Source of the DNA: an uncultured Myxococcales bacterium
GTDB taxonomy: Bacteria > Myxococcota_A > Polyangia > JAAYKL01
Assembly: GCA_964458775.1 (NCBI GenBank)
Contig: CAYWLQ010000003.1
Span: 17,923 to 81,922 of the forward strand
Direction: 5' to 3'
DNA length: 64,000 nt
A program made the position numbers and the translations under genes. This document shows positions 1 to 64,000 of the stretch, piece after piece; the first letter of the stretch is position 1; each line of letters opens with the position of its first letter. The notes under the pieces are model-generated. The model made no database searches and was not told the origin of the DNA. It saw only the letters and a program-made list of their open reading frames with translations.

Positions 1-2541
1 AATCAGGCTACAGATAGCGATACTGACAATAATTATGACAGTGACGATGATACAGACGATAACGAGAGCGATAATGCGGATTCTGAAAGTGAGACCGGTT
101 TTGGGAAACCGATTATTGAGTTTGGGACAGGCGATATCGTTTTTGACATAAGTCCTATTGTAAGTCCCAAAAAAGATCTTCCTCCTCTTGAAGGAAAAAC
201 ATTGAACTATACACCGGCTCACGCATCTGAACAATTGCCTGATGCAAGCGAGGGTATTCAGAGGTTGGAAGAAGTTGCAGAATTTTTTAGATACTACGGT
301 AATGAAGAAGAATTGGCATCAGCATTGAGGAACAAAGGAGTTGTGAGACAGACAAATGGTTTTAGGAGCCACATAATGTATAAACATGTCCAGACACTAA
401 ACAATTATCCTGACATGTCTGTCTTTATTGCCTCAGATGTTCTGCTCAATACGTTTCATATATTCTTTGACAATCTGCTGTTGGCAATGGAAAAGGACAG
501 CCTTCGCGGCGATTTACTTGCCCTGGTAACTTCTCTAAAAAACAAGGCCGCTGTTCTCTACAATTCATTTCCAGAAGGAAAAACTAAAGATGCAGCTTTG
601 GATGTCGTAGCATATTTCCAAGTTGCCCACACTCTGCTCGATCCTGATGGAGAAATGATTCGAGAGGTAAGCGAAGTTGTGTCGCAAGAGATAGAGCTCA
701 TTATGAAGCATTCGGGACCGGCTCCGTCACCTATATTCAATCGTCTTAAATACTCGAAGGGTTTCTGTTCAGTCGACTATTGTTTTGAAGATCATTTGAA
801 TTGTATGATTTGTTCTGACGAGTCAGCTTTGCCGTGTGCTGAAGGTCTTGAAACGCTTGCATGTCCGGAGCGTCATAGCGAGGATTATAGTCAATACAAT
901 CCTAGGGGACATTACACGTACAGTGAGGAGCTTTCTCAATATTTTAGAGCTATGATGTGGCTTGGCCGAATGACCTTTTTCAATCGTTCGCCCCAATCCA
1001 CAAGAGGCAGTATAATAACTTTGGACAGCATCAAAAGTGCAAAAGCAGAGATTGGTGATAAAACCGAAAACACGATTAATATATGGAGGAGAATCCTTCG
1101 GATAATCGGAACATGTGTCGGCGGAATGGATGACCTTACCATAGACGAAATCGACAACGCAGTATCTCCTATTCTGGGTAGTGATTTTGAATTATCGAAA
1201 TTGGATGACGATGATTTGATAAAAGAAGTGCAATTAGAAGTATCAAAACTGAGAGACCCTGCAATACTCTCCGGCATTCTCAGCGCATCAGCCGAAGTCG
1301 GAGCGGCAACCAAAGGATTTAGATTGCTGGGGCAGTCTTTTCTGCCGGACTCATATGCTTTGGGACAGCTTGTGTTTCGCAATGTAGGTGCGTCTTCTCA
1401 AAAGGCTCGATGGGTAGATGCTGTCGGTCTCTGCAATAGCTCCGGTTATAATATCAGTTTAGCAGCTGATCCCTCAACGCTCTCTTACGAAGAAACAGTA
1501 TGTGTATGTGACAAAGCTTTTTATGAGGGGCGAATGAGCAAACAGATGGGCAACCTGGCAGAATCAGAAGAATGGTTTGATGTATGTCGCGGGATGCCGT
1601 CGGGGTTGGATGTAGCATCAGTGTTCGGACACTCAGGAGCCAAGGAAAAGTCTTTTGCGAAATGGGGAGATTATGCACATTATAAGGAGCAGGTTAATTC
1701 GTTAAGTAATGAAATAGACAATTTTGATATTGTTCAATGGGGAAGCTCCATTGCCTGGAGTTGGCTGTATGCGCTAAAGGGACTTTTGGCTGATGTTGAC
1801 GAAGGTGCGCCTGCTTTTATGCGGACGGAGAGCTGGTCTGATAAAACGCTGGAAACGGGCCTTACCTCTTGGTCAGAAATGAGACACGATACAGTTCTTT
1901 ACGCCAAACAGTCGTATACTGACGGAGATACCGATGGCGACGCAGATATCGACACAGGGGATGAGATCTATTTGGATTTTGACTATATTGAACCGCAACC
2001 CGATGCCTATTCCCGATTAGCCGCCGCCGCTTCGCGTTTGAAAGCGATCGCCGTAACAGAAGGAGTGTTGTCAGAAAACGGTAATAATGTTGATTATTAT
2101 CTCAACCAATTTATCGAACTTTTGGAGAGCGCAAGTGAAATTTCAATAAAGGAGCTCCAGGGAGAAACCCTATCAAATGCAGATGTCCAATGGATAAAAA
2201 ATCTCGGTTTTCGCATAGAGCATTTGGCAAATAGCTTTCTGAACGGCATCGGAGTTACAGATCCAGACATGACTCTAGATTCCGAAAGACTATCCACGCG
2301 CATAATTACCGATGTTCATACTTTTTCGTCCAAAGAGGCTGTTTTACAAGTAGGCTCAGGATACCTAGCAAACATTGCGGTATTGCACCGTCATCCGAGC
2401 GGACAATGGGGAGTCGCAGTAGGACCTGTATATTCATATAGAGAATTCGAACATCCAATGGCTGATCGCTTAACTGATGAGAAATGGCAAGAGATGTTAG
2501 AATCAGAAATCGAGTACGGCCTGCCCGATTGGTTGAGGTAG
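1..2541 (+). CDS. DUF3160-like exported protein, 5'-truncated by the window edge
   Basis: Frame 1 has no stop from nt 1 to the TAG at 2539-2541, so the TTG at 202 in the ORF track is probably internal. Nt 1-120 encode an acidic D/N/S/E-rich linker. The body carries NPRGHYT...YFRAMMWLGR and a second acidic tract, DGDTDGDADIDTGDE. The family assignment is from memory of DUF3160 proteins, not from a search. Confidence 0.5.
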   Translation, partial: NQATDSDTDNNYDSDDDTDDNESDNADSESETGFGKPIIEFGTGDIVFDISPIVSPKKDLPPLEGKTLNYTPAHASEQLPDASEGIQRLEEVAEFFRYYGNEEELASALRNKGVVRQTNGFRSHIMYKHVQTLNNYPDMSVFIASDVLLNTFHIFFDNLLLAMEKDSLRGDLLALVTSLKNKAAVLYNSFPEGKTKDAALDVVAYFQVAHTLLDPDGEMIREVSEVVSQEIELIMKHSGPAPSPIFNRLKYSKGFCSVDYCFEDHLNCMICSDESALPCAEGLETLACPERHSEDYSQYNPRGHYTYSEELSQYFRAMMWLGRMTFFNRSPQSTRGSIITLDSIKSAKAEIGDKTENTINIWRRILRIIGTCVGGMDDLTIDEIDNAVSPILGSDFELSKLDDDDLIKEVQLEVSKLRDPAILSGILSASAEVGAATKGFRLLGQSFLPDSYALGQLVFRNVGASSQKARWVDAVGLCNSSGYNISLAADPSTLSYEETVCVCDKAFYEGRMSKQMGNLAESEEWFDVCRGMPSGLDVASVFGHSGAKEKSFAKWGDYAHYKEQVNSLSNEIDNFDIVQWGSSIAWSWLYALKGLLADVDEGAPAFMRTESWSDKTLETGLTSWSEMRHDTVLYAKQSYTDGDTDGDADIDTGDEIYLDFDYIEPQPDAYSRLAAAASRLKAIAVTEGVLSENGNNVDYYLNQFIELLESASEISIKELQGETLSNADVQWIKNLGFRIEHLANSFLNGIGVTDPDMTLDSERLSTRIITDVHTFSSKEAVLQVGSGYLANIAVLHRHPSGQWGVAVGPVYSYREFEHPMADRLTDEKWQEMLESEIEYGLPDWLR

Positions 2542-2598
2542 ACATCCTACCAGAAAGGACGCTGCTTTTTCATTTTGCCGTTCCCCTTTGTTGCTTTG

Positions 2599-4221
2599 TT
2601 AAGAATTTTCCCGACTATCTAGATAATACTCGTAGCTGCCTTCGAACATTCTCATACGACCGTGGTCGATTTCTATTACCCTGTTTACTAGGGAGCGCAG
2701 AAAGTATCGATCGTGGCTGACCAGTATTAGAGTTCCCCCAAAGTCTTTTAATGCCTCTAATAGAATTTCTCTCGATTGCATGTCCAGATGATTTGTCGGC
2801 TCATCTAACACCAAAAAGTTTATGGGACGAGCCAGCAGGGTTGCCAAAATTACCCTGCTTTTTTCTCCTCCGGATAGAGTGCATATTTTTTTGTCTGCAG
2901 CATCTTTAGAAAACAAGAAAGCACCGCAAAGGCTGCGGATTACTCCAATAGAAGATTGGGGCAGGGCGTCTTGGACAGTTTCGAAAACTGTTTTGTCGGC
3001 ATCCAGCACATCCATGGACATTTGGCTGAAATATCCCAATTGTACGTTGGCTCCTATTTCTACAATTCCTTCTGACGGTTCGGTCTTGCCGGCTATGACC
3101 TTTAAAAAGGTTGATTTTCCGGCCCCGTTTATTCCTGTTACTGCAATCTTTTCAAGACGGCGAATGCGTCCTGTAATTCCCGAAAACACAGGTTTTTGTG
3201 TACCGTCTTCCAATTGCCATGACTTGCCTAGGTTTTTAATATTAACCACATCGTCACCGCTTCGAGGCGGCTCTGAAAATTCAAATCTAATTCGTCTTTC
3301 TTCTGCCGGAATTTCAATTCGGTCTATTTTTTCCAGTTTCTTAATTCGAGATTGAACCTGAGAGGCATGGGATGCCCTGGCGGCAAATCGCGAGATAAAG
3401 GCTTCTTCTTTTGCGAGCATTTCTGTTTGACGACGGTGGCCTGCCAAAAGCTGTTCTTTACGAATCTCCCTTTGTTCTTCGTAAAAGTCGTAGTTGCCCC
3501 CGTAAGAGGTTATGGATTTGTCTGCAACTTCAACGATTCGCGACACAATTCGGTTCATGAAATCACGATCGTGACAGGTCATAACCAGCGAACCTTTAAA
3601 TGAAGAAGATAACCATTCTTCAAGCCATATAATAGATTCAATATCCAAGTGGTTAGTGGGCTCATCCAGCAACAGAACATCGGGATTGAGCGTTAAAATG
3701 CCCGCCAGTGAAATGCGCATTTTCCATCCGCCGCTAAAAAAATCAACGGGGCGATGGTGATCCTCGGGCATTATGCCCAAACCGGTCAAAACTGTTGCTG
3801 CGCGATATTCAAGATCATAACCGCCCCGATTTTCAAATTCCTCAACAGCATCACCATATCTAGACAACAGCTCGGCCATAGCATCGTCATCCATCGGCTC
3901 GCAAAGGGCGGCTTCCATTTTCTTTATTTCTTCACCTAAAGCGATGACTTCGGCTGCAAACGACATTGTCTGTTCAATTGCGGTTTTGCCCGACATCTCA
4001 CCTGTGTCTTGAGAAAAATATCCAAGAACAGTTTTTTTGGGGATAGAGATATCTCCTGCATCGGGTTTTTCAATGCCGACAATTAATCGAAAAATCGTAC
4101 TCTTACCCGCACCGTTAGGGCCCACCAAACCGATTCTGCTTTGGGGAGGAATTTGAAACCCCGCCTCTTTAAAAAGAATCTGCGAACCGTGTTGAACCGT
4201 AACATTAGATAGCTGAATCAA
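2599..4221 (-). CDS. ABC-F family ATPase (two ABC cassettes, no membrane domain)
   Basis: 540 aa. Walker A motifs are GPNGAGKST and GINGAGKST. Signature motifs are FSGGWKMR and LSGGEKSR. Walker B motifs are LLLDEPTNHLD and LVLDEPTNHLD. A charged linker joins the cassettes and there are no TM helices. The TTG start at 4221 has GGAGG 9 nt upstream. Confidence 0.9.
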   Translation of the reverse strand: MIQLSNVTVQHGSQILFKEAGFQIPPQSRIGLVGPNGAGKSTIFRLIVGIEKPDAGDISIPKKTVLGYFSQDTGEMSGKTAIEQTMSFAAEVIALGEEIKKMEAALCEPMDDDAMAELLSRYGDAVEEFENRGGYDLEYRAATVLTGLGIMPEDHHRPVDFFSGGWKMRISLAGILTLNPDVLLLDEPTNHLDIESIIWLEEWLSSSFKGSLVMTCHDRDFMNRIVSRIVEVADKSITSYGGNYDFYEEQREIRKEQLLAGHRRQTEMLAKEEAFISRFAARASHASQVQSRIKKLEKIDRIEIPAEERRIRFEFSEPPRSGDDVVNIKNLGKSWQLEDGTQKPVFSGITGRIRRLEKIAVTGINGAGKSTFLKVIAGKTEPSEGIVEIGANVQLGYFSQMSMDVLDADKTVFETVQDALPQSSIGVIRSLCGAFLFSKDAADKKICTLSGGEKSRVILATLLARPINFLVLDEPTNHLDMQSREILLEALKDFGGTLILVSHDRYFLRSLVNRVIEIDHGRMRMFEGSYEYYLDSRENS

Positions 4222-4248
4222 TAATTTTTCCTCCGTTCAAGGGGAACC

Positions 4249-4277
4249 TTTAAACACAAATCGAGACCTCTTTGCAA
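4249..4277 (-). promoter_or_regulatory. Possible sigma70-type promoter of the ABC-F gene
   Basis: On the minus strand, TTGCAA (4277-4272), a 17-nt spacer and TTTAAA (4254-4249) lie about 27 nt upstream of the start codon. Identified by eye only. Confidence 0.3.
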
Positions 4278-4453
4278 CTACGGATGTTGTTCGATTTCGT
4301 ATTTGTATTCTTTGCAACGGCCGGTTTCTTTGACTGTGCCCGCCGTCGCGCTACGCGCTATGGCGAGGTTTGTGAACTTCGAAATCGATGATCTCGCCGA
4401 AGCCTTGGTGGAGGCGGACGAGATTAGACAAACAGAAACAAGTTGCTGTTATT

Positions 4454-5779
4454 TTAATCCTCGTCGGCTTCGCCTCTTAGTCTTCGCAAATGAGCGGCAA
4501 TTCTGGCTTCTACTCCGGAATCTTGAGGAATGTAGTATTTGGCTCCGGCCAATTTTTCGGGAAGATATACTTCGCCTTTTGCGTAGCCGCCTTCGTTTGG
4601 AGGGTATCGATAGCCTTCACCGTATCCCCATTGTTTCATCATTTTGGTCGGCGCGTTTCGTATTTTCATTGGAACCGGTAAAGGCCCGTGCTCGGCAATG
4701 TCTCGCTTGGGTCCGTGAATTGCGTTAACTTGAGCATTGGATTTCATCGCGCAGGCCAGGTAGGTACAGGCTTGAGACAGCGCATAGGCTCCCTCCGGCA
4801 TTCCGACCCTTTGAAAAGCAGCGTCTGCTGCTATTGTTACTTGAAGTGCGTGAGGATCGGCATTGCCGATGTCTTCTGATGCAAAAATAATCATTCGCCT
4901 TAGAACAAAAAGAGGATCCTCGCCGGCATCGAGCATTCTAAACATCCAGTACAAAGCTGCGTCAGGATCAGATCCTCGCATACTTTTTATAAAAGCGGAG
5001 ACAACATTGTAGTGTTCTTCTCCTGTCTTATCATATAACAAAGCCTTGGCTTGGGCTGTTTCTTCCACTGTCTTTATAGTTACTTTTTTGTCTGCGTTTA
5101 GGGCATGTTTAAACGACAATTCTAAATTTGTAAGAGCAAACCTTGCATCCCCTCTTGACATTTGAGCAATAAATAACAAGGCTTCATCATCAGCTTCGAC
5201 ACCCATTGTGCCCAAGCCTCTGTCAGTATCTGTTGCCGCTCTTTTTAGAATTTCTAAAACTGCCGCATCATCAAGGCACTCCAATCGAAATACTTTGCAT
5301 CTGGATAAAAGAGCAGCAATTACCGAAAAAGACGGATTTTCTGTAGTAGCTCCCACCAAGGTTACCACGCCGGACTCTACTCCGGGCAACAGAGCGTCCT
5401 GTTGTGCTTTATTAAATCGATGTATCTCATCAATAAAAAGAATAGTTTTTCTTCGATAGGAACGCCTAATTTCAGCAGCTCGCGCTAAAATTTCTCTAAC
5501 CTCTTTAAGTGTGCCGTCAACTGCCGAAAACGGTGAAAAAGAAGCACCTGTGTGATTGGCAAGAAGTCGAGCCAACGTGGTCTTTCCGCTGCCCGGAGGT
5601 CCGAACAGAATCATGGAGGGTACGCGATCTTCTTCTATCGCACGTCTTAGGAATTTTCCTGCGCCCAGTATATGTTCCTGCCCGCAAAATTCTTCTAACT
5701 TTCGAGGTCTCATGCGGTCAGCCAGCGGAGTTAGCGTTTTGTCTTGCTTGGCTGAATGGGTAAAAAGATCATCAGACAT
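4454..5779 (-). CDS. rarA: Replication-associated recombination protein A (AAA+ ATPase RarA/MgsA)
   Basis: 441 aa. Walker A is GPPGSGKTTLA and Walker B is ILFIDEIHRFNK. The C-terminal region is MgsA-type (GSDPDAALYWMFRMLDAGEDPLF...). Confidence 0.9.
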   Translation of the reverse strand: MSDDLFTHSAKQDKTLTPLADRMRPRKLEEFCGQEHILGAGKFLRRAIEEDRVPSMILFGPPGSGKTTLARLLANHTGASFSPFSAVDGTLKEVREILARAAEIRRSYRRKTILFIDEIHRFNKAQQDALLPGVESGVVTLVGATTENPSFSVIAALLSRCKVFRLECLDDAAVLEILKRAATDTDRGLGTMGVEADDEALLFIAQMSRGDARFALTNLELSFKHALNADKKVTIKTVEETAQAKALLYDKTGEEHYNVVSAFIKSMRGSDPDAALYWMFRMLDAGEDPLFVLRRMIIFASEDIGNADPHALQVTIAADAAFQRVGMPEGAYALSQACTYLACAMKSNAQVNAIHGPKRDIAEHGPLPVPMKIRNAPTKMMKQWGYGEGYRYPPNEGGYAKGEVYLPEKLAGAKYYIPQDSGVEARIAAHLRRLRGEADED

Positions 5780-5883
5780 GCCGAATTTCTATCACGCTTG
5801 AACAAGCAGGGCAATCAGTGACCTTGTTTGAAAAAAAGATTGTATTTTGCTATTTGGATGTCTTTTACAGGTATCGGTATTCT

Positions 5884-8841
5884 TTAGTAAGTTTTAGTGA
5901 TCAGACCGTCTTTCGCGAGGGAGAGAACTTGCTCAACTCCTATGATATTATTCTCCGCTCTTAAATACCAAGAACCGATTTTGGTTCCGTTTTGTTGTGA
6001 ACCCCAAAGTTTGAATTGATTGGCGGCGGAAATTCCAACAATACCTAAGCCCCATGAGTTGCGAAGTATGATCACTGCCTGATTATCACCGTTCAAATTG
6101 CCGGTTCCGACAATACTGTCGCTTGATGTTAGTTTCCAGCTGCTTGTACCGCCTCTGTTAGTGATTTTGGTATTATAAGCAATTAGGCCGATAGTTGTTA
6201 GCTTTTTATCAGGACCCAGCGTTACTATACCAAGACCCCAGTTAGAGCTGAGCAGAATATCATCTCTTCCGTCGCCGTTAAAGTCGTCTACTCCCTCAAC
6301 CTTATCGTCATTATTGTAAACCCAATCGCCTATTCGAGTATTTTTTTGATGCATGGCTATAGATTTGAGAGGAGTTATCGAGGAATCTTTTTTTAATATA
6401 CCTATACCCCAATTGCTGCGTACGATAATTTCATCTTTCCCGTCGCCGTCGAAATCACCTAGTCCTTCAAACTTGTCGTTGCTTCCAAGACGCCAATCAC
6501 CAAGCATTGTATCGTATTTGTGAACTCCGAGGCTGATAAGTTTTTTGAGGTCACTTGTACCCAGAATGCCGATGCCCCAAGGACTACGTACAAGAATGTC
6601 TTTTCTTGTGACAGCTCTGAAACGACCCATCGCGACAATTTTATCGTTGGTTCCCCGTCGCCATTCTCCGACACTGGTATCATTGGGAATTATTTGGTGC
6701 TGAACGAGCTGACCGTTTTTAAACTCTAATATACCAAGACTGTTTTTCGCGTCGGTGAAAATAAGCTCTGCTCCATCTTGACTGTCCAGATTTGCTACAC
6801 CCAGGAAATTATCTGTGCTTGAGAGTTCCCATGAACCTATTTTAGTTCCAAAAGGTATTGCCAGTTTGCTTTTCGGCGAATTACTATTAAAGCTGATCAC
6901 CCCGATACCCCAAGAGCTGCGCAAAATGACATCTGTCTTGCCGTCATTGTCTACATCGGCTGTGCCTAAAACTTTGTGTGATAAAGAATATCTCCAGTCG
7001 CCTGCGAATTGATCCTGTCTTAAGACACTTCCGGATAAAGTTAGCGCGGTTCCTGACAAAGCAAACACTCCCAAACCTGCAGGAGGAGTTTCATTGTCAC
7101 ACAAAGCCGACTTGCCGTCGTTGTCGAGATCGTTAATGAGAAGATTAGGATTGGAGCGATACTGATAGCGGTCATATTTGTTTGGGCATGGATCACAGAC
7201 ATCTCCGATACTGTCTTTATCCGAATCTTTTTGATCTTGGTTTGCATTATAAGGACAATTGTCAAAAAGATCGATTACTCCGTCAGTATCGCTGTCAACG
7301 AAGAAATTGGCGTCATCCTGATTAGGCGCTACGATCAGCTGGGAAGCATTGTTAATGCTAGTAGACATTTTATGACCCGTCATGTGCGTAAAAAACGAAA
7401 ATGAATAGAGTTCTCGAACGAGATTTCGTTTGGTGCTATCGTTGTTGTCAATGTTGCCTGAAGTGCTTGGCGTTTGTACCAAAAAGAACTCATCTTGAGG
7501 TCTTTTATTTGCGGCTTGACCGGCTTGGCTGTCTGCATGGCTGTTTTTAATGATCCAATAGTCACCGCCTCCGGTTGTTGATTCAAGGTAACCGATGATA
7601 AGAACGCTGTGTCCGTGAGAGAGACAGTAGGTTTTATTGGAAACAGTTTTTTTGAAACCCTTACAGTCACCTTTGTCCAGTGCATCCTGAACAGGAATGG
7701 GCTGAAGCTTGATAAATTTGTAAAGCGACTCTGTCGGTTTGCCGTCCAACGAGACATCTATAGCCTTTGGATTGTCTCCCCAATGCCAGCCGATGGATGT
7801 GCGGATCGGGAAACCGAATTTGATGTGATCCTTAATGAGCTGGTCGATGGAGGCATCATTTCCGGACTTGTCCAATGGTATTGCCGCACTTGGAGTAACA
7901 AATCGTGCTTGCTTCTTTTTTGCAGCATCCATCAAACAGTTGAAAATAGGCATAAAGCGCTTGCTCCAGATTCTATCTTTACAGACTTTTTCCGGTTTGT
8001 CAGGATCGCATCCGTTCGGCAAGTTGGGATTGGCCAGATCGGCCAGCTCTTGCGATGTCAAAGCGGGCTCTTTGATATCTGCACAGTAGGTTGATACTGA
8101 ACCGAAACGCTTTTGCAGCGCATATGCCATCTCAGGATGCCACTCACCCCAGTTAGGCCACAGTTCTGAATCTGGAAAGAACGCTTCGGTCGCTGCTCCT
8201 TGCCAAGCGCTGATTCCCTTGAGAACCGGGTTTGTGTCAAGGTTGTTGTGTTGAGTATACATCAACGTTCCCTCAGACAGATCGATGGGAAGAAAATCAT
8301 TGGGATCTAAAGTATTGGGAATTTTGCTTCTAATAGCCATTCCCAGCATAATCTCCATTGCAGCAGCCATAGAGTATGTGGAACAGCTGCCTCCTCGTTG
8401 GGACTTCTCTCGTGATACAAAATTTCTGCCGTCGCAGGCGAGGAACGAGACCATTCTATAATCTTCAGGAGTTCCATTTTCATCCAAGTCTGCCTTAAAT
8501 GAAACAGGAGAACAAGCACCGGGAGAGGTCATGGAACGCAGACTAATTGAGGTGGAAGGAGGTCCTTGCGGTGAAGAAACAGGAATCATGTCTTTTCCCA
8601 TATCGGGAGGAATTGAAATAACTCTACTGATCTCATCCGGAGAAAGAGCTTTTACTTTGCCTACGAAAGACTTGCTTCCTGTTTTAGTATTTACGCTCGC
8701 GTTTTTTATCATTTTGTCTTTGACCGTGTTTTGAGCCGAAGAGAAGAGCGGGACTGTTGAAAAAAACAGCAATGCGATGACTGTTGCGAGTAGTTTCGGC
8801 ATTTGAATCCAAATCCATTGTGACTTGATGTTGAATTTCAT
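5884..8841 (-). CDS. Secreted papain-like (C1-type) cysteine peptidase fused to thrombospondin type-3-like repeats and a 7-bladed FG-GAP/VCBS-like propeller
   Basis: The start is moved to ATG 8841, which has AAAGGAG 8 nt upstream; the track's first 6 codons read through that RBS. There is a signal peptide (...LLFFSTVPLFSSAQN). The catalytic-type motifs are GGSCSTYS (Cys), HGHSVLIIGY (His) and YWIIKNSH (Asn). The Ca-binding TSP3-like repeats are DSDTDGVIDLFDNCPYNANQDQKDSDKDSIGDVCDPCP and DLDNDGKSALCDNE. Seven repeats of about 52 aa follow, of the form G-[DES]-W...DFDGDGKDEIIVRSNWGIGIL. Confidence 0.75.
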   Translation of the reverse strand: MKFNIKSQWIWIQMPKLLATVIALLFFSTVPLFSSAQNTVKDKMIKNASVNTKTGSKSFVGKVKALSPDEISRVISIPPDMGKDMIPVSSPQGPPSTSISLRSMTSPGACSPVSFKADLDENGTPEDYRMVSFLACDGRNFVSREKSQRGGSCSTYSMAAAMEIMLGMAIRSKIPNTLDPNDFLPIDLSEGTLMYTQHNNLDTNPVLKGISAWQGAATEAFFPDSELWPNWGEWHPEMAYALQKRFGSVSTYCADIKEPALTSQELADLANPNLPNGCDPDKPEKVCKDRIWSKRFMPIFNCLMDAAKKKQARFVTPSAAIPLDKSGNDASIDQLIKDHIKFGFPIRTSIGWHWGDNPKAIDVSLDGKPTESLYKFIKLQPIPVQDALDKGDCKGFKKTVSNKTYCLSHGHSVLIIGYLESTTGGGDYWIIKNSHADSQAGQAANKRPQDEFFLVQTPSTSGNIDNNDSTKRNLVRELYSFSFFTHMTGHKMSTSINNASQLIVAPNQDDANFFVDSDTDGVIDLFDNCPYNANQDQKDSDKDSIGDVCDPCPNKYDRYQYRSNPNLLINDLDNDGKSALCDNETPPAGLGVFALSGTALTLSGSVLRQDQFAGDWRYSLSHKVLGTADVDNDGKTDVILRSSWGIGVISFNSNSPKSKLAIPFGTKIGSWELSSTDNFLGVANLDSQDGAELIFTDAKNSLGILEFKNGQLVQHQIIPNDTSVGEWRRGTNDKIVAMGRFRAVTRKDILVRSPWGIGILGTSDLKKLISLGVHKYDTMLGDWRLGSNDKFEGLGDFDGDGKDEIIVRSNWGIGILKKDSSITPLKSIAMHQKNTRIGDWVYNNDDKVEGVDDFNGDGRDDILLSSNWGLGIVTLGPDKKLTTIGLIAYNTKITNRGGTSSWKLTSSDSIVGTGNLNGDNQAVIILRNSWGLGIVGISAANQFKLWGSQQNGTKIGSWYLRAENNIIGVEQVLSLAKDGLITKTY

Positions 8842-8942
8842 AGCAAAATCTCCTTTCAATTATGACAGTACAAAATATTTTTAAACTGATTGCTTTAAGA
8901 CGTCAGCTGTTTTTTTTAAACAAAGTGGAATTTTTTAATTGA

Positions 8943-9563
8943 TTATGCCAAAAAAACTTTACCGATTCTTTCGATCAAAGAAAAAATTATTTTTCCGGTT
9001 GCCCCCCATATAACATGTTCATTTGCCTGAAAGCGGCAATCTTCGAAGATCTGTCCGTTGTACTCACGAGGTTCAAACAACCAGTTGCGTTTGTCTGATA
9101 ATTCAAAAAGTGATACTTCAAAAACACTTTCAACTTCAGAGTCGGCCGGCCTATATTCAAACGGTTTAAGTACTATTCCCACTACAGGTGTAATCCAAAA
9201 ATTTGTAATTGTTTTAATTCCCGGCAAATAGCCCAGTACACGTACATTGGATGGATCAAGACCTATTTCTTCATTTGCTTCGCGAAGAGCAGCAGCTCTA
9301 TCATCTGCGTCGGACTCATCCCTAACACCCCCGGGAAGAGATACCTGTCCTTTGTGAGTAGCAACAGTCATTGTCCTACGAGTAAATATTACATTTACTC
9401 CGTTTTCCTTTGTTATAAACGCAACAAGAACAGCAGCAGGTATGCATGCCTTAGTATGATATGTGGGTTCATTGAGAAGATATGATTGTAGCAGTTGAAT
9501 ATGATTAGAGGATAACATCATGTTTTCTTTCTTTATCATAAAGATATTTAAGAGTTTCCCCAT
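8943..9563 (-). CDS. Nudix hydrolase, CoA-pyrophosphatase-like
   Basis: The Nudix box GGVRDESDADDRAAALREANEEIGL is preceded by FTRRTMTVATHKGQVSLPGG, the layout typical of NudL/PCD1-type enzymes. The start is ambiguous: in-frame ATGs occur at 9563, 9539, 9521 and 9518, and none has a strong RBS. Confidence 0.75.
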   Translation of the reverse strand: MGKLLNIFMIKKENMMLSSNHIQLLQSYLLNEPTYHTKACIPAAVLVAFITKENGVNVIFTRRTMTVATHKGQVSLPGGVRDESDADDRAAALREANEEIGLDPSNVRVLGYLPGIKTITNFWITPVVGIVLKPFEYRPADSEVESVFEVSLFELSDKRNWLFEPREYNGQIFEDCRFQANEHVIWGATGKIIFSLIERIGKVFLA

Positions 9564-9727
9564 AAAAAGGCGGTTAGAAATATTTCTTCTGGAATCGGTT
9601 GAAAGATTCAGAAAACCCTCTCATGTTTATTCGTTCAAAGACAGAAGAATTAGGTTTTTGCATAAACTTCTACAAGAAGCTCAAATACAACTAACGGTCT
9701 TGGAATTGGGCAAAAATCTTATTAGGA

Positions 9728-11215
9728 CTATTTTTTGTTTTTTGTTTTCTTTGCGGCAATTTTGGCAGATTTTGCCGGATCGGCTTTTTTTGTTTTTGGT
9801 GTCTTTGCGGTTTTTGCAGCTACCTTGACTTCTTTTTCTATTTTCTTCCCTTTAGGGGGTTTGTCGGATTTTGTTTTGGTAACCCTATCTGACTTTTGGG
9901 TTTTGCCCGACATAACTGTTGCGGCTGCTTTACTTGGCTTAGATGAAACAATCTTATCCTTCTTTGGTGTTTTAGATGCTCTTGCCTTATTTAATGTCAG
10001 ATTTGTTTCTCTTGAGGATAAAGGATTGTCTTTTTTGATCTTTTTAGATTCCTTTGAGGTTACTTGTTTGGAAGCTTTTTTTAAAGATATATCATTTTTT
10101 TTATCAGACTCTAAAACGGACTTTTTGGCAGTTTTTTTCTGTTCTCTCTTTTGTTTAGCATTATCAGCTTCTTCGGTTGTATTTTTAGGAGAAGCCTGTT
10201 CTTTTAAGGCTTTTTTCTCTAATTTCTTTATATTTTTGTCTTTTTCGGTACGGCTCAAAATTGCCGTTTCTTCTTCAAGCAAATAGAAGTCATTGTCGTC
10301 AGATACTATTGCGTCGATGTCAGTTGAAGTATCGGCAAGTTTTTTCTGTATTGAACGTTTCAAAGATTTCTTTAGAGCTGCTTTTCTTTCATCATCAGCT
10401 TCGCGAAGTGAAGGATCTTTTTTCTGCCTTTTCTGTGTTCCGTCTTCTGAATCAGGTTCGATTGCAGACTTTTTCTCTGTGATAGGTTCCCTTAATGTTT
10501 GAGGTTTAAGATATTCTATGCGAGCAACCATCCGTCCGCAGGCAGGACACATTGCAATTTTTTCGCCGTTATTGAGCTTGGAAGCAATAGCGGTCGGCAT
10601 TTGCATGCAGCATACAGTACATACTCCGTCTCTTAGAATGGTTAGCCCGACTCCGGAACGGGAACTTTTCAATCTGTCGTAGAGTTTAAGTAGTAAGGAA
10701 GGAATTCCTTCAATCTCTTTTTCTCTTTGCTTTTCGAGTTCTTGAATTTCAAGTTGCAGTTTTAGAATTTCTGCTTCAGGTCCGTTGCTGTGATTTTCCA
10801 GCTCCTCGGTACGTTCTGCAGCTCTTGCAACAGCGTCCTCTCTCTCTCTTCTCAGTCTTAGGAGCTGTTCTGCAGTTTCTTCTATAAGACTCTCTAACTT
10901 TTCTTCTTCTATTTTGAGTGCTTCGGTTGATGAGCGTGTTCTCGGTTTAGGAGAACCCGCCTTGGTTGTCATTAATCCCTTAATAGCACTGCGAATATCC
11001 TCCAATGTATTCAAATACATTTGATTCTGATTCTCAGTAGAAACCACAGTATCGTCTATGTTAACTATTTCTGATTTAATTCTAGATAGTTCTATGTCTT
11101 CTTCTTTAGACCGTTGATAGTATATATGAATCTGTTGGTCGAGCTTTCTAATTTTAAGGTCAGTGGCCTGAACCTTGAGTAATTGCTCGAGCAATTTAGC
11201 ATTCCAATTTTTCAT
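9728..11215 (-). CDS. Coiled-coil zinc-ribbon protein (COG1579/DUF164-like) with a C-terminal lysine-rich tail of about 250 aa
   Basis: The N-terminal ~245 aa are coiled coil plus a CxxC...CxxC ribbon (CTVCCMQMP...CPACGRMV). The C-terminal half is a K/A/S/T/P-rich basic low-complexity tail (...KTAKTPKTKKADPAKSAKIAAKKTKNKK). ATG 11215 is preferred over TTG 11218 because AAAGAGGG lies upstream. Confidence 0.7.
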   Translation of the reverse strand: MKNWNAKLLEQLLKVQATDLKIRKLDQQIHIYYQRSKEEDIELSRIKSEIVNIDDTVVSTENQNQMYLNTLEDIRSAIKGLMTTKAGSPKPRTRSSTEALKIEEEKLESLIEETAEQLLRLRREREDAVARAAERTEELENHSNGPEAEILKLQLEIQELEKQREKEIEGIPSLLLKLYDRLKSSRSGVGLTILRDGVCTVCCMQMPTAIASKLNNGEKIAMCPACGRMVARIEYLKPQTLREPITEKKSAIEPDSEDGTQKRQKKDPSLREADDERKAALKKSLKRSIQKKLADTSTDIDAIVSDDNDFYLLEEETAILSRTEKDKNIKKLEKKALKEQASPKNTTEEADNAKQKREQKKTAKKSVLESDKKNDISLKKASKQVTSKESKKIKKDNPLSSRETNLTLNKARASKTPKKDKIVSSKPSKAAATVMSGKTQKSDRVTKTKSDKPPKGKKIEKEVKVAAKTAKTPKTKKADPAKSAKIAAKKTKNKK

Positions 11216-11449
11216 CAACGCCCTCTTTCAATTTTTATCTCATATACTAATCCGGATAAAATGTCAAAAATATCCTCATGTTGTAGTAATGATTATGTTA
11301 TTTGTAAAATTTGGAATACCTTTAAATTCCATAATAACAACAATTTGGCATGAAAATTTTGCATAAACGGTTTAAAAGGTTTTTTGGTTGAAGCTTTCAA
11401 GGTTTCGGAGATATCGAAAATTGTTTGATGTAATGGAGTCTTTTTAATT

Positions 11450-12202
11450 TTGTCTGTAATCCTTATAATTGCGGCGTTCTTATCAACAGGATTTATTTCT
11501 CAAAATAGTTTTGGATCGGACAATAACACACATAGTATACCGAACATGTATTATAAAGGCTCTGAGTCGTGCACTGCACGCACTGTATATAACAATGAAC
11601 AAATATACAATAAAAACAGCACTATTTATGTAGAACAAATAATAGAAGCTCTCAAAACCTCAATGTCTAAAGTTTTTTCAGTAAAGGGAGACTTTTCCCA
11701 AGGTATTGTCTGCAACGATTACAATGTGAATACCGAAATGAAAGGTGTTTTTGAAATAAAAAGACCGAACAAGTATCAGTTGAAATATTCTTATCCGGCA
11801 AAATACTATTTTATCTCAGACGGAAATAACTCTTTTTTTTACGATAAATCATATAACCGAGTATATGTAATACCAACTGAAAATAGTTTTTTGGCTGATG
11901 CATCATCGATCATTTACGGTGTTATAACCGATAAATTTGAGATTGCTTATATGGGTTACCAAAATATAGGAGAAGAATCTCTCAAAGTCATTCGCGTGAT
12001 ACCCAAAGATACCTATCCGTTAATAAAAGAATTTCTACTTACGGTATCCGACAAACCGCCCTTTATTAGGAGAATTACGGTAGTTGATCTTTCAGGATGT
12101 ATAATTAAAACGACTTTTAAGAATGTACGGTTTAATACAGGTGCTAAAGACAGCAGGTTTAAGTTTTCGCCTCCCAAAAATGCACAAATCATTACTCCTT
12201 GA
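11450..12202 (+). CDS. LolA-like outer-membrane lipoprotein carrier protein
   Basis: TTG start with GGAG about 10 nt upstream. Signal peptide (ILIIAAFLSTGFISQNSFG). The core is LolA-like: FEIKRPNKYQLKYSYPAKYYFISDGNNSFFYDKSYNRVYV. Confidence 0.6.
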   Translation: MSVILIIAAFLSTGFISQNSFGSDNNTHSIPNMYYKGSESCTARTVYNNEQIYNKNSTIYVEQIIEALKTSMSKVFSVKGDFSQGIVCNDYNVNTEMKGVFEIKRPNKYQLKYSYPAKYYFISDGNNSFFYDKSYNRVYVIPTENSFLADASSIIYGVITDKFEIAYMGYQNIGEESLKVIRVIPKDTYPLIKEFLLTVSDKPPFIRRITVVDLSGCIIKTTFKNVRFNTGAKDSRFKFSPPKNAQIITP

Positions 12203-12233
12203 TTGTATTTCTTTTACAATTTCAGATTGATAT

Positions 12234-13955
12234 TTGTATATTCAGATAGTGCTACTCGAACGCCATAAGTTTATTCCAATGACGGTTGATGAGATGAATG
12301 CTCAGCATATTAGAGAGCTTGATGTTCTTCTGATTACCGGTGATGCATATTTTGATCACCCAAGTCACGGCGCTGCTGTAATTGGAAGGGTATTGATAAA
12401 AGCAGGATATCGCGTGGGTCTTATTTCAGGGCCTGATTGGCGTTCAGTCGAGGACTTTATGCGCTTGGGTCGTCCGACATTGTTTGCCGGAGTTACCTCC
12501 GGAGCTGTTGATTCTATTGTAAACAACTATACAGCTTCAACAGCCAAACGAAAAACCGATGTGTATGCTCCGGGCGGAATAGGAGGCAATCGTCCGGATA
12601 CAGCGGCTCTTGTTTATGCATCTCGCGTTAAAGAAGCCTTTCCTAAACTTCCGGTGGTACTGGGAGGTGTTGAAGCTTCTCTGAGACGGTTTGCATATTT
12701 TGATACATTATCAAAAAAAATCAGGCGTTCAATTTTGGTTGACTCCCGCGCCGATATTCTAGTGTACGGTTCAGGTGAACGGCAAGTCTTGCAAATAGCC
12801 GAAAAGTTAGGACGAAATGAGGATCTTCGAGGTATTCCCGGTACAGCTTATTTGACACGTGACGACTTCGATATTTCTGAGGAGAAGGATATTGTTCTTC
12901 CTGATTTTGATGAGCTTTTGCAAGCACCCTATCAATTGGTTAAACAAACACTGGCTATTGAGATTGCGTCACGCCCTGGATGTTCTGTTAAAATCCGCCA
13001 ACGATATGCTGAAGGCTGGGTTATCTGCGAACCGAGACCTGTTATCAGTTCAACAGAGTTGGACAGTTACTTTGATTTGCCTTTTGTAAGAGAGGTGCAT
13101 CCTGCATATAAACAAACCGTTCCTGCTTTCGAAACAGTTCGTTGGTCAACCATATCACATAGGGGTTGTCCCGGAGGGTGCAGTTTCTGCGGATTGGCTG
13201 CGCATCAGGGAAGAGAGGTTGTCTCTCGTTCTTCTGATTCAATAATCGAAGAGATTAGAAGACTTTCAAAAGATCCGAAGTTTCGCGGAACCGTTACCGA
13301 CGTTGGCGGCCCCACCGCCAATGCCTACGGAATGCAAAGACGAAATATTTCGGCATGTAACGCCTGTCGTCGAACATCCTGCTTGTATCCTAAAATCTGT
13401 CCTCATCTCGATATTGACCCTTCACCGCTGCTTCAACTATTGGAACAAAGCCTCTGTGAGAATGGTATTAGACATGTTTTTATTGCATCCGGAATACGTC
13501 ACGATTTAGCTCTGAAACAAAAAGACCTGATAGCTATTTTGGCTGCGAGGCATATCGGCGGTCATATCAAGGCGGCTCCCGAGCATGTGTCTGCTCGCGT
13601 TTTAGAAATAATGCGAAAACCAAAATTTGAATTGTTTGAAGAATTTGAATATCTATTTCGAACAGCCTCAAGAAAGGCAAACAAGAAACAATACGTGTTG
13701 CCATACTTCATAGCCGGCTTTCCAGGATGTACCAAAGCCGACGCTGATTTGTTAACCAAAAAACTTGAAAGCAGAAATCAGACCCTTGAACAATGTCAAT
13801 CTTTCATACCTATAGCCGGTACTTCCGCAGCTGCTTTTGCATATTCAGGAAAAAACGAACATGGGCAAGACTTGTATATTCCGGATACAAAAGAATCTAA
13901 TCGACAAAAGAAGTCTTTATTAAAGCCTGTTTCAAAGCAGATAAGTAGAAGATAG
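12234..13955 (+). CDS. ygiQ: YgiQ-family radical SAM protein (UPF0313)
   Basis: Close motif-by-motif resemblance to E. coli YgiQ as I recall it: FIPMTVDEM...LLITGDAYFDHPSHG, PDWRSVEDFMRLGRPTLFAGVTSGAVDSIVNNYTA and VVLGGVEASLRRFAYFD. The Cys cluster is RGCPGGCSFC. The start is TTG 12234 or GTG 12249. Confidence 0.88.
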   Translation: MYIQIVLLERHKFIPMTVDEMNAQHIRELDVLLITGDAYFDHPSHGAAVIGRVLIKAGYRVGLISGPDWRSVEDFMRLGRPTLFAGVTSGAVDSIVNNYTASTAKRKTDVYAPGGIGGNRPDTAALVYASRVKEAFPKLPVVLGGVEASLRRFAYFDTLSKKIRRSILVDSRADILVYGSGERQVLQIAEKLGRNEDLRGIPGTAYLTRDDFDISEEKDIVLPDFDELLQAPYQLVKQTLAIEIASRPGCSVKIRQRYAEGWVICEPRPVISSTELDSYFDLPFVREVHPAYKQTVPAFETVRWSTISHRGCPGGCSFCGLAAHQGREVVSRSSDSIIEEIRRLSKDPKFRGTVTDVGGPTANAYGMQRRNISACNACRRTSCLYPKICPHLDIDPSPLLQLLEQSLCENGIRHVFIASGIRHDLALKQKDLIAILAARHIGGHIKAAPEHVSARVLEIMRKPKFELFEEFEYLFRTASRKANKKQYVLPYFIAGFPGCTKADADLLTKKLESRNQTLEQCQSFIPIAGTSAAAFAYSGKNEHGQDLYIPDTKESNRQKKSLLKPVSKQISRR

Positions 13956-14034
13956 TTCGAATTCGTTTCGGTAGGACAATACAATCATTCTCTGATTCAA
14001 TTGAATATGTCTGTGCAGCATGCGTGTTATCGCA

Positions 14035-15771
14035 CTAGCAGTGTTCAAGTGTTCCCGCTTGTTGAAGTGCTGTTCTTAGAGGAGCTATTCCTGTTGCATT
14101 GCGTCCTCTGCGATTTCTTAAAACAATTATTTCTTCTTTGAGATCCGGAGACAAGTGGTGTTCTGTCACATTCGGACAGGCTGCCAGTTTTCTTGATACC
14201 GTGGAACCCGGTTCTGTTCTCAGCACAAATACAGTTCGAATTCTATACGATGATCCGGCTAAAAAGCTTTCTGTTCCGGCTTCAATACCTATAATTCCTC
14301 CAATATGTAGTTTAGTTCGAAGCCTAACTTCTATCGGACCGTCTTTGTCTTCTCTTACAAAAAAGACGGCTTCATTGGGGGCGTCTTTACAATCGATGAG
14401 TTTGGTCAATGATTTTTGCCATTTTTTCAAGAGAGCAAAGCCTTCTAACGTTCCGTCAATCGGCAGTTCGGAACGAACATACCCGAACCACGCCGGAAGG
14501 GCTGTGATCATGCTATTAGCGATACATGCTAAGGCTGTTTCTGTGTTTCGTAGCGTTTCGGAAAAGCATGCAGCTGATATCAATGCAACAAAGGCAACGA
14601 ATGCGAGAGCGCCGGGCAATGACTTGATATCCAGTAATGAGCGGCGGCTTCTATTATAAGCATTATATAGATTAAAATACCAAGTTACATCCTGCTCATT
14701 CATTTGGCGCCAAGATCCGCCCTGTCTGGGCTTGTTCTCAACGACGGTTTTCTTTGTCATAAATAACAAAGACGCGACGGCAACAGGTAGAATTCCTGCT
14801 GCCAAGAATCCTGATGCTTGTGTTGTTATTCCCAACAGCACCGCAAGAAAGGCCAAAATTGAACGCGATGCAAAAGAGGTTCTTTTAAGCAATGCAAACT
14901 CAGCTTTCAAACCGAGTGTTTTTAAAGCGTTAATTATATATCGTGCCTTGGCGAAAGAAGTTAAGAAAGCAATCATAGAAACAAACACAAAAAGCAGCAT
15001 TCCTTTTATCGGTAGCTGCGGTTTTTTGTCAGAAAAGGTTGGCGGCGAAACGATAGATGAAGGTTGTACGGGTGCGACAGATATTGTTTCATCGGTGTAA
15101 TTTTCGCTCAACGTAGATGAAATGATCTGCGAATTGAAATCTAATACGACCCTCATAGGATACCACTTTACCGGTCTAAATTTGATTAGACTGACATAGT
15201 CGTCTGAAACCGTTGAGACATAGTCTTCGGAAACTGACTTATCAACGTTTATTGCGGCTGAAAATCTCGATTCGGGAAGTCTGATACGAATCTCCATATT
15301 GTCCAAACCAACGTCCCATATTAGCGGAGTCCAATCGAATTTGGCGCGTCCTCCTTGAATTCGAAGAACTTTTTTTGCTACAAAATCAATTTGATGGACA
15401 ATTCGAAAAGTAATTCCGCCTTTTCTGACATGTTTATTATCTTCGAGAAGGGCTCTGATCCTTCCGTTTCGTCCTTGTTTGAATTCAACGTTAAATTTCC
15501 TCTGATCATCTGTAAAAGCGACAGTCGCATTTTTGTCCAATACAGCATCAGGTAATTCAACAAAATCAAAGCCGTGAAAGTATCCTCCTTCAACGACAAA
15601 GCGCACATCGGTGGTAACAATCGAAGGACCTTCGGAAGCCATGTCCACAGTAATAGCTACATTAAATAAATGCGCTGAAGTCCAGGCGCTAACCGGTAAG
15701 GCAGATGCTAATACAGTAAGTATCGAAAATGCCTGAATAACCCTCAAGTAGTTTTTGAGATATCCATTCAT
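14035..15771 (-). CDS. Hypothetical exported/polytopic membrane protein
   Basis: 578 aa. Signal peptide (ILTVLASALPVSA), an exported domain of about 230 aa, several hydrophobic helices (MLLFVFVSMIAFL, ILAFLAVLLGITTQASGFLAAGILPVAVASLLF, ALAFVAFVALISAACF) and a soluble C-terminal domain. No family recognised. Confidence 0.55.
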   Translation of the reverse strand: MNGYLKNYLRVIQAFSILTVLASALPVSAWTSAHLFNVAITVDMASEGPSIVTTDVRFVVEGGYFHGFDFVELPDAVLDKNATVAFTDDQRKFNVEFKQGRNGRIRALLEDNKHVRKGGITFRIVHQIDFVAKKVLRIQGGRAKFDWTPLIWDVGLDNMEIRIRLPESRFSAAINVDKSVSEDYVSTVSDDYVSLIKFRPVKWYPMRVVLDFNSQIISSTLSENYTDETISVAPVQPSSIVSPPTFSDKKPQLPIKGMLLFVFVSMIAFLTSFAKARYIINALKTLGLKAEFALLKRTSFASRSILAFLAVLLGITTQASGFLAAGILPVAVASLLFMTKKTVVENKPRQGGSWRQMNEQDVTWYFNLYNAYNRSRRSLLDIKSLPGALAFVAFVALISAACFSETLRNTETALACIANSMITALPAWFGYVRSELPIDGTLEGFALLKKWQKSLTKLIDCKDAPNEAVFFVREDKDGPIEVRLRTKLHIGGIIGIEAGTESFLAGSSYRIRTVFVLRTEPGSTVSRKLAACPNVTEHHLSPDLKEEIIVLRNRRGRNATGIAPLRTALQQAGTLEHC

Positions 15772-15879
15772 AGGTTCAAGATATGATTAAACATTTAAGA
15801 AAATCAAATTTTGTGACGAAATGTATGTCGTTTCCTACATTTTTGTTCCGCCATTTCATTGAGAACTAATATTTTCGCT

Positions 15880-15937
15880 CAATCTTGAACCTGATGGTTT
15901 TCAATAAAATCAAGATTGTCTTCAAAGATTGTCTTCA
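15880..15937. repeat. 9-bp inverted repeat plus exact 13-bp tandem duplication in a divergent promoter region
   Basis: The inverted repeat is CAATCTTGA (15880-15888) and TCAAGATTG (15910-15918). AAGATTGTCTTCA occurs twice in tandem (15912-15924 and 15925-15937). The element lies between the divergent genes at 15771 (-) and 16172 (+). Confidence 0.6.
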
Positions 15938-16171
15938 ATGGGGCCAAGTGGATCGAATTGATATTGTTGCTGAAATTGGAGACATATTTGTCTGGGCAAA
16001 TTGCCTAGTCATTGTTCTATAGATCAAGGAGAAATCGGAATTTAATAGGTTTTTTTATTTGTTGTAAACTATTTGTATTTAAACTTGATAGAAATTTACA
16101 GTTTACTCGACAAGATTTTATTTTTGTGGAAGACCACACTTAAGTAATGCGTTGAAGCAATTTAAGAGGTA

Positions 16172-17278
16172 ATGCATTTGACGGTCGAATTGAAATTGGA
16201 TGTCAAGGAAGACAGTACACCTGTTTTTGTTCGGTTTTCAGGACACTTGACGCGACATACTGTATCAGATGCTTTTAAGCAGCTTGAGACGGTCTTTCAG
16301 TTTAAGCGCAAAACGGTTTTTGATTTTAAGGATGTTGTTTCAATTGATAGTGCGGGTTTGGCGTTGGTGTCCTACGGACTTAGAAACTTGGGAACAGGGT
16401 CAAACGGATTGACCTTGTCCGGTGTAACAAAGGAAATAAGCAAAGCATTTGAGCTTGCCGGATGGTCCTCAGAATCTGCAAAAAGAGATGATGAGACAGA
16501 AGTCGGCATAACCGAGTCGATCGGAGGAGAAGTGTCCGGGGCGTTTGAGGGGGGTGTTTACTACATGCATCTTGTGGTGGAAACGCTCTATCACGGCATT
16601 GTTATGCCGTTTAAGGGTGAAAAACCTAGAATTCGAATATTCTTTGAACAAATGTCCCGATTGGGTGCCGGAAGTGCTCCCATCGTTTGGCTGATAGCCC
16701 TTTTGGTAGGTTTGACTACCGCTTTTCAAGCTGCCTATCAGCTTCGCAGTTTCGGTGCGAATATTTATATTGCCGACCTTGTCAGTATATCCATGATGAC
16801 GGAACTCGGTCCTCTCATGGCTGCAATTATTGTTGCCGGAAGAAGCGGAGCTGCTATTACCGCCGAAATTGGAACCATGCAAGTCAATGAGGAGGTAGAC
16901 GCCATGCGTCTTATCGGCATTCATCCCGTTCAGTATCTTGTAGTACCAAGGGTTTTTGCTGTAATGATTGCTCAGGGTATGTTGGGCATAACTTCGGCCA
17001 TGGTGGGCATTTTCGGCGGCTTTGTAATTGCTGTTACCTCTTTGGACTTAAGTCCGATGGCTTTTGTGAACCAAGCACTAACCTCTCTTGTCGTTAATGA
17101 TGTTGTAAATAATTTGATAAAAAGCAGCATTTTCGGATTTTTGATTGTAACAGTGGGAGCGTTTTATGGAATGAGGGTATTCGGCGGAGCGGAGGGTGTG
17201 GGAAGAGCGACGACCAACTCTGTAGTAACTTCAATTTTTCTTATAATTGTAGCTGATTGTCTCTACAGTTTTACTTAA
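16172..17278 (+). CDS. MlaE-family ABC permease with fused N-terminal STAS domain
   Basis: The N-terminal ~100 aa are STAS/anti-sigma-antagonist-like (VFDFKDVVSIDSAGLALVSYGLRNLG). The remainder is an MlaE/Ttg2B-type core (LMAAIIVAGRSGAAITAEIGTMQVNEEVDAMRLIGIHPVQYLVVPRV). AAGAGG lies before the ATG. Confidence 0.85.
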   Translation: MHLTVELKLDVKEDSTPVFVRFSGHLTRHTVSDAFKQLETVFQFKRKTVFDFKDVVSIDSAGLALVSYGLRNLGTGSNGLTLSGVTKEISKAFELAGWSSESAKRDDETEVGITESIGGEVSGAFEGGVYYMHLVVETLYHGIVMPFKGEKPRIRIFFEQMSRLGAGSAPIVWLIALLVGLTTAFQAAYQLRSFGANIYIADLVSISMMTELGPLMAAIIVAGRSGAAITAEIGTMQVNEEVDAMRLIGIHPVQYLVVPRVFAVMIAQGMLGITSAMVGIFGGFVIAVTSLDLSPMAFVNQALTSLVVNDVVNNLIKSSIFGFLIVTVGAFYGMRVFGGAEGVGRATTNSVVTSIFLIIVADCLYSFT

Positions 17279-17283
17279 AGGCA

Positions 17284-18102
17284 ATGAAAACGCAATCTAA
17301 CCATATAAAATATCCTTTTCCGGTTGATGTTGAGGGGATAACTGTAAAGTACGGCAGCAAGACCGTTCTCGATAACGTATCGTTTAGAGCTTATGAGGGA
17401 TCCGTAAATGTAGTTATCGGCGGCAGCGGTTGCGGCAAGAGCACTCTCTTGCGACATGCTTTGGGGTTGAGCGTGCCGGCATCCGGAATTGTTAGACTTC
17501 TAGGTGTTCAACTGTCTGAGGCCAAAGAAGAACAAATACGGGCAATTAGGGGACGCATTGGAGTTTTGTTTCAAAGCGGTGCGTTGTTTTCCTCAATGTC
17601 GGTAGGCGAAAATATAGCTATTGCGGTTAGGGAAAACACCGACCTTCCTGAGCCTTTGGTTACAGAGTTGGTTCGTATGAAACTGGCATTAGTCGGTCTT
17701 GATGATGCCGTTAATAAGTACCCTGAGCAGCTGTCGGGGGGGATGAAAAAACGAGCAGCACTTGCCAGAGCAATTGCTTCAGATCCGGCAGTGCTTTTTT
17801 GTGACGAACCGTCAGCCGGTTTGGATCCGGTTGTGGCGTCTGAGCTGGACGATTTGCTTATTAGCCTTAATGAAAGATTTAAAATGACGATGGTGGTTGT
17901 AACGCACGACATAGAGAGCATAAAGAAGATCGCTCACAGAGTTGTAATGCTGGACGGCGGTAAAGTTGCAGCAGAGGGTTCTCTCGAAGAAGTTTTGCAG
18001 CACAATGATAAGAGAGTACAGGATTTCTTCAATAGGGTATCTCATGCTGATGAAAAGGCCAAAGCATCCCTATTGGCGGCAAGTCAAGGAGCAGTAAGAT
18101 GA
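17284..18102 (+). CDS. MlaF-like ABC transporter ATP-binding protein
   Basis: Walker A GGSGCGKSTL, signature LSGGMKKRAALARA, Walker B VLFCDEPSAGLDP. ATG 17284, 5 nt after the permease stop, is preferred to the track start at 17257. Confidence 0.85.
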   Translation: MKTQSNHIKYPFPVDVEGITVKYGSKTVLDNVSFRAYEGSVNVVIGGSGCGKSTLLRHALGLSVPASGIVRLLGVQLSEAKEEQIRAIRGRIGVLFQSGALFSSMSVGENIAIAVRENTDLPEPLVTELVRMKLALVGLDDAVNKYPEQLSGGMKKRAALARAIASDPAVLFCDEPSAGLDPVVASELDDLLISLNERFKMTMVVVTHDIESIKKIAHRVVMLDGGKVAAEGSLEEVLQHNDKRVQDFFNRVSHADEKAKASLLAASQGAVR

Positions 18103-19163
18103 TTTCCCGCGTGGAAAAAATTAGACTAGGTGTTTTCTTATTGGTTTCGGCAACTGTTCTTGTTTCCACTCTGGTTATAATGGCCGGTTTTAGTCTCACG
18201 AAATCAAAAGAAAAGTTTAAAGTTTATTTTAATGAGTCTGTGAGCGGATTGGAAATTGGAGCACAGGTTAAATATAACGGAGTAAGGGTGGGACAGGTTT
18301 CTGAGATTGCCATAGCCGCAAAAAATGTAAACAAAGTTATGGTAACCCTTGAGTTGGATGTCGGAATTCCGGTGAAAACTGATTCCAAGGCTGTTCTAAC
18401 AGGAATGGGTATTACAGGTCTAAAATTTGTGGAGATTTCGGGCGGTACAGATCAGGCTGAACAGGTACCTCCAGGGGGTACTATTCAGGCAGGACGTTCG
18501 TTTATGGGAATTATCGGAGGAAAAGCAGAGGATATTACCGTTAAAATGGAGCTTGCTCTAAACAAAATCAACGCTGTTATGAGTGATCAGAATATATCGA
18601 ATATTGAAGATATAATAGCCAATGTTAAGAATATTTCGGTAACCGTAGACAAATTGGCATCTGAAAGCACCAACAAATTTTCAAAAATAATGGATGAATT
18701 GGCAAAAGCTTCTTCTGATATTGGTGACGGCGCTGCTGCTGCTAAAAGCGGAATGGTGCAGTTGGATAATCTTGTAAAAAGCTCCAGTCCGGGTGTGGAT
18801 GAAATAGTAAAAAATACAGCACAGGCTACAGCAAGTTTTAGAAAAACCGCAAATGACCTCTCAAAGATTAATGAAATACTTTCGCGACTAAGCAGTACAG
18901 TAAAAGATGTTCAGGCCAAGGTGGCGGCTATCGATGCTGCCGGAATTTCTGACGGAGTGAAATCATCTGTAGTCGAAGCTAACGCAACCTTGAGTTCGGT
19001 TCGTCGCATTGTTGATACATCGAGAGAAAATATAACACATTCGGCAAGAAGTTTGAGGCGCACTATGCGCTATCTAGAGGAATTTAGCTCAACAATTAGA
19101 GATCAACCATCCTTGCTGTTGAGCAGCAAAAAACAAAAGGACAAAGCGGGGCCGGAGGACTGA
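18099..19163 (+). CDS. MlaD/MCE-domain protein with long helical C-terminal extension
   Basis: N-terminal TM anchor, an MCE domain (FKVYFNESVSGLEIGAQVKYNGVRVGQVSEI...) and a helical tail of about 200 aa. An ATGA start/stop overlap joins it to the ATPase gene. Confidence 0.8.
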   Translation: MISRVEKIRLGVFLLVSATVLVSTLVIMAGFSLTKSKEKFKVYFNESVSGLEIGAQVKYNGVRVGQVSEIAIAAKNVNKVMVTLELDVGIPVKTDSKAVLTGMGITGLKFVEISGGTDQAEQVPPGGTIQAGRSFMGIIGGKAEDITVKMELALNKINAVMSDQNISNIEDIIANVKNISVTVDKLASESTNKFSKIMDELAKASSDIGDGAAAAKSGMVQLDNLVKSSSPGVDEIVKNTAQATASFRKTANDLSKINEILSRLSSTVKDVQAKVAAIDAAGISDGVKSSVVEANATLSSVRRIVDTSRENITHSARSLRRTMRYLEEFSSTIRDQPSLLLSSKKQKDKAGPED

Positions 19164-19164
19164 T

Positions 19165-19908
19165 ATGAGATGTCAGAAATATTACAAACAATATAAACAG
19201 CAAGTCGTGCAGATAGCAACTGTCATGCTTTTCTTTATGATCGTATCATGCGGTACCGCTCCGATGAAAGTTCTCTATACTCTTGAGAACACTCACGAAA
19301 CCAATACAAAAGATGATCCTAAACAAACGGTTTGTTCAATCGCGTTGGGATTGAATCCGGTTGATGTGTTATCCCCATATGACATAACCAAGATAATTTT
19401 TCGTCCGGATCCTCTTGAAGTTCGTTTCTACACACAAAGCCAATGGGTCAGTCATCCGGAGGAAATGTTTGCAAAGCTAATTACCGCTCGCATTGAAGAT
19501 GAGAGGTTGTTTTCTACAGTAGACGCATCTGTTAATGTAACCGGTCCTCATTTGTCGCTTTTGGTTAAGGTTCATGCCGTAGAGGAGTTAGACAGAGACA
19601 AAGAATGGTTCGGCCGCCTTTCTATGAGTGTTTTTTTGACTGATGAAATGGAAGGTCAGCTCTTGTGGAGTCACAGGTTTGATGCTCAGGAAAAAACCCC
19701 AAAAGATGAGGTACGATCTGTCATAGAAGTACTTAACAAATTGTACAATCGCGAAATGGACAAGGTAGTTAAATCACTTAGAGAATTTCTATCCAACGGA
19801 GGTTGCACCTTTTCTCGTTCAGCTAATCACATTAAAAAAATAGATAACTACGAAAAAGATAGTGAGACATACGATGGCAGCTCAAATGATGAATCAAGTG
19901 AGAACTAA
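19165..19908 (+). CDS. Lipoprotein, probable ABC-transport auxiliary component (PqiC/DUF330-like)
   Basis: Lipobox FMIVSC followed by G. It starts 1 nt after the MCE gene stop and has an acidic tail. The family call rests mainly on position after an MCE gene. Confidence 0.5.
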   Translation: MRCQKYYKQYKQQVVQIATVMLFFMIVSCGTAPMKVLYTLENTHETNTKDDPKQTVCSIALGLNPVDVLSPYDITKIIFRPDPLEVRFYTQSQWVSHPEEMFAKLITARIEDERLFSTVDASVNVTGPHLSLLVKVHAVEELDRDKEWFGRLSMSVFLTDEMEGQLLWSHRFDAQEKTPKDEVRSVIEVLNKLYNREMDKVVKSLREFLSNGGCTFSRSANHIKKIDNYEKDSETYDGSSNDESSEN

Positions 19909-19950
19909 AGCCGCAGTTGACATGTGTTCTCAGTCCTAACAAGTCATATA

Positions 19951-19995
19951 TTGAAAAAAAGCTTGAGTTTAATATTAACCAGGGTTAAATATTAA
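19951..19995 (+). promoter_or_regulatory. Candidate promoter plus MarR-type operator
   Basis: The promoter is TTGAAA (19951-19956), a 16-nt spacer and TATTAA (19973-19978). The -10 lies inside a near-perfect inverted repeat, TTAATATTAACC-ag-GGTTAAATATTAA (19969-19995), which ends 3 nt before the MarR ATG. Confidence 0.4.
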
Positions 19996-19998
19996 TAC

Positions 19999-20484
19999 AT
20001 GTTACATGGTGAAACACAGAATTTTAATTCAACTTCACAATCTCATCGAGAATATGCGTATGAAGCTATTGAGCTGATGAGATTGCTTACGGCTGTTTTT
20101 TTAAAACGAAGAGGTCAGCTTGCTGCTAAAGTCGGCCTTACTGAACAGGAATGGATTCTCTTAGAAAGAATGCAAACGGAGCATTTTATGCCGTCAATGT
20201 TTGCAAAGGAGAGAGACTCGAGTCCGGCTGCTGTATCTAAAATTCTTAGAAGACTAATGGAAAAAAAAATTATTGAAGCTCAATTGAGCAATAAGGACTC
20301 AAGAAAGCGTGAGTATTGTTTGACCGCTGAAGGAAAAAAGGTGATGTCATCCCTTCGAGAAATGCGAGAGCGAGCAATTAAGAATATATGGATGACTTTT
20401 GATGAGAAAACATTGTCAACATTCTGCGATTTCGGTTCACGACTCATAGAGTCGATAGAATTGTACTCGCAAAAGGAGGAATAA
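19999..20484 (+). CDS. MarR-family transcriptional regulator
   Basis: 161 aa with a winged-helix MarR pattern (LTEQEWILLERMQ...SPAAVSKILRRLMEKKIIEAQLSNKDSRKREYCLTAEGKKV). Confidence 0.8.
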   Translation: MLHGETQNFNSTSQSHREYAYEAIELMRLLTAVFLKRRGQLAAKVGLTEQEWILLERMQTEHFMPSMFAKERDSSPAAVSKILRRLMEKKIIEAQLSNKDSRKREYCLTAEGKKVMSSLREMRERAIKNIWMTFDEKTLSTFCDFGSRLIESIELYSQKEE

Positions 20485-20490
20485 CCCGTC

Positions 20491-21915
20491 ATGGGCAAGA
20501 CACTTTACGAAAAGGTATTTGAAAAACACACGGTTCGAAAACTTGATTCAGGGCAGTATCAGCTTTTGGTGGGACTGCATTTGCTTCACGAGGTAACCTC
20601 TCCTCAGGCTTTTTCAATGCTTCGAGATAAGAAGCTCAGTGTTTTAATGCCGAGCCGAAATTTTGCAACGTGTGATCATATCATTCCGACCGACGATCAG
20701 TCCAGGCCTTACAAAGATGAGTTGGCGGAGGAAATGCTTACGGCAATTGAAAAAAATACCTCGGATTTTGGGATTAAATTTTTTGCTCCGGAGGACGGTG
20801 ACCAAGGTATTGTGCATGTAATAGCACCCGAAAAAGGATTGACCCAACCGGGAATGGTAATTTGTTGCGGAGATTCGCATACTGCTACTCACGGAGCATT
20901 CGGTTCAATAGCTATGGGTATAGGAACCTCCCAAGTCAGAGATGTATTGGCCACTCAAACCATTCCGCAAGCAAAGCTCAAAGTTCGCAGAATAGAGGTT
21001 AACGGAAAGCTGAAACCCGGTGTTTCTGCAAAAGATGTTATTTTATATATAATTGCAAAACTCGGAGTGGAGGGCGGCGTCGGTTATGTATACGAATATG
21101 CAGGAGATACTATTGAATCAATGACAATGGATGAGCGAATGACGGTTTGCAACATGTCTATAGAAGGCGGAGCTCGATGCGGGTACATCAATCCTGACAA
21201 AGTTACCTATGATTATCTTAAAGGACGTGATTTCGCTCCCAAGGGTGATGATTGGAGTCGAGCCGCAGCTTATTGGAACTCAATACGCTCTGATGCTGAT
21301 GCTGTTTATGACGATACTGTTGTATATAGAGCCGAAGACATTCCGATGATGGTAACCTGGGGAATTACTCCGGGACAGGCTGTGGGAATACACGAAAGAG
21401 TTCCTTCTCCTTCTGATTACAGCGATGCTGAGAAACCTGTAATCCAAGAGGCCTTAGATTATATGGGCTTTGTACCGGGAATGAATCTTTTGGGGCAAAA
21501 AGTAGATGTCGCATTTTTGGGATCTTGTACCAACGGTAGGTTTTCTGATTTTGAAGAAACAGCCGCATATTTAAAAGCAAGCGGTCTTAAGGTTGCTCCC
21601 GGAGTGAGAGCTCTTGCTGTTCCGGGATCGCAATTGGTTTTAAAACAACTCGTAAAAGCGGGGATAGACAAGATTTTCGAAGAAGCCGGTTTTGAATTCA
21701 GATTGGCCGGATGCTCCATGTGTTTAGCCATGAATCCGGACAAACTTAGAGGCAGAGAAATAAGCGCTTCGTCTTCAAATAGAAATTTCAAGGGGCGTCA
21801 AGGCTCTCCCACCGGACGTACCATGCTGATGTCACCTATTATGGTTGCAGCGGCAGCGGTCACCGGAGTTGTATCCGACCCGGCAAAGGTCTTTTCAATC
21901 GGTCAGAAGAACTGA
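20491..21915 (+). CDS. leuC: 3-isopropylmalate dehydratase large subunit
   Basis: 474 aa. Motifs are [34 protein letters not shown] and CSMCLAMN (the Fe-S ligand cysteines). AAGGAGG RBS. The gene starts 6 nt after the MarR stop. Confidence 0.95.
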
Positions 21916-21934
21916 CGCTATATGAGGTTATACA

Positions 21935-22540
21935 ATGAATGAGATAAAAAAAGTAAAAGGTTTGGGCATAGCGGTTAGAGGAAATGACATTGACACTGAC
22001 CGAATTATTCCTGCTCGTTTTTTGAGATGTGTGAGTTTTGACGGTCTTAGGGGACATGCCTTTGAAGACGATAGGCTGCAAATTAAAGAAGCCGGCGGTG
22101 TTCATCCGTTTGACAATCCTGCATTTCAAAATGCCGAGGTTTTAGTTGGCGGCTCCAATTTCGGTTGCGGCTCTTCAAGAGAACACGCACCGCAAGCGCT
22201 TCTTCGCTGGAACAAAGGAATAAAAGCCATTGTCGCTGAGTCTTTTGCAGAAATATTTTTCGGCAACTGCACTACTTTGGGAATTCCATGTGTTACAGCT
22301 GATACAGCAACGGTCGAAAAGATCATGAAAGCAATTGAGACAAATCCGAACATCGAATTTTGTATAAACCTGGAAGAAATGACTGTTGCTTTTGGTAACG
22401 ATAAAGTTTCGGTTTCGATGGTAGAAGGACCCAGACAGCAGCTTCTTCAGGGATGTTACGATCCGACCTTGGAGCTTTTAGCAGCCAAAGAAGATATTCT
22501 AAAAACCGCAGAGCAAATCCCGTATTTTTCTTGGCAATAA
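21935..22540 (+). CDS. leuD: 3-isopropylmalate dehydratase small subunit
   Basis: 201 aa with GSNFGCGSSREHAPQAL. It follows leuC directly. Confidence 0.92.
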   Translation: MNEIKKVKGLGIAVRGNDIDTDRIIPARFLRCVSFDGLRGHAFEDDRLQIKEAGGVHPFDNPAFQNAEVLVGGSNFGCGSSREHAPQALLRWNKGIKAIVAESFAEIFFGNCTTLGIPCVTADTATVEKIMKAIETNPNIEFCINLEEMTVAFGNDKVSVSMVEGPRQQLLQGCYDPTLELLAAKEDILKTAEQIPYFSWQ

Positions 22541-22545
22541 AAAAA

Positions 22546-22571
22546 CGGGCCCACAAAGGGCGATGGGCCCG
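22546..22571 (-). terminator. Rho-independent terminator between convergent genes
   Basis: The stem is CGGGCCCA (22546-22553) and TGGGCCCG (22564-22571) with a 10-nt loop. The A-run at 22539-22545 becomes a U-tract after the hairpin on the minus strand, so it would terminate the beta-helix gene. A second hairpin, TCCCGG...CCGGGA (22577-22603), lies next to it. Confidence 0.6.
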
Positions 22572-22702
22572 CTATGTCCCGGTGAAAGGAGGAAACCCCG
22601 GGATAAGAACTCACTATTTAGATTAACCTTTTATTTTATAAAGTCCAGAAAGTATTGTGTTAGCAGAGGTTTTTATTGAAAAAGCAGAGCAAGCTGTCTG
22701 TT

Positions 22703-23998
22703 TTACTTGGATGGTTTCTGTGCTCCAGCGCCGGTTTGCGCGCCGAACAGCTTTAGGGCTTCTTTCCATGAATATCGATTGGCAAACATCGAAACTGAGG
22801 TTGTCAGCTTTCCTTGTTTATTCAGTCCCAATGCTTCTCTCATTAAGTTTGCTGGAGAGTCGGGTGCAAAATCGGCTTCTTCGCTGTAACGAGCATTAAG
22901 AAAACCTTCCGTGTATGCTTTGTCTATGGGTAATTTGAGGGCGACTTCTTTGTTTTCTTTAACTGAAGAAAAGCCGATAGTGGAAAGATCCGACACTTTT
23001 ACTCGTTCCATTTGTACATTTCCGGCTTCGGATAACAGCAAATCACCCTGTTTATTGCCGAAGAAAATATTATTGTCTATTTTGATCCATTCAAGGGGGT
23101 TGAATCTAGTGTGATCTATACCTGTAATGGTGTTGAGACCTATGATATTATTGCGAATATCGTATGAAACATTGGTCATAATTCTAACACCGTAACCCAT
23201 GTCAGCCATGTCTTTGATGCGAGACCAACTAAACAAGATAGTGTTATTTGAAACTTCAACATGACCGTCTTTTTCGGTGGGCCCCTTGGGACCTTTTTTG
23301 CCTCCGGTTCCGAATATTTCAATGGCAGCCATTCGGTTTGCTACAAACACATTATTGTGAATTACAAAATTTCCTTGTTTGTGGCCGCCCTGAATTGCAA
23401 AATTGGCGCAGTTAACAAAGACACAATTTTCAATGTGAACGTCTCCGGCAGAAGCAGAGTTTTCAATCATCAGGCATCGCTCTGTTACTGTCGCGTTTTC
23501 TCCAGCAGCTTTTTGAGGAGGTAACAACAGCATTCCGGTTTCAACTCCTGCCGGTTTCCCCTCATCTTTGTGATAGGAATTGCGAACGCCGGCATCAAAT
23601 ATAATTCCGTCAATAGTAAGTTTTTGACCGGCTGCACTTTTCTTTAGTGTTAAGAGAGATTTGCGAGATTTCGCCGCTGATGCATTGTCCGGCTGAATAA
23701 GAGTAGGAAAGGCTGTAACGTCTCTTTTTGAAAAGTCCGAAGAATAGCCTCCGATAATAGAAACAGGTACTTTTGCTTCAAGATATCCTTTCCCTCTTAA
23801 ACCGAAGTAATTTCCTTGAGCAACGCGGATGGTATCTCCGGCCGCAGCCTTGTTTAGGGCTGTTTCCAAATTTTGCATCGGTTTGTCTTTTTCACCTGAG
23901 TTGGCATTGTCACCGGTAGACATCGAAACATAATATTCTGCACCGTATGCAGTACCGGAAAGAATAATTGTCAACGCAGCCGCCAAAAATGTTTTCAT
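22703..23998 (-). CDS. Secreted right-handed parallel beta-helix repeat protein
   Basis: The start is moved to ATG 23998, which has AAGGAGGAAA immediately upstream. Signal peptide MKTFLAAALTIILSGTAYG. The repeats are PbH1-like: IENCVFVNCANFAIQGG, HNNVFVANRMAAIEIFG, VSNNTILFS, IRNNIIGLNTITGID and IDNNIFFGNKQGDL. Confidence 0.7.
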   Translation of the reverse strand: MKTFLAAALTIILSGTAYGAEYYVSMSTGDNANSGEKDKPMQNLETALNKAAAGDTIRVAQGNYFGLRGKGYLEAKVPVSIIGGYSSDFSKRDVTAFPTLIQPDNASAAKSRKSLLTLKKSAAGQKLTIDGIIFDAGVRNSYHKDEGKPAGVETGMLLLPPQKAAGENATVTERCLMIENSASAGDVHIENCVFVNCANFAIQGGHKQGNFVIHNNVFVANRMAAIEIFGTGGKKGPKGPTEKDGHVEVSNNTILFSWSRIKDMADMGYGVRIMTNVSYDIRNNIIGLNTITGIDHTRFNPLEWIKIDNNIFFGNKQGDLLLSEAGNVQMERVKVSDLSTIGFSSVKENKEVALKLPIDKAYTEGFLNARYSEEADFAPDSPANLMREALGLNKQGKLTTSVSMFANRYSWKEALKLFGAQTGAGAQKPSK

Positions 23999-24310
23999 TT
24001 TTTCCTCCTTGTTGAAAATAACCTGGTCTGTCGAACAACCGCAAGTTGTCATATGTTTATTGCCCAACTTTAATTCTCCAATAGACGTAAAGTCAATCAG
24101 TAGATTCAGTTGATTTTCATTTTTTTAATCTATTTGGATATATTTGCTTTGAAAACAAAATCTTGGCGACGAAAAGTCGCTGTTTAAGCAAGCAGTTTGC
24201 CAAAATGGCAATTATAGCTTGCAAAAAAACATAAAATTTATCTTAAACAGTGCTCGCTTCTTGGTTCGGTTCTTGCTATTAGCAGTTCCGATATGTTGAA
24301 GGAGACCTAT

Positions 24311-25090
24311 ATGAAGTTGTTTCCGCTCGTTGCTGCTGCTTTTGCAGCGGTTTTGTTACAAGTTGTTTCGGTAGATGCGCAATCTTTTGAATCGTCGCAA
24401 AAAGTGGAATCTCCCCAATATGGAGCTTTCGAACTCAGATTTGCTCCTTATAAGCCGGCTATTGACGAGAATCCTGCTTTGAACGGAACACCTTACCGTG
24501 ACGTTTTTAAAGACGACACAATGTTTCTGTTCGCATTAGAAGTTGATTGGCAGTTTTATAGACCGCCCGGTTTGAGTCTTGGAGTAGGCGGTTCTATAGG
24601 TTTTATGCAGACTTATGCAAAATCTACAATCGCAGGTAGCGGAGAGGAATCGTCTGATTATACGGTACTGAATGTTATGCCGTTTGCTTTGTTGTTTGTA
24701 ACGCGGATAGATGCGCTAGCCGACTATTTGAACATTCCGTTGGTTCCTTACTTCAAGATAGGTATGAACTGGTATTTGTGGTGGATTCTGTCAGGAGGAG
24801 AAACCGCTTCATATTCTTGGACCGATGATAATGGCGAAACTCGAACGGAAAAGGGAAGGGGAGGAACTCTGGGATGGCAGGTAGCTCCCGGGCTTGCTAT
24901 TCGATTGGACGGTTTTGACAAAAAGTCAGCAAGAACCTTTGACAACGAACTTGGAATAAACCACAGCTATATTTTTGTGGAAGTTCTTTGGGCTTTTGTT
25001 GATCGTTTTGGAAATACTGATTATATGAATCTTTCTACCAATCTATTTGCTAACGCTACGATCGTAGCGGGTTTGGCTCTCGAATTCTAA
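24311..25090 (+). CDS. Probable outer-membrane beta-barrel protein
   Basis: ATG 24311 has GGAGA upstream. The signal peptide ends VVSVDA followed by Q. The sequence shows an amphipathic strand pattern and ends AGLALEF, with the terminal Phe typical of OMPs. Confidence 0.55.
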   Translation: MKLFPLVAAAFAAVLLQVVSVDAQSFESSQKVESPQYGAFELRFAPYKPAIDENPALNGTPYRDVFKDDTMFLFALEVDWQFYRPPGLSLGVGGSIGFMQTYAKSTIAGSGEESSDYTVLNVMPFALLFVTRIDALADYLNIPLVPYFKIGMNWYLWWILSGGETASYSWTDDNGETRTEKGRGGTLGWQVAPGLAIRLDGFDKKSARTFDNELGINHSYIFVEVLWAFVDRFGNTDYMNLSTNLFANATIVAGLALEF

Positions 25091-25096
25091 ACAACA

Positions 25097-25855
25097 GTGA
25101 CCGTTTTTCGTTTGGTAATAGAATATGACGGAACCGATTTTTCAGGTTGGCAGATACAGCCTGGTCGACACACAGTCCAGGGTGTTTTGGAACAAGCACT
25201 GTTTACAATTTTGAAAGTACCGGTCCGTCTTCAGGGTGCCGGTCGTACAGACGCAGGAGTTCACGCACTTGGACAATGTGCCTCTTTTGAAGCTGAAACA
25301 GAGCTTTCATGTACAAGAATTAGAAAAGGACTTACAGCAATTGCCGGACCAAAAATATCGGCTGTAGAACTTGAAGAAGCACCTCCCGGATTTAACGCAC
25401 GGTTTGATGCAATAGGAAAACATTATAGATATGTTATTTTCAATCGGCCGTCACCGTCACCCATTCTAAGAAATACAAGTTTTTTTGTTCCTCAAAAACT
25501 TAATATAGTTGCTATGCAGGAAGCAGCGGCACTTCTTGTCGGAACTCACGACTTTGCCGGATTTCGCTCTTCAGATTGTGAAAGAAAAACAACAGTCAGG
25601 CATCTGAGCAAGGTAGAGGTAAACATTTCTGACTCAATAATAAACATTGATGTTAGAGGAGATGCATTCTTAAAGAATATGGTTCGTATAATTGCGGGGA
25701 CCTTGGTAGATGTAGGTCTCGGAAGACATTCCGTAAGTTCGGTTCAAGAGGCACTAGATACCGGTGACCGCAAGCTTGCGGGAAGAACCGCACCTGCTTT
25801 GGGACTTACCTTGATGTCAGTCGAATACCCTGACGGCTGGATTAGAAATCGATAA
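25097..25855 (+). CDS. truA: tRNA pseudouridine(38-40) synthase
   Basis: GTG start. Motifs are IEYDGTDFSGWQIQPG and GAGRTDAGVHALGQ, which contains the catalytic Asp. Confidence 0.9.
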   Translation: MTVFRLVIEYDGTDFSGWQIQPGRHTVQGVLEQALFTILKVPVRLQGAGRTDAGVHALGQCASFEAETELSCTRIRKGLTAIAGPKISAVELEEAPPGFNARFDAIGKHYRYVIFNRPSPSPILRNTSFFVPQKLNIVAMQEAAALLVGTHDFAGFRSSDCERKTTVRHLSKVEVNISDSIINIDVRGDAFLKNMVRIIAGTLVDVGLGRHSVSSVQEALDTGDRKLAGRTAPALGLTLMSVEYPDGWIRNR

Positions 25856-25865
25856 GTTGAGTTAA

Positions 25866-27266
25866 CTATTTGGATAAGGATGCTACTGCTGCTGTGCTCA
25901 TATCTTCGTCAGCAAAATAGAGTCTAAGAGCAACACCGTTTTGTTTTGGTGTTGTTATGAAGCGGGGAAGTTCTCCATTAACATAGACAATAAATCTCGC
26001 ACCGCTTTCTCTTTGTATTGACTTTATAGAGCGAACCTGCGGATTCTCTTTTCCGTCTTCCATCCATCCCTCTTTTTTTACAAGTCCTCCGGGAACGTCT
26101 ACAACTACACCGTTGGGTTCTCTTACACGATAAGCGGTAGCGTATTCCACAGGCCATTTGGTCGGAAGAAGCAAGTTTATTTCGCCTTCTGACAATGCTT
26201 GTTCGTCTTTTTCTTCTGCAACGGTCTCTTGTTTTTCTGTCGGACTATTGACTTGATTAGCTTGCGGTTCATTTTTTTGCGCAGATGACTCGATTAATCC
26301 TGCTGTCAGCGGATTGGGTCCTGTTGAATATGTACTGTCTTGAATAGTTGAAGAACTTGCAATAGCGGTATTTTCTTGAATCGTCTCAGCCGCCTTCTCA
26401 ACAAGATCTTTATCTACTGATTCAATCGTTCGGTCCAAAACCATTACGCCTGTTTCCATTTTGGGTAAAGTCGAAGCCGTTGCAATAGAGTCAACAGGTC
26501 TATTCCCGGGTAATATACTTGCTACTTTGTTCTTTACATCATCTAAGTTTATTACACCTGCTTTTTCAAACAGATAAAGTGAAGCAAAAACCATTCCCAG
26601 TACAAATGCGCCCACCATGTGGCGAGCCATTTTAAACCGACGTTTGGTACTCTGTCGAAACTCCAATTCCTCCGGCGGCAAAAGCTCTCCGACGGCCCAT
26701 TGCGGTTCATCAGATGCTGTCGAAGATGAGGTCGTTGAGTATTCTTCATCTCTTCGTTCCGTTGTCGGGCCTGTTTTTCTTTGTTCATTTTTATTTTCAG
26801 TTGAACTTGAAATTTCTGCGATAAAATCAGCCCAGGAGCCTTCGGTTTTTTCATTGGGCTTAGCCGCAGAAATTTGAGACGGCAATGAAGCTCCGATTGA
26901 TAGTTCTCCTGTGTCTTCACAGGGAGGGTCTATAGCTGTTTTAACAGCGGCGAGCAAAGACTCCGATGTTTTTGCAACAACTGTGGGACGAGTTCCTCTT
27001 GTTCTAATAGACAATCGGAGCCTTGGAAATCCGGTTTCCGGATCATCTTCAACTCCAATCCTGTGAATTGAACCGATATTCAAGTTCGCAGTATCGCCGA
27101 ATTGTACCGGAATATCGACTTCAAGCGCGGGAAAGGGACAAACCAAAGATACCCCTCGGGCGGTTTCTTGATCCATCAGGGTGTTTACTGACATCTTTTG
27201 ACCGTCTACCTTTAAACGCACTAAGTTTTCCGGACGCTTAATTTCAATACTTTGCGAAGAGCTCAT
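25866..27266 (-). CDS. Hypothetical single-pass membrane protein
   Basis: ATG 27266 is preferred because GGAGG lies 5 nt upstream. There is a central TM helix (HMVGAFVLGMVFASLYLF) with acidic and S/T-rich linkers. No family recognised. Confidence 0.55.
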   Translation of the reverse strand: MSSSQSIEIKRPENLVRLKVDGQKMSVNTLMDQETARGVSLVCPFPALEVDIPVQFGDTANLNIGSIHRIGVEDDPETGFPRLRLSIRTRGTRPTVVAKTSESLLAAVKTAIDPPCEDTGELSIGASLPSQISAAKPNEKTEGSWADFIAEISSSTENKNEQRKTGPTTERRDEEYSTTSSSTASDEPQWAVGELLPPEELEFRQSTKRRFKMARHMVGAFVLGMVFASLYLFEKAGVINLDDVKNKVASILPGNRPVDSIATASTLPKMETGVMVLDRTIESVDKDLVEKAAETIQENTAIASSSTIQDSTYSTGPNPLTAGLIESSAQKNEPQANQVNSPTEKQETVAEEKDEQALSEGEINLLLPTKWPVEYATAYRVREPNGVVVDVPGGLVKKEGWMEDGKENPQVRSIKSIQRESGARFIVYVNGELPRFITTPKQNGVALRLYFADEDMSTAAVASLSK

Positions 27267-27420
27267 GATTTCCTCCATGGCAAAAATCGCCTTCTAAGCT
27301 GTGTATACCATGGTAGTTTAATGTAGGCAAAAAAACTACATATTTTTTTTTGCAATTATAATTGCCTGTAATTATTGGTTAAAACAAGCGGATTTGGGGG
27401 GGGAGAAGAAAAAGGAGAGA

Positions 27421-28185
27421 TTAGTCGATCATTTTTTCTAAAGCAGACAGGTCAGGAAGCTCGTCAAGTGCAGGCTGAAGCACTATTTCAATTCTTCGGT
27501 TTTGAGCTTTTCCCTCTTCCGTGTTGTTGTCTGCGGCGGGCTGTGTATCAGCATAGCCGGCTGCTGAAATATTGGCATCGGAAACACCGTTGTCTATTAA
27601 GTGCTTAACCACTGAAACAGCTCTGGCCGAAGACAAATCCCAGTTTGATTTAAATCTTTTGTTTTTAATAGGAACATTGTCTGTATGTCCGGCCACTTGA
27701 AAAGTTCTTTCTTTAATATCCGCAAGTATTCCGGCAACCTGAGTCAATGCTTCAGAACCCTCATCAGAAAGCTTATCGCTGCCGCTTGGAAATAGAATGG
27801 CGGAAGCCATTTCCACGATCATTTTATTATTTACAATCTTAATCTTAAGCTTTCCTGATTCCACCATTGATTTAAATTGAGAAAGCATTTTTTGAAAGGT
27901 TTCGAGTCTCTTTTTTGCTGCTGCAGCCAATTTTGCGTTTTCAGAGCTTTCTCCTGAGAGTTGCTCAATGCTTTTCTGAAGTTGTGCAATGGTTGCTTCC
28001 AGCACCTTCTTTTCGCTTTTCATTCCTGATAGTTCTACATCAGCATTTGCTAACCGGTCTTGAGCCTGTGCTAATTGTTCTCTTAGGGATGCTGTGTCTG
28101 CGTCGTATTTTTCTTGTGGAACGCCGCATCCTACAAGTAGCGATATTGAGAGCACCCAAAAAATACCAATGATTCCAAATCTCAT
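27421..28185 (-). CDS. OmpA/MotB-domain lipoprotein with coiled-coil linker
   Basis: ATG 28185 has AAAGGAAG upstream. Lipobox LLVGC followed by G. A coiled coil of about 110 aa precedes an OmpA-like domain (FPSGSDKLSDEG, VAGHTDNVPI, SNWDLSSARAVSVVKHL, NRRIEIVL). Confidence 0.85.
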   Translation of the reverse strand: MRFGIIGIFWVLSISLLVGCGVPQEKYDADTASLREQLAQAQDRLANADVELSGMKSEKKVLEATIAQLQKSIEQLSGESSENAKLAAAAKKRLETFQKMLSQFKSMVESGKLKIKIVNNKMIVEMASAILFPSGSDKLSDEGSEALTQVAGILADIKERTFQVAGHTDNVPIKNKRFKSNWDLSSARAVSVVKHLIDNGVSDANISAAGYADTQPAADNNTEEGKAQNRRIEIVLQPALDELPDLSALEKMID

Positions 28186-28393
28186 GTTAACTTCCTTTCT
28201 TCTTTTAAAAGCTAAAAACATTTGCGCAGATGATACCCCATTTGACGCAATAGGCAATGCACAAAAAAATTCTAATCATGATGTCAATCGACCTTGCTTA
28301 GGATGCATAAGGAACAAGGCGCGCTAAAATAATTCAATGGATGATCGAGAGCCCTTCAGTTTGAACTAACAGAGGGATTCAAAGAGAGCGGTA

Positions 28394-29857
28394 TTGCCGA
28401 AAAAGTATAAAAATGAAATCTATTCGGACGAGGATATAGAAACGGCAAGAATTATTCAGAGTCTGTTTTTGCATTCTCCCGCAAATGCGCGAGAATTGTT
28501 GATAAGGTTATCATCTCTAGACCTCTCGTTGATAAGAAGCGTGATCATTGATGAATTGGAAGCCGGTCATCTTGATGAAAAACAAGGTGCTTTGGTTGTT
28601 GCTGTATTGGATTTAATAGGTATCGGTGCGGAACGCCACAGACTCATGTCTATTGTAACCGATGATGAGTGTGAAGCATATATTAGAATATTGGCAGCGA
28701 TGTCCTTGATATCGTATGACCCTAGTATTATGAAATTCTTAGCTTCAGATGTAGGAACCGCTATTATAAATGATATAGTTGAAAAAAACCTTGCAGATAT
28801 TCTTACCCTTCAACAATCGAATAGAATGGCGGACATTGTTTTTAGACTATTAAAAAGTAGAAGAAGAGACAGTTCTTCTATAGCATTGTTGAATCGCATT
28901 GAAGCATGTCGCATAGGTCTCGGCATTTCTTGTGCTGAAATGTATGCGTATTGCATAGATGCACCCGGTCTTTATTTTGTAAGAAACAAAATTCTTGAGT
29001 TCTTTATAGAAGAAGCGTCTGACGAAGGAATTGCTTTCTTGGAAGCCTCAAAAACTCAAGAACTTGGTGTTGACGAAAAACTCATTCAAGCAGCTTTGTT
29101 GCGATTGCGAAGTACAAGAATAGACGATAGAAGATGCAAGAGAAAGATAAAAGGTAAAGGCTTTATAAGCAATTGCGATGCTGACGGAGGATATATTGCT
29201 GTCGGTATCTTTGAGAATCCTGATCAAACTGTAAGCGTATCAGAACTGTACATGAATGTTATGGGAGCAATATGTGACGGTGTGCTTCATCCGAGATTGA
29301 GTCCTGTGTCAGCTGAAGCTGTGGTAAAGAGTATCTGTAAGGAGTCAGGTTGCTTTTTTGTTGAGGTTTCAATAGAGGAATGTGCTGCTGCTATTATTGA
29401 CAATCCACAAACACCGTTGACAGCGCTTTGCCATGGAGATGATGAGTTAAAGAGAGCAACTCTAAGATTTTTAGAAGCATATCCAATTGAAGAGTTTTCA
29501 AAGTTTTCTTTTAATCTTGTATCAATAACCGAGGAATCTGTTACCTCACTTCTTAATCGTCAAGAATATATTGATACGTGGATTTTTGACGTCTCAGATT
29601 TTGAATCAGAAAACATACCTTTACCCAACAACGCCGGACCGGACGATCAATGGATTTCACAAGCAGTAGAACGAATTGCTTCGTCTGGAAAACATAAAGA
29701 AATTGCTGCAATGGCGGAACATATGTCTAAGTGGCATGCCTGGAAAGGGGAAACAAGGCTTGCAAATCTCGCCGCGTCTTTAGCTGAAGAAATAAGACTA
29801 TCTCCTGTCGACAGCTTTTTAATCAGATCTATGCTGGAAAGATCATGTATGCAGTAG
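28394..29857 (+). CDS. Hypothetical protein (helical, no family recognised)
   Basis: A 487-aa ORF with a TTG start, host-like composition and no competing ORF. Confidence 0.5.
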   Translation: MPKKYKNEIYSDEDIETARIIQSLFLHSPANARELLIRLSSLDLSLIRSVIIDELEAGHLDEKQGALVVAVLDLIGIGAERHRLMSIVTDDECEAYIRILAAMSLISYDPSIMKFLASDVGTAIINDIVEKNLADILTLQQSNRMADIVFRLLKSRRRDSSSIALLNRIEACRIGLGISCAEMYAYCIDAPGLYFVRNKILEFFIEEASDEGIAFLEASKTQELGVDEKLIQAALLRLRSTRIDDRRCKRKIKGKGFISNCDADGGYIAVGIFENPDQTVSVSELYMNVMGAICDGVLHPRLSPVSAEAVVKSICKESGCFFVEVSIEECAAAIIDNPQTPLTALCHGDDELKRATLRFLEAYPIEEFSKFSFNLVSITEESVTSLLNRQEYIDTWIFDVSDFESENIPLPNNAGPDDQWISQAVERIASSGKHKEIAAMAEHMSKWHAWKGETRLANLAASLAEEIRLSPVDSFLIRSMLERSCMQ

Positions 29858-29954
29858 GTAGAACTCGATTGGTCCGTTAATTTTCATGAATCAGTAGATA
29901 CAGAATCTTTATTGTGATATCAAAATTGTAGAAGTAAATATAACGGATTATAAG

Positions 29955-31445
29955 ATGACAAAACAATTAAATTTTATTTGGATATGGAGTACGATAACTT
30001 TATTGACCTCGACAGTTGCTGTTTCAGAAGAACAGGACACTTCGGTCGGACCGAAGAAGCCTGAAGGCGTTAGTGCACAATCTGAAAATGCAACGTTACT
30101 GACTCTTAAACAGTGTGTTCGTAAAGCATTGCAAAACAGTGCTAAGCTTAAAGCAGAAAGAGCGAGACTCACGGTTTTCGAGGAGCAGCAGGAACAACTA
30201 TGGTGGCTGCCGTTTTCTAATTTCAATTTAACAGCCGGATTTACAGTTGTTCAAGATAACTGTGCCAGGCTGTCCGAAGACGGAGCTGTTACGGCATGTG
30301 AAGGGAATGACAATATCGGTTCGGTAAACGACTGGAAAGATAAGAAATGGGGTCCCAGTTTTCATGCGTCTTTTAACGGAGCAATTCCCATACCTTCATC
30401 GAGAAAACTTTGGCATGGTAAAAGGGCGCTGGAAGGTGCACGAGGTGCAAAAGAGGCTATGTATAAAACTTTTGAGCATCAAATTGTATTTGACGTTCAT
30501 AGGGCATACCATGCACTCATTGGAGCAAGAGAAATGCACTACACGCTCATCGAGGGCCGAAAGCATCTAAAAAAGGCTATTGAGAAAGTTGAGGAAAATC
30601 TAGAAAACCAAGAAGGCACGGATACGCAAATTGACCTGGTAAAACTAAAAGTATTTGATGCCAAACTCGATGCAATGGAACAACAGGTTCTTCAAATTGA
30701 GAAAACAGCTCTTGCAGGCTTGAATTTTTTGGTGGGCACGGACAACAATCGTCGCATAGATATTGCAGATACTCCGCAAGAACCTATTGATATTAAGTTG
30801 AAACCTTTGGATGACTATAAAAAGACAGCCGTTGAGTCTAGACCTGAGTTTGAGGCACTTAGAAAGGGCATTAAAGCACTCGAAAATAAATTAAAGATTT
30901 ACAAGTCCGATTTTGCTCCGGATTTTGCGCTGACTTTCTCTTTTAGAAAGGGATATACACCTGGTGTAGAAATGGATTACAACAACGGTTCAACGCCCTT
31001 TATTTTCAGCAACAGTTATAATTACGGAAGTATTGTGCCGGGGCTTTTTCTTGTAGGCAAAATGCCGCTTAATTTTGGAGTAAAAGTTCATAAGGTTAGA
31101 GAAGCAAAAGCTGAAATTCAAGCGCTGGCTTCAGATGAGAAGTATGCAATGGAGGGTATTTTACTGGAGGTTGAGACTTCGTATATTGAAGCAGAGTCGT
31201 TGCAAGAAGCAGTAAAGGCGCTAGATAAGTCAAAGCGACTCGCCAAGGGATGGCTGAATGCAGCGGTTCAAAATCAAACCGTGGGAGTGGGTTCGTCCAA
31301 TGATTTAAAGGACGCGCTCAAAGAGTTTTTCGGTATTGTTGCCGAATACCATTTAAGGATCAGTGAACTCAACACTGCTGTCGCCAAGCTGGAAAAAGCA
31401 GTCGGCAAAACTGTATTGCTGCCTCAGTCGGAAACCTCTGAATAA
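29955..31445 (+). CDS. TolC-family outer-membrane efflux protein
   Basis: 496 aa with a signal peptide and two tandem helical OEP-type repeats. No pump genes are adjacent. Confidence 0.75.
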   Translation: MTKQLNFIWIWSTITLLTSTVAVSEEQDTSVGPKKPEGVSAQSENATLLTLKQCVRKALQNSAKLKAERARLTVFEEQQEQLWWLPFSNFNLTAGFTVVQDNCARLSEDGAVTACEGNDNIGSVNDWKDKKWGPSFHASFNGAIPIPSSRKLWHGKRALEGARGAKEAMYKTFEHQIVFDVHRAYHALIGAREMHYTLIEGRKHLKKAIEKVEENLENQEGTDTQIDLVKLKVFDAKLDAMEQQVLQIEKTALAGLNFLVGTDNNRRIDIADTPQEPIDIKLKPLDDYKKTAVESRPEFEALRKGIKALENKLKIYKSDFAPDFALTFSFRKGYTPGVEMDYNNGSTPFIFSNSYNYGSIVPGLFLVGKMPLNFGVKVHKVREAKAEIQALASDEKYAMEGILLEVETSYIEAESLQEAVKALDKSKRLAKGWLNAAVQNQTVGVGSSNDLKDALKEFFGIVAEYHLRISELNTAVAKLEKAVGKTVLLPQSETSE

Positions 31446-31613
31446 AAATAACAAACACTCCCTTTGCAACTGTGATTATCACGGTGACTTGTACATCGAA
31501 AAAAAATATATTGAATACTGACATAACGCTGTCAGCAGCACTTTTGTATGCTCTCCTTAGAACACGAGAAGTTTGTTTTTACAGACTGTTCTCCTTAAAA
31601 AAAGGAAAAAAAG

Positions 31614-32021
31614 ATGAGAGTTAAAAAAAGTGTACCTCTGATAATTACAGACAAAGTAGAAGAGCAGAAAAATTTTTACTGTGAAAACTTTGGATTTCAC
31701 CCTCTCTTTGACAACGGGGACTATCTGGCTCTTGCATCGAATGACGGAAGCTGCGAAATTGCTTTTATGAAACCGTGCAAAACAGAATCGACAGGAGAAA
31801 AAATTAATTCGCCTAAAAGTCTTATCTTTTGTTTTGAAGTTGATAACACAGATGTCGAGTATGCACGTCTTTGTAAAAAGGGAATAGAGTTCATTCAAGT
31901 CCCTCAGGATAATCCGTGGGGAGACAGAAGTGCAATTTTGTCGGATACTATCGGCATCAGCATATATATATACAATGCTATTCCCATGACCGAAGAATTT
32001 TCTCAATTTGTAAAGGAGTAG
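31614..32021 (+). CDS. VOC/glyoxalase-bleomycin-resistance family protein
   Basis: 135 aa with a VOC-like pattern (EEQKNFYCENFGFHPLFD...DNPWGDRSAILSDTIGISIYIY). Confidence 0.7.
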   Translation: MRVKKSVPLIITDKVEEQKNFYCENFGFHPLFDNGDYLALASNDGSCEIAFMKPCKTESTGEKINSPKSLIFCFEVDNTDVEYARLCKKGIEFIQVPQDNPWGDRSAILSDTIGISIYIYNAIPMTEEFSQFVKE

Positions 32022-32022
32022 A

Positions 32023-32706
32023 ATGCGTCGCGCAGATCGCCTTTTTTCTATTGTTCAGATTCTGCGAAACCGCAGTTTAACCACGGCCAAGTATCTGGCG
32101 GAAATTTTGGAGATATCTGAAAGAACCGTTTATCGGGATATAAGTGACCTGCTTTGCTCGGGAGTGCCTGTTATGGGCGAAGCCGGGGTGGGATATAGAC
32201 TTGATAAGAGCTACAATCTACCTCCTCTAATGTTTACCAAGGAGGAAATTGAAGCCCTTGTTTTGGGAGCCGGCATCGTTAGAAGTTGGGCGGATCGAAA
32301 TTTGGCTCGTGCAGCGGACCAGGCTATTTCGAAGATCGAAACCGTGCTGCCTCCTGTATTAAAGAACCGCATTAACAACACGCCCTTGTTTGCTGTTAAC
32401 TTTGCTCCGGATCAAAAACTGTCAGATCGACTAGTTCAATTGCGTGAAGCGGTTAACAGCATGCAAAAAATCAAGCTTATCTATATAAGTGCCAAAGAAG
32501 AGAAAACAAAGAGAACGGTCCGGCCGCTTTGTCTTACCTTTTTTGCTCCGATATGGATGCTGACGGCATGGTGTGAGCTGCGCAAGGCCTTTAGAAACTT
32601 TCGTTTAGACCGAATAGATAACATTGCTGTTTGCGACATTCGATTCAAAGAAGAAAAAGGCAAAACGCTCAATGACTATTTAATACAGATGAAGACTGAA
32701 AAATAA
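32023..32706 (+). CDS. YafY-family transcriptional regulator (HTH + WYL domain)
   Basis: N-terminal HTH RADRLFSIVQILRNRSLTTAKYLAEILEISERTVYRDISDL and a WYL-type middle domain (KIKLIYISAKEEKTKRTVRPL). The ATG lies 1 nt after the VOC stop, so the two are probably an operon. Confidence 0.85.
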   Translation: MRRADRLFSIVQILRNRSLTTAKYLAEILEISERTVYRDISDLLCSGVPVMGEAGVGYRLDKSYNLPPLMFTKEEIEALVLGAGIVRSWADRNLARAADQAISKIETVLPPVLKNRINNTPLFAVNFAPDQKLSDRLVQLREAVNSMQKIKLIYISAKEEKTKRTVRPLCLTFFAPIWMLTAWCELRKAFRNFRLDRIDNIAVCDIRFKEEKGKTLNDYLIQMKTEK

Positions 32707-32776
32707 TGTGCGAGAAGTAGGAGAAGTATTAATATAGGTTGTTTCTTAAAAGCGATGTGAAATAGGATATACCGTA

Positions 32777-33604
32777 ATGAAGAGAGCGCTAAAGAGAATC
32801 TCGGATATCTGGATTGCAGAGGCAACCGTATTAGCTGTGATAGCGATAAATGCGGTTGCTATGCTTGTATCTTCTCTTTTTGAATGCGGCACAGTTTCAC
32901 ATTCGGTATGCAACAATATAGATGTCGCGTGCGTCGTCTTTTTTATTATCGAAACCCTGATCAAAATAAACCGCAAAGGAATACACGGCTATTGGAAGTC
33001 TAATTGGAACAAATTTGACTTTATTATCGTACTAATGAGCCTGCCCGTCTTTGTTGAACACTTTATAGAAATCCAAGGTTTTGGAGTTGTTCTTATCTTT
33101 CGACTTGGAAGACTCTTCAGGCTCTTCAGACTCCTAATGTTTGTTCCCAATATCGAACATATGGTTAACGGAACGGTTCGTGCATTAAAGGCTTCAATAG
33201 GTGTTTTTATTGCGCTGTTGCTTTTCAATTTAATTTTTGCCATCGGAGCGACCATTCTTTTCGGCCAAATAGCACCTGAGTATTTTGGAAATCCCTTTTT
33301 GTCTATATATTCAACCTTTAAAGTTTTTACGGTGGAGGGCTGGTACGATATTCCCGATTTGATAGCAGAAAGAGCAAACAGTGATCTGCTGATAGTTGTA
33401 GTTCGTTCCTACTTTGTAATAGTGGTACTAGTAGGCGGAATTCTAGGTCTTTCTCTCGCCAATGCGGTGTTTGTCGATGAAATGACAATGGATAACACCA
33501 AAGAACTCGAAGACAAAATAGACAAACTAATTACAGAGATGATCGAAATTAAAAAATCTATAAATTCTTCGACACGGTCACAAGACGAGCAAGAGCATAC
33601 CTAG
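32777..33604 (+). CDS. Bacterial voltage-gated cation channel (BacNav/NaChBac-type, single 6-TM domain) with TVEGW filter
   Basis: 275 aa. S4 is RLGRLFRLFRLL, with Arg every third residue. The pore loop is STFKVFTVEGWYDIPD. A C-terminal coiled coil is ELEDKIDKLITEMIEIKKSI. Confidence 0.85.
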   Translation: MKRALKRISDIWIAEATVLAVIAINAVAMLVSSLFECGTVSHSVCNNIDVACVVFFIIETLIKINRKGIHGYWKSNWNKFDFIIVLMSLPVFVEHFIEIQGFGVVLIFRLGRLFRLFRLLMFVPNIEHMVNGTVRALKASIGVFIALLLFNLIFAIGATILFGQIAPEYFGNPFLSIYSTFKVFTVEGWYDIPDLIAERANSDLLIVVVRSYFVIVVLVGGILGLSLANAVFVDEMTMDNTKELEDKIDKLITEMIEIKKSINSSTRSQDEQEHT

Positions 33605-33612
33605 GGGCTAGA

Positions 33613-33759
33613 TCATACAGGAACCTTTGTTTTTTGCGGGGGAACTCGAACGGGTTTCCCATCGAAAGCCTGAATCAGATCGGTTCCGGTTTCGGCGGCT
33701 ATTTTTTCGGCGCGCTTTCGAGCACGTTTGAGCGCGGTAAGAGCGGCTTTAGTTCCTGT
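33613..33759 (-). pseudogene. Start-less 48-codon ORF remnant (C-terminal fragment of a small protein)
   Basis: The minus-strand frame reads TGTKAALTALKRARKRAEKIAAETGTDLIQAFDGKPVRVPPQKTKVPV and then TGA (33615-33613). An in-frame TGA bounds it upstream (33762-33760), and it contains no ATG, GTG or TTG. It is GC-rich like the adjacent insert. Confidence 0.3.
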
Positions 33760-33806
33760 TCAAACCGACTATTTAGATTCCTAAGTCATGGGTGTGCTCT
33801 CCGTAG

Positions 33807-35051
33807 TCAATGATTATCGACTATATTGGCCGCCCATATTACCAATCGCAACTCACTGTCGTCGATAACGCTGTATTCAGGAATCCGTCCGGACATTTTT
33901 TGACTTTCCGCCAAAATAATCGGTACGCCGTCCCCTCTTCGATCCATTAAAAACGTGCGGCCCAAAGCATCAGCCGGGTCTACTGAACAGCGCGCCAGTA
34001 GAGAGACTATCAATTCGTTCCGACTGTATTGGCGCATGCTCATGCTTTCCGGTGTAAGCGTATTGGCAAGCCCGCCGGGAACGTACAATTCCAGCCGGTC
34101 TTTGAACATATGGAGCCGTATGCGAGCACCGGCCATGGAATAGTCACGGTGGGCAACGGCATTGACCAGCGCTTCAAACACAGCTCTTTCACTAAACTGT
34201 GAAAGCTCCCTTCGACTTTGACCTTTCACAGCGCGTATCTGCTGATTGCGACGCACAAAATGTAAAGCTTCCTTAACTTGATTGTCGAGGGTGCCCCCAA
34301 AATCGCGCGCATCATTTTGGTAATTTACATCTGCCCGTTCCCCTGCATAACTGACCGCCTGAATTTGCGCATGGGACAAACGTTGTTGAGGGTCGTTGCT
34401 GCATAGGAGAACGCCGCCGACTGTCAGACGCAAGGTTCCATCATCATCGTCGGCAACAATCCGCAACTTTCGCAGCAAAGTTTCATCAGCACCGGCATTG
34501 TCCCTTAGAAAACGACTTGCCAGATCTGAATTGAGATCTGTTATTTCGCTGCCGGATACCACGGTTTCGTCGAATCGAATTACCCGACTTTGACTGCGTT
34601 CCTGGAACAAACGGGCGAGCACCTCAGGCTGCATTTCTCTTTTCGAGCTGCCGATACGGCGAAAGTATCCTCCCGGGCTTTTGTGAACAAACAGGCTCCT
34701 GTCCACTTCCACAGTGATAACCGGCACAAGCTTTCCGCTCGAATCGGACAGCTCCAGCTTTCGAATCATTGTATCCAACGGCGGTTTAATAGAATCGTTG
34801 CATACCTCGCGAACCCAACCCTCGACAACATCGAGTCGTTCGATCGGTATGCCGAAAATTTCACGTGTCTTGTCATCAACACCCAACACAAGTGTACCTC
34901 CGCGACCGTTTGCAAATGCAGCTAGCTCATCCGCAAAATCATCCCGATTGGGGGCTTTTACACGATCTCCCGCCAACAGGACTTGCTTCAATTCCAGACC
35001 GGAATCTTCGCCGAGGCGGATTCGTCTATCCAAACTGTCTTTATTATTCAT
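33807..35051 (-). CDS. AlbA_2 (Schlafen-like 'divergent AAA') + HATPase_c_4 protein, COG2865-type
   Basis: The N-terminus, GLELKQVLLAGDRVKAPNRDDFADELAAFANGRGGTLVLGVDD, matches the AlbA_2 pattern. The C-terminal FEALVNAVAHRDYSMAGARIRLHMFKDRLELYVPGGL matches HATPase_c_4. No C-terminal wHTH is seen. The ATG overlaps the stop region of the upstream gene by 8 nt (ATGAATAA). Confidence 0.8.
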   Translation of the reverse strand: MNNKDSLDRRIRLGEDSGLELKQVLLAGDRVKAPNRDDFADELAAFANGRGGTLVLGVDDKTREIFGIPIERLDVVEGWVREVCNDSIKPPLDTMIRKLELSDSSGKLVPVITVEVDRSLFVHKSPGGYFRRIGSSKREMQPEVLARLFQERSQSRVIRFDETVVSGSEITDLNSDLASRFLRDNAGADETLLRKLRIVADDDDGTLRLTVGGVLLCSNDPQQRLSHAQIQAVSYAGERADVNYQNDARDFGGTLDNQVKEALHFVRRNQQIRAVKGQSRRELSQFSERAVFEALVNAVAHRDYSMAGARIRLHMFKDRLELYVPGGLANTLTPESMSMRQYSRNELIVSLLARCSVDPADALGRTFLMDRRGDGVPIILAESQKMSGRIPEYSVIDDSELRLVIWAANIVDNH

Positions 35052-37767
35052 GGGTCGAATCTCCAGACTTCATAATTCGCCTATAGCGCATCTCGAATGC
35101 CTGCGCGCCGCCTTCCATGACACGACAGATTTCGTCTCTTACTTTTCTTTCCTGTAGACCGCCTTCGCATCCGATGTGCGTGGTTCCACCGCCGGGAACG
35201 AGTGACACGATCTGCTCCGCATCCCCATGTACCACGACGTTTGGATTGTGGGTTACCACGATAATTTGTCGCTCGGATTTTGTCTCTCGAAGGCGTCGAA
35301 CTACCAGTCCGTAAATCAGCGTGTTGTCCAAATCGTCCTCGGGCTGATCGAGAATGATCGGCTCTTTGCCATATCCAAGGACAAACGCGAGCAATGCAGC
35401 GGTTTTCTGTCCCGCAGAACCCTGTTCGATGGGCCTCCAAGCTCCACTTGATGTGGGCTCCTTGAATTTGACAGATACAGAGTCCTCCGGAAGAAACAGC
35501 GCAAGGCGATCCAGCCGTTCCGGTTGGGTTTTCTGAAGTGCGTTTGCAAATCTGTGGTCTTTTACGCTCCATCCTTGGCGTTCATCAGAAACGAACGCAT
35601 TCATTTTTTGAATGATCGCATCCAATGATTCATAGCTCCACGGTTGTTGATTCGTTGAAATTTGGTTTGCAAGTGAATGATAGTCCTCTTCAAATTTCGC
35701 GGAAAACCCAAGGACACCTCTGAGAAATTGTTTAATAGTCTCTGTTGAACAAGACCCGCAGTACTCGACATCAACTCGGATCAGCTCACTTGTGCTGTTG
35801 CTGATAAGCGATTTACGTCGTGCGGTAAGACTTTTGCGCGTTTCTCTATATCGGCTGAGTACATTCTTCGCTTCTTTGTCTATTGTCTCAGCATTTGCAC
35901 GCTGCTTTTCGAGACCGGCAATCTCCGTTTCGAGGCTCGCCGCCCTTTCAAGCAGCTCGCGGTATTCGTCAGGGCTTCCGATACCGGCACTTTCCAATTG
36001 CTCGGATACCTCCTGAAAAGCCGATTCGCTCGCGTGTACCGTCTCTCGCCAGACCGCCATATCCGCACCCGCCAGTATGGTTTCGATAGTTGTTTTTGTA
36101 TCCGCGATTTTTTGTACGACAACGGATTGCAAATCCATGACCACGGCGCGTGTAGCACTGTGCGCATTTAAAAGGGCGCGTATCCCAGGCGTATCCTCTT
36201 GTTCACCGCCGAGGTCGATATCTGCGGCCGCCAGCTCTTCGACCGATTGGCTGACACGCTCAATGCCTTCCATCGTGGTCTCAACGATAGCTGACCAAAA
36301 ACCATCCAGGCGTCTTCGCTTTCTGTATTCTCCGAGAACTTGGGCATGGCCGCCTTGCTGCAATAGCAAGAGCTTGCGTTTCACGTCTTCCAAGATTGCT
36401 TTTCGTCCAGGAATATTTGAAGCCGACGCCCTCAATGAACGCGCATCGGCCCGCAAAGAGAGATATCGATTTTCGAGCTCTTTGAGTGTCCTACGAAGTT
36501 CGACACCGCGAACCTCCTCGCTGTCGTCGATAACAGTAAGCAGCGCATCGGGATCAAGCGCCAACTGAAAAAGCTGTTTTTGACTGTAGATTCGAACAGG
36601 AAACCGTTCCCATACATCTCCTTCTTCGATGACTCTTTCGTTTTTTTCACATCTGACAATAGCCGGAACAATTCCCTGTTGGTCCCACGTGACAACAAAA
36701 CGCTCGCCGTCTTTTCTATAGAGAACTTCGACCACGGTATCCGGCGTCAGCAATCCCTCGTCCATGCGCCCGGTCGGCACACGCACGCGCTTTTCATATG
36801 CGTCTCTCAGTGAATCTTTATCCTTCTCGCCGAGCTCGTTTTCACGCCGAAGCGCCGCTCGAATGAGGTCGACGGCGGTGGATTTGCCGGCGCCTCTACC
36901 GCCGATAATACTGCTCAACCATGGGTTGAATTGGATTTTTAAAGGACTTTGACGCCCCATGAATTTCGCTTTGGACACCGAGACACTTTCGATAACGCAA
37001 GATGCATGTCGATTTGGGTCGGAAGACGCCAACTGCAAAGATGCATTGCCGTCGAGGAGAGAAAGCCGAAGCCCCTCGATATTTGGGGTCGTCATCTTTA
37101 CCCAAGTAAACCGTCGGCCCATTTCCGCTAACCGATGGCTGTCCGATCCGTGCAGCTGCGGAATTACTCGTTTGATTTCAGGTCGACTTCCATCCAACCA
37201 TGTTGTATCGGTTGGGAAGGCCGGAACCGGCTCGACCTCCGCAGCAAGCAATCGCCGATGACACAATTCCTTGATACGCTGTTGGCCGTCGTGTTCTAGA
37301 AGACCGGAAGGCTTGTTGATGTGGGCTCCGATCACCAGAACATCGTCCCCGCCGATATCGAAGAGCTGTTCCACACTAAGAGACGACCGCGCGGCTTGTT
37401 CACCGCGAGAATCTACCGGGACGTGTGCTTTGGACAGCAGGTCATCCACATGCGAAGCGGCGCAGACCGGATCGAAAATAAACAGTAAGTGCGTTCCGTC
37501 GCAAGCTGTCAGCTCAACGCCGGGAAATATCACCGGTGCGCCTTCAACTTCTACCGCTGCCGATTTCAGTGGGTCGATTCCGGCGCTCGTGTTGTGATCG
37601 GTTACGGCAATCGCGTGAAGCCCCGCGTCGCGGGCCGCCTCAACCCATTTTTTCCAGTCCTTTGCATTTCTGTCTTCCTCCGGCATGAAATCATAGGATG
37701 CGAAGGTGTGCGCATGTAAATCTATTTTCCACCATCTAGACCCCGGCCAATTCCATGATACAGTCAT
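35044..37767 (-). CDS. PHP phosphoesterase fused to coiled-coil ABC/SMC-like ATPase (PplA-like)
   Basis: 907 aa. The PHP motifs are DLHAHT, VTDHN, GVELT, IGAHI and HGSDSH (aa ~14-235). Walker A is GGRGAGKST (aa 289-297). A coiled-coil-like region of about 480 aa follows. The C-terminus has GSAGQKTAALLAF, Walker B PIILDQPEDDLD and VVTHNPN. GGAGGT RBS lies 8 nt upstream of the ATG. Confidence 0.85.
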   Translation of the reverse strand: MTVSWNWPGSRWWKIDLHAHTFASYDFMPEEDRNAKDWKKWVEAARDAGLHAIAVTDHNTSAGIDPLKSAAVEVEGAPVIFPGVELTACDGTHLLFIFDPVCAASHVDDLLSKAHVPVDSRGEQAARSSLSVEQLFDIGGDDVLVIGAHINKPSGLLEHDGQQRIKELCHRRLLAAEVEPVPAFPTDTTWLDGSRPEIKRVIPQLHGSDSHRLAEMGRRFTWVKMTTPNIEGLRLSLLDGNASLQLASSDPNRHASCVIESVSVSKAKFMGRQSPLKIQFNPWLSSIIGGRGAGKSTAVDLIRAALRRENELGEKDKDSLRDAYEKRVRVPTGRMDEGLLTPDTVVEVLYRKDGERFVVTWDQQGIVPAIVRCEKNERVIEEGDVWERFPVRIYSQKQLFQLALDPDALLTVIDDSEEVRGVELRRTLKELENRYLSLRADARSLRASASNIPGRKAILEDVKRKLLLLQQGGHAQVLGEYRKRRRLDGFWSAIVETTMEGIERVSQSVEELAAADIDLGGEQEDTPGIRALLNAHSATRAVVMDLQSVVVQKIADTKTTIETILAGADMAVWRETVHASESAFQEVSEQLESAGIGSPDEYRELLERAASLETEIAGLEKQRANAETIDKEAKNVLSRYRETRKSLTARRKSLISNSTSELIRVDVEYCGSCSTETIKQFLRGVLGFSAKFEEDYHSLANQISTNQQPWSYESLDAIIQKMNAFVSDERQGWSVKDHRFANALQKTQPERLDRLALFLPEDSVSVKFKEPTSSGAWRPIEQGSAGQKTAALLAFVLGYGKEPIILDQPEDDLDNTLIYGLVVRRLRETKSERQIIVVTHNPNVVVHGDAEQIVSLVPGGGTTHIGCEGGLQERKVRDEICRVMEGGAQAFEMRYRRIMKSGDSTHE

Positions 37768-38182
37768 TGCTTGTTACCTCCGTCTCTAAATCGTGGTAAA
37801 CTGAGGAATTTGCTGTACTATCAGGTCTTGTCTCCCTCGCTTTTTTCAATGAAAACACCTCTTCGCATCGGTATCCAAGACTAAAACTGAAAGTCACAAT
37901 CTCAACTTATCGTAAACGGGAAAAATCGTCCAGACAAAGACTTTTGAGATTGATTGATTTACTTTCTGTTAAGAGCGGCTGTTGCAAAAAAAAAATATTA
38001 ATAACAGTTATGGGTAAAGACAAGATTTTACAGGGTTTTCAAGAGGTTATAACTAAACTCAATACAGCCTACATACCGCGAGAACAGAGCTTTATTTAAC
38101 TTTTGCATTACCGACAAAGATAATTCAAACAACTCAAATTGAGTGATTGAGAAGTTGCTTTTACCCTGGTACCTTTCGCTTT

Positions 38183-39334
38183 ATGAAATCGGATTACTCA
38201 GAAATAATATCTTCTAACTGTTATGTAGAAATCAATACAGACAACCTTGCTCACAATGCTTCGATCTTTCGGGCTTTGGCGGGTAGTGAGCGCAAATTGG
38301 CTGCTGTGGTTAAAGCTAATGCTTACGGACACGGCATGGTTGAGACCGCAAAAACTCTTGTTAATGCAGGAGCGGACTGGCTTGCTGTCTTTTCTATAGA
38401 AGAGGGTTTGATTCTGCGAAATGGCGGAATAGACCTCCCTATTCTTGTTCTCGGTCCTCCTTCACCGGGGCGCATTCTTGATGCTGTACATGCCGATTTG
38501 AGACTTACGGCGGCTTCTCCTGACACGGCATTACGTATTGCAGAGTATAGCAGGGGGCGTGCTGCGGTTCACCTAAAAATAGAAACAGGAACCAATCGAC
38601 AAGGGCTAAGGTCTGAAGAACTGATTTCTACAGCAAAGGCTCTTGCTGATAAAGGTGTGTTTATAGAAGGTGCCTACACTCATTTTGCCGACATAGAGGA
38701 TACCACCGACCATGCTTTTGCCGAAACCCAACTGTCTGCTTTTAAACTTGCGGTGGATACTTTAAGACAAGAAGGTCACAAGATTCCCATACCCCACACA
38801 GCATGTTCTGCTGCCGCTATTTTGTTTCCGGATACCTATTTTCAAATGCTCCGCGTAGGTATTGCGCTTTACGGACTTTGGCCCTCTCGCGAAACCAAGG
38901 TGTCGGCAAAAATGTTGGGGCGTAACGACATGGATTTGAGACCCGTAATGTCGGCCAAAACCTATGTTTCGCAAATTCACACAGTGGAAAAAGGTCAGTA
39001 TGTGGGCTACGGGCGCTCTTTTAGAACCACCAGAGATACCAGAATAGCTGTTTTGCCTGTCGGCTATGCGGACGGATATGACAGGGCATTATCAAATAGG
39101 GCGCATGTATTAATCAGAGGTGTCAGAGCTCCAGTGCGAGGAAGAATTTGTATGAACCTTACCATGGTAGATGTAACCGACATAGAAGATGCTGTTACGG
39201 GTGATGAAGCGGTTCTTTTGGGCAGTCAAGGAAAGGAGCTGATTACCTCCGAATTTTTGGCCGAAACCGCCGGAACCATCAACTATGAAATAGTTACACG
39301 CATAATGCCTCATGCCGAACGAGTGTTTAAATAA
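38183..39334 (+). CDS. alr: Alanine racemase
   Basis: The PLP-lysine motif is AVVKANAYGHG and the overall pattern is typical Alr (YVEINTDNLAHN..., RVGIALYGLWPS, GYGRSF, PVGYADGY). ATG 38183 is preferred to the TTG at 38147. Confidence 0.9.
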   Translation: MKSDYSEIISSNCYVEINTDNLAHNASIFRALAGSERKLAAVVKANAYGHGMVETAKTLVNAGADWLAVFSIEEGLILRNGGIDLPILVLGPPSPGRILDAVHADLRLTAASPDTALRIAEYSRGRAAVHLKIETGTNRQGLRSEELISTAKALADKGVFIEGAYTHFADIEDTTDHAFAETQLSAFKLAVDTLRQEGHKIPIPHTACSAAAILFPDTYFQMLRVGIALYGLWPSRETKVSAKMLGRNDMDLRPVMSAKTYVSQIHTVEKGQYVGYGRSFRTTRDTRIAVLPVGYADGYDRALSNRAHVLIRGVRAPVRGRICMNLTMVDVTDIEDAVTGDEAVLLGSQGKELITSEFLAETAGTINYEIVTRIMPHAERVFK

Positions 39335-39410
39335 AAACAATTACAGTCGCTAAATTGCGAACATGACCTTATTCGCGCTATTATGTCTGTGTATGAAGGG
39401 AGGCTATATT

Positions 39411-40040
39411 ATGTACAAACGGCAATTTGCCTTTTTATTTTGTGTACTTGTCTTGGTCGGACTTGTCGGAAAAGTTGAGGCTGCCAGTCCTGATGAGTGG
39501 AGAAAAACGGAAGAAAAAGCTGACACTGATGTACGAAAACTTGAACTTAGACAGAACTACACAGGCGTTACTCCAGGTAAAGGCAATAATCTTCCTCGGG
39601 TTGAAGAACTAAAAGGACGTTCAGAAGCTTGGGTTACCTGGCCGGGATTCATGCTTATGGAAGACGGCGGATCTAGGATTTTCGTGCAGGCCACTGAGTC
39701 ATTGAAATATATAATCAAGGACAAAGGAACTGTTATTATATTATCTTTAAGAAATGCCAAAGTTCATCTCACCAACAACAGAAACCCGCTGGTAACAACT
39801 CACTTCAATACACCGTTAAAAAGGGCTTATATAAAGAAACGCAAAAAAGAGATTCAATTGGTAATGGAACTTAAAGTTTCTATTAATCCGCAAATAAGTC
39901 GAATGACGGATAATGACGGGTATCACTACATGTTTATTGATTTTCCGCCCGGTGAATACCCGATAGCAGATTCCGGTTCACAACGACCGACCTTTTCTGA
40001 CGGTTCATCAACTGACGAAACCCCGCCGGCAAATTTCTAG
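39411..40040 (+). CDS. Secreted protein with possible AMIN-like domain
   Basis: ATG 39411 has GAAGGGAGG upstream. The signal peptide ends GKVEA followed by A. The region SRIFVQATESLKYIIKDKGTVIILSLRNAKV resembles AMIN domains, but weakly. Confidence 0.45.
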   Translation: MYKRQFAFLFCVLVLVGLVGKVEAASPDEWRKTEEKADTDVRKLELRQNYTGVTPGKGNNLPRVEELKGRSEAWVTWPGFMLMEDGGSRIFVQATESLKYIIKDKGTVIILSLRNAKVHLTNNRNPLVTTHFNTPLKRAYIKKRKKEIQLVMELKVSINPQISRMTDNDGYHYMFIDFPPGEYPIADSGSQRPTFSDGSSTDETPPANF

Positions 40041-40077
40041 TATAAAGCTATTTGTTATATAACCAGGTGCGGAAATA

Positions 40078-41508
40078 TTAGTCTTTTTTCTTTTCAGCGG
40101 CGCGGCGGGTTTCGAGTTCGTCTACAATCTGCTTCATTTTCTTTTCGTTAAGCGGATAGACTATCATTGCTATTGTGGCCAGTGCGGCTCCGATTGCGGG
40201 AATCCAGCTCATCATCGACTTGAGGCCTTGCAACGTTGTGGTATTTTGATCGGCATTTGCTTCGTACCCGAACCATGACAACAAGGCTCCTCCCAGCATT
40301 CCTCCTACGGTCCAACCAAGGGATTGAGCTAGAGATGATGCGGACATAACAAGACCAGTTGCTCGACGACCGTCTTTCCATTCAGAATAGTCAACTGCGT
40401 CTGTGTACATAGCAAAAACCAACGGAGTAGTCGGTCCCATAAAAACGCTAACCAAGGTTTGAAGAATAAATATGGTTAGAATGGCATCGGGCGGAATCCA
40501 GTAGTAGATGATTGTCAAACCGGCCGAAAGACCCATCAGTACAATATAAGCGACCTTTTTGCCCAGTTTCTTGGTCATCGTTCCGGTAAGAAGGATCGTT
40601 CCCACTATGGCTGCAATCATGCCTATGCCGTTAAACCATCCCATAAGAGTTTCAACGCTTCTTACAGCACCGAAGAGCGGTTGCTCACCGACATAGTATT
40701 TAATGTAGAAAGCAGCAGTGGCGTTTCTCATTGATACATAAGAGAGGGTGAATAATCCCAACAAGAAAAGAATAAGCCATGGAACATTTGTAATAATATT
40801 CTTGATGTCTTGAAGTAGGTTTGTCTCTTGGTTTGCCGGAGGTTTGATGCGCTCTTTTGATGTTGTATAAGTAATAAACCAAAGAACTACGGATAGAGCG
40901 GCAAACAACCCCATAGCAAGCATATACCCTTGTTGACTGGCGGCTTTTTGAGCTTCCTGTGTAACCGCTCCGTCCATTCCGCCGAGCATTTTTACCATAT
41001 TAGGCAAGAAAAAGGCTATTACAGCGCCGGCACTGAAAGCTCCTACAAATCTAAACTGAGAAGCACTCGCACGCTCAATCGGATCAGGCGAAATTACACC
41101 CAACAATGAAGAATAAGGAATATTAATACCGGCATAAAGTAAGCCGAATGCTAAATAGGTAACATAGGCATAAATGAGTTTTCCGTCTGACGCTAAATCA
41201 GGAGTAAAAAAACATAGAGCGCCCACAATACCGTAGGGAACAGCCAACCACAAAATAAACGGTCTAAATTTCCCCCATTTGGTTTCTGTTCGGTCTGAGA
41301 TAACACCTACAACGAAAACGGCAACACTATCAAAAGAACGAATAATGCCGAACATGGCGGCAACAGCCACAGCACTGAGTCCAAAAGTATCAGTGTAAAA
41401 AATTGTTCCGTAAAAGATAAACGTCATCCAAAATAAGTTGGATGCGAAATCACCTCCGGCATAGCCTGCTTTTTCTTTAAAACTGAGCTTAATTGCATCT
41501 GTGTTCAT
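40078..41508 (-). CDS. MFS transporter, glycoside-pentoside-hexuronide:cation symporter (GPH) family
   Basis: 476 aa with about 12 TM helices. The N-terminus is GPH-type: KAGYAGGDFASNLFWMTFIFYGTIFYTDTFGLS. Confidence 0.85.
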   Translation of the reverse strand: MNTDAIKLSFKEKAGYAGGDFASNLFWMTFIFYGTIFYTDTFGLSAVAVAAMFGIIRSFDSVAVFVVGVISDRTETKWGKFRPFILWLAVPYGIVGALCFFTPDLASDGKLIYAYVTYLAFGLLYAGINIPYSSLLGVISPDPIERASASQFRFVGAFSAGAVIAFFLPNMVKMLGGMDGAVTQEAQKAASQQGYMLAMGLFAALSVVLWFITYTTSKERIKPPANQETNLLQDIKNIITNVPWLILFLLGLFTLSYVSMRNATAAFYIKYYVGEQPLFGAVRSVETLMGWFNGIGMIAAIVGTILLTGTMTKKLGKKVAYIVLMGLSAGLTIIYYWIPPDAILTIFILQTLVSVFMGPTTPLVFAMYTDAVDYSEWKDGRRATGLVMSASSLAQSLGWTVGGMLGGALLSWFGYEANADQNTTTLQGLKSMMSWIPAIGAALATIAMIVYPLNEKKMKQIVDELETRRAAEKKKD

Positions 41509-41733
41509 AAATACACCTCTCCAATCAAAAAAATTGTAGACCGATAATCGGTTTGGAATAATACAAGAACTTGAAAATATTTAAAAGTCATTTAGTATTA
41601 AATGATTATCTCTTAAGAAAAATTTGATAACCTGCTTAACACAGATTTAAAGTCAGTAATTTGTTTGAAAAACTGATTTGAAAAAACAATCACTTGTTTG
41701 AATTTTCAAGTGAGTCTTTCATGGAGGTCAAAT

Positions 41734-42015
41734 ATGAAAAAAAACATCGTTTCTTTGTACATGCTGTTTTTGATATTCTGTATTTTCAGCTGTGACAGCT
41801 CAGATGAAGATGAGAGGGGAGCATGTGCGAGTACAAATGCCATTCTTAATGAGTGTGTCGAAAACCGTCCGGAAGATGAGTGTTTGGAAAACAACGAGAA
41901 ACAATTGAACGGAGGAAGTTGGTCATGGCACAAAGGAACATCATGTTCCAGTCTCGGTTACACAAAGCTCTGCAATTACTCATATATTCGTCCAAGTGAC
42001 TCTTGTCCGTATTGA
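41734..42015 (+). CDS. Small Cys-rich lipoprotein
   Basis: ATG 41734 has GGAGGT 5 nt upstream. Lipobox CIFSC followed by D. The mature part of about 70 aa is acidic and has six further Cys. Confidence 0.55.
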   Translation: MKKNIVSLYMLFLIFCIFSCDSSDEDERGACASTNAILNECVENRPEDECLENNEKQLNGGSWSWHKGTSCSSLGYTKLCNYSYIRPSDSCPY

Positions 42016-42048
42016 TTTATGACTACAAAGAACGATAATTGTCTTTTC

Positions 42049-42819
42049 CTATGCGTATTTTCTGTTCAAAAAGTATTTGATTTCGCCCTCTTTGGTTAGG
42101 GGGATTATTTCATTACGATAAAATGCCATTATCTTTTCAGGCTGAATAAGTCTTCTTACGGATGGATTTATATGTCCCTGAATATGTTCGACTTTCTCGG
42201 CAACGCGGTTAAGAATGTGTTCTTCTACTTCGGCTCTGGTAAGAGCCTTCATCAATCCTTCTCTATCATTTGTTTCTGCCATACCTCGATACTTAGTCGG
42301 ATCAGATTGATATTTGGCTTCGGCAACATTGAGAGCCCCAAAATGAATTCTTCTCGCAACTGCCTGAAGTGCCATTACATCGTGTTCTACAGAAGAACCG
42401 TAGTGACCGTCTTCTTCTATCGGACAGATTTCCGGAATCAGCTTTAGATATGCCGGTAATATTTCATTTGTCATGCTTATGAGATCGTAACTGTCAATCA
42501 TCAAACCGGTATTTACCGATTGAATTTTGCGCTTAGGTGCTGAAAGATTTTTTGAAAAAGGGCGTTCTTCGGGAACAGTAAACCGTCCGAATACTGAATC
42601 GGTTTCCTCGTGCATGCGAAGTCTTATTTCAAGGAGACTTTTGTCTCCGGCACCCTCAAAACCGCTTAGGCCGGGTTGATAAACCGTTAAATTCGCAGCC
42701 GTTTGGGCTCTGTTCATCAGCGTAAATATTATGGTTTCTTCCAGGCCTTCCAAAACCGCTGCTATTTGGGCCAAATCGAATTTTCCGTTGTGATGTATAG
42801 GTTTTATGACAGAATTCAT
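42049..42819 (-). CDS. Chorismate mutase, AroQ class, eukaryotic (yeast Aro7-like) type
   Basis: ATG 42819 has GGAGAA upstream. Several stretches align by eye with S. cerevisiae Aro7 as I recall it. LAQIAAVLEGLEETIIFTLMNRAQ matches LQNIRDELVRMEDSIIFKFIERSHF. ALQAVARRIHFGALNVAEAKYQSDP matches CLQSLSRRIHFGKFVAEAKFQSDI. AFYRNEIIPLTKEGEIKYFLNR matches KIYKEIVIPITKEVEVEYLLRR. Confidence 0.8.
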   Translation of the reverse strand: MNSVIKPIHHNGKFDLAQIAAVLEGLEETIIFTLMNRAQTAANLTVYQPGLSGFEGAGDKSLLEIRLRMHEETDSVFGRFTVPEERPFSKNLSAPKRKIQSVNTGLMIDSYDLISMTNEILPAYLKLIPEICPIEEDGHYGSSVEHDVMALQAVARRIHFGALNVAEAKYQSDPTKYRGMAETNDREGLMKALTRAEVEEHILNRVAEKVEHIQGHINPSVRRLIQPEKIMAFYRNEIIPLTKEGEIKYFLNRKYA

Positions 42820-43012
42820 TGTTTTCTCCAAAACAGTTTTGTTTATAATAAGCTTTTTGTCGTAAAAAGCGACGCTTTTGCGAAGCGCCTTTTGTCAAAA
42901 ATAATTATTTCCTGAACGATTGTTCAATCTAAATTTTGCGTTCATTGTTTCTTTATGCTAAAGAATTTGAAATATATGTAAACACTCCATATCGACAAAG
43001 GAGAAGTGTATT

Positions 43013-43513
43013 ATGTTGCGAATTCAAAACGACAAAAGAAACACTGGTTCCTATTCTATAAACCTGTCGATATCGAACAAAAGTGTAAATGTTAAAAATC
43101 TTAATGATTTTTCGCAAACAAAATCATTAAATGAAAACGATTCGTCGCTTCCGACACTTCTTATTGTAGATGACGATGAAAATATCCTTAAAGTAGCTCA
43201 ACGTATGTTAGCCGGTGCTTTTAGTATAAAGACTGCTAAAAATGCTGTCGAAGGAGCTCGTTTACTGAAAGAAAATTACTTCAATGCTGTTTTAACCGAT
43301 TTTAACATGCCTGACCGAAACGGTTTGTGGCTGTTGGATATTGCGCGAAAAAGCAATCCGCAAATTAGGCGTGTTTTATTTTCCGGTGACGGTCCGGCAG
43401 ATATTTCCGAACACATGCAATCAGGACTAATCCACAAGTTTGTAGCAAAACCTTCCGGTAAAAAAGAGCTGACAGCTGCGCTAAAATATTATGACGGATG
43501 TCATACTGTCTAA
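43013..43513 (+). CDS. Single-domain response regulator (receiver) with N-terminal extension of about 45 aa
   Basis: The receiver motifs are LLIVDDDE, the phospho-acceptor context AVLTDFNMPDRNG, VLFSGD and FVAKP. AAAGGAGAAG RBS. Confidence 0.8.
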   Translation: MLRIQNDKRNTGSYSINLSISNKSVNVKNLNDFSQTKSLNENDSSLPTLLIVDDDENILKVAQRMLAGAFSIKTAKNAVEGARLLKENYFNAVLTDFNMPDRNGLWLLDIARKSNPQIRRVLFSGDGPADISEHMQSGLIHKFVAKPSGKKELTAALKYYDGCHTV

Positions 43514-43792
43514 AGTTTCAGTTGTCTTTTTCTGTAACTTTTAAAAAATGCAGGTGAAAAAAATCCCCCCTCAAAGGAAAGTCTATTTTTGTTCTTGGCT
43601 TTGGCTGCCGGTAAAGGCCTTTTAAAACAGAGGGACATTACTAGAGAAGGTATAAACCGCTAACCTATCGAAGAACCTGTTTTCCCAAACGGTTTTTGAG
43701 AAGTTACTTTTTTCTTTTACAAGTTGCTATACATTATATGCTTTATTGTTAAAACGAGGTATTAATAAGAGCCTGGAGGGTGAATTTATTTT

Positions 43793-45142
43793 ATGGTTTC
43801 CGTCAATCCATTGACCAGAGAAATATTTCTAAAAATAGTCTATTACGGTCCCGGATTGGGCGGAAAAACTACCACGCTTCAGTATATTCACGAAACTACG
43901 GATCCTCAGCATTGCGGTAAGATGGTTTCGTTAGATACGCCGGTGGAGCGCACTTTATATTTTGACTACCTACCGGTAAGGCTTCCGGAAATAGGCGGTT
44001 ATGCGCTTAAGCTTCAGTTGTTTACCGTACCCGGCCAAATTCATTTTAATGCAACGCGAAAGTTAGTTCTTTCAAACGCTGACGGAGTTGTATTTGTTGC
44101 TGACAGTCAACGATCAAGATACGAAGCGAATCTGGAATCATATGATAATTTATTGTTCAATTTATCGGATTACGGAGTGAACACCGATGATTTTCCTATT
44201 ATTTTTCAATATAATAAGCGAGATTTAATTGATATTGCATCCATTGCCGATTTGGATAGAGACCTAAATCGTAAGAAAAAACCTTCCTTGGGTACAGATG
44301 CAGTCAAAGGGACTAATATATATGAAGCTCTAGAACTGATTACCAAGGAAGTGTTAAGAAATCTTAAACGCAAAGGTGTAACTCCTTCAGTTTCAGCCAA
44401 TCAGAACAATTCCGACAATGATAGAGATAATATTAGGATAGAAGAGAGCAAACCGCAGTTTTCTGAGCAAACCTCAGAAAATACAGTAAAGATTCAACTA
44501 AAAAATCTCCCCGTAAAAGCGCTTCCTTTGGAGGATGCTGTATCAAAAATTGCGGATAGAACGGCATTAGGTTCACAGGAATATTTAGGTAATTCAGGTG
44601 TTTCCTATGAATCGAAATCTGCAATTCTGAAAAACAAAACAAAACATCGCAATTCTTCAAGTCCTTATGAAGATACCATTTCGGGAATTCCGATATCTGA
44701 GGAACAAAAAGCGCCCAAAATAGTTCTGGAGCGACCGACTATTCCCGCTCCTTTTGCAGTGCCGAACCAAGTTTTTAATGTGCCTTCGACTTCAAATGCT
44801 TCTCTTAATCCTTCAGCTTCGGTTCTACCGAGATTTACGTTTGTTCCTATTTGGCCGGAACAAGCTAGAAAACGCGGAATTGAAATTGAAACAGCTATTT
44901 GTGAAAGACGTTATCTTGATGCGGCTCGTCTCATTGCATCCGAAATCGATTTGATTATTTCTATTCATAGAAGGGATGTAAAAGCTCGCTCCGCTACGAC
45001 GGTTATAGCTCTTTTGGGTTTGGATAGTGTACAATATAGAGATGTATTAAATATGGCGGATAAATCAGCATCTGAAATTACTCTTAGTAATGTTCTTTTT
45101 GCTTATCTTTATCTTTTGCAAGTTATAGAAAAGAGTCGTTAG
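43793..45142 (+). CDS. MglA-family Ras-like GTPase with C-terminal extension of about 255 aa
   Basis: The first ~195 aa are collinear with M. xanthus MglA as I recall it. The motifs are KIVYYGPGLGGKTTTLQYI, ERTLYFDYLP, LFTVPGQ, ADGVVFVADSQ and QYNKRDL. An S/N/P-rich linker and a helical C-terminal domain of about 90 aa follow. Confidence 0.85.
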   Translation: MVSVNPLTREIFLKIVYYGPGLGGKTTTLQYIHETTDPQHCGKMVSLDTPVERTLYFDYLPVRLPEIGGYALKLQLFTVPGQIHFNATRKLVLSNADGVVFVADSQRSRYEANLESYDNLLFNLSDYGVNTDDFPIIFQYNKRDLIDIASIADLDRDLNRKKKPSLGTDAVKGTNIYEALELITKEVLRNLKRKGVTPSVSANQNNSDNDRDNIRIEESKPQFSEQTSENTVKIQLKNLPVKALPLEDAVSKIADRTALGSQEYLGNSGVSYESKSAILKNKTKHRNSSSPYEDTISGIPISEEQKAPKIVLERPTIPAPFAVPNQVFNVPSTSNASLNPSASVLPRFTFVPIWPEQARKRGIEIETAICERRYLDAARLIASEIDLIISIHRRDVKARSATTVIALLGLDSVQYRDVLNMADKSASEITLSNVLFAYLYLLQVIEKSR

Positions 45143-45278
45143 TATACCTTGCCAAACTAACAGATATCGTTTAGCAAAGTTCTTGCGCAAAATGCAAAAC
45201 ATAAGGATTGTATTCATATGTACTACAAAGTAACCTGCTTGCGAAAAAACGACTGAGTTTTGTTAAATAGGAGAAAAA

Positions 45279-48200
45279 ATGGTAAGCGATAAGAAGGCTA
45301 ATAAGAAGATCGCAAACGACAAAAGCACTTTAAGCAAACAGCCTTTTCTAAAAAACCGGTGGAATCAGATAATGATTGCACTGATTATAGGCACAGTTGC
45401 ATACGCTTTTATTGATAAAGACAAAGACGGACGCTCAACAGCACTGAGAATATACGAAAGCCTGGTAAAGGGAGAAGCCTCTGACAATGTTGTTCAAAAT
45501 ATTAAAGACGGCATAGCTAAAGCAACAGAAGGTTGTGCCAAGCCGTCTTCTGAAGAAGTTGAGGCGCATTACAAGGATAATGCCGGATCATTGCCGGTGG
45601 CTCCGGATTTTGACGCTGATCCTGGTGAAATATGCGGCAACGGCAAGTCACTATTTTGCACATCCAAGCCGCCGCAAAAACCTATTCCCGATTCTTGGAA
45701 AGCACCGCCTCGTCAGGGAACAGATCCCAACTATATTGGTCCTGAACCGGGAGCACCTTTTAAGGAATCTCCTTACGCTATGCCGTCTCCAAAGATCATT
45801 CTAGTTCGCGACCCAATTCAGGATCATAAAGACCCGGCTATGGTGCCTGAGGTAAAAAAGGCTGCAGGTCGAGCTGCCGGGAAAATTGGATATTTGGGAA
45901 ACCGAGATCCCAAAAGCACTTTTGTGGATTTCGGTCCGCATTTGGTTCCTTTGGAGGCAAGCACCTTTGAAGGCGATGATGATGAGGTAGTTGCCAAGGA
46001 CCTTTTAGCAAAGGGTATTGATTTTGTTTTGGTGGATCGGACATCACCCAGGGTCGGTCCGTGGATAGAAGAAAAAATGTCCAGTGTTCGTATCAGATTG
46101 CGAGATGCTGTAAGTCTTTCCTGGTTTCATCCGGTGGTGCTTGGCTCAGGATATGCAATGTTTCGCGTTGCTGAACCTTTTGTTATTCCCAAACATATCA
46201 AGCGTAGAATGGTAACCAGAGCTAGGGAGATAATGAAAGGCGAAACTCCTTCTAATCTAAATTTCGCAATATCCAATGCTGCTGTCGGTATGGATGAGTT
46301 TCGTGCGGTTGTTTCTCTTAGATGGAGGAATGAAGCCGGTTTAAAAGGAAGAAAGCTTGTAAAACGCATCGCGTCCGGGAAGTCTCTCATTGATGCTATC
46401 GACAAAGCTTCAGCATCTATTAATAAAGATTGGGCTTCAATTGCAAAATCGACTTTGGAGGATGATACTGTAAGCATTTCAAATGTTCCCGAAAACATTA
46501 AAGATGCATTGTCGAAAATGGAGATAGAAATAGAGGTTCTTTATAATGTATGCGCTTTGACTGACAAAAGAGCTCGCAATCTTGTATGGTACCTTGAACT
46601 TGGACTCGAAGGGTTAGCCATGCAAGGAAAAGGCAAGTTTCATTATTTGGAACCGGCTTATGCCGTGCATATGGAAATCGCGTCAGAGGTTCAATATCTA
46701 GAAAGAATGCTAAAGAAGCAGGGTTTTTCTCAGTTTCTAAGAGAGCCAAAAAAGACTAACAAGAAAAGAGGTTTGGTTCTTAACGAAACAGCCTGGATGA
46801 ATGATACAGAATACAGGTTGAGTAGATTTCGTACAGTACATTGGATTGAACGGGAAGCAAACGGCGAAATTGTTGAACTCTATCGTGGAGTACCGCTGAA
46901 AACCATATGGGATGTTTCTCGTCCTGCTTTGGTGCGTTCTTTGGAACTGGGTGCTGAATGGCTTATGAACAATCAAACACCGGACGGACAGTATGCTTAT
47001 AAATATGCTCCGACCAACAAACCGGGAAGACGATGGGAAGCGGGAGGCAATATTGTTCGTCATGCGCTTAATCCGTACACACTTCTCATGGTCAATAAGA
47101 TTAAACCGGACCCCAAATATGTAGAGAGTGCAAAGAAAGGAATTGAGTTTACACTCTCTTTTCTCAGGCACGCAGGCAATCGATGTGTAATATGTCACAG
47201 AGATCCGCCGGCTCGTTATTACAACGCCAAGATCGGTACTGTGGCAGTTACAATACTGTCCATTCTAAAGCTAGGTGATGTCGCTGATATTTCTGAGTAC
47301 GACAGCGTGTTGAAATGCTTAGCAGAAGAATTGCTGTTTATGCAGGACAAAAACGGACACTTTTGGCAATACGATGTTCCTCCGGATCATCCATACTATG
47401 GAGCAGAAAGCACCATTGCGCCTGGTGAGTTTATCTTTGCGCTTTCCAGACTTTATACTCATTATAAAGATGAGAAGTATAAGAAAGCAGTGGATCTAGC
47501 TTTGCCGTGGTACATGAAAGCATGGCGCCAACTGGAAAAAGAGCGAACTCCTGAGGGCGTATATGATGAAGAACATCGCGTAAATCTAATCGGAATTGTT
47601 CCTTGGCTGGTGACCGCTATGAATGATTTGCATTTGACCACCAATGATCAACAGTATGCTGATATAGCTTTTGAGCAGCAGGATTGGATAGACAACGAGT
47701 ATTTCTGGTATTTAAACAGGTCGCAATATGCTGACTATGCAGGTGCGTCCTTTAAAACCCACAGAGAGCTTCCGGCTATCAACTCCTGTCAGTATACAGA
47801 AGGAGCTGCTGCCGCCTACGATCTGGCAAAACGTATCAATCGCGATGTTGAAAAACGCCGTCAGATAGTGGTTCATGGAATGAGATTCTGTTTGCAAACA
47901 CAATATGACAGTTATGACAACACATTCTTCCTGCCTATTCCGGAAGAAGCAATGGGAGGTTACAGATATACAATAGGACACTTGAAACTCCGAAACGACT
48001 ATAGTTATCACGCTATGGCGGCAATTGCTCAAGCTGTAGACTATTTAGAACCGGATGACTATCCGGCAGAAAGACCGATAAGAATCCCGCCGGTATTAAA
48101 AGAGCTCTTGGGTGAAGTGGCAAACCCGCCTATGGATGTTCCAAGAACCCGTCCTTTGGAACCGGGAAAAAAGATTGAAATTCCTGTGCCGACAGTTCAA

Positions 48201-48314
48201 GAACAAACCGCTCCCAAAGAAGACAATGTGCAAGCGCTTCCGCCGAAACCGAGCATTCAAAGACCGCCAATACAATACAGCAAAGACCAAAATCAGGATG
48301 ATGACGAGGAATAA
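45279..48314 (+). CDS. Large membrane-anchored hypothetical protein (possible alpha/alpha-toroid C-terminal domain)
   Basis: 1011 aa. A Lys-rich N-terminus is followed by one TM helix (IMIALIIGTVAYAFI). The C-terminal ~450 aa show a repeated helical-hairpin pattern (WLMNNQTPDGQYAY..., LFMQDKNGHFWQY...). The tail is Pro/Gln/acidic. AGGAGAAAAA RBS. Fold assignment is weak. Confidence 0.55.
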   Translation: MVSDKKANKKIANDKSTLSKQPFLKNRWNQIMIALIIGTVAYAFIDKDKDGRSTALRIYESLVKGEASDNVVQNIKDGIAKATEGCAKPSSEEVEAHYKDNAGSLPVAPDFDADPGEICGNGKSLFCTSKPPQKPIPDSWKAPPRQGTDPNYIGPEPGAPFKESPYAMPSPKIILVRDPIQDHKDPAMVPEVKKAAGRAAGKIGYLGNRDPKSTFVDFGPHLVPLEASTFEGDDDEVVAKDLLAKGIDFVLVDRTSPRVGPWIEEKMSSVRIRLRDAVSLSWFHPVVLGSGYAMFRVAEPFVIPKHIKRRMVTRAREIMKGETPSNLNFAISNAAVGMDEFRAVVSLRWRNEAGLKGRKLVKRIASGKSLIDAIDKASASINKDWASIAKSTLEDDTVSISNVPENIKDALSKMEIEIEVLYNVCALTDKRARNLVWYLELGLEGLAMQGKGKFHYLEPAYAVHMEIASEVQYLERMLKKQGFSQFLREPKKTNKKRGLVLNETAWMNDTEYRLSRFRTVHWIEREANGEIVELYRGVPLKTIWDVSRPALVRSLELGAEWLMNNQTPDGQYAYKYAPTNKPGRRWEAGGNIVRHALNPYTLLMVNKIKPDPKYVESAKKGIEFTLSFLRHAGNRCVICHRDPPARYYNAKIGTVAVTILSILKLGDVADISEYDSVLKCLAEELLFMQDKNGHFWQYDVPPDHPYYGAESTIAPGEFIFALSRLYTHYKDEKYKKAVDLALPWYMKAWRQLEKERTPEGVYDEEHRVNLIGIVPWLVTAMNDLHLTTNDQQYADIAFEQQDWIDNEYFWYLNRSQYADYAGASFKTHRELPAINSCQYTEGAAAAYDLAKRINRDVEKRRQIVVHGMRFCLQTQYDSYDNTFFLPIPEEAMGGYRYTIGHLKLRNDYSYHAMAAIAQAVDYLEPDDYPAERPIRIPPVLKELLGEVANPPMDVPRTRPLEPGKKIEIPVPTVQEQTAPKEDNVQALPPKPSIQRPPIQYSKDQNQDDDEE

Positions 48315-48336
48315 GCTCCGTCGAGTTTAGATAACG

Positions 48337-48411
48337 CGCCGGATACAATACCCCGCCGGATACAATACCGCTCACAGGATAAATTGGCGTATACAATACC
48401 ACCCATTGTAT
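48337..48411. repeat. Three direct copies plus one inverted partial copy of an ATACAATACC-containing motif
   Basis: CGCCGGATACAATACC occurs exactly at 48337-48352 and 48354-48369. A degenerate copy, GGCGTATACAATACC, is at 48386-48400. An inverted ATTGTAT is at 48405-48411. The element lies between convergent stop codons (48314 and 48534). Confidence 0.7.
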
Positions 48412-48533
48412 AAAATGTGTAATTACGGAATGTTACGAAGAGGCAGGTCTCTCATGCTCGCTAAGGTTATTACAAGAATACAATGATTCTCAAATCAACA
48501 TGGAATTTTTGGAAAACTCCGGCAATAATTTGT

Positions 48534-51416
48534 TCAGCTGTGTTTTGATTTGTTTATGCGGCTGAAGGAGCGGCTTACCGGGAGTACTCTGGCGAGATAT
48601 TCCCCTGTGTAGGAGTTTTTCGCGTGTACGATGTCTTCAGGAGTACCGGAGGCTACGATCTCTCCTCCTCCGTCCCCTCCTTCCGGACCGAGATCTATTA
48701 CCCAGTCTGCACATTTTATTACGTCAAGATTGTGCTCGATAACTATTACTGTGTCACCTTGATCGACCAGATTATCCAAAACCTCTATTAATTTTCTTAC
48801 GTCATGTGCGTGGAGGCCTGTTGTCGGTTCGTCCAAAATATATAGAGTTTTGCCGTTGGATCTTCTGGATAACTCCTTAGACAGTTTAAGACGCTGAGCT
48901 TCTCCTCCCGACAAGGTGGCAGCGCTTTGTCCCAGTTTTAGATATCCCAGACCGACCTGTCTTATTGTAGCAAGCTTGTCGCGTATTTTGGGATGATTCT
49001 CCAAAAACTCAAAGGCGTGATTAACGGTCATGTTAAGGATGTCGGCAATGTTTTTACCCTTATATCTTATTTCCAGGGTTTCTCGGTTATAGCGTTTGCC
49101 TCCGCAAACCTCGCATTCAACGTACATGTCGGGCATAAAGTTCATTTCAATTCTGATCAGACCGTCTCCTTGACACGCCTCACATCGACCGCCCTTAACG
49201 TTGAATGAATAGCGGCCGGCTTTATAACCTCTCATTTTGGATTCCGGCAATTCAGAAAAAAGGTCTCTTATTTGGGTAAATACCTGCGTAAATGTTGCCG
49301 GATTTGAACGCGGTGTGCGTCCTATCGGGTTTTGATCAACGTCGATTACCTTGTCTACAAGGTGAATACCTTCTACTTTGTCACATGCAATGTCAGTTGA
49401 AGTTGTTCGATAGAATCTCTGTTTCAGAGCCGGTAAAAGCGTGTCACAAATCAGTGAGCTTTTTCCTGAACCTGACACACCGGTTACTGCCACTAAAAGC
49501 CCGAGAGGAATACGAACGTTGAGGTTTTTTAGATTGTTAGCTCTTGCACCTTTAATTACTAAAGTACGCGACTGGGAAAGCCTGCGCTTTCTGGGGATGT
49601 CGATATAATTTCTTCCAGACAGATATTTCCCGGTTAGAGATGACGGTTGTTTCATAATCTCCTTGGGTGTTCCCTGTCCTACAATCTGTCCGCCGGTACG
49701 GCCCGCTCCGGGACCCATATCAATTATGTGATCCGCTGCAAGTATGGTGTCAAAATCATGTTCCACAACAATAACGGTATTACCGTTGTTTTTAAGATCT
49801 TTAAGAGTTTCTATTAGTCGAGCGTTGTCGCGCTGATGCAGGCCGATAGAAGGTTCGTCCAGTACATACGTTACTCCCACCAAGGCGGATCCAATTTGAG
49901 TGGCCAGTCTTATTCGTTGTGCTTCTCCTCCTGACAAGGTCGCACAAGTCCTGTCCAAAGTGGTGTAATCCAGTCCGACCCTTTCGAGAAAACAAAGTCT
50001 ATTTCTAATTTCAAACAAAATGCGTTCAGCCACTTTAAGGTGTCTTTTGGAAAAAACAGCAGCATCAAAAAAAGATCTGCATTCCTTGATAGTCATGGCT
50101 GTAATTTCTGCAATGTTTTTCTCAGCGACAGTTACATTAAGACTTTCTTGACGAAGTCTGGCCCCCCCGCAGTCGCGGCACTTAACTTTGCTCATGTAGC
50201 GATGAAATTCGTCAGACAAAAAATCATGCTCGTCGTCACCGTTCTCGTCTCTTTTTCTTCGTTCATATTCTTTGCTGCGTCTTTCCAGATTGGGAACTAT
50301 TCCTTCAAAAACGCGCTTAAAAGAAAAGCTTCTGTCGTCTTTATCAACTGTAAATTCTACTTCTTCTTCAGTGCCGTTGAGCAGCAGTTCTCTGTGTTGC
50401 ACAGACAAATCCTGCCAAGGTGCATTTATATCTATTCCGAACTTGACTGTAACAGCTTCTAATAGTTGTTGGTAATATGTGGAGTTTCTCTTTGACCAAG
50501 GAACAACCGCACCTTCTCTAATAGAAAGCGAAGGATCCGGTACCAGATGTTCTTCATCAAAAAACATCATCTGTCCGAGCCCTCCGCAAGTTGGACATGC
50601 TCCAATCGGATTGTTAAAAGAAAACAAAGCCGGTGAAAGGTCAGGAATTGCAACGTTGCATTCAATACAAGCATATTTATCAGTAAAGGTTAAATCGTTA
50701 CCTTCAACCGGAGATATCACAACAATGCCGCCGGCCAGACCCAGCGCCAATTCTATGCTGTCAGCCAATCTGTTTCTAATTCCCGGTTCATTTACCAATC
50801 TGTCTATATATACGTCGAGATTGTGAGACTCTTTCTTGTCAATACGAATCTCATCACCTAGATCATAAACTTCGTCGTCAATAATCACTCTCACAAAGCC
50901 GTCGCGTTTAAAAGAAGCCAGCTCCTTTTTGAGATCGCCTTTCTTGTTGCGAATAACAGGTGCCAATACACTAAAACGTGCATTTTCTGGATATTCCATT
51001 ACTCGATCTACCATTTCGTCGATGGTCATTGTTGTAATGGGCTTTTTGCATTTGTAACAATGAGGAGAGCCGACGCGAGCAAACAGAAGCCTTAGGTAGT
51101 CATAAATTTCGGTTGCTGTTCCGACTGTGGATCTTGGATTTCGACCGGCCGAACGCTGGTCGATAGCAATTGTAGGAGATAGACCTTCGATAGACTCAAC
51201 TTCAGGTTTAGCCATTTGATCCAAAAACTGCCTGGCGTACGGCGAAAGCGATTCTACATATCTGCGCTGTCCCTCCGCATAGATAGTGTCAAATGCCAAG
51301 GAAGATTTTCCGGATCCGGACGGGCCGGTAATTACCGTAATTTGACCTCTCGGAATATCAACATCAATATCCTTTAAATTGTGTGTACAGGCTTTACGTA
51401 TCTTAATCGTTTGCAC
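48534..51416 (-). CDS. uvrA: Excinuclease ABC subunit A
   Basis: 960 aa. Two ABC modules (GPSGSGKSSLAFDTIYAEGQRRY, GVSGSGKSSL, LSGGEAQR twice) and zinc-finger CxxC pairs. GTG start with GAGAGGTAGG upstream. Confidence 0.97.
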   Translation of the reverse strand: MQTIKIRKACTHNLKDIDVDIPRGQITVITGPSGSGKSSLAFDTIYAEGQRRYVESLSPYARQFLDQMAKPEVESIEGLSPTIAIDQRSAGRNPRSTVGTATEIYDYLRLLFARVGSPHCYKCKKPITTMTIDEMVDRVMEYPENARFSVLAPVIRNKKGDLKKELASFKRDGFVRVIIDDEVYDLGDEIRIDKKESHNLDVYIDRLVNEPGIRNRLADSIELALGLAGGIVVISPVEGNDLTFTDKYACIECNVAIPDLSPALFSFNNPIGACPTCGGLGQMMFFDEEHLVPDPSLSIREGAVVPWSKRNSTYYQQLLEAVTVKFGIDINAPWQDLSVQHRELLLNGTEEEVEFTVDKDDRSFSFKRVFEGIVPNLERRSKEYERRKRDENGDDEHDFLSDEFHRYMSKVKCRDCGGARLRQESLNVTVAEKNIAEITAMTIKECRSFFDAAVFSKRHLKVAERILFEIRNRLCFLERVGLDYTTLDRTCATLSGGEAQRIRLATQIGSALVGVTYVLDEPSIGLHQRDNARLIETLKDLKNNGNTVIVVEHDFDTILAADHIIDMGPGAGRTGGQIVGQGTPKEIMKQPSSLTGKYLSGRNYIDIPRKRRLSQSRTLVIKGARANNLKNLNVRIPLGLLVAVTGVSGSGKSSLICDTLLPALKQRFYRTTSTDIACDKVEGIHLVDKVIDVDQNPIGRTPRSNPATFTQVFTQIRDLFSELPESKMRGYKAGRYSFNVKGGRCEACQGDGLIRIEMNFMPDMYVECEVCGGKRYNRETLEIRYKGKNIADILNMTVNHAFEFLENHPKIRDKLATIRQVGLGYLKLGQSAATLSGGEAQRLKLSKELSRRSNGKTLYILDEPTTGLHAHDVRKLIEVLDNLVDQGDTVIVIEHNLDVIKCADWVIDLGPEGGDGGGEIVASGTPEDIVHAKNSYTGEYLARVLPVSRSFSRINKSKHS

Positions 51417-51662
51417 GACCTACCTCTCAAAAATCTCAAATTGTATTTTAATAATATGAACTGTTCTCTAAGCGTCGATCCTATAAACCTTAATTCCCAC
51501 TGCCCAATAACTCGTTTCTGACATAGGATCAAGCAGGTAAAAACAATATCGCCTACGCTTTTTTGTTATTTTAAGGTTTCTAATTGTTTCTAGTAGGTTA
51601 CACTTCTTAAAAACGCCGGTGAAATGAAAGAAGGTTTAGTGTAATTGGATTTTAAAACGACT

Positions 51663-51692
51663 TTCTTGTTTTTAGGTCACTATTGTACAATA
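51663..51692 (+). promoter_or_regulatory. Possible promoter with 12-bp perfect palindrome over the -10
   Basis: The promoter is TTCTTG (51663-51668), a 17-nt spacer and TACAAT (51686-51691). TATTGTACAATA (51681-51692) is a perfect palindrome. The site lies upstream of the MBL-fold gene in the spacer shared with divergent uvrA. Confidence 0.3.
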
Positions 51693-51801
51693 TATCGAAG
51701 CGTCTGATAGATCGCATTTAAAATCAGATGCTTTTTTTTACACCAATTTGCCAATGGAGTTCATTGTATCTATGATACGAGACACTACGAAAGGCTTGTC
51801 G

Positions 51802-52395
51802 ATGCGTATTAACTGTCTAGAAAAAAATTCTTCAAAATACAGCTCTAATGCTTATCTTATTCGAGGCGACAAAAACTGTCTGGAAGATGTTAATACCTTG
51901 ATCGACACCGGTGTTGACGGAAGTGTTGTCGGCTTTGTGAGGTCTGTGTATACGGGTGTCGGAAAGAAACCTGTTGAACAAGTAATTCTTACTCACTGCC
52001 ACTTTGACCATATCGGCGGTGTCAGCGCCGTCAAAGAGGAATTCAATGCATTGGTACTAGGATTCGGTCATAATCATCCTGTTGAGAAAACCCTACGTGA
52101 CGGACAGGTCATTCGTATAGGAGATCGTGACTGTACGATCATCCATTGCATTGAACATTCTAGTGATTCTGTTCTGGTCTATGAACCGCGAGAGGGCATT
52201 TTGTTTTCCGGAGACACACCTCTTGATATAAAAAGCGACGGCGGAGAATATCATAAGGCTTATCTCAAGGTCTTAGAACGCCTAATCAACTTTAATATAT
52301 CTCTTATCTATCCGGGACACGGACCGCCGATTGAAAAAGCTCATGAGGTAATATCGAGAACTTACAAAATAGTGAGTAACAGCAAATTAATCTGA
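51802..52395 (+). CDS. MBL-fold metallo-hydrolase
   Basis: The HxHxDH motif is THCHFDHIGG. ATG 51802 is preferred; the track start is 51748. Confidence 0.75.
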   Translation: MRINCLEKNSSKYSSNAYLIRGDKNCLEDVNTLIDTGVDGSVVGFVRSVYTGVGKKPVEQVILTHCHFDHIGGVSAVKEEFNALVLGFGHNHPVEKTLRDGQVIRIGDRDCTIIHCIEHSSDSVLVYEPREGILFSGDTPLDIKSDGGEYHKAYLKVLERLINFNISLIYPGHGPPIEKAHEVISRTYKIVSNSKLI

Positions 52396-52396
52396 G

Positions 52397-54358
52397 TCAG
52401 ATGTTATTTTGCAACGAAAGAATCGATTCCTTAAACTTTGAACGCGATTGTTTAAGCGGTTTCTTTTTAACAATGTCGTTTATCGTCTCTATCAAAAGTT
52501 TTACATCATTTTCTGTGTTTTCTATACCGAAGCTAACTCTTGTCATCCCGGGAAGTTTTAGATTTGGAAAGATATAAACAATCAAATGTTGAAATTTCTG
52601 CAATGCAGAACTCAAACGAAGAAGCTTTTTGATTGTCATGTGAGCACAATGACAACCGGCTCTGACACCTATGCCGGCGCGTTGAGCGAGTTCGTCTGCT
52701 ATGCCGGTTGCCACGCGATTTTTTATATCAAAAACTATTACCCCGCCTTTATCGGCAAATTTCGGTGATGATAAGTCTCTTACTCCATAGACTGTAACTT
52801 CCTTGATGGCAGACAAACCCTTAAGGGCAAGAGCAGTCAGTTCGTGCTCCTTTTGCCGAATGTTTTCCATGCCCACTCGCTCAAGCAGTATCAGAGCTTT
52901 ACCCAAGGAAGCTATTCCTACAGTATTTTCTTCACCAAGCTCTTTGATAAATGCTCGCTGTTCTTTATTGAAGCTGAGAATTCCCTGTTTAACTACGAGA
53001 GCTCCGGCACCGAAAGGCGCATAAACCTTGTGTCCCGAAAAAACAAAGTAGTCTGCATCCCAGTCAGATAGGCAAACGGAACGATGAGCTGCCATTTGTG
53101 CTCCGTCTACTAATAGTCTTGCTCCAAAGCGGTGTACAAGTTCTCCTATTTCTTTAATCGGATTATATGACCCAAGAACATTTGATGCTCCGCTCATCGC
53201 TACTAACATAACTCTTTTATTACCGTGTCTATGTTCAAGATTGTATTCGACAAGAATGTTTTCAAGAGTTTGTAGATCTACAAAACCTTCATCATCCGTC
53301 TCAAATTGATAGGTTTCGGCTCCTGAAAATTTTCGCCATGGCAAGTCATTTGAAGTGTGTTCCATATCGGAGCAAAGCACAACAGGTTTGACATCATTTT
53401 GAGTCTTGAGTGAAAAGCTTTCGGCAGCCAGGTTTATTGCTTCAGTTGCATTGGCTGTAAATATTACTTCATATTCAGAAGAAGGCGCTCCGAGGGTTTG
53501 TGCACAAATCTCACGTACCGCAGCTGCTGCAGCAATGCTGTTATTTTTGCTCATATGAAGAGAGCTCGTGACGCTATCCCATACAGGAAGAAAGGTTCGA
53601 GTGCTTGCAGCATTGTCAAGATTTACAAACGGACGATGTCCTTGCTCGGTAGGCACAAGAGTATTTGCGCCTATAACAGAGGATCTCAGACAATCTAGTA
53701 GCGTGTTACCGGAAACACCGTTGAAATCATTGTGAAACAGTTTTTCTATAATATCGGTCTCTTTGTTATGTTCCTTAGGGACTTCAAAAAAGATTTCGGA
53801 CCCGTATTTTTTTGTAAGCTCCAGTGCCTTGCAAAATGTAACTATGTTTATTACCGAAGGCGTACCTGCTTCAAATAGGTCAGGTGAACGCGCCCAGGTA
53901 ATTTGTTTTGTTGATACCAATCTTGCTGCGCCGCCTCCGGTATGCACAGGTTCTATTTTTGCCAGAGTCTTTTTTCTTGTTGCAATTGCAACGACTCCTA
54001 AGGCAAGGCCCAAATCCTTGCTGGACAATACATGTACATCGCTAAAACTTAGTTTTTTTGAGAGTATAAGTCCGATTCGAGGAGAACAGAAAATTACTTC
54101 ATAACTGCGAGGATTGAGACCCAAATGCTTTAGAATTTTTTTTCTCGATAATTCATAAAGATTGGTTGTGATAATCGAATTGTATCCTGAACCGCGATGT
54201 ACATTAGAATAGGCGGTTAGAGCTGAGAACATAAATTCTTTCAACTCAGCAAAGGCTGTTTCTGAATTTTCGGATGATGAATGGTTGCAGGTTTTTTGGT
54301 CTTGTAGGTCGACTAAGGTCACATCATAAGCATTGCTTAATATATGATTGTTTTGCAT
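52397..54358 (-). CDS. Class-V aminotransferase-fold PLP enzyme (cysteine desulfurase-like), long form
   Basis: The PLP-Lys context is FSGHKVYAPFGAGAL. NLDNAASTRTF lies mid-protein, and the N-terminal part has NVHRGSGYNSIITTNLYELSRKKIL. ATG 54358 has AAGGAAAC 8 nt upstream. Confidence 0.8.
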   Translation of the reverse strand: MQNNHILSNAYDVTLVDLQDQKTCNHSSSENSETAFAELKEFMFSALTAYSNVHRGSGYNSIITTNLYELSRKKILKHLGLNPRSYEVIFCSPRIGLILSKKLSFSDVHVLSSKDLGLALGVVAIATRKKTLAKIEPVHTGGGAARLVSTKQITWARSPDLFEAGTPSVINIVTFCKALELTKKYGSEIFFEVPKEHNKETDIIEKLFHNDFNGVSGNTLLDCLRSSVIGANTLVPTEQGHRPFVNLDNAASTRTFLPVWDSVTSSLHMSKNNSIAAAAAVREICAQTLGAPSSEYEVIFTANATEAINLAAESFSLKTQNDVKPVVLCSDMEHTSNDLPWRKFSGAETYQFETDDEGFVDLQTLENILVEYNLEHRHGNKRVMLVAMSGASNVLGSYNPIKEIGELVHRFGARLLVDGAQMAAHRSVCLSDWDADYFVFSGHKVYAPFGAGALVVKQGILSFNKEQRAFIKELGEENTVGIASLGKALILLERVGMENIRQKEHELTALALKGLSAIKEVTVYGVRDLSSPKFADKGGVIVFDIKNRVATGIADELAQRAGIGVRAGCHCAHMTIKKLLRLSSALQKFQHLIVYIFPNLKLPGMTRVSFGIENTENDVKLLIETINDIVKKKPLKQSRSKFKESILSLQNNI

Positions 54359-54552
54359 TATAACCGTTTCCTTCAATAAAGAATAAACATACCTCGTTCT
54401 GTGAGAGCAATAGGTAGTTTAATAAGTAGTCGAAGGAGATTACCTGTTTATTTCAAAAAAAAATTTTTATTTCCTTAAATAATCGTTGGTGATAAACGAG
54501 GCGCTATACAGAGCGGAAAACGCTTTGTTTTTTTCCAATCTACTCAGATACA

Positions 54553-55944
54553 ATGACTAAAAATCACGAAAATATATTGGTGTTGGGTTTGGGAGGAGTC
54601 GGATATTATCTTTCCAAACGATTGACTTACGAAGGTCATGCTTTAACGGTAATAGAACCGGATGCAGATCTTATTAGGGCCGCTGACGATGAAGTTGATG
54701 CAAGACTCATTCAGGGAGATGCCATGAACTTCGCATGTTGGCAGGATGTCGGGGCAAAAGATATTGATTACCTAATTGCTGTAACCGACAGTGATGCTGT
54801 GAATATTATGGCGTGCATAATTGCCGACAAAGCCGGTGTGAAAAAAAAGATAGCACGTGTACGTACCATGGAGCTTTGGAAAAAAGACTCTTTGCTTCAC
54901 ACAGATGACTTAAAGATAGATTTGATTATTAGGCCGGAAGAGCTTGCTGCTCAAGAAATTGCGCGCTTGATGAAAATACGAACGGGCAATGTTGTAATAG
55001 ATATAGCTGACGGGCAAATGCAGCTTATGGCAACACGTATTGACGAGCGCTCGTTTCTTGCTCATCAGAAAATCAAAGATATCTCTCAAATGCACGATGA
55101 TTTTAGGTTTCGCATCGTAGCGATAGTGAGAGACTCCAATACTATTATTCCGGGCGGCGAACACGAGCTTTTACCTCAAGATCAAGCCTTTATTCTTTCC
55201 CGTCGCGAAGATCTGTCCAGTCTGATGTTGTTAGCCGGTGTTCCAAAGCAAAAAGGACATCGCGTTCTAATTGTCGGCGGAGGACTGACGGGCCGACGTG
55301 TTGCAGAGCTTCTGAGTGAAGATTTTCCGGTAAAGCTTATTGAGCAGAACTCGCATAGAGCCCAACTTTTATCTTATGAACTAAAAAAGACAGAAATATT
55401 TAATGGCGACGGCTCCGATGCAGACACTTTAGTTAATGCCGGAGTGCTCAATACTGATACTGTTATTACAGCCACAGGTGACAACGAAACCAATATAATG
55501 ACCAGTGTTCTGGCCAAGCATCTTATTCGAAATCAATCCGGCGAGCTGCACGGAAAAGAAGCCAAAGCGGTTACTCTCGTTAAAAGAGAGGAATACCTGA
55601 CAATAGCATCCTCTATCGGTTCGGATATTGTGCTCAACAAGAACGTTCTCGCCGGCAATGAGATACTCAAATACATACGTCGCGGCAAAATGCTTGCAAT
55701 GGCCCATTTGCACGGTTTCGAAGCTGAGGTGGTTGAGTTGGTTGCTGACAAAGGAGCGCCTATTACACAAAAACCGCTCTATCAACTTAACGGCTTGAAA
55801 GGAAACATTATTATAGGGGCAATAAACAGGGAAGGAAAATGGGAGATAGCAGTAGGAAGCACTCATGTTCATCCTGGAGATCGGATTGTCGGAGTTTGCA
55901 CCTCAAAGAATTTACCCAGTCTTCAGAAATTAATTCTGAAATGA
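54553..55944 (+). CDS. trkA: Trk potassium uptake system protein TrkA
   Basis: 463 aa with two RCK/TrkA-N Rossmann domains (ILVLGLGGVGYYL and VLIVGGGLTGRRV), each followed by a TrkA-C-like segment. Confidence 0.9.
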   Translation: MTKNHENILVLGLGGVGYYLSKRLTYEGHALTVIEPDADLIRAADDEVDARLIQGDAMNFACWQDVGAKDIDYLIAVTDSDAVNIMACIIADKAGVKKKIARVRTMELWKKDSLLHTDDLKIDLIIRPEELAAQEIARLMKIRTGNVVIDIADGQMQLMATRIDERSFLAHQKIKDISQMHDDFRFRIVAIVRDSNTIIPGGEHELLPQDQAFILSRREDLSSLMLLAGVPKQKGHRVLIVGGGLTGRRVAELLSEDFPVKLIEQNSHRAQLLSYELKKTEIFNGDGSDADTLVNAGVLNTDTVITATGDNETNIMTSVLAKHLIRNQSGELHGKEAKAVTLVKREEYLTIASSIGSDIVLNKNVLAGNEILKYIRRGKMLAMAHLHGFEAEVVELVADKGAPITQKPLYQLNGLKGNIIIGAINREGKWEIAVGSTHVHPGDRIVGVCTSKNLPSLQKLILK

Positions 55945-55965
55945 GCGCTTTCCCGTGAGGTGTTT

Positions 55966-57429
55966 ATGTCTATGAACTATCGTTCTATAGCACGTGTCAT
56001 AGGAACACTGTTTCTTGTTACGGCGGGATCAATGCTTTTGCCCGTTCTGGTTTGTTTGTTCTATGAGGGCGAAAATGATCTTTCATCTATTTTAATTTCA
56101 ATTGCGATAACTGTCGGCTTGGGCGCTCCGTTGTTTTTGCTCTTTAGAAACAATACCGACCTTCATATTCGAGATGCCTTTGTTATTGCAACATTCGGGT
56201 GGATATTTATTTCTGCTGTTTCAGCGCTGCCGTTTATGATTCACGGCTCTATTCCGTCTTTCACCGATGCTTTTTTTGAAATGATGTCAGGTTATACCAC
56301 CACCGGAGCAACTATTTTAACCGACATCGAAGCACTTCCCCACGGATTGTTATTTTGGCGCAGTGAAACCCATCTATTAGGAGGTATGGGATTTTTAACT
56401 TTAACAATTTTCTTTTTACCTCAAGGAATGGGAGGGCTTCGTATTTTTCGTGCCGAGTCCAGCCCCGGACAGGTAATTACTAAAGATAAGTTCACTCCGA
56501 GAAACAAAGATGCCATGATGTATCTTTGGATTATATATCTAACCTTAAATGTCTTGCAGATATTATTTTTGTGTGCCGGGGGAATGTCTTTGTTTGATTC
56601 TCTTTGTCATGCATTCGGTACAGTCTCAACCTCAGGATACTCAACATATAACGCGAGCATCGCATACTATAACAATGCATATTTCGATTGGGTTTTTTGC
56701 ATCTTCATGTTTTTGGGGGGCTTACCGTTCCTTATATATTACCATTTGGTGCGAGCTGAATGGAGGATTTTTAAGGGTAATACCGAACTCACCTGGTATT
56801 TGGGTTTTGTGGTTTGCTTTTCGCTAACTATTGCATGGATTTTATGGAAAGAAGAAACTTACGGTCTTGTTGATTCTTTACGTTATTCGACCTTTCAGGT
56901 GCTTTCTTTGCTTACCACAACCGGTTTTACTACTGCTGACTATGAGCTTTGGCCTTATGCCGCGCAAATGTTTTTGTTTGCGGTTTGCTTTATCGGACCT
57001 TGTGCCGGGTCAACGGGCAGCGGCATTAAGGTTGTGCATTACGTAATAATTTGGAAATTCATGGTCGGTGCCGTTAAGAAAATGTTTTTTCAACCGCTGG
57101 CAGTGTTTTCGGTAAGGGTAAATGAGCATCCTATTGATCAATCAACAATCAATTTGGCAGTTTGTTACTTTATCTTAAATATTTTTTTCGTGCTCGGAGG
57201 GGGCTGCTTTATGGTTTTGGTTGATGATATGGATTATCTATCCGGCATGAGCTCAGTAATCGCTACTCTTATGAATATAGGTCCGGGTTTCGGCGAGATC
57301 GGTCCGACCGATAATTTTGCTCACATCTCTGCTGTCGGAAAGTGGTTTCTGTCGTTTAACATGCTGGTAGGCAGGTTGGAAATGTTTTCGGTCTTAGTGC
57401 TGTTCTATCCGTCATTCTGGAGGAAGTAG
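55966..57429 (+). CDS. trkH: Trk system potassium transporter TrkH
   Basis: Polytopic, with four pore-loop-like motifs (MSGYTTTGATIL, TVSTSGYSTY, LTTTGFTT, NIGPGFGEIGP). ATG 55966 has GTGAGG upstream. Confidence 0.9.
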   Translation: MSMNYRSIARVIGTLFLVTAGSMLLPVLVCLFYEGENDLSSILISIAITVGLGAPLFLLFRNNTDLHIRDAFVIATFGWIFISAVSALPFMIHGSIPSFTDAFFEMMSGYTTTGATILTDIEALPHGLLFWRSETHLLGGMGFLTLTIFFLPQGMGGLRIFRAESSPGQVITKDKFTPRNKDAMMYLWIIYLTLNVLQILFLCAGGMSLFDSLCHAFGTVSTSGYSTYNASIAYYNNAYFDWVFCIFMFLGGLPFLIYYHLVRAEWRIFKGNTELTWYLGFVVCFSLTIAWILWKEETYGLVDSLRYSTFQVLSLLTTTGFTTADYELWPYAAQMFLFAVCFIGPCAGSTGSGIKVVHYVIIWKFMVGAVKKMFFQPLAVFSVRVNEHPIDQSTINLAVCYFILNIFFVLGGGCFMVLVDDMDYLSGMSSVIATLMNIGPGFGEIGPTDNFAHISAVGKWFLSFNMLVGRLEMFSVLVLFYPSFWRK

Positions 57430-57489
57430 CTTGAAACGGTTGTAGTTGAACTGTAAACTATTTGCACAAGGTGATTGAAAGGGATTCAG

Positions 57490-57745
57490 ATGGAACAGCA
57501 TATTAAAGAAATCGAATCATTTTTGTCAGGAGTTACTGCGTGAAACCGAAACCGACACATCTTATGCGATGATACATCAAGGGATGCCTGTTGACCGTTG
57601 GGGATAAAGACCTGCAAAAAACATTGGATGGATTCAAAGCGGTTCGTATGCAGATTCTAGCAAGACAGAGAGGTATCGCCTTTTATGATTTGAAGGACAT
57701 AATAGAGGAGGGGAGGCAATGATATCGAAAGAGGGAGGACTTTAA
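57490..57745 (+). pseudogene. Frameshifted small ORF plus 8-codon stub: probable decayed two-gene (toxin-antitoxin-like) module
   Basis: A good RBS (GAAAGGGA) and ATG 57490 give MEQHIKEIESFLSGVTA and a stop. The reading continues in a second frame (LLRETETDTSYAMIHQGMPVDRWG, stop) and a third frame (DKDLQKTLDGFKAVRMQILARQRGIAFYDLKDIIEEGRQ, stop at 57720-57722). A strong SD (GAGGAGGGGAGG) and an ATGA overlap then start MISKEGGL, which stops after 8 codons. Confidence 0.3.
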
Positions 57746-57789
57746 TATCCTTTGGTATTCAAAGTTGAGTTTGCCTAACTAAACAATAC

Positions 57790-59064
57790 TTATAGAAGCT
57801 CTTTGAGGTTTTTCTTGTAGGTTTCGACGCCGGGTTGGTCGAAGGGATTTACGCCCAGCATGTAGGCTGAAACTCCGCAGGAAAATTCAAACATATAGAG
57901 CAGTGCTCCTACGGTTTCCGGTGATATTTCCGGTATTTCCAATCTCAAACAAGGAACTTCACCTTGGGTGTGTGCTTTTAGGGCTGCTTTAACAACTGTA
58001 CGATTTACGTCGTTCATTTTCTTGCCGTCCAAAGGACTTTTATCTTTTCCGGGAGGAATTGTAATGTCAGTTGCTTTAACTACATCTATTACCGTTTCAA
58101 ATACTGTTCTTTCACCGTCCTGAAGAATCTGTCCCAGTGAGTGCAGATCAGAGGTCAGATTGCAGGAGGCCGGGAAAATGCCCTTTTTGTCTTTACCTTC
58201 AGACTCGCCGAAAAGCTGTTTCCACCATTCCGCTGTCATGGCCAAACGGGATACATAGCTTGCCAACATTTCAATTTTCTTGCCCGATCGGTATGCGGAC
58301 GAACGATATGCCGCATAGGCCAAAGCCGGATTGTTATCAAATGAATTGTTTGCAGGGTTTTTTAACAAAGAAGCCATTTCTTTTGCGCCGTTTAACAGTC
58401 GGCGAATGTCAATGCCGGCGGCGGCTATAGGAAGCAAACCCACTGGAGTTAACACACTGAATCTGCCTCCGACGTCATCAGGTACAACAAAGCTTGCAAG
58501 GCCTAAAGCGTTGCTCTCCGCTCTTAAGGTTCCTTTTTCTTTGTCCGTGGTGGCAAAAATGAGGTCTTTCAGTGCTGCCTCACCAAAACGCGCTTTAAGG
58601 TCAGCGTGCAGAAGACGATAGGCAGCGGCCGGTTCGGTGGTGGTTCCGCTTTTTGAAATAACATTTACTGCGTATTTTTTGTCTTTTAAATATGACAACA
58701 AACCGGCGTGATAGTCTGCATCCAACTGATGGCCGGCAAATATAACCTCAAAGCCTTTTTCAAACGGTTTGGCCAATGCTTCAATTACCGCTCTGGCACC
58801 CAAGTAAGAGCCGCCTATTCCCACTACAACCAGCGCATCGGTTTTTCTGACGGCCTTAGCAGCGTTTTCAATAGCTTCTATTTCTGCATCGGTCACATTT
58901 GACGGAAGATCGATCCATCCCAAAAAATCGTTTCCGGGACCTGTTTTTGATAACAAGGTTTGACGAGCCTTTTCGGCCTCCGCACCAAGAGAAGAAGGGT
59001 CGACACCTTGAAGATATGAAAAATCAAGTTCAATACCCAAAACACCTTTTACTGTTTTATTCAT
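57790..59064 (-). CDS. pgi: Glucose-6-phosphate isomerase (short bacterial type)
   Basis: 424 aa with GPGNDFLGWIDLP, VVVGIGGSYLGARA, ISKSGTTTEP and GRFSVLTPVGLLP. Confidence 0.9.
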   Translation of the reverse strand: MNKTVKGVLGIELDFSYLQGVDPSSLGAEAEKARQTLLSKTGPGNDFLGWIDLPSNVTDAEIEAIENAAKAVRKTDALVVVGIGGSYLGARAVIEALAKPFEKGFEVIFAGHQLDADYHAGLLSYLKDKKYAVNVISKSGTTTEPAAAYRLLHADLKARFGEAALKDLIFATTDKEKGTLRAESNALGLASFVVPDDVGGRFSVLTPVGLLPIAAAGIDIRRLLNGAKEMASLLKNPANNSFDNNPALAYAAYRSSAYRSGKKIEMLASYVSRLAMTAEWWKQLFGESEGKDKKGIFPASCNLTSDLHSLGQILQDGERTVFETVIDVVKATDITIPPGKDKSPLDGKKMNDVNRTVVKAALKAHTQGEVPCLRLEIPEISPETVGALLYMFEFSCGVSAYMLGVNPFDQPGVETYKKNLKELL

Positions 59065-59109
59065 TGCATTTTCCTTATGTAAAAATGGTTTTATCGATAA
59101 CCGAAAAAG

Positions 59110-59571
59110 TCAGATGGAAGGCTTAAATTCTTCTCCGGCAATTCGGTCCAACTCTTTTAAGAAATCAACTGACGATTGTCTTATGAACAGAAGATCCTTT
59201 TGAAATCTGCCTATCAACCTTGCTCTTAGTTTGTCCGCCGCTTCTTTTCCTTCTTCCATTGCTTCTCGTCGAGCTTTTGCTGCCGCTTCTTCGGGATCAG
59301 GAGGAGGAGATGCTGCTGCAACACCTTCTACCTTGAGATGTTTTCTGGCACCTTCGATTGTAAATTTGAGATCATACAGTAGATGTTTAACGGCCAGTAC
59401 TGCTTCGACATCCTTGCGTCGATAAAGTCTTTGATTTGTTTTCGATTTTTGTGGGCGAATGCAAGAAAACTCCGACTCCCAATATCTGAGAACATGTTGC
59501 TTAACATTAGCTAGTTCTGCAACTTCGCCGATTTTAAAAAACAGTTTGTCAGGTAATTCTACGTGACTCAC
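59110..59571 (-). CDS. MerR-family transcriptional regulator
   Basis: The HTH is [24 protein letters not shown]...[11 protein letters not shown]. It lies downstream of ihfA on the same strand. Confidence 0.8.
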
Positions 59572-59604
59572 GACTTTTGCTCGTACTTCTCTTGCATCAA
59601 AACA

Positions 59605-59889
59605 TTATTTGTCTTGATTGAGAATATTTTTCAAGACCTGGCTCGGCTTGAAACTCAGTACGCGTCTCTCCTCAATAGTAATAGGCTTTCCTGTTTGCGG
59701 ATTTCGCCCGACGCGCCGGTTTTTATCGCGAACTACAAAGTTCCCAAAACCGGAAATTTTAATTTTTTCTCCTGAAGATAGTGTTTCTTTGATCAGCTGG
59801 AATACAGTTTCCGCTATATCAGCAGCCTCTTTCTTAGAAAAACCACCCACTTTGTCGTATACTTGCTCAATGATGTCCGCTTTGGTCAT
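59605..59889 (-). CDS. ihfA: Integration host factor subunit alpha
   Basis: 94 aa with GFGNFVVRDKNRRVGRNPQTGKPITIEERRVLSFKPSQVLK (the IHF/HU fold arm). Confidence 0.85.
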   Translation of the reverse strand: MTKADIIEQVYDKVGGFSKKEAADIAETVFQLIKETLSSGEKIKISGFGNFVVRDKNRRVGRNPQTGKPITIEERRVLSFKPSQVLKNILNQDK

Positions 59890-60059
59890 CCGTCCGGCTC
59901 CTTTAGAAAAGCAGCGTCTATTTTCGCCTGTTTTAGAAACTACTGATTAAGCATTTAAGCATAGTAGTCGATTGCATTCAACCCCCTAAAAAATAGAATT
60001 TTAAAAGAATTTAAAACAACTGTTTATTAAAACTAAAAACAATATCTTTTACCAAACTG

Positions 60060-61376
60060 TTACTCTGCATCTGCTGCCGCTTCGGCTGCTGCGGAGGGAT
60101 CTATTTCAGGTGCACCGTTCTTACCGTATCTAGGTGATTCTCCGATTCCGGAAAAATCGACCCAGAAGGCTGATTCCTTTCGTACATCCATATGAACAAA
60201 AACAGAATTGGGATAGTATCCGGCTCCTACATTTGGTAATTCTTTAATAAAATTAAATAATTCCTTCCGTTCGACTCCTTGAACTCGAAAATCAAGGGCG
60301 TGTCCTAAATTATGAACTGAATCGCGTTTTCCTGACTTATTGGGTCTATAACCTGATACAACTTCAATGGTTTTTCCAGGATAACGCTCTGCTACCCGTT
60401 GAATCATATGAATGAGTCTGGGATGAAGCAGTTTTCTCTGTTTGACTTTTTTTCGTTCGCCGGAAAGCTCACTTAGTATTTTACGACTTTTTGGGTTGAT
60501 TTTACCGTTGTCATTAAAAAGACGAAGAGTAGCGGATTCATTGTTCCAGACACTCACAAAATGAATCGGTTGAACTCTAAAACCTTTTACTCTGACGGGA
60601 ACCGGTGTTTTTGCGCCGGGAATGAGTATTTCCTGTCCTGTGCTGAGGGGAGTATTGCCCTCAATTCCATTGGCTTTTAATATTCTCTCACCGGAAGTAT
60701 TGTAGGCACGAGCTATAATCCAAAGAGATTGACCTTCTTGGACTGTGTGTTTTACTCCTCCCTGAACTTTTCTTCCGGTGACCAATAGTGTGTTTGTTTT
60801 TGGAGGACGATATCCTCCGTCAGCAGTTGATATTTCATCCGGAATAATAAGAGTTTTTCCCAGAGACAACGGTGAATTCTTTTCAAGCTTGTTAGCCGTT
60901 GTGAGGTCGGATATCTTTATTCCGTATTGTTTGGCTACGGAACTTACGGTATCTCCTTTTCTAACGATGTGTCCCTTTGAGGCACCGGAGCGAAGACTTT
61001 CGGGAATTTTTAAAATTTGACCGGGTTTTACGTGATCGTTTTTCTTTAAACCGTTGGCTGCACGCAAATCATCTTGCGAAACTCCGTGAAAATCGGCAAT
61101 GCGTGCAACCGAGTCTCCATTTTTTACTTTATATTCATTTTTTGGTGCTTCTCCATGGAACGGTATTTCAAGTTTTTTTCCGACCTTTAATACATCATTT
61201 GTGCTCATGTTGTTAAATCTGGCAATTTCCTCATATGATACTTTGTACTTTTTCGCCAGAAGCGCAGGAGTATCACCGGATTTGATAACATGAACTTTCC
61301 TATTCTGAGAAAACGCCGGAATCATAACAAGTTGCAAAGTAACCGCAACAAGGATTAGAGCTGATGTACGAAACAT
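60060..61376 (-). CDS. LysM-repeat protein with C-terminal peptidase M15A/DUF882 (YcbK/MepK-like) domain
   Basis: Signal peptide, then four or five LysM repeats (HVIKSGDTPALLAKKYKVSYEEIARFN, YKVKNGDSVARIADFHGVSQDDL, HIVRKGDTVSSVAKQYGIKISDL, HTVQEGQSLWIIARAY). The C-terminal zinc ligand motifs are HNLGHALDF and VHMD. Confidence 0.8.
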   Translation of the reverse strand: MFRTSALILVAVTLQLVMIPAFSQNRKVHVIKSGDTPALLAKKYKVSYEEIARFNNMSTNDVLKVGKKLEIPFHGEAPKNEYKVKNGDSVARIADFHGVSQDDLRAANGLKKNDHVKPGQILKIPESLRSGASKGHIVRKGDTVSSVAKQYGIKISDLTTANKLEKNSPLSLGKTLIIPDEISTADGGYRPPKTNTLLVTGRKVQGGVKHTVQEGQSLWIIARAYNTSGERILKANGIEGNTPLSTGQEILIPGAKTPVPVRVKGFRVQPIHFVSVWNNESATLRLFNDNGKINPKSRKILSELSGERKKVKQRKLLHPRLIHMIQRVAERYPGKTIEVVSGYRPNKSGKRDSVHNLGHALDFRVQGVERKELFNFIKELPNVGAGYYPNSVFVHMDVRKESAFWVDFSGIGESPRYGKNGAPEIDPSAAAEAAADAE

Positions 61377-61384
61377 AACCTCTG

Positions 61385-62782
61385 TTAATCCTGTCTAAGA
61401 CCGTCTACGGGATTAAGTTTTGATGCACTCAAAGACGGAAGAATAGTTGCTGCTTGGCAAATAATAAAGGCAATGACGCCAGTAAGCACAAAATCCATTA
61501 TTTCTAATCTTACCGGTAAATGGTCTATAAGGTACACCTTGGGATCCAGAGGCCATCCGACTTCTTGGAGCAGAAAACAAACACCGAAACCGACAAACAA
61601 ACCTATGCCGATACCTATTAAACCTACAAAAAGACCGACATGTAAAAAAATCTGCGCTATTCCGCTTCTTGTTGCTCCCATGGATTTTAAAATTGCTATT
61701 TCTTTGCGTTTGTCAAAAACCATCATTACCAAAGTTGCAATTATATTAAATGCGGCCACTCCGACAATAACAGCAAGAACCATTATCAGTGCGGTTTTTT
61801 GGATCATAAGGGCAGTAAAAAGATGTTCATTTAACATCATCCAGTCAACTATATGGTAAGGAGCTTCTCCCAATAATGCCTTGAGTTTTCTTCCTGTGTC
61901 CTTGGCTTGGTAACGATTATTAAGGGTCAGCTCAATTCCGGTAACAGCATCGCCGTGGTTGAAGAATCTTTGTGCCTGGTAATAATCTACATAGGCGAGT
62001 TTTGTATCATATTCCAAAAATCCGGCATAAAACAAACCCGTTATCTTAAAAACTATTGTTCTGGGCGTATCCTCAGAGGGTGCCCAACCAAAAACATCAA
62101 GCCCGATGAGCGGAGTGGTAATCCTTACCTCGTCTCCCACCTTTGCACCTAATTGCTCAGCAAGAGTTCTTCCTATTACAATACCCGGCATACTGTTTTC
62201 GGAAATCGGCAGGTCAGATGCCCCTTCTTTGTCGTTGTCATTCTTTGAGTTAGCATCTTGTTTAACAACAGTTTCAGTGTCTGAGTTGAGAATGGAAGCG
62301 TCAGAATGAGCGGTCAGTGAAGTCTCAGGTCTTGGAGGAGGTGCCGGTGCCGCTCCGGGAATTCTCAACCCTTCTATTCCGCCCTCAACAAGATGTTTGG
62401 GTAGGTCCAAAACATTGCCGACAAGATTTGGATCCACTCCTTTTAAAAGAACCCCGGCGGATTTGTCCCCCTTTGCAATCATCATTTCCTGAATAACAAA
62501 GGGGGCAACCCCTTTAATTTCGGATATTTCTTTTGCTTTGGCCATTACCTCGCGATATTCGGTAAAATCCAGTCCGTATTTCATCACGAGCAAATGGGAA
62601 TTAACTCCAAGCACCTTGTCGGTGAACTCTTCTTCAAAGCCGGATGATATAGAAATAACCACCGACAAAGAAGCCACACCCAATGCCACACCGGCTATCG
62701 CTATCAAACCTATTGCAGAAATAGAGCTCTTTTTTCTAGAGCGCAGATATCTTGAACCTATAAAAGACGGGTAACCGTTCAT
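61385..62782 (-). CDS. LolC/LolE-family lipoprotein-releasing ABC permease (FtsX/MacB-type)
   Basis: The N-terminus is FIGSRYLRSRKKSSISAIGLIAIAGVALGVASL and the FtsX-type C-terminal TM bundle ends ASKLNPVDGLR. The periplasmic domain carries a P/S/D/N-rich insert of about 60 aa. No lolD is adjacent. Confidence 0.85.
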   Translation of the reverse strand: MNGYPSFIGSRYLRSRKKSSISAIGLIAIAGVALGVASLSVVISISSGFEEEFTDKVLGVNSHLLVMKYGLDFTEYREVMAKAKEISEIKGVAPFVIQEMMIAKGDKSAGVLLKGVDPNLVGNVLDLPKHLVEGGIEGLRIPGAAPAPPPRPETSLTAHSDASILNSDTETVVKQDANSKNDNDKEGASDLPISENSMPGIVIGRTLAEQLGAKVGDEVRITTPLIGLDVFGWAPSEDTPRTIVFKITGLFYAGFLEYDTKLAYVDYYQAQRFFNHGDAVTGIELTLNNRYQAKDTGRKLKALLGEAPYHIVDWMMLNEHLFTALMIQKTALIMVLAVIVGVAAFNIIATLVMMVFDKRKEIAILKSMGATRSGIAQIFLHVGLFVGLIGIGIGLFVGFGVCFLLQEVGWPLDPKVYLIDHLPVRLEIMDFVLTGVIAFIICQAATILPSLSASKLNPVDGLRQD

Positions 62783-62868
62783 GCCCCCCTATACCTTGCC
62801 CTCACCCTGTTATGCAAGACCTTCGAAGGCAAAAGAGCACTTCTTTGCGTAAATGATTTTAGAAAACC

Positions 62869-62896
62869 AGGGACAGTCCAGGAGGGACAGTCCAGG
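62869..62896. repeat. Exact tandem duplication of a 14-bp unit containing the palindrome GGACAGTCC
   Basis: AGGGACAGTCCAGG occurs at 62869-62882 and again at 62883-62896, about 90 nt upstream of the lolC/E start on the minus strand. Confidence 0.7.
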
Positions 62897-63017
62897 TTTA
62901 AATAAAGATAGTTACAGTGTGTTATGTAGTTACGGGTCCTTGTGCCTGACTTTCTTTTGAGCAAACTCGGTTAGTTCTCGCGAATTATTACTTAAGATTG
63001 TGTCCTGTTTTTTGCAA

Positions 63018-64000
63018 TCAAGACGGCGGCATTATTGAGGGAAGACGGCCGAAAACTTCTTGATAGCGCTCGGCATAGCTGTCTTTTCCGCAGAGCAGAA
63101 GTGTTCCCAGCGGCATTGCATCTTCGGCTAATTGACGCATTTTAAAGGCTATATTTCTAATATCCCATTGCGCGTGGGTATCTTCTCTTAATCTTACTAT
63201 GTGATACAGCTCTCTTAAATTGGTGGAAATCAGCATGCGCCGTCGGTGAGCATTGGTTAGTACATAGTCGGCGCAGGGAGATTTGCTGCCTCCCAATTTG
63301 TTGTAGAGGCTTTCAGCTTTTGACGAAAAAGCAAGCAGTTCATCGGCTATTCCGGCTTGCTCCAAAGAAGGCGGAATCATCAAACCCAGTTTTGGATTAT
63401 ACGCCTGCGTCGATTGTGTTGACATTCGATGACGTTTCAATTGTGCATAGGCTGAGGCGGAAATGACCAATTCATAATTGAGATTAACGTGTTCAAATTC
63501 TCTCAATGTGGAATCAAAGAACTCCATATGGCGCAGAGCGGTTTGAAAGAGTTCTTTTAGGCCTTCAAAAGAGAGTGCTGCAGCTGCCGAAAAACAGCTT
63601 TTAAAATCGGCATTAGAATGTGCGTGCAAAAGAGCTGCTGCTATTATTCGGTCAGGATTTTCGGTATGGCCTGTAAGTCTGACTTCAATCGGAGACTCTT
63701 CGGTTTCGTTTTTGGATAAAACAGAATCTGCAAACAAAGAAAGGTCGTTGGCGGCATTGGAATCATAAACCGACGGTTCTGTAAAAATCAGCAATGACGG
63801 TGCAGCGCCCGCCGCACATTTATAGAGTGACTTACCGAGTTCTCTAACTTCCGCTAAAGGAGAAGAGGCGAATCTCCTGACCATAAGCTCAAGATTTCTT
63901 GCATTTACAGTAAGCCCTAATTGCCCTGTGGTGGACAGCAAGGTTACATACCTGGCATCTTCTTTGGCGCTTCCGTCCAACAGGGTTCTTCCTTTTTTGG
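63018..64000 (-). CDS. ThyX-like (FAD-dependent thymidylate synthase fold) protein, N-terminus beyond the window
   Basis: The frame stays open to nt 64000, so the gene is partial. ThyX-like stretches are QLKRHRMSTQSTQAY and NLRELYHIVRLREDTHAQWDIRNIAFKM. For comparison, I recall T. maritima ThyX as RHRIASYNELSGRY and NFLNLRADSHAQWEIQQYA. Confidence 0.55.
   Translation of the reverse strand, partial: KKGRTLLDGSAKEDARYVTLLSTTGQLGLTVNARNLELMVRRFASSPLAEVRELGKSLYKCAAGAAPSLLIFTEPSVYDSNAANDLSLFADSVLSKNETEESPIEVRLTGHTENPDRIIAAALLHAHSNADFKSCFSAAAALSFEGLKELFQTALRHMEFFDSTLREFEHVNLNYELVISASAYAQLKRHRMSTQSTQAYNPKLGLMIPPSLEQAGIADELLAFSSKAESLYNKLGGSKSPCADYVLTNAHRRRMLISTNLRELYHIVRLREDTHAQWDIRNIAFKMRQLAEDAMPLGTLLLCGKDSYAERYQEVFGRLPSIMPPS

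Follow-up and report, generated by a model that had tools for sequence, protein, structure and literature searches.

The window analysed here, a 64,000-nucleotide stretch of a contig from an uncultured Myxococcales bacterium, carries on its reverse strand two overlapping genes, trlF-like and trlG-like (Table 1). The 907-aa product of the first ends ...GDSTHE-TAA, and the ATG of the 414-aa gene lies inside that end (cccATGAATAAtaaa). GC content is 0.50–0.52 over 34–38 kb, compared with about 0.38–0.45 on each side (background ~42%), and a finer GC profile places the borders of this insert near 33,620 and 37,800. It holds the two genes, a short 3′ remnant and nothing else; flanking repeats, tRNA genes and an integrase were looked for around it and none was found. 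According to the neighbour annotation, an ion-channel gene and an alanine racemase gene flank the insert, and with an MFS transporter and a glyoxalase also among the neighbours, this copy sits outside any defence island. An earlier note, made from the sequence alone, had reported both genes, their overlap and the foreign composition of the insert, and our reading of the open reading frames and the sequence agrees with it on all three.

Table 1. Positions of the two genes, their domains and associated features in the window.
Feature	Position	Strand	Remarks
Compositionally foreign insert, ~4.2 kb	33620..37800	.	GC about 0.50–0.55
trlG-like gene	33807..35051	-	ORF, 414 aa, ATG start
HATPase_c_4 / GHKL-like domain, aa 308–404	33840..34130	-	Pfam 1.2e-15
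Schlafen (SLFN_AlbA_2) domain, aa 15–140	34632..35009	-	Motif E15-x4-E20-x-K22 and D60 intact
trlF-like gene	35044..37767	-	ORF, 907 aa, ATG start
8-nt stop/start overlap trlF/trlG	35044..35051	-	ATGAATAA; read as translational coupling
ATPase C-lobe, aa 741–900	35068..35547	-	Most conserved TrlF region, 60% identity
Coiled-coil arm, about aa 421–657	35797..36507	-	AF2 helices; lowest conservation within TrlF
Walker A / P-loop GGRGAGKST, aa 288–297	36877..36906	-	Read from sequence
PHP domain, about aa 9–258	36994..37743	-	Ligand residues D16, H18, H20, H58, E85, H93, H149, D209, H211
Shine-Dalgarno-like GGAGGT	37776..37781	-	8 nt 5′ of trlF ATG

In the TrlF-like protein, a PHP phosphoesterase at the N-terminus is joined to an SMC/Rad50-like ABC ATPase, into which a long coiled coil is inserted. 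It passes NF045780 (TrlF_fam_ATP), a model that NCBI curates under the name ‘TrlF family AAA-like ATPase’, with 520.5 bits over residues 9–898 (cut-off 350 bits). Pfam recovered AAA_21 (aa 648–845), SMC_N and AAA_23, together with weak, sub-threshold PHP and PHP_C matches; the PHP domain also matched the metal-dependent phosphoesterase 3e0f in the PDB (7e-07). In an alignment of 20 sequences, with relatives 52–58% identical, all nine metal-ligand residues of the PHP domain are invariant, as are G289, R291, G292, G294, K295, S296 and T297 of Walker A. The two motifs quoted by the earlier note are present, HAHT within the PHP HxH motif DLHAHTF and GAGKST within Walker A. The C-lobe carries an ABC signature (GSAGQK, 783–788), a Walker B (IILDQPEDD, 804–812) and an H-loop (VVTHNPN, H840), with G783, S784, G786, Q787, D807, Q808, P809, E810, D811 and H840 invariant in the same alignment. 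The two AF2 models were of modest confidence (pLDDT 63 and 68), the long helices of TrlF (421–449, 452–471, 474–511, 527–566, 568–593 and 601–657) reaching about 85–95. Paired relatives share on average 31% identity with TrlF across residues 421–740, compared with 45–60% for the PHP and ATPase lobes. Foldseek matched the TrlF model to the heads of MukB, JetC, SMC, Rad50, RecN, LmuB and AriA and, among PHP proteins, to 3e0f and RNase AM. TrlF is predicted to be Ppl-like, a PHP 3′-5′ exonuclease joined to an ATPase of the SMC/Rad50 type that bears a coiled-coil arm.

The TrlG-like protein is a stand-alone ‘Schlatpase’ module, in which a Schlafen/AlbA_2 nuclease domain precedes a GHKL-type (HATPase_c_4) ATPase-like domain; Pfam finds both, as the earlier note had proposed (SLFN_AlbA_2, 2.5e-15; for HATPase_c_4 see Table 1). 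A profile alignment with SLFN13 from rat (5yd0) and SLFN14 from human equates E15, E20 and D60 with E205, E210 and D248 of SLFN13, and the motif agrees with the Ex4(E/D)xK of prokaryotic Schlafens (PMC13056530). E15, K22 and D60 do not vary across 37 orthologues, in which conservation of E20 reaches at least 90%. Directly upstream of the HATPase_c_4 domain, residues 293–304 form an N-box-like segment (EALVNAVAHRDY), of which E293, N297, H301, R302, D303 and Y304 are likewise invariant in these orthologues. The PADLOC pAgo model PDLC02394 aligns to residues 39–402, and Foldseek matched 3lmm over the full length, the N-domains of SLFN13/14/11/5/12 over ~110 residues, and GHKL kinases. Relatives of TrlG are annotated in the sources as ‘predicted HTH transcriptional regulator’.

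Relatives of the 907-aa protein were compared in 80 loci from different species. In 61 of these the gene directly downstream, with order and strand kept, encodes a homologue of the 414-aa protein over its full length. Stop and start codons overlap in 55 of the 62 paired loci (by 8 nt in 25, 4 nt in 18 and 1 nt in 5), and TrlF and TrlG identities co-vary (r = 0.95, 60 loci). Pairs are found in each of the two major TrlF clades and in the very distant pYR3/Photorhabdus type; one TrlF clade lacks TrlG, and 453 plasmid records hold a full-length TrlF with no TrlG-like neighbour. Chance adjacency or defence-island clustering of two functionally unlinked genes might be entertained, each family being common near defence genes and Ppl being a single-gene system, but these comparative data (order, overlap, co-divergence and phylogenetic spread) effectively refute it, leaving it a very slim likelihood. 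As far as such comparisons can tell, trlF and trlG are one conserved, translationally coupled unit, co-inherited across many bacterial phyla and paired far more often than chance would give, which bears out the coupling that the earlier note had put forward.

This unit is also horizontally mobile. Its closest relative (TrlF 82% and TrlG 90% identical, with the same 8-nt overlap) lies between flanks unrelated to those of the window, and homology between the two stops at the ORF ends, beginning about at the GGAGGT 5′ of trlF; the two genes move as a cassette with nothing else attached. Proximity to defence genes, which the earlier note had suggested scoring, holds for part of the family. Immediate neighbours of relatives include DNA methylases, PglX/PglZ, Hma, DUF499, HEPN_Swt1 and DUF4276; a Burkholderia plasmid copy adjoins a PLD restriction enzyme gene and a lone TrlF on a KPC plasmid adjoins a type II R-M system. 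It does not hold for the window copy, and in other loci many neighbours are housekeeping genes.

The same architecture was named in 2020 as the Temperature Restriction Locus (TRL) of Photorhabdus laumondii, trlR-trlF-trlG, with TrlG an AlbA_2 + HATPase_c_4 protein and TrlF a ‘histidinol phosphatase’; pYR3 of Yersinia ruckeri has a syntenic copy (Hapeshi et al., 2020, 10.1101/2020.06.02.129163; PMC7554251). In the TRL, as in the window, a PHP-ATPase gene is followed directly by an overlapping AlbA_2 + HATPase_c_4 gene, TrlF passes the NCBIfam TrlF model (520 bits in the window, 582 bits for pYR3), and the module is patchily distributed and horizontally acquired. The TRL has trlR, whereas the window does not, and a trlR-like small regulator sought upstream in the window and in 80 related loci was found in none. 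The window TrlG is 28% identical to that of pYR3 and has the canonical E-x4-E-x-K where pYR3 has E-x4-Q-x-K, while TrlF aligns only through its PHP and ATPase heads (26–42%) and scores 487 bits against the Ppl model, compared with 161 bits for pYR3 TrlF. Judged by its gene order and domains, the window pair is not undescribed, as the earlier note had it, but a divergent copy of the named trlF-trlG architecture; nor does its AlbA_2-HATPase_c_4 partner belong to no named system, since TrlG of the TRL is that component. The locus is a horizontally acquired, divergent two-gene trlF-trlG module without trlR.

Ppl (PplA), which Gao et al. (2020) described as a single-gene anti-phage system, shares with TrlF the full-length PHP and coiled-coil ATPase architecture, its PADLOC model aligning at 1.7e-114 over positions 4–893 of 894, and the catalytic residues are intact in the window protein. 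The Ppl identity given by the earlier note stands for this architecture and fails at the level of the NCBI equivalog, where TrlF scores 487 bits and the cut-off is 1000 bits. Ppl works as a single gene, while TrlF has a conserved, translationally coupled partner. In E. coli, Ppl is described as a single-stranded DNA 3′-5′ exonuclease, gated by NTP depletion and 3′-OH ends, that by itself protects from phage (PMC12904381).

Prokaryotic Schlafen domains (pSlfn) are phage-activated tRNases, in which HisKinase (34%) and HisKinase-HTH (19%) architectures occur, although two of the HisKinase type gave no protection in E. coli (Perez Taboada et al., 2026; PMC13056530). In SLFN-pAgo, the SLFN+GHKL module is a tRNase effector activated by ATP-driven tetramerisation (Kuzmenko et al., 2026 preprint, 10.64898/2026.05.29.728809). 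TrlG has the same Schlafen fold and Ex4(E/D)xK motif, with a GHKL/HisKinase-like domain after them, the commonest pSlfn architecture; unlike these systems it has no fused sensor (Ago, Ig-like or DUF262), and a separate coupled PHP-SMC ATPase gene stands in its place. In the texts of these two studies we found no mention of a Schlafen gene paired with a PHP-SMC ATPase gene. Lamassu (LmuB SMC-like sensor, LmuA effector) and PARIS (AriA ABC ATPase, AriB nuclease) follow a similar logic, in which an SMC/ABC-type ATPase scaffold sits beside a nuclease effector kept inactive until triggered. The TrlF model resembles LmuB (9hqu, ‘nuclease sequestration state’) and AriA (8ux9), with weak HMM matches to both (4e-10 and 6e-09). 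The pair belongs to neither family: TrlF, unlike LmuB and AriA, has its own PHP nuclease, the candidate effector is a Schlafen-GHKL protein rather than a Cap4, TOPRIM or DUF4435 nuclease, and there is no counterpart of the kleisin-like LmuC.

The reading that we favour, at about an even chance of being right, is a sensor-effector abortive-infection system in which TrlF would be the Ppl-like DNA sensor and TrlG a toxic Schlafen RNase effector. TrlG is cast as effector because its Schlafen catalytic motif is conserved and its fold matches SLFN N-domains, and because the corresponding module of SLFN-pAgo is a tRNase effector. TrlG is better conserved than TrlF in 60 of 60 pairs (61% versus 43%), and this constraint, together with the variability of the TrlF coiled coil, is the pattern expected of a constrained effector and a fast-evolving sensor. 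The Photorhabdus operon causes TrlG-dependent growth arrest at 36 °C and is transcriptionally induced by temperature up-shift; all mutations in sequenced temperature-tolerant clones fell in trlG and none in trlF, which is more than twice as large, and deletion of the whole operon was tolerated (PMC7554251). These observations fit a toxic TrlG and a TrlF that is not positively required, although they may not transfer to the window pair because pYR3 TrlG has E-x4-Q-x-K.

The opposite assignment, that of the earlier note, makes TrlF a Ppl-type, ATP-regulated exonuclease that degrades invading DNA and gives TrlG an accessory part, as a sensor of nucleic acids or a regulator of transcription. TrlF retains intact PHP and ATPase sites, Ppl protects E. 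coli alone, full-length TrlF occurs by itself on the 453 plasmid records, and TrlF is evidently able to work without TrlG because one clade lacks it; a regulatory TrlG would agree with how COG2865 is classically annotated, ‘HTH regulator with Schlafen domain’, and with the regulator annotations of its relatives. A complete and strongly conserved catalytic motif would, however, be needless in a pure regulator, and the documented Schlafen tRNases, the effector role of the module in SLFN-pAgo and the trlG-only mutations all support the reverse arrangement better, so that we regard this assignment as unlikely. Taken as a whole, the earlier interpretation stood for the unit, the Ppl architecture and the foreign insert, and gave way on novelty and Ppl equivalog status, while its division of roles is the weaker of the two.

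Alternatively, the pair may have no immune function and serve as a growth-arrest switch that responds to stress or temperature, or as a selfish, toxin-antitoxin-like addiction cassette, a similarly improbable account. The original study proposed temperature restriction (PMC7554251), and arrest at 36 °C, the sole phenotype on record, comes from an operon distant from the window pair; in the literature we found no experiment challenging any TrlFG pair with phage or plasmid. Movement as a bare cassette and the housekeeping surroundings of the window copy and many relatives would also suit such a role. Against it, TrlF is homologous over its full length to a validated anti-phage protein, Schlafen nucleases are documented immune effectors, and part of the family adjoins R-M, BREX or Hma genes and is carried by conjugative plasmids. 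Defence systems, moreover, commonly show heat-triggered autoimmunity as a side effect.

For the sensor-effector reading, we infer that TrlF and TrlG interact physically, with TrlF as sensor, TrlG as effector and phage or other foreign DNA as the natural trigger. TrlF would monitor DNA, with free 3′-OH ends or the NTP level as examples of cues, both reported for E. coli Ppl, and would control TrlG; activation of TrlG would probably follow an oligomerisation that depends on nucleotide and involves its GHKL domain. Once released or activated, TrlG may cleave tRNA or other RNA and bring about growth arrest; a role in defence is plausible for the pair.

The two genes lie on the minus strand of the window, and their coordinates are collected below with those of the domains of the 414-aa protein (TrlG) and of nearby features.

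Positions of the gene pair, of the TrlG domains and of neighbouring features in the window
Feature	Position	Strand	Basis
trlF-like ORF, 907 aa	35044..37767	minus	ORF list
trlG-like ORF, 414 aa	33807..35051	minus	ORF list
SLFN_AlbA_2 domain	residues 15-140 of the 414-aa protein		Pfam, 2.5e-15
HATPase_c_4 domain	residues 308-404 of the 414-aa protein		Pfam
Start-less frame	33640-33790	minus	
HTH_11 + WYL regulator	32023-32706	plus	PADLOC 'WYL' model, 1e-59
OmpA/MotB-like protein, coiled-coil N-terminus	27421-28257	minus	PADLOC ZorB models, 9e-27
470-aa protein	25866-27278	minus	no Pfam match

At the trlF/trlG junction (...ACC CAT GAA TAA), the trlG ATG is embedded in the end of trlF (ATGAATAA), giving an overlap of 8 nt (35044-35051); the ORF list and junction sequence thus agree with an earlier note on this DNA. 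GC content is 0.50–0.52 over 34–38 kb versus about 0.38–0.45 in the flanks, which upholds that note's description of the insert as compositionally foreign, and a finer GC profile sets the limits of the GC-rich block at about 33,620–37,800. Around 190 nt of this block extend beyond the trlG stop and hold a start-less frame (ending ...TKAALTALKRARKRAEKIAAETGTDLIQAFDGKPVRVPPQKTKVPV and stop), which had no Pfam match and could be what is left of the 3′ end of a small gene brought in with the cassette. The insert flanks contained no meaningful direct or inverted repeats, a mobility-signature search of the window found no tRNA or tmRNA genes, Rfam gave zero hits across the whole window, and promoter and terminator matches were no more numerous than in shuffled sequence. 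Insertion was not demonstrable by comparison with an empty site, because relatives of the flanking alanine racemase on metagenome contigs were ≤58% identical and none kept the window's neighbouring genes.

The closest relative of the pair, on a Logan contig (L083), encodes a TrlF 82% and a TrlG 90% identical to those of the window, and the two genes overlap there by 8 nt as well. With RloB upstream and CreD downstream, the contig's flanks share nothing with those of the window, and DNA homology ends at the ORF ends; the mobile unit is therefore essentially the two genes. On the same contig an 89-aa ORF (L083:2376-2645), without counterpart in the window, overlaps the trlF start by 4 nt, and the RloB-domain gene (L083:769-1221) lies further upstream.

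The window cassette is flanked by an alanine racemase on one side and a voltage-gated-type ion-channel gene on the other; nearby genes encode a glyoxalase, a WYL-HTH regulator, an outer-membrane efflux protein and an MFS transporter. No known defence genes were found within about 6 kb of the pair, bar generic WYL and MotB-type hits, nor was any defence system detected in this context, and the window copy appears to lie outside any defence island. The WYL regulator lies directly after the glyoxalase gene, one gene from the insert and outside the GC-rich block, with no evident link to the cassette. Zorya was rejected as an assignment for the OmpA/MotB-like gene because that gene has nothing ZorA-like ahead of it and the next gene (encoding the 470-aa protein) is without a Pfam match; the ZorB match is probably a generic MotB/Pal-type hit. 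Elsewhere, the 109 immediate neighbours of the pair include DNA methylases, PglX/PglZ, Hma components, DUF499/DUF1156, HEPN_Swt1, DUF4276 and RmuC, and many are housekeeping enzymes, by raw tally.

Pfam matched the 907-aa protein to AAA_21, SMC_N and AAA_23, and weakly to PHP and PHP_C. Against the NCBIfam model NF045780 (TrlF family AAA-like ATPase) it scored 520.5 bits, above the curated whole-protein cut-off of 350 bits, with residues 9–898 aligned on positions 2–943 of 944, and so belongs to that family. The earlier note had likened its architecture to that of the anti-phage protein Ppl. The architecture stands, since the PADLOC Ppl HMM (PDLC02208) matched residues 9–899 on model positions 4–893 of 894 (E = 1.7e-114), but as a Ppl equivalog the protein falls short: the score on the NCBIfam Ppl model (NF042955) was 487.3 bits, below an equivalog cut-off of 1000 bits. 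Ten TrlF relatives, with or without TrlG, behaved likewise, all passing 350 on the TrlF model (540–658 bits) and none reaching 1000 on the Ppl model (459–627 bits). NCBIfam sets TrlF and Ppl apart as two sister equivalogs. Automated tools would probably label the 907-aa gene 'Ppl'.

In an alignment with 19 relatives at 52–58% identity, the PHP metal ligands of the 907-aa protein (H18, H20, H58, E85, H93, H149, D209, H211) were invariant, as were the Walker A, ABC signature, Walker B and H-loop (H840) motifs. The AlphaFold2 models of TrlF and TrlG were moderately confident (pLDDT 68 and 63, respectively) and serve here for fold-level statements only. TrlF was modelled with a long helical arm (residues 421–657), and Foldseek matched the model to MukB, JetC, SMC, Rad50, RecN, LmuB and AriA, and its N-terminus to PHP phosphoesterases and RNase AM. 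Among PDB sequences no close relative of the 907-aa protein was found, only a PHP phosphoesterase and AriA.

No NCBIfam model matched the 414-aa protein, and in PADLOC it hit only Argonaute-associated Schlafen models, the pAgo model spanning residues 39–402. When a profile of 37 orthologues was aligned with rat SLFN13 and human SLFN14, E15, E20 and D60 fell on the positions of catalytic residues E205, E210 and D248; E15, K22 and D60 were invariant among the orthologues and E20 was ≥90% conserved. The motif is the Ex4(E/D)xK reported for prokaryotic Schlafen nucleases (PMC13056530) and, with this catalytic motif on a Schlafen/AlbA_2 fold, TrlG would class as one of these predicted nucleases. 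Its Schlafen core was modelled with a pLDDT of 80–90, and Foldseek matched the COG2865 structure 3lmm over the whole length, GHKL kinases, and five mammalian SLFN N-domains (SLFN13/14/11/5/12).

Conserved TrlF peptides, used to scan one genome per species, picked out 80 loci from many phyla. In 61 of these a full-length relative of the 414-aa protein (48–75% identity) began no more than a few bases from the end of trlF, and two more carried decayed TrlG remnants. Among 62 paired loci scorable for the junction, including a plasmid locus (L081) and the Logan contig, 55 showed a stop/start overlap (8 nt in 25, 4 nt in 18, 1 nt in 5) and the others had gaps of ≤22 nt. Identities of TrlF and TrlG to the window copies correlate (r = 0.95), and in a neighbour-joining TrlF tree the paired state is scattered through both major clades, with TrlFG found in Acidobacteriota, Chloroflexota, Gemmatimonadota, Latescibacterota, Planctomycetota, Cyanobacteria, Proteobacteria, Spirochaetes and others. 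In many phyla, then, the PHP–SMC ATPase and the Schlafen–GHKL protein have been passed on together as a single overlapping unit. The earlier note was right to call the two genes coupled, and their chance adjacency is effectively refuted. TrlG was more conserved than TrlF in 60/60 pairs (mean 61% versus 43%), the coiled coil being the least conserved part of TrlF (31% identity).

Signs of pair decay are seen in three loci: TrlG is reduced to a 36-aa remnant in L033 (3984-4091) and cut to its first 164 aa in L070 (3107-3598), and in L031 (8001-11952) the trlF frame extends ~130 nt into trlG. By their record titles, several of the closest relatives of the window pair (among L004–L031) seem to be sponge-associated (Candidatus Synechococcus spongiarum, Spongiisociaceae), as possibly are those in Latescibacterota, Caldilineaceae, Palauibacter and Aldehydirespirator, so this clade may have an ecological hotspot there.

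One derived TrlF clade in the tree lacks TrlG, and its trlF genes are either solitary or succeeded by genes for an SNF2 helicase and PglZ. Where present (L053:8001-15663, L062:7181-14855, L060:566-8200, L050:70-4629), the SNF2-family helicase (about 930–970 aa) begins 6–54 nt past the TrlF stop and precedes a PglZ-domain protein, a setting that looks BREX-like. TrlF of this clade is near-identical across Desulfobulbus, Spirochaetales, Verrucomicrobia, Accumulibacter and Hafnia, and such near-identity in distant phyla suggests recent horizontal spread. Full-length lone TrlF occurs on 453 plasmid records and is abundant on conjugative Enterobacterales plasmids, with hosts including conjugative Klebsiella, Escherichia and Enterobacter plasmids, KPC plasmids among them; on p23141-KPC (NZ_MF788069.1, locus L082) it lies at 5010-7763, adjoining a cytosine methyltransferase/type II restriction pair and recombinases. 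Close TrlG was found on just one plasmid record, from Burkholderia thailandensis, and full-length TrlF on no phage record.

The NCBIfam name TrlF led to a prior description of the gene pair, in the temperature restriction locus (TRL) of Photorhabdus laumondii (Hapeshi et al. 2020, bioRxiv 10.1101/2020.06.02.129163, PMC7554251). Clones that were selected for their ability to grow at 36 °C proved to be mutated in trlG, which encodes an AlbA_2 + HATPase_c_4 protein formerly mis-annotated as RecG. The other genes of its small operon are trlF ('histidinol phosphatase') and trlR, a 79-aa putative regulator; zero mutations were found in trlF, though it is much larger than trlG (PMC7554251). Deletion of the operon relieves temperature restriction and complementation brings it back, transcription rises on temperature up-shift, and synteny was noted in Vibrio anguillarum and on the Yersinia ruckeri plasmid pYR3 (PMC7554251). 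Searches of the literature on TrlG, or on Ppl or PHP–ABC ATPases paired with a Schlafen, returned nothing beyond this study. The earlier note's view of the pair as undescribed therefore does not hold.

As in TRL, trlF in the window is followed directly and on the same strand by an AlbA_2 + HATPase_c_4 trlG, an arrangement shared by pYR3 and the 61 full-length pairs. On pYR3 a 79-aa gene is accompanied by one for a TrlF family AAA-like ATPase (582 bits), which overlaps the gene of a 382-aa AlbA_2-type protein. The window TrlG is only 28% identical to that of pYR3 (E = 6e-31, near full length) and TrlF aligns in the PHP and ATPase head regions only (26–42%), so the comparison indicates homology and a shared architecture but falls short of close orthology. 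Unlike TRL, the window has no trlR: no minus-strand ORF >53 aa was found at 37768–38146, and clustering of small upstream ORFs from related loci revealed no conserved family. The B. thailandensis plasmid pair, annotated by PGAP as 'TrlF family AAA-like ATPase' and 'ATP-binding protein', is closer to the window (TrlG 54%) and is preceded by a gene for a 67-aa ribbon-helix-helix protein, which had no tBLASTn match in the window or the 80 loci. Given the distant homology to pYR3 and the lack of a conserved small upstream gene, the window pair is best read from sequence as a divergent, trlR-less copy of the already named trlF-trlG module. In pYR3 TrlG (L084 6965-8113) the motif reads GEDSRHQFK (E-x4-Q-x-K), glutamine replacing the second catalytic glutamate, whereas E-x4-E-x-K is kept in the window clade, which may thus not be catalytically equivalent to the type TRL proteins.

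Ppl is activated when phage-induced NTP depletion lifts its inhibition, and when 3′-OH ends appear (PMC12904381), and a phage counter-defence protein against it is known (PMC11482910). The window TrlF shares the PHP + ATPase architecture of Ppl over its full length; it differs in having a conserved overlapping partner gene, Ppl being a single-gene system. Prokaryotic Schlafens are phage-activated tRNases, of which Slfn-HisKinase (34%) and Slfn-HisKinase-HTH (19%) are the commonest architectures, with protection shown only for DUF262 and Ig-like fusions (PMC13056530). Neighbouring defence genes are reported at 1.9 for these Schlafens, against about 0.15 for housekeeping genes. The effector of SLFN-pAgo is its SLFN+GHKL 'Schlatpase' module, and ATP on the GHKL domain drives tetramerisation that assembles the active nuclease (10.64898/2026.05.29.728809); Schlafen proteins with a minimal HK and wHTH are described as back-up suicidal effectors beside BREX loci (PMC12839542). 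By word search, these Ppl and Schlafen papers do not mention a PHP-ATPase partner. Lamassu and PARIS resemble TrlFG in logic and ATPase fold only: their HMMs gave weak partial hits to the window TrlF (LmuB 4e-10, AriA 6e-09), their components are absent and the partner here is a Schlafen–GHKL protein.

A defence role for the pair is plausible on these comparisons, and the model that we favour, to which we give an even chance, is a sensor–effector abortive-infection system. TrlF would be a Ppl-like sensor of DNA and nucleotides, possibly also a first-line exonuclease, and TrlG a toxic Schlafen RNase under its control; from the gene overlap alone we infer that the two proteins interact. We favour this model because catalytic motifs are intact in both proteins, the same SLFN+GHKL module is an effector elsewhere, and the TrlF fold resembles the LmuB and AriA scaffolds that sequester nuclease effectors. 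It also accords with a constrained effector (TrlG) beside a fast-evolving sensor (TrlF), and with Photorhabdus, in which arrest is relieved by loss of TrlG, never of TrlF, and the operon as a whole can be dispensed with. The earlier note had cast the ATPase–nuclease as effector and the Schlafen protein as sensor or regulator; the invariant PHP ligands would suit such an effector, but the intact TrlG motif and the Photorhabdus trlG genetics make this unlikely, and the roles are probably the reverse. Against the sensor–effector model itself, the supporting genetics come from a homologue only 28% identical, with Q for the second glutamate in the pYR3 counterpart, and the window copy appears to lie outside defence islands. 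A stress or addiction module without an immune role seems improbable to us, to the same degree as the exchanged roles.

The window locus adds one more, unremarkable copy of a named pair, and the greater value lies in the comparison, which joins three separate topics: Photorhabdus TRL, the Ppl defence protein and bacterial Schlafen tRNases. For annotation, PADLOC-type tools would probably call the first gene single-gene 'Ppl' and overlook its partner. Somewhat less confidently than the sensor–effector model, and at rather under even chances, we propose that TrlFG may be a widespread, unrecognised two-component immune system, in which a Ppl-like PHP–SMC ATPase would sense foreign DNA and license a Schlafen–GHKL tRNase that aborts infection. 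Temperature restriction in Photorhabdus would then be its heat-triggered autoimmunity, and the lone TrlF of Enterobacterales resistance plasmids, possibly Ppl too, derivatives that have lost the Schlafen partner. The comparison itself offers a concrete mechanism, open to experiment, by which the growth arrest of TRL might be explained, and suggests a candidate partner or sensor for at least one clade of the HisKinase-type Schlafens, the most abundant prokaryotic class.
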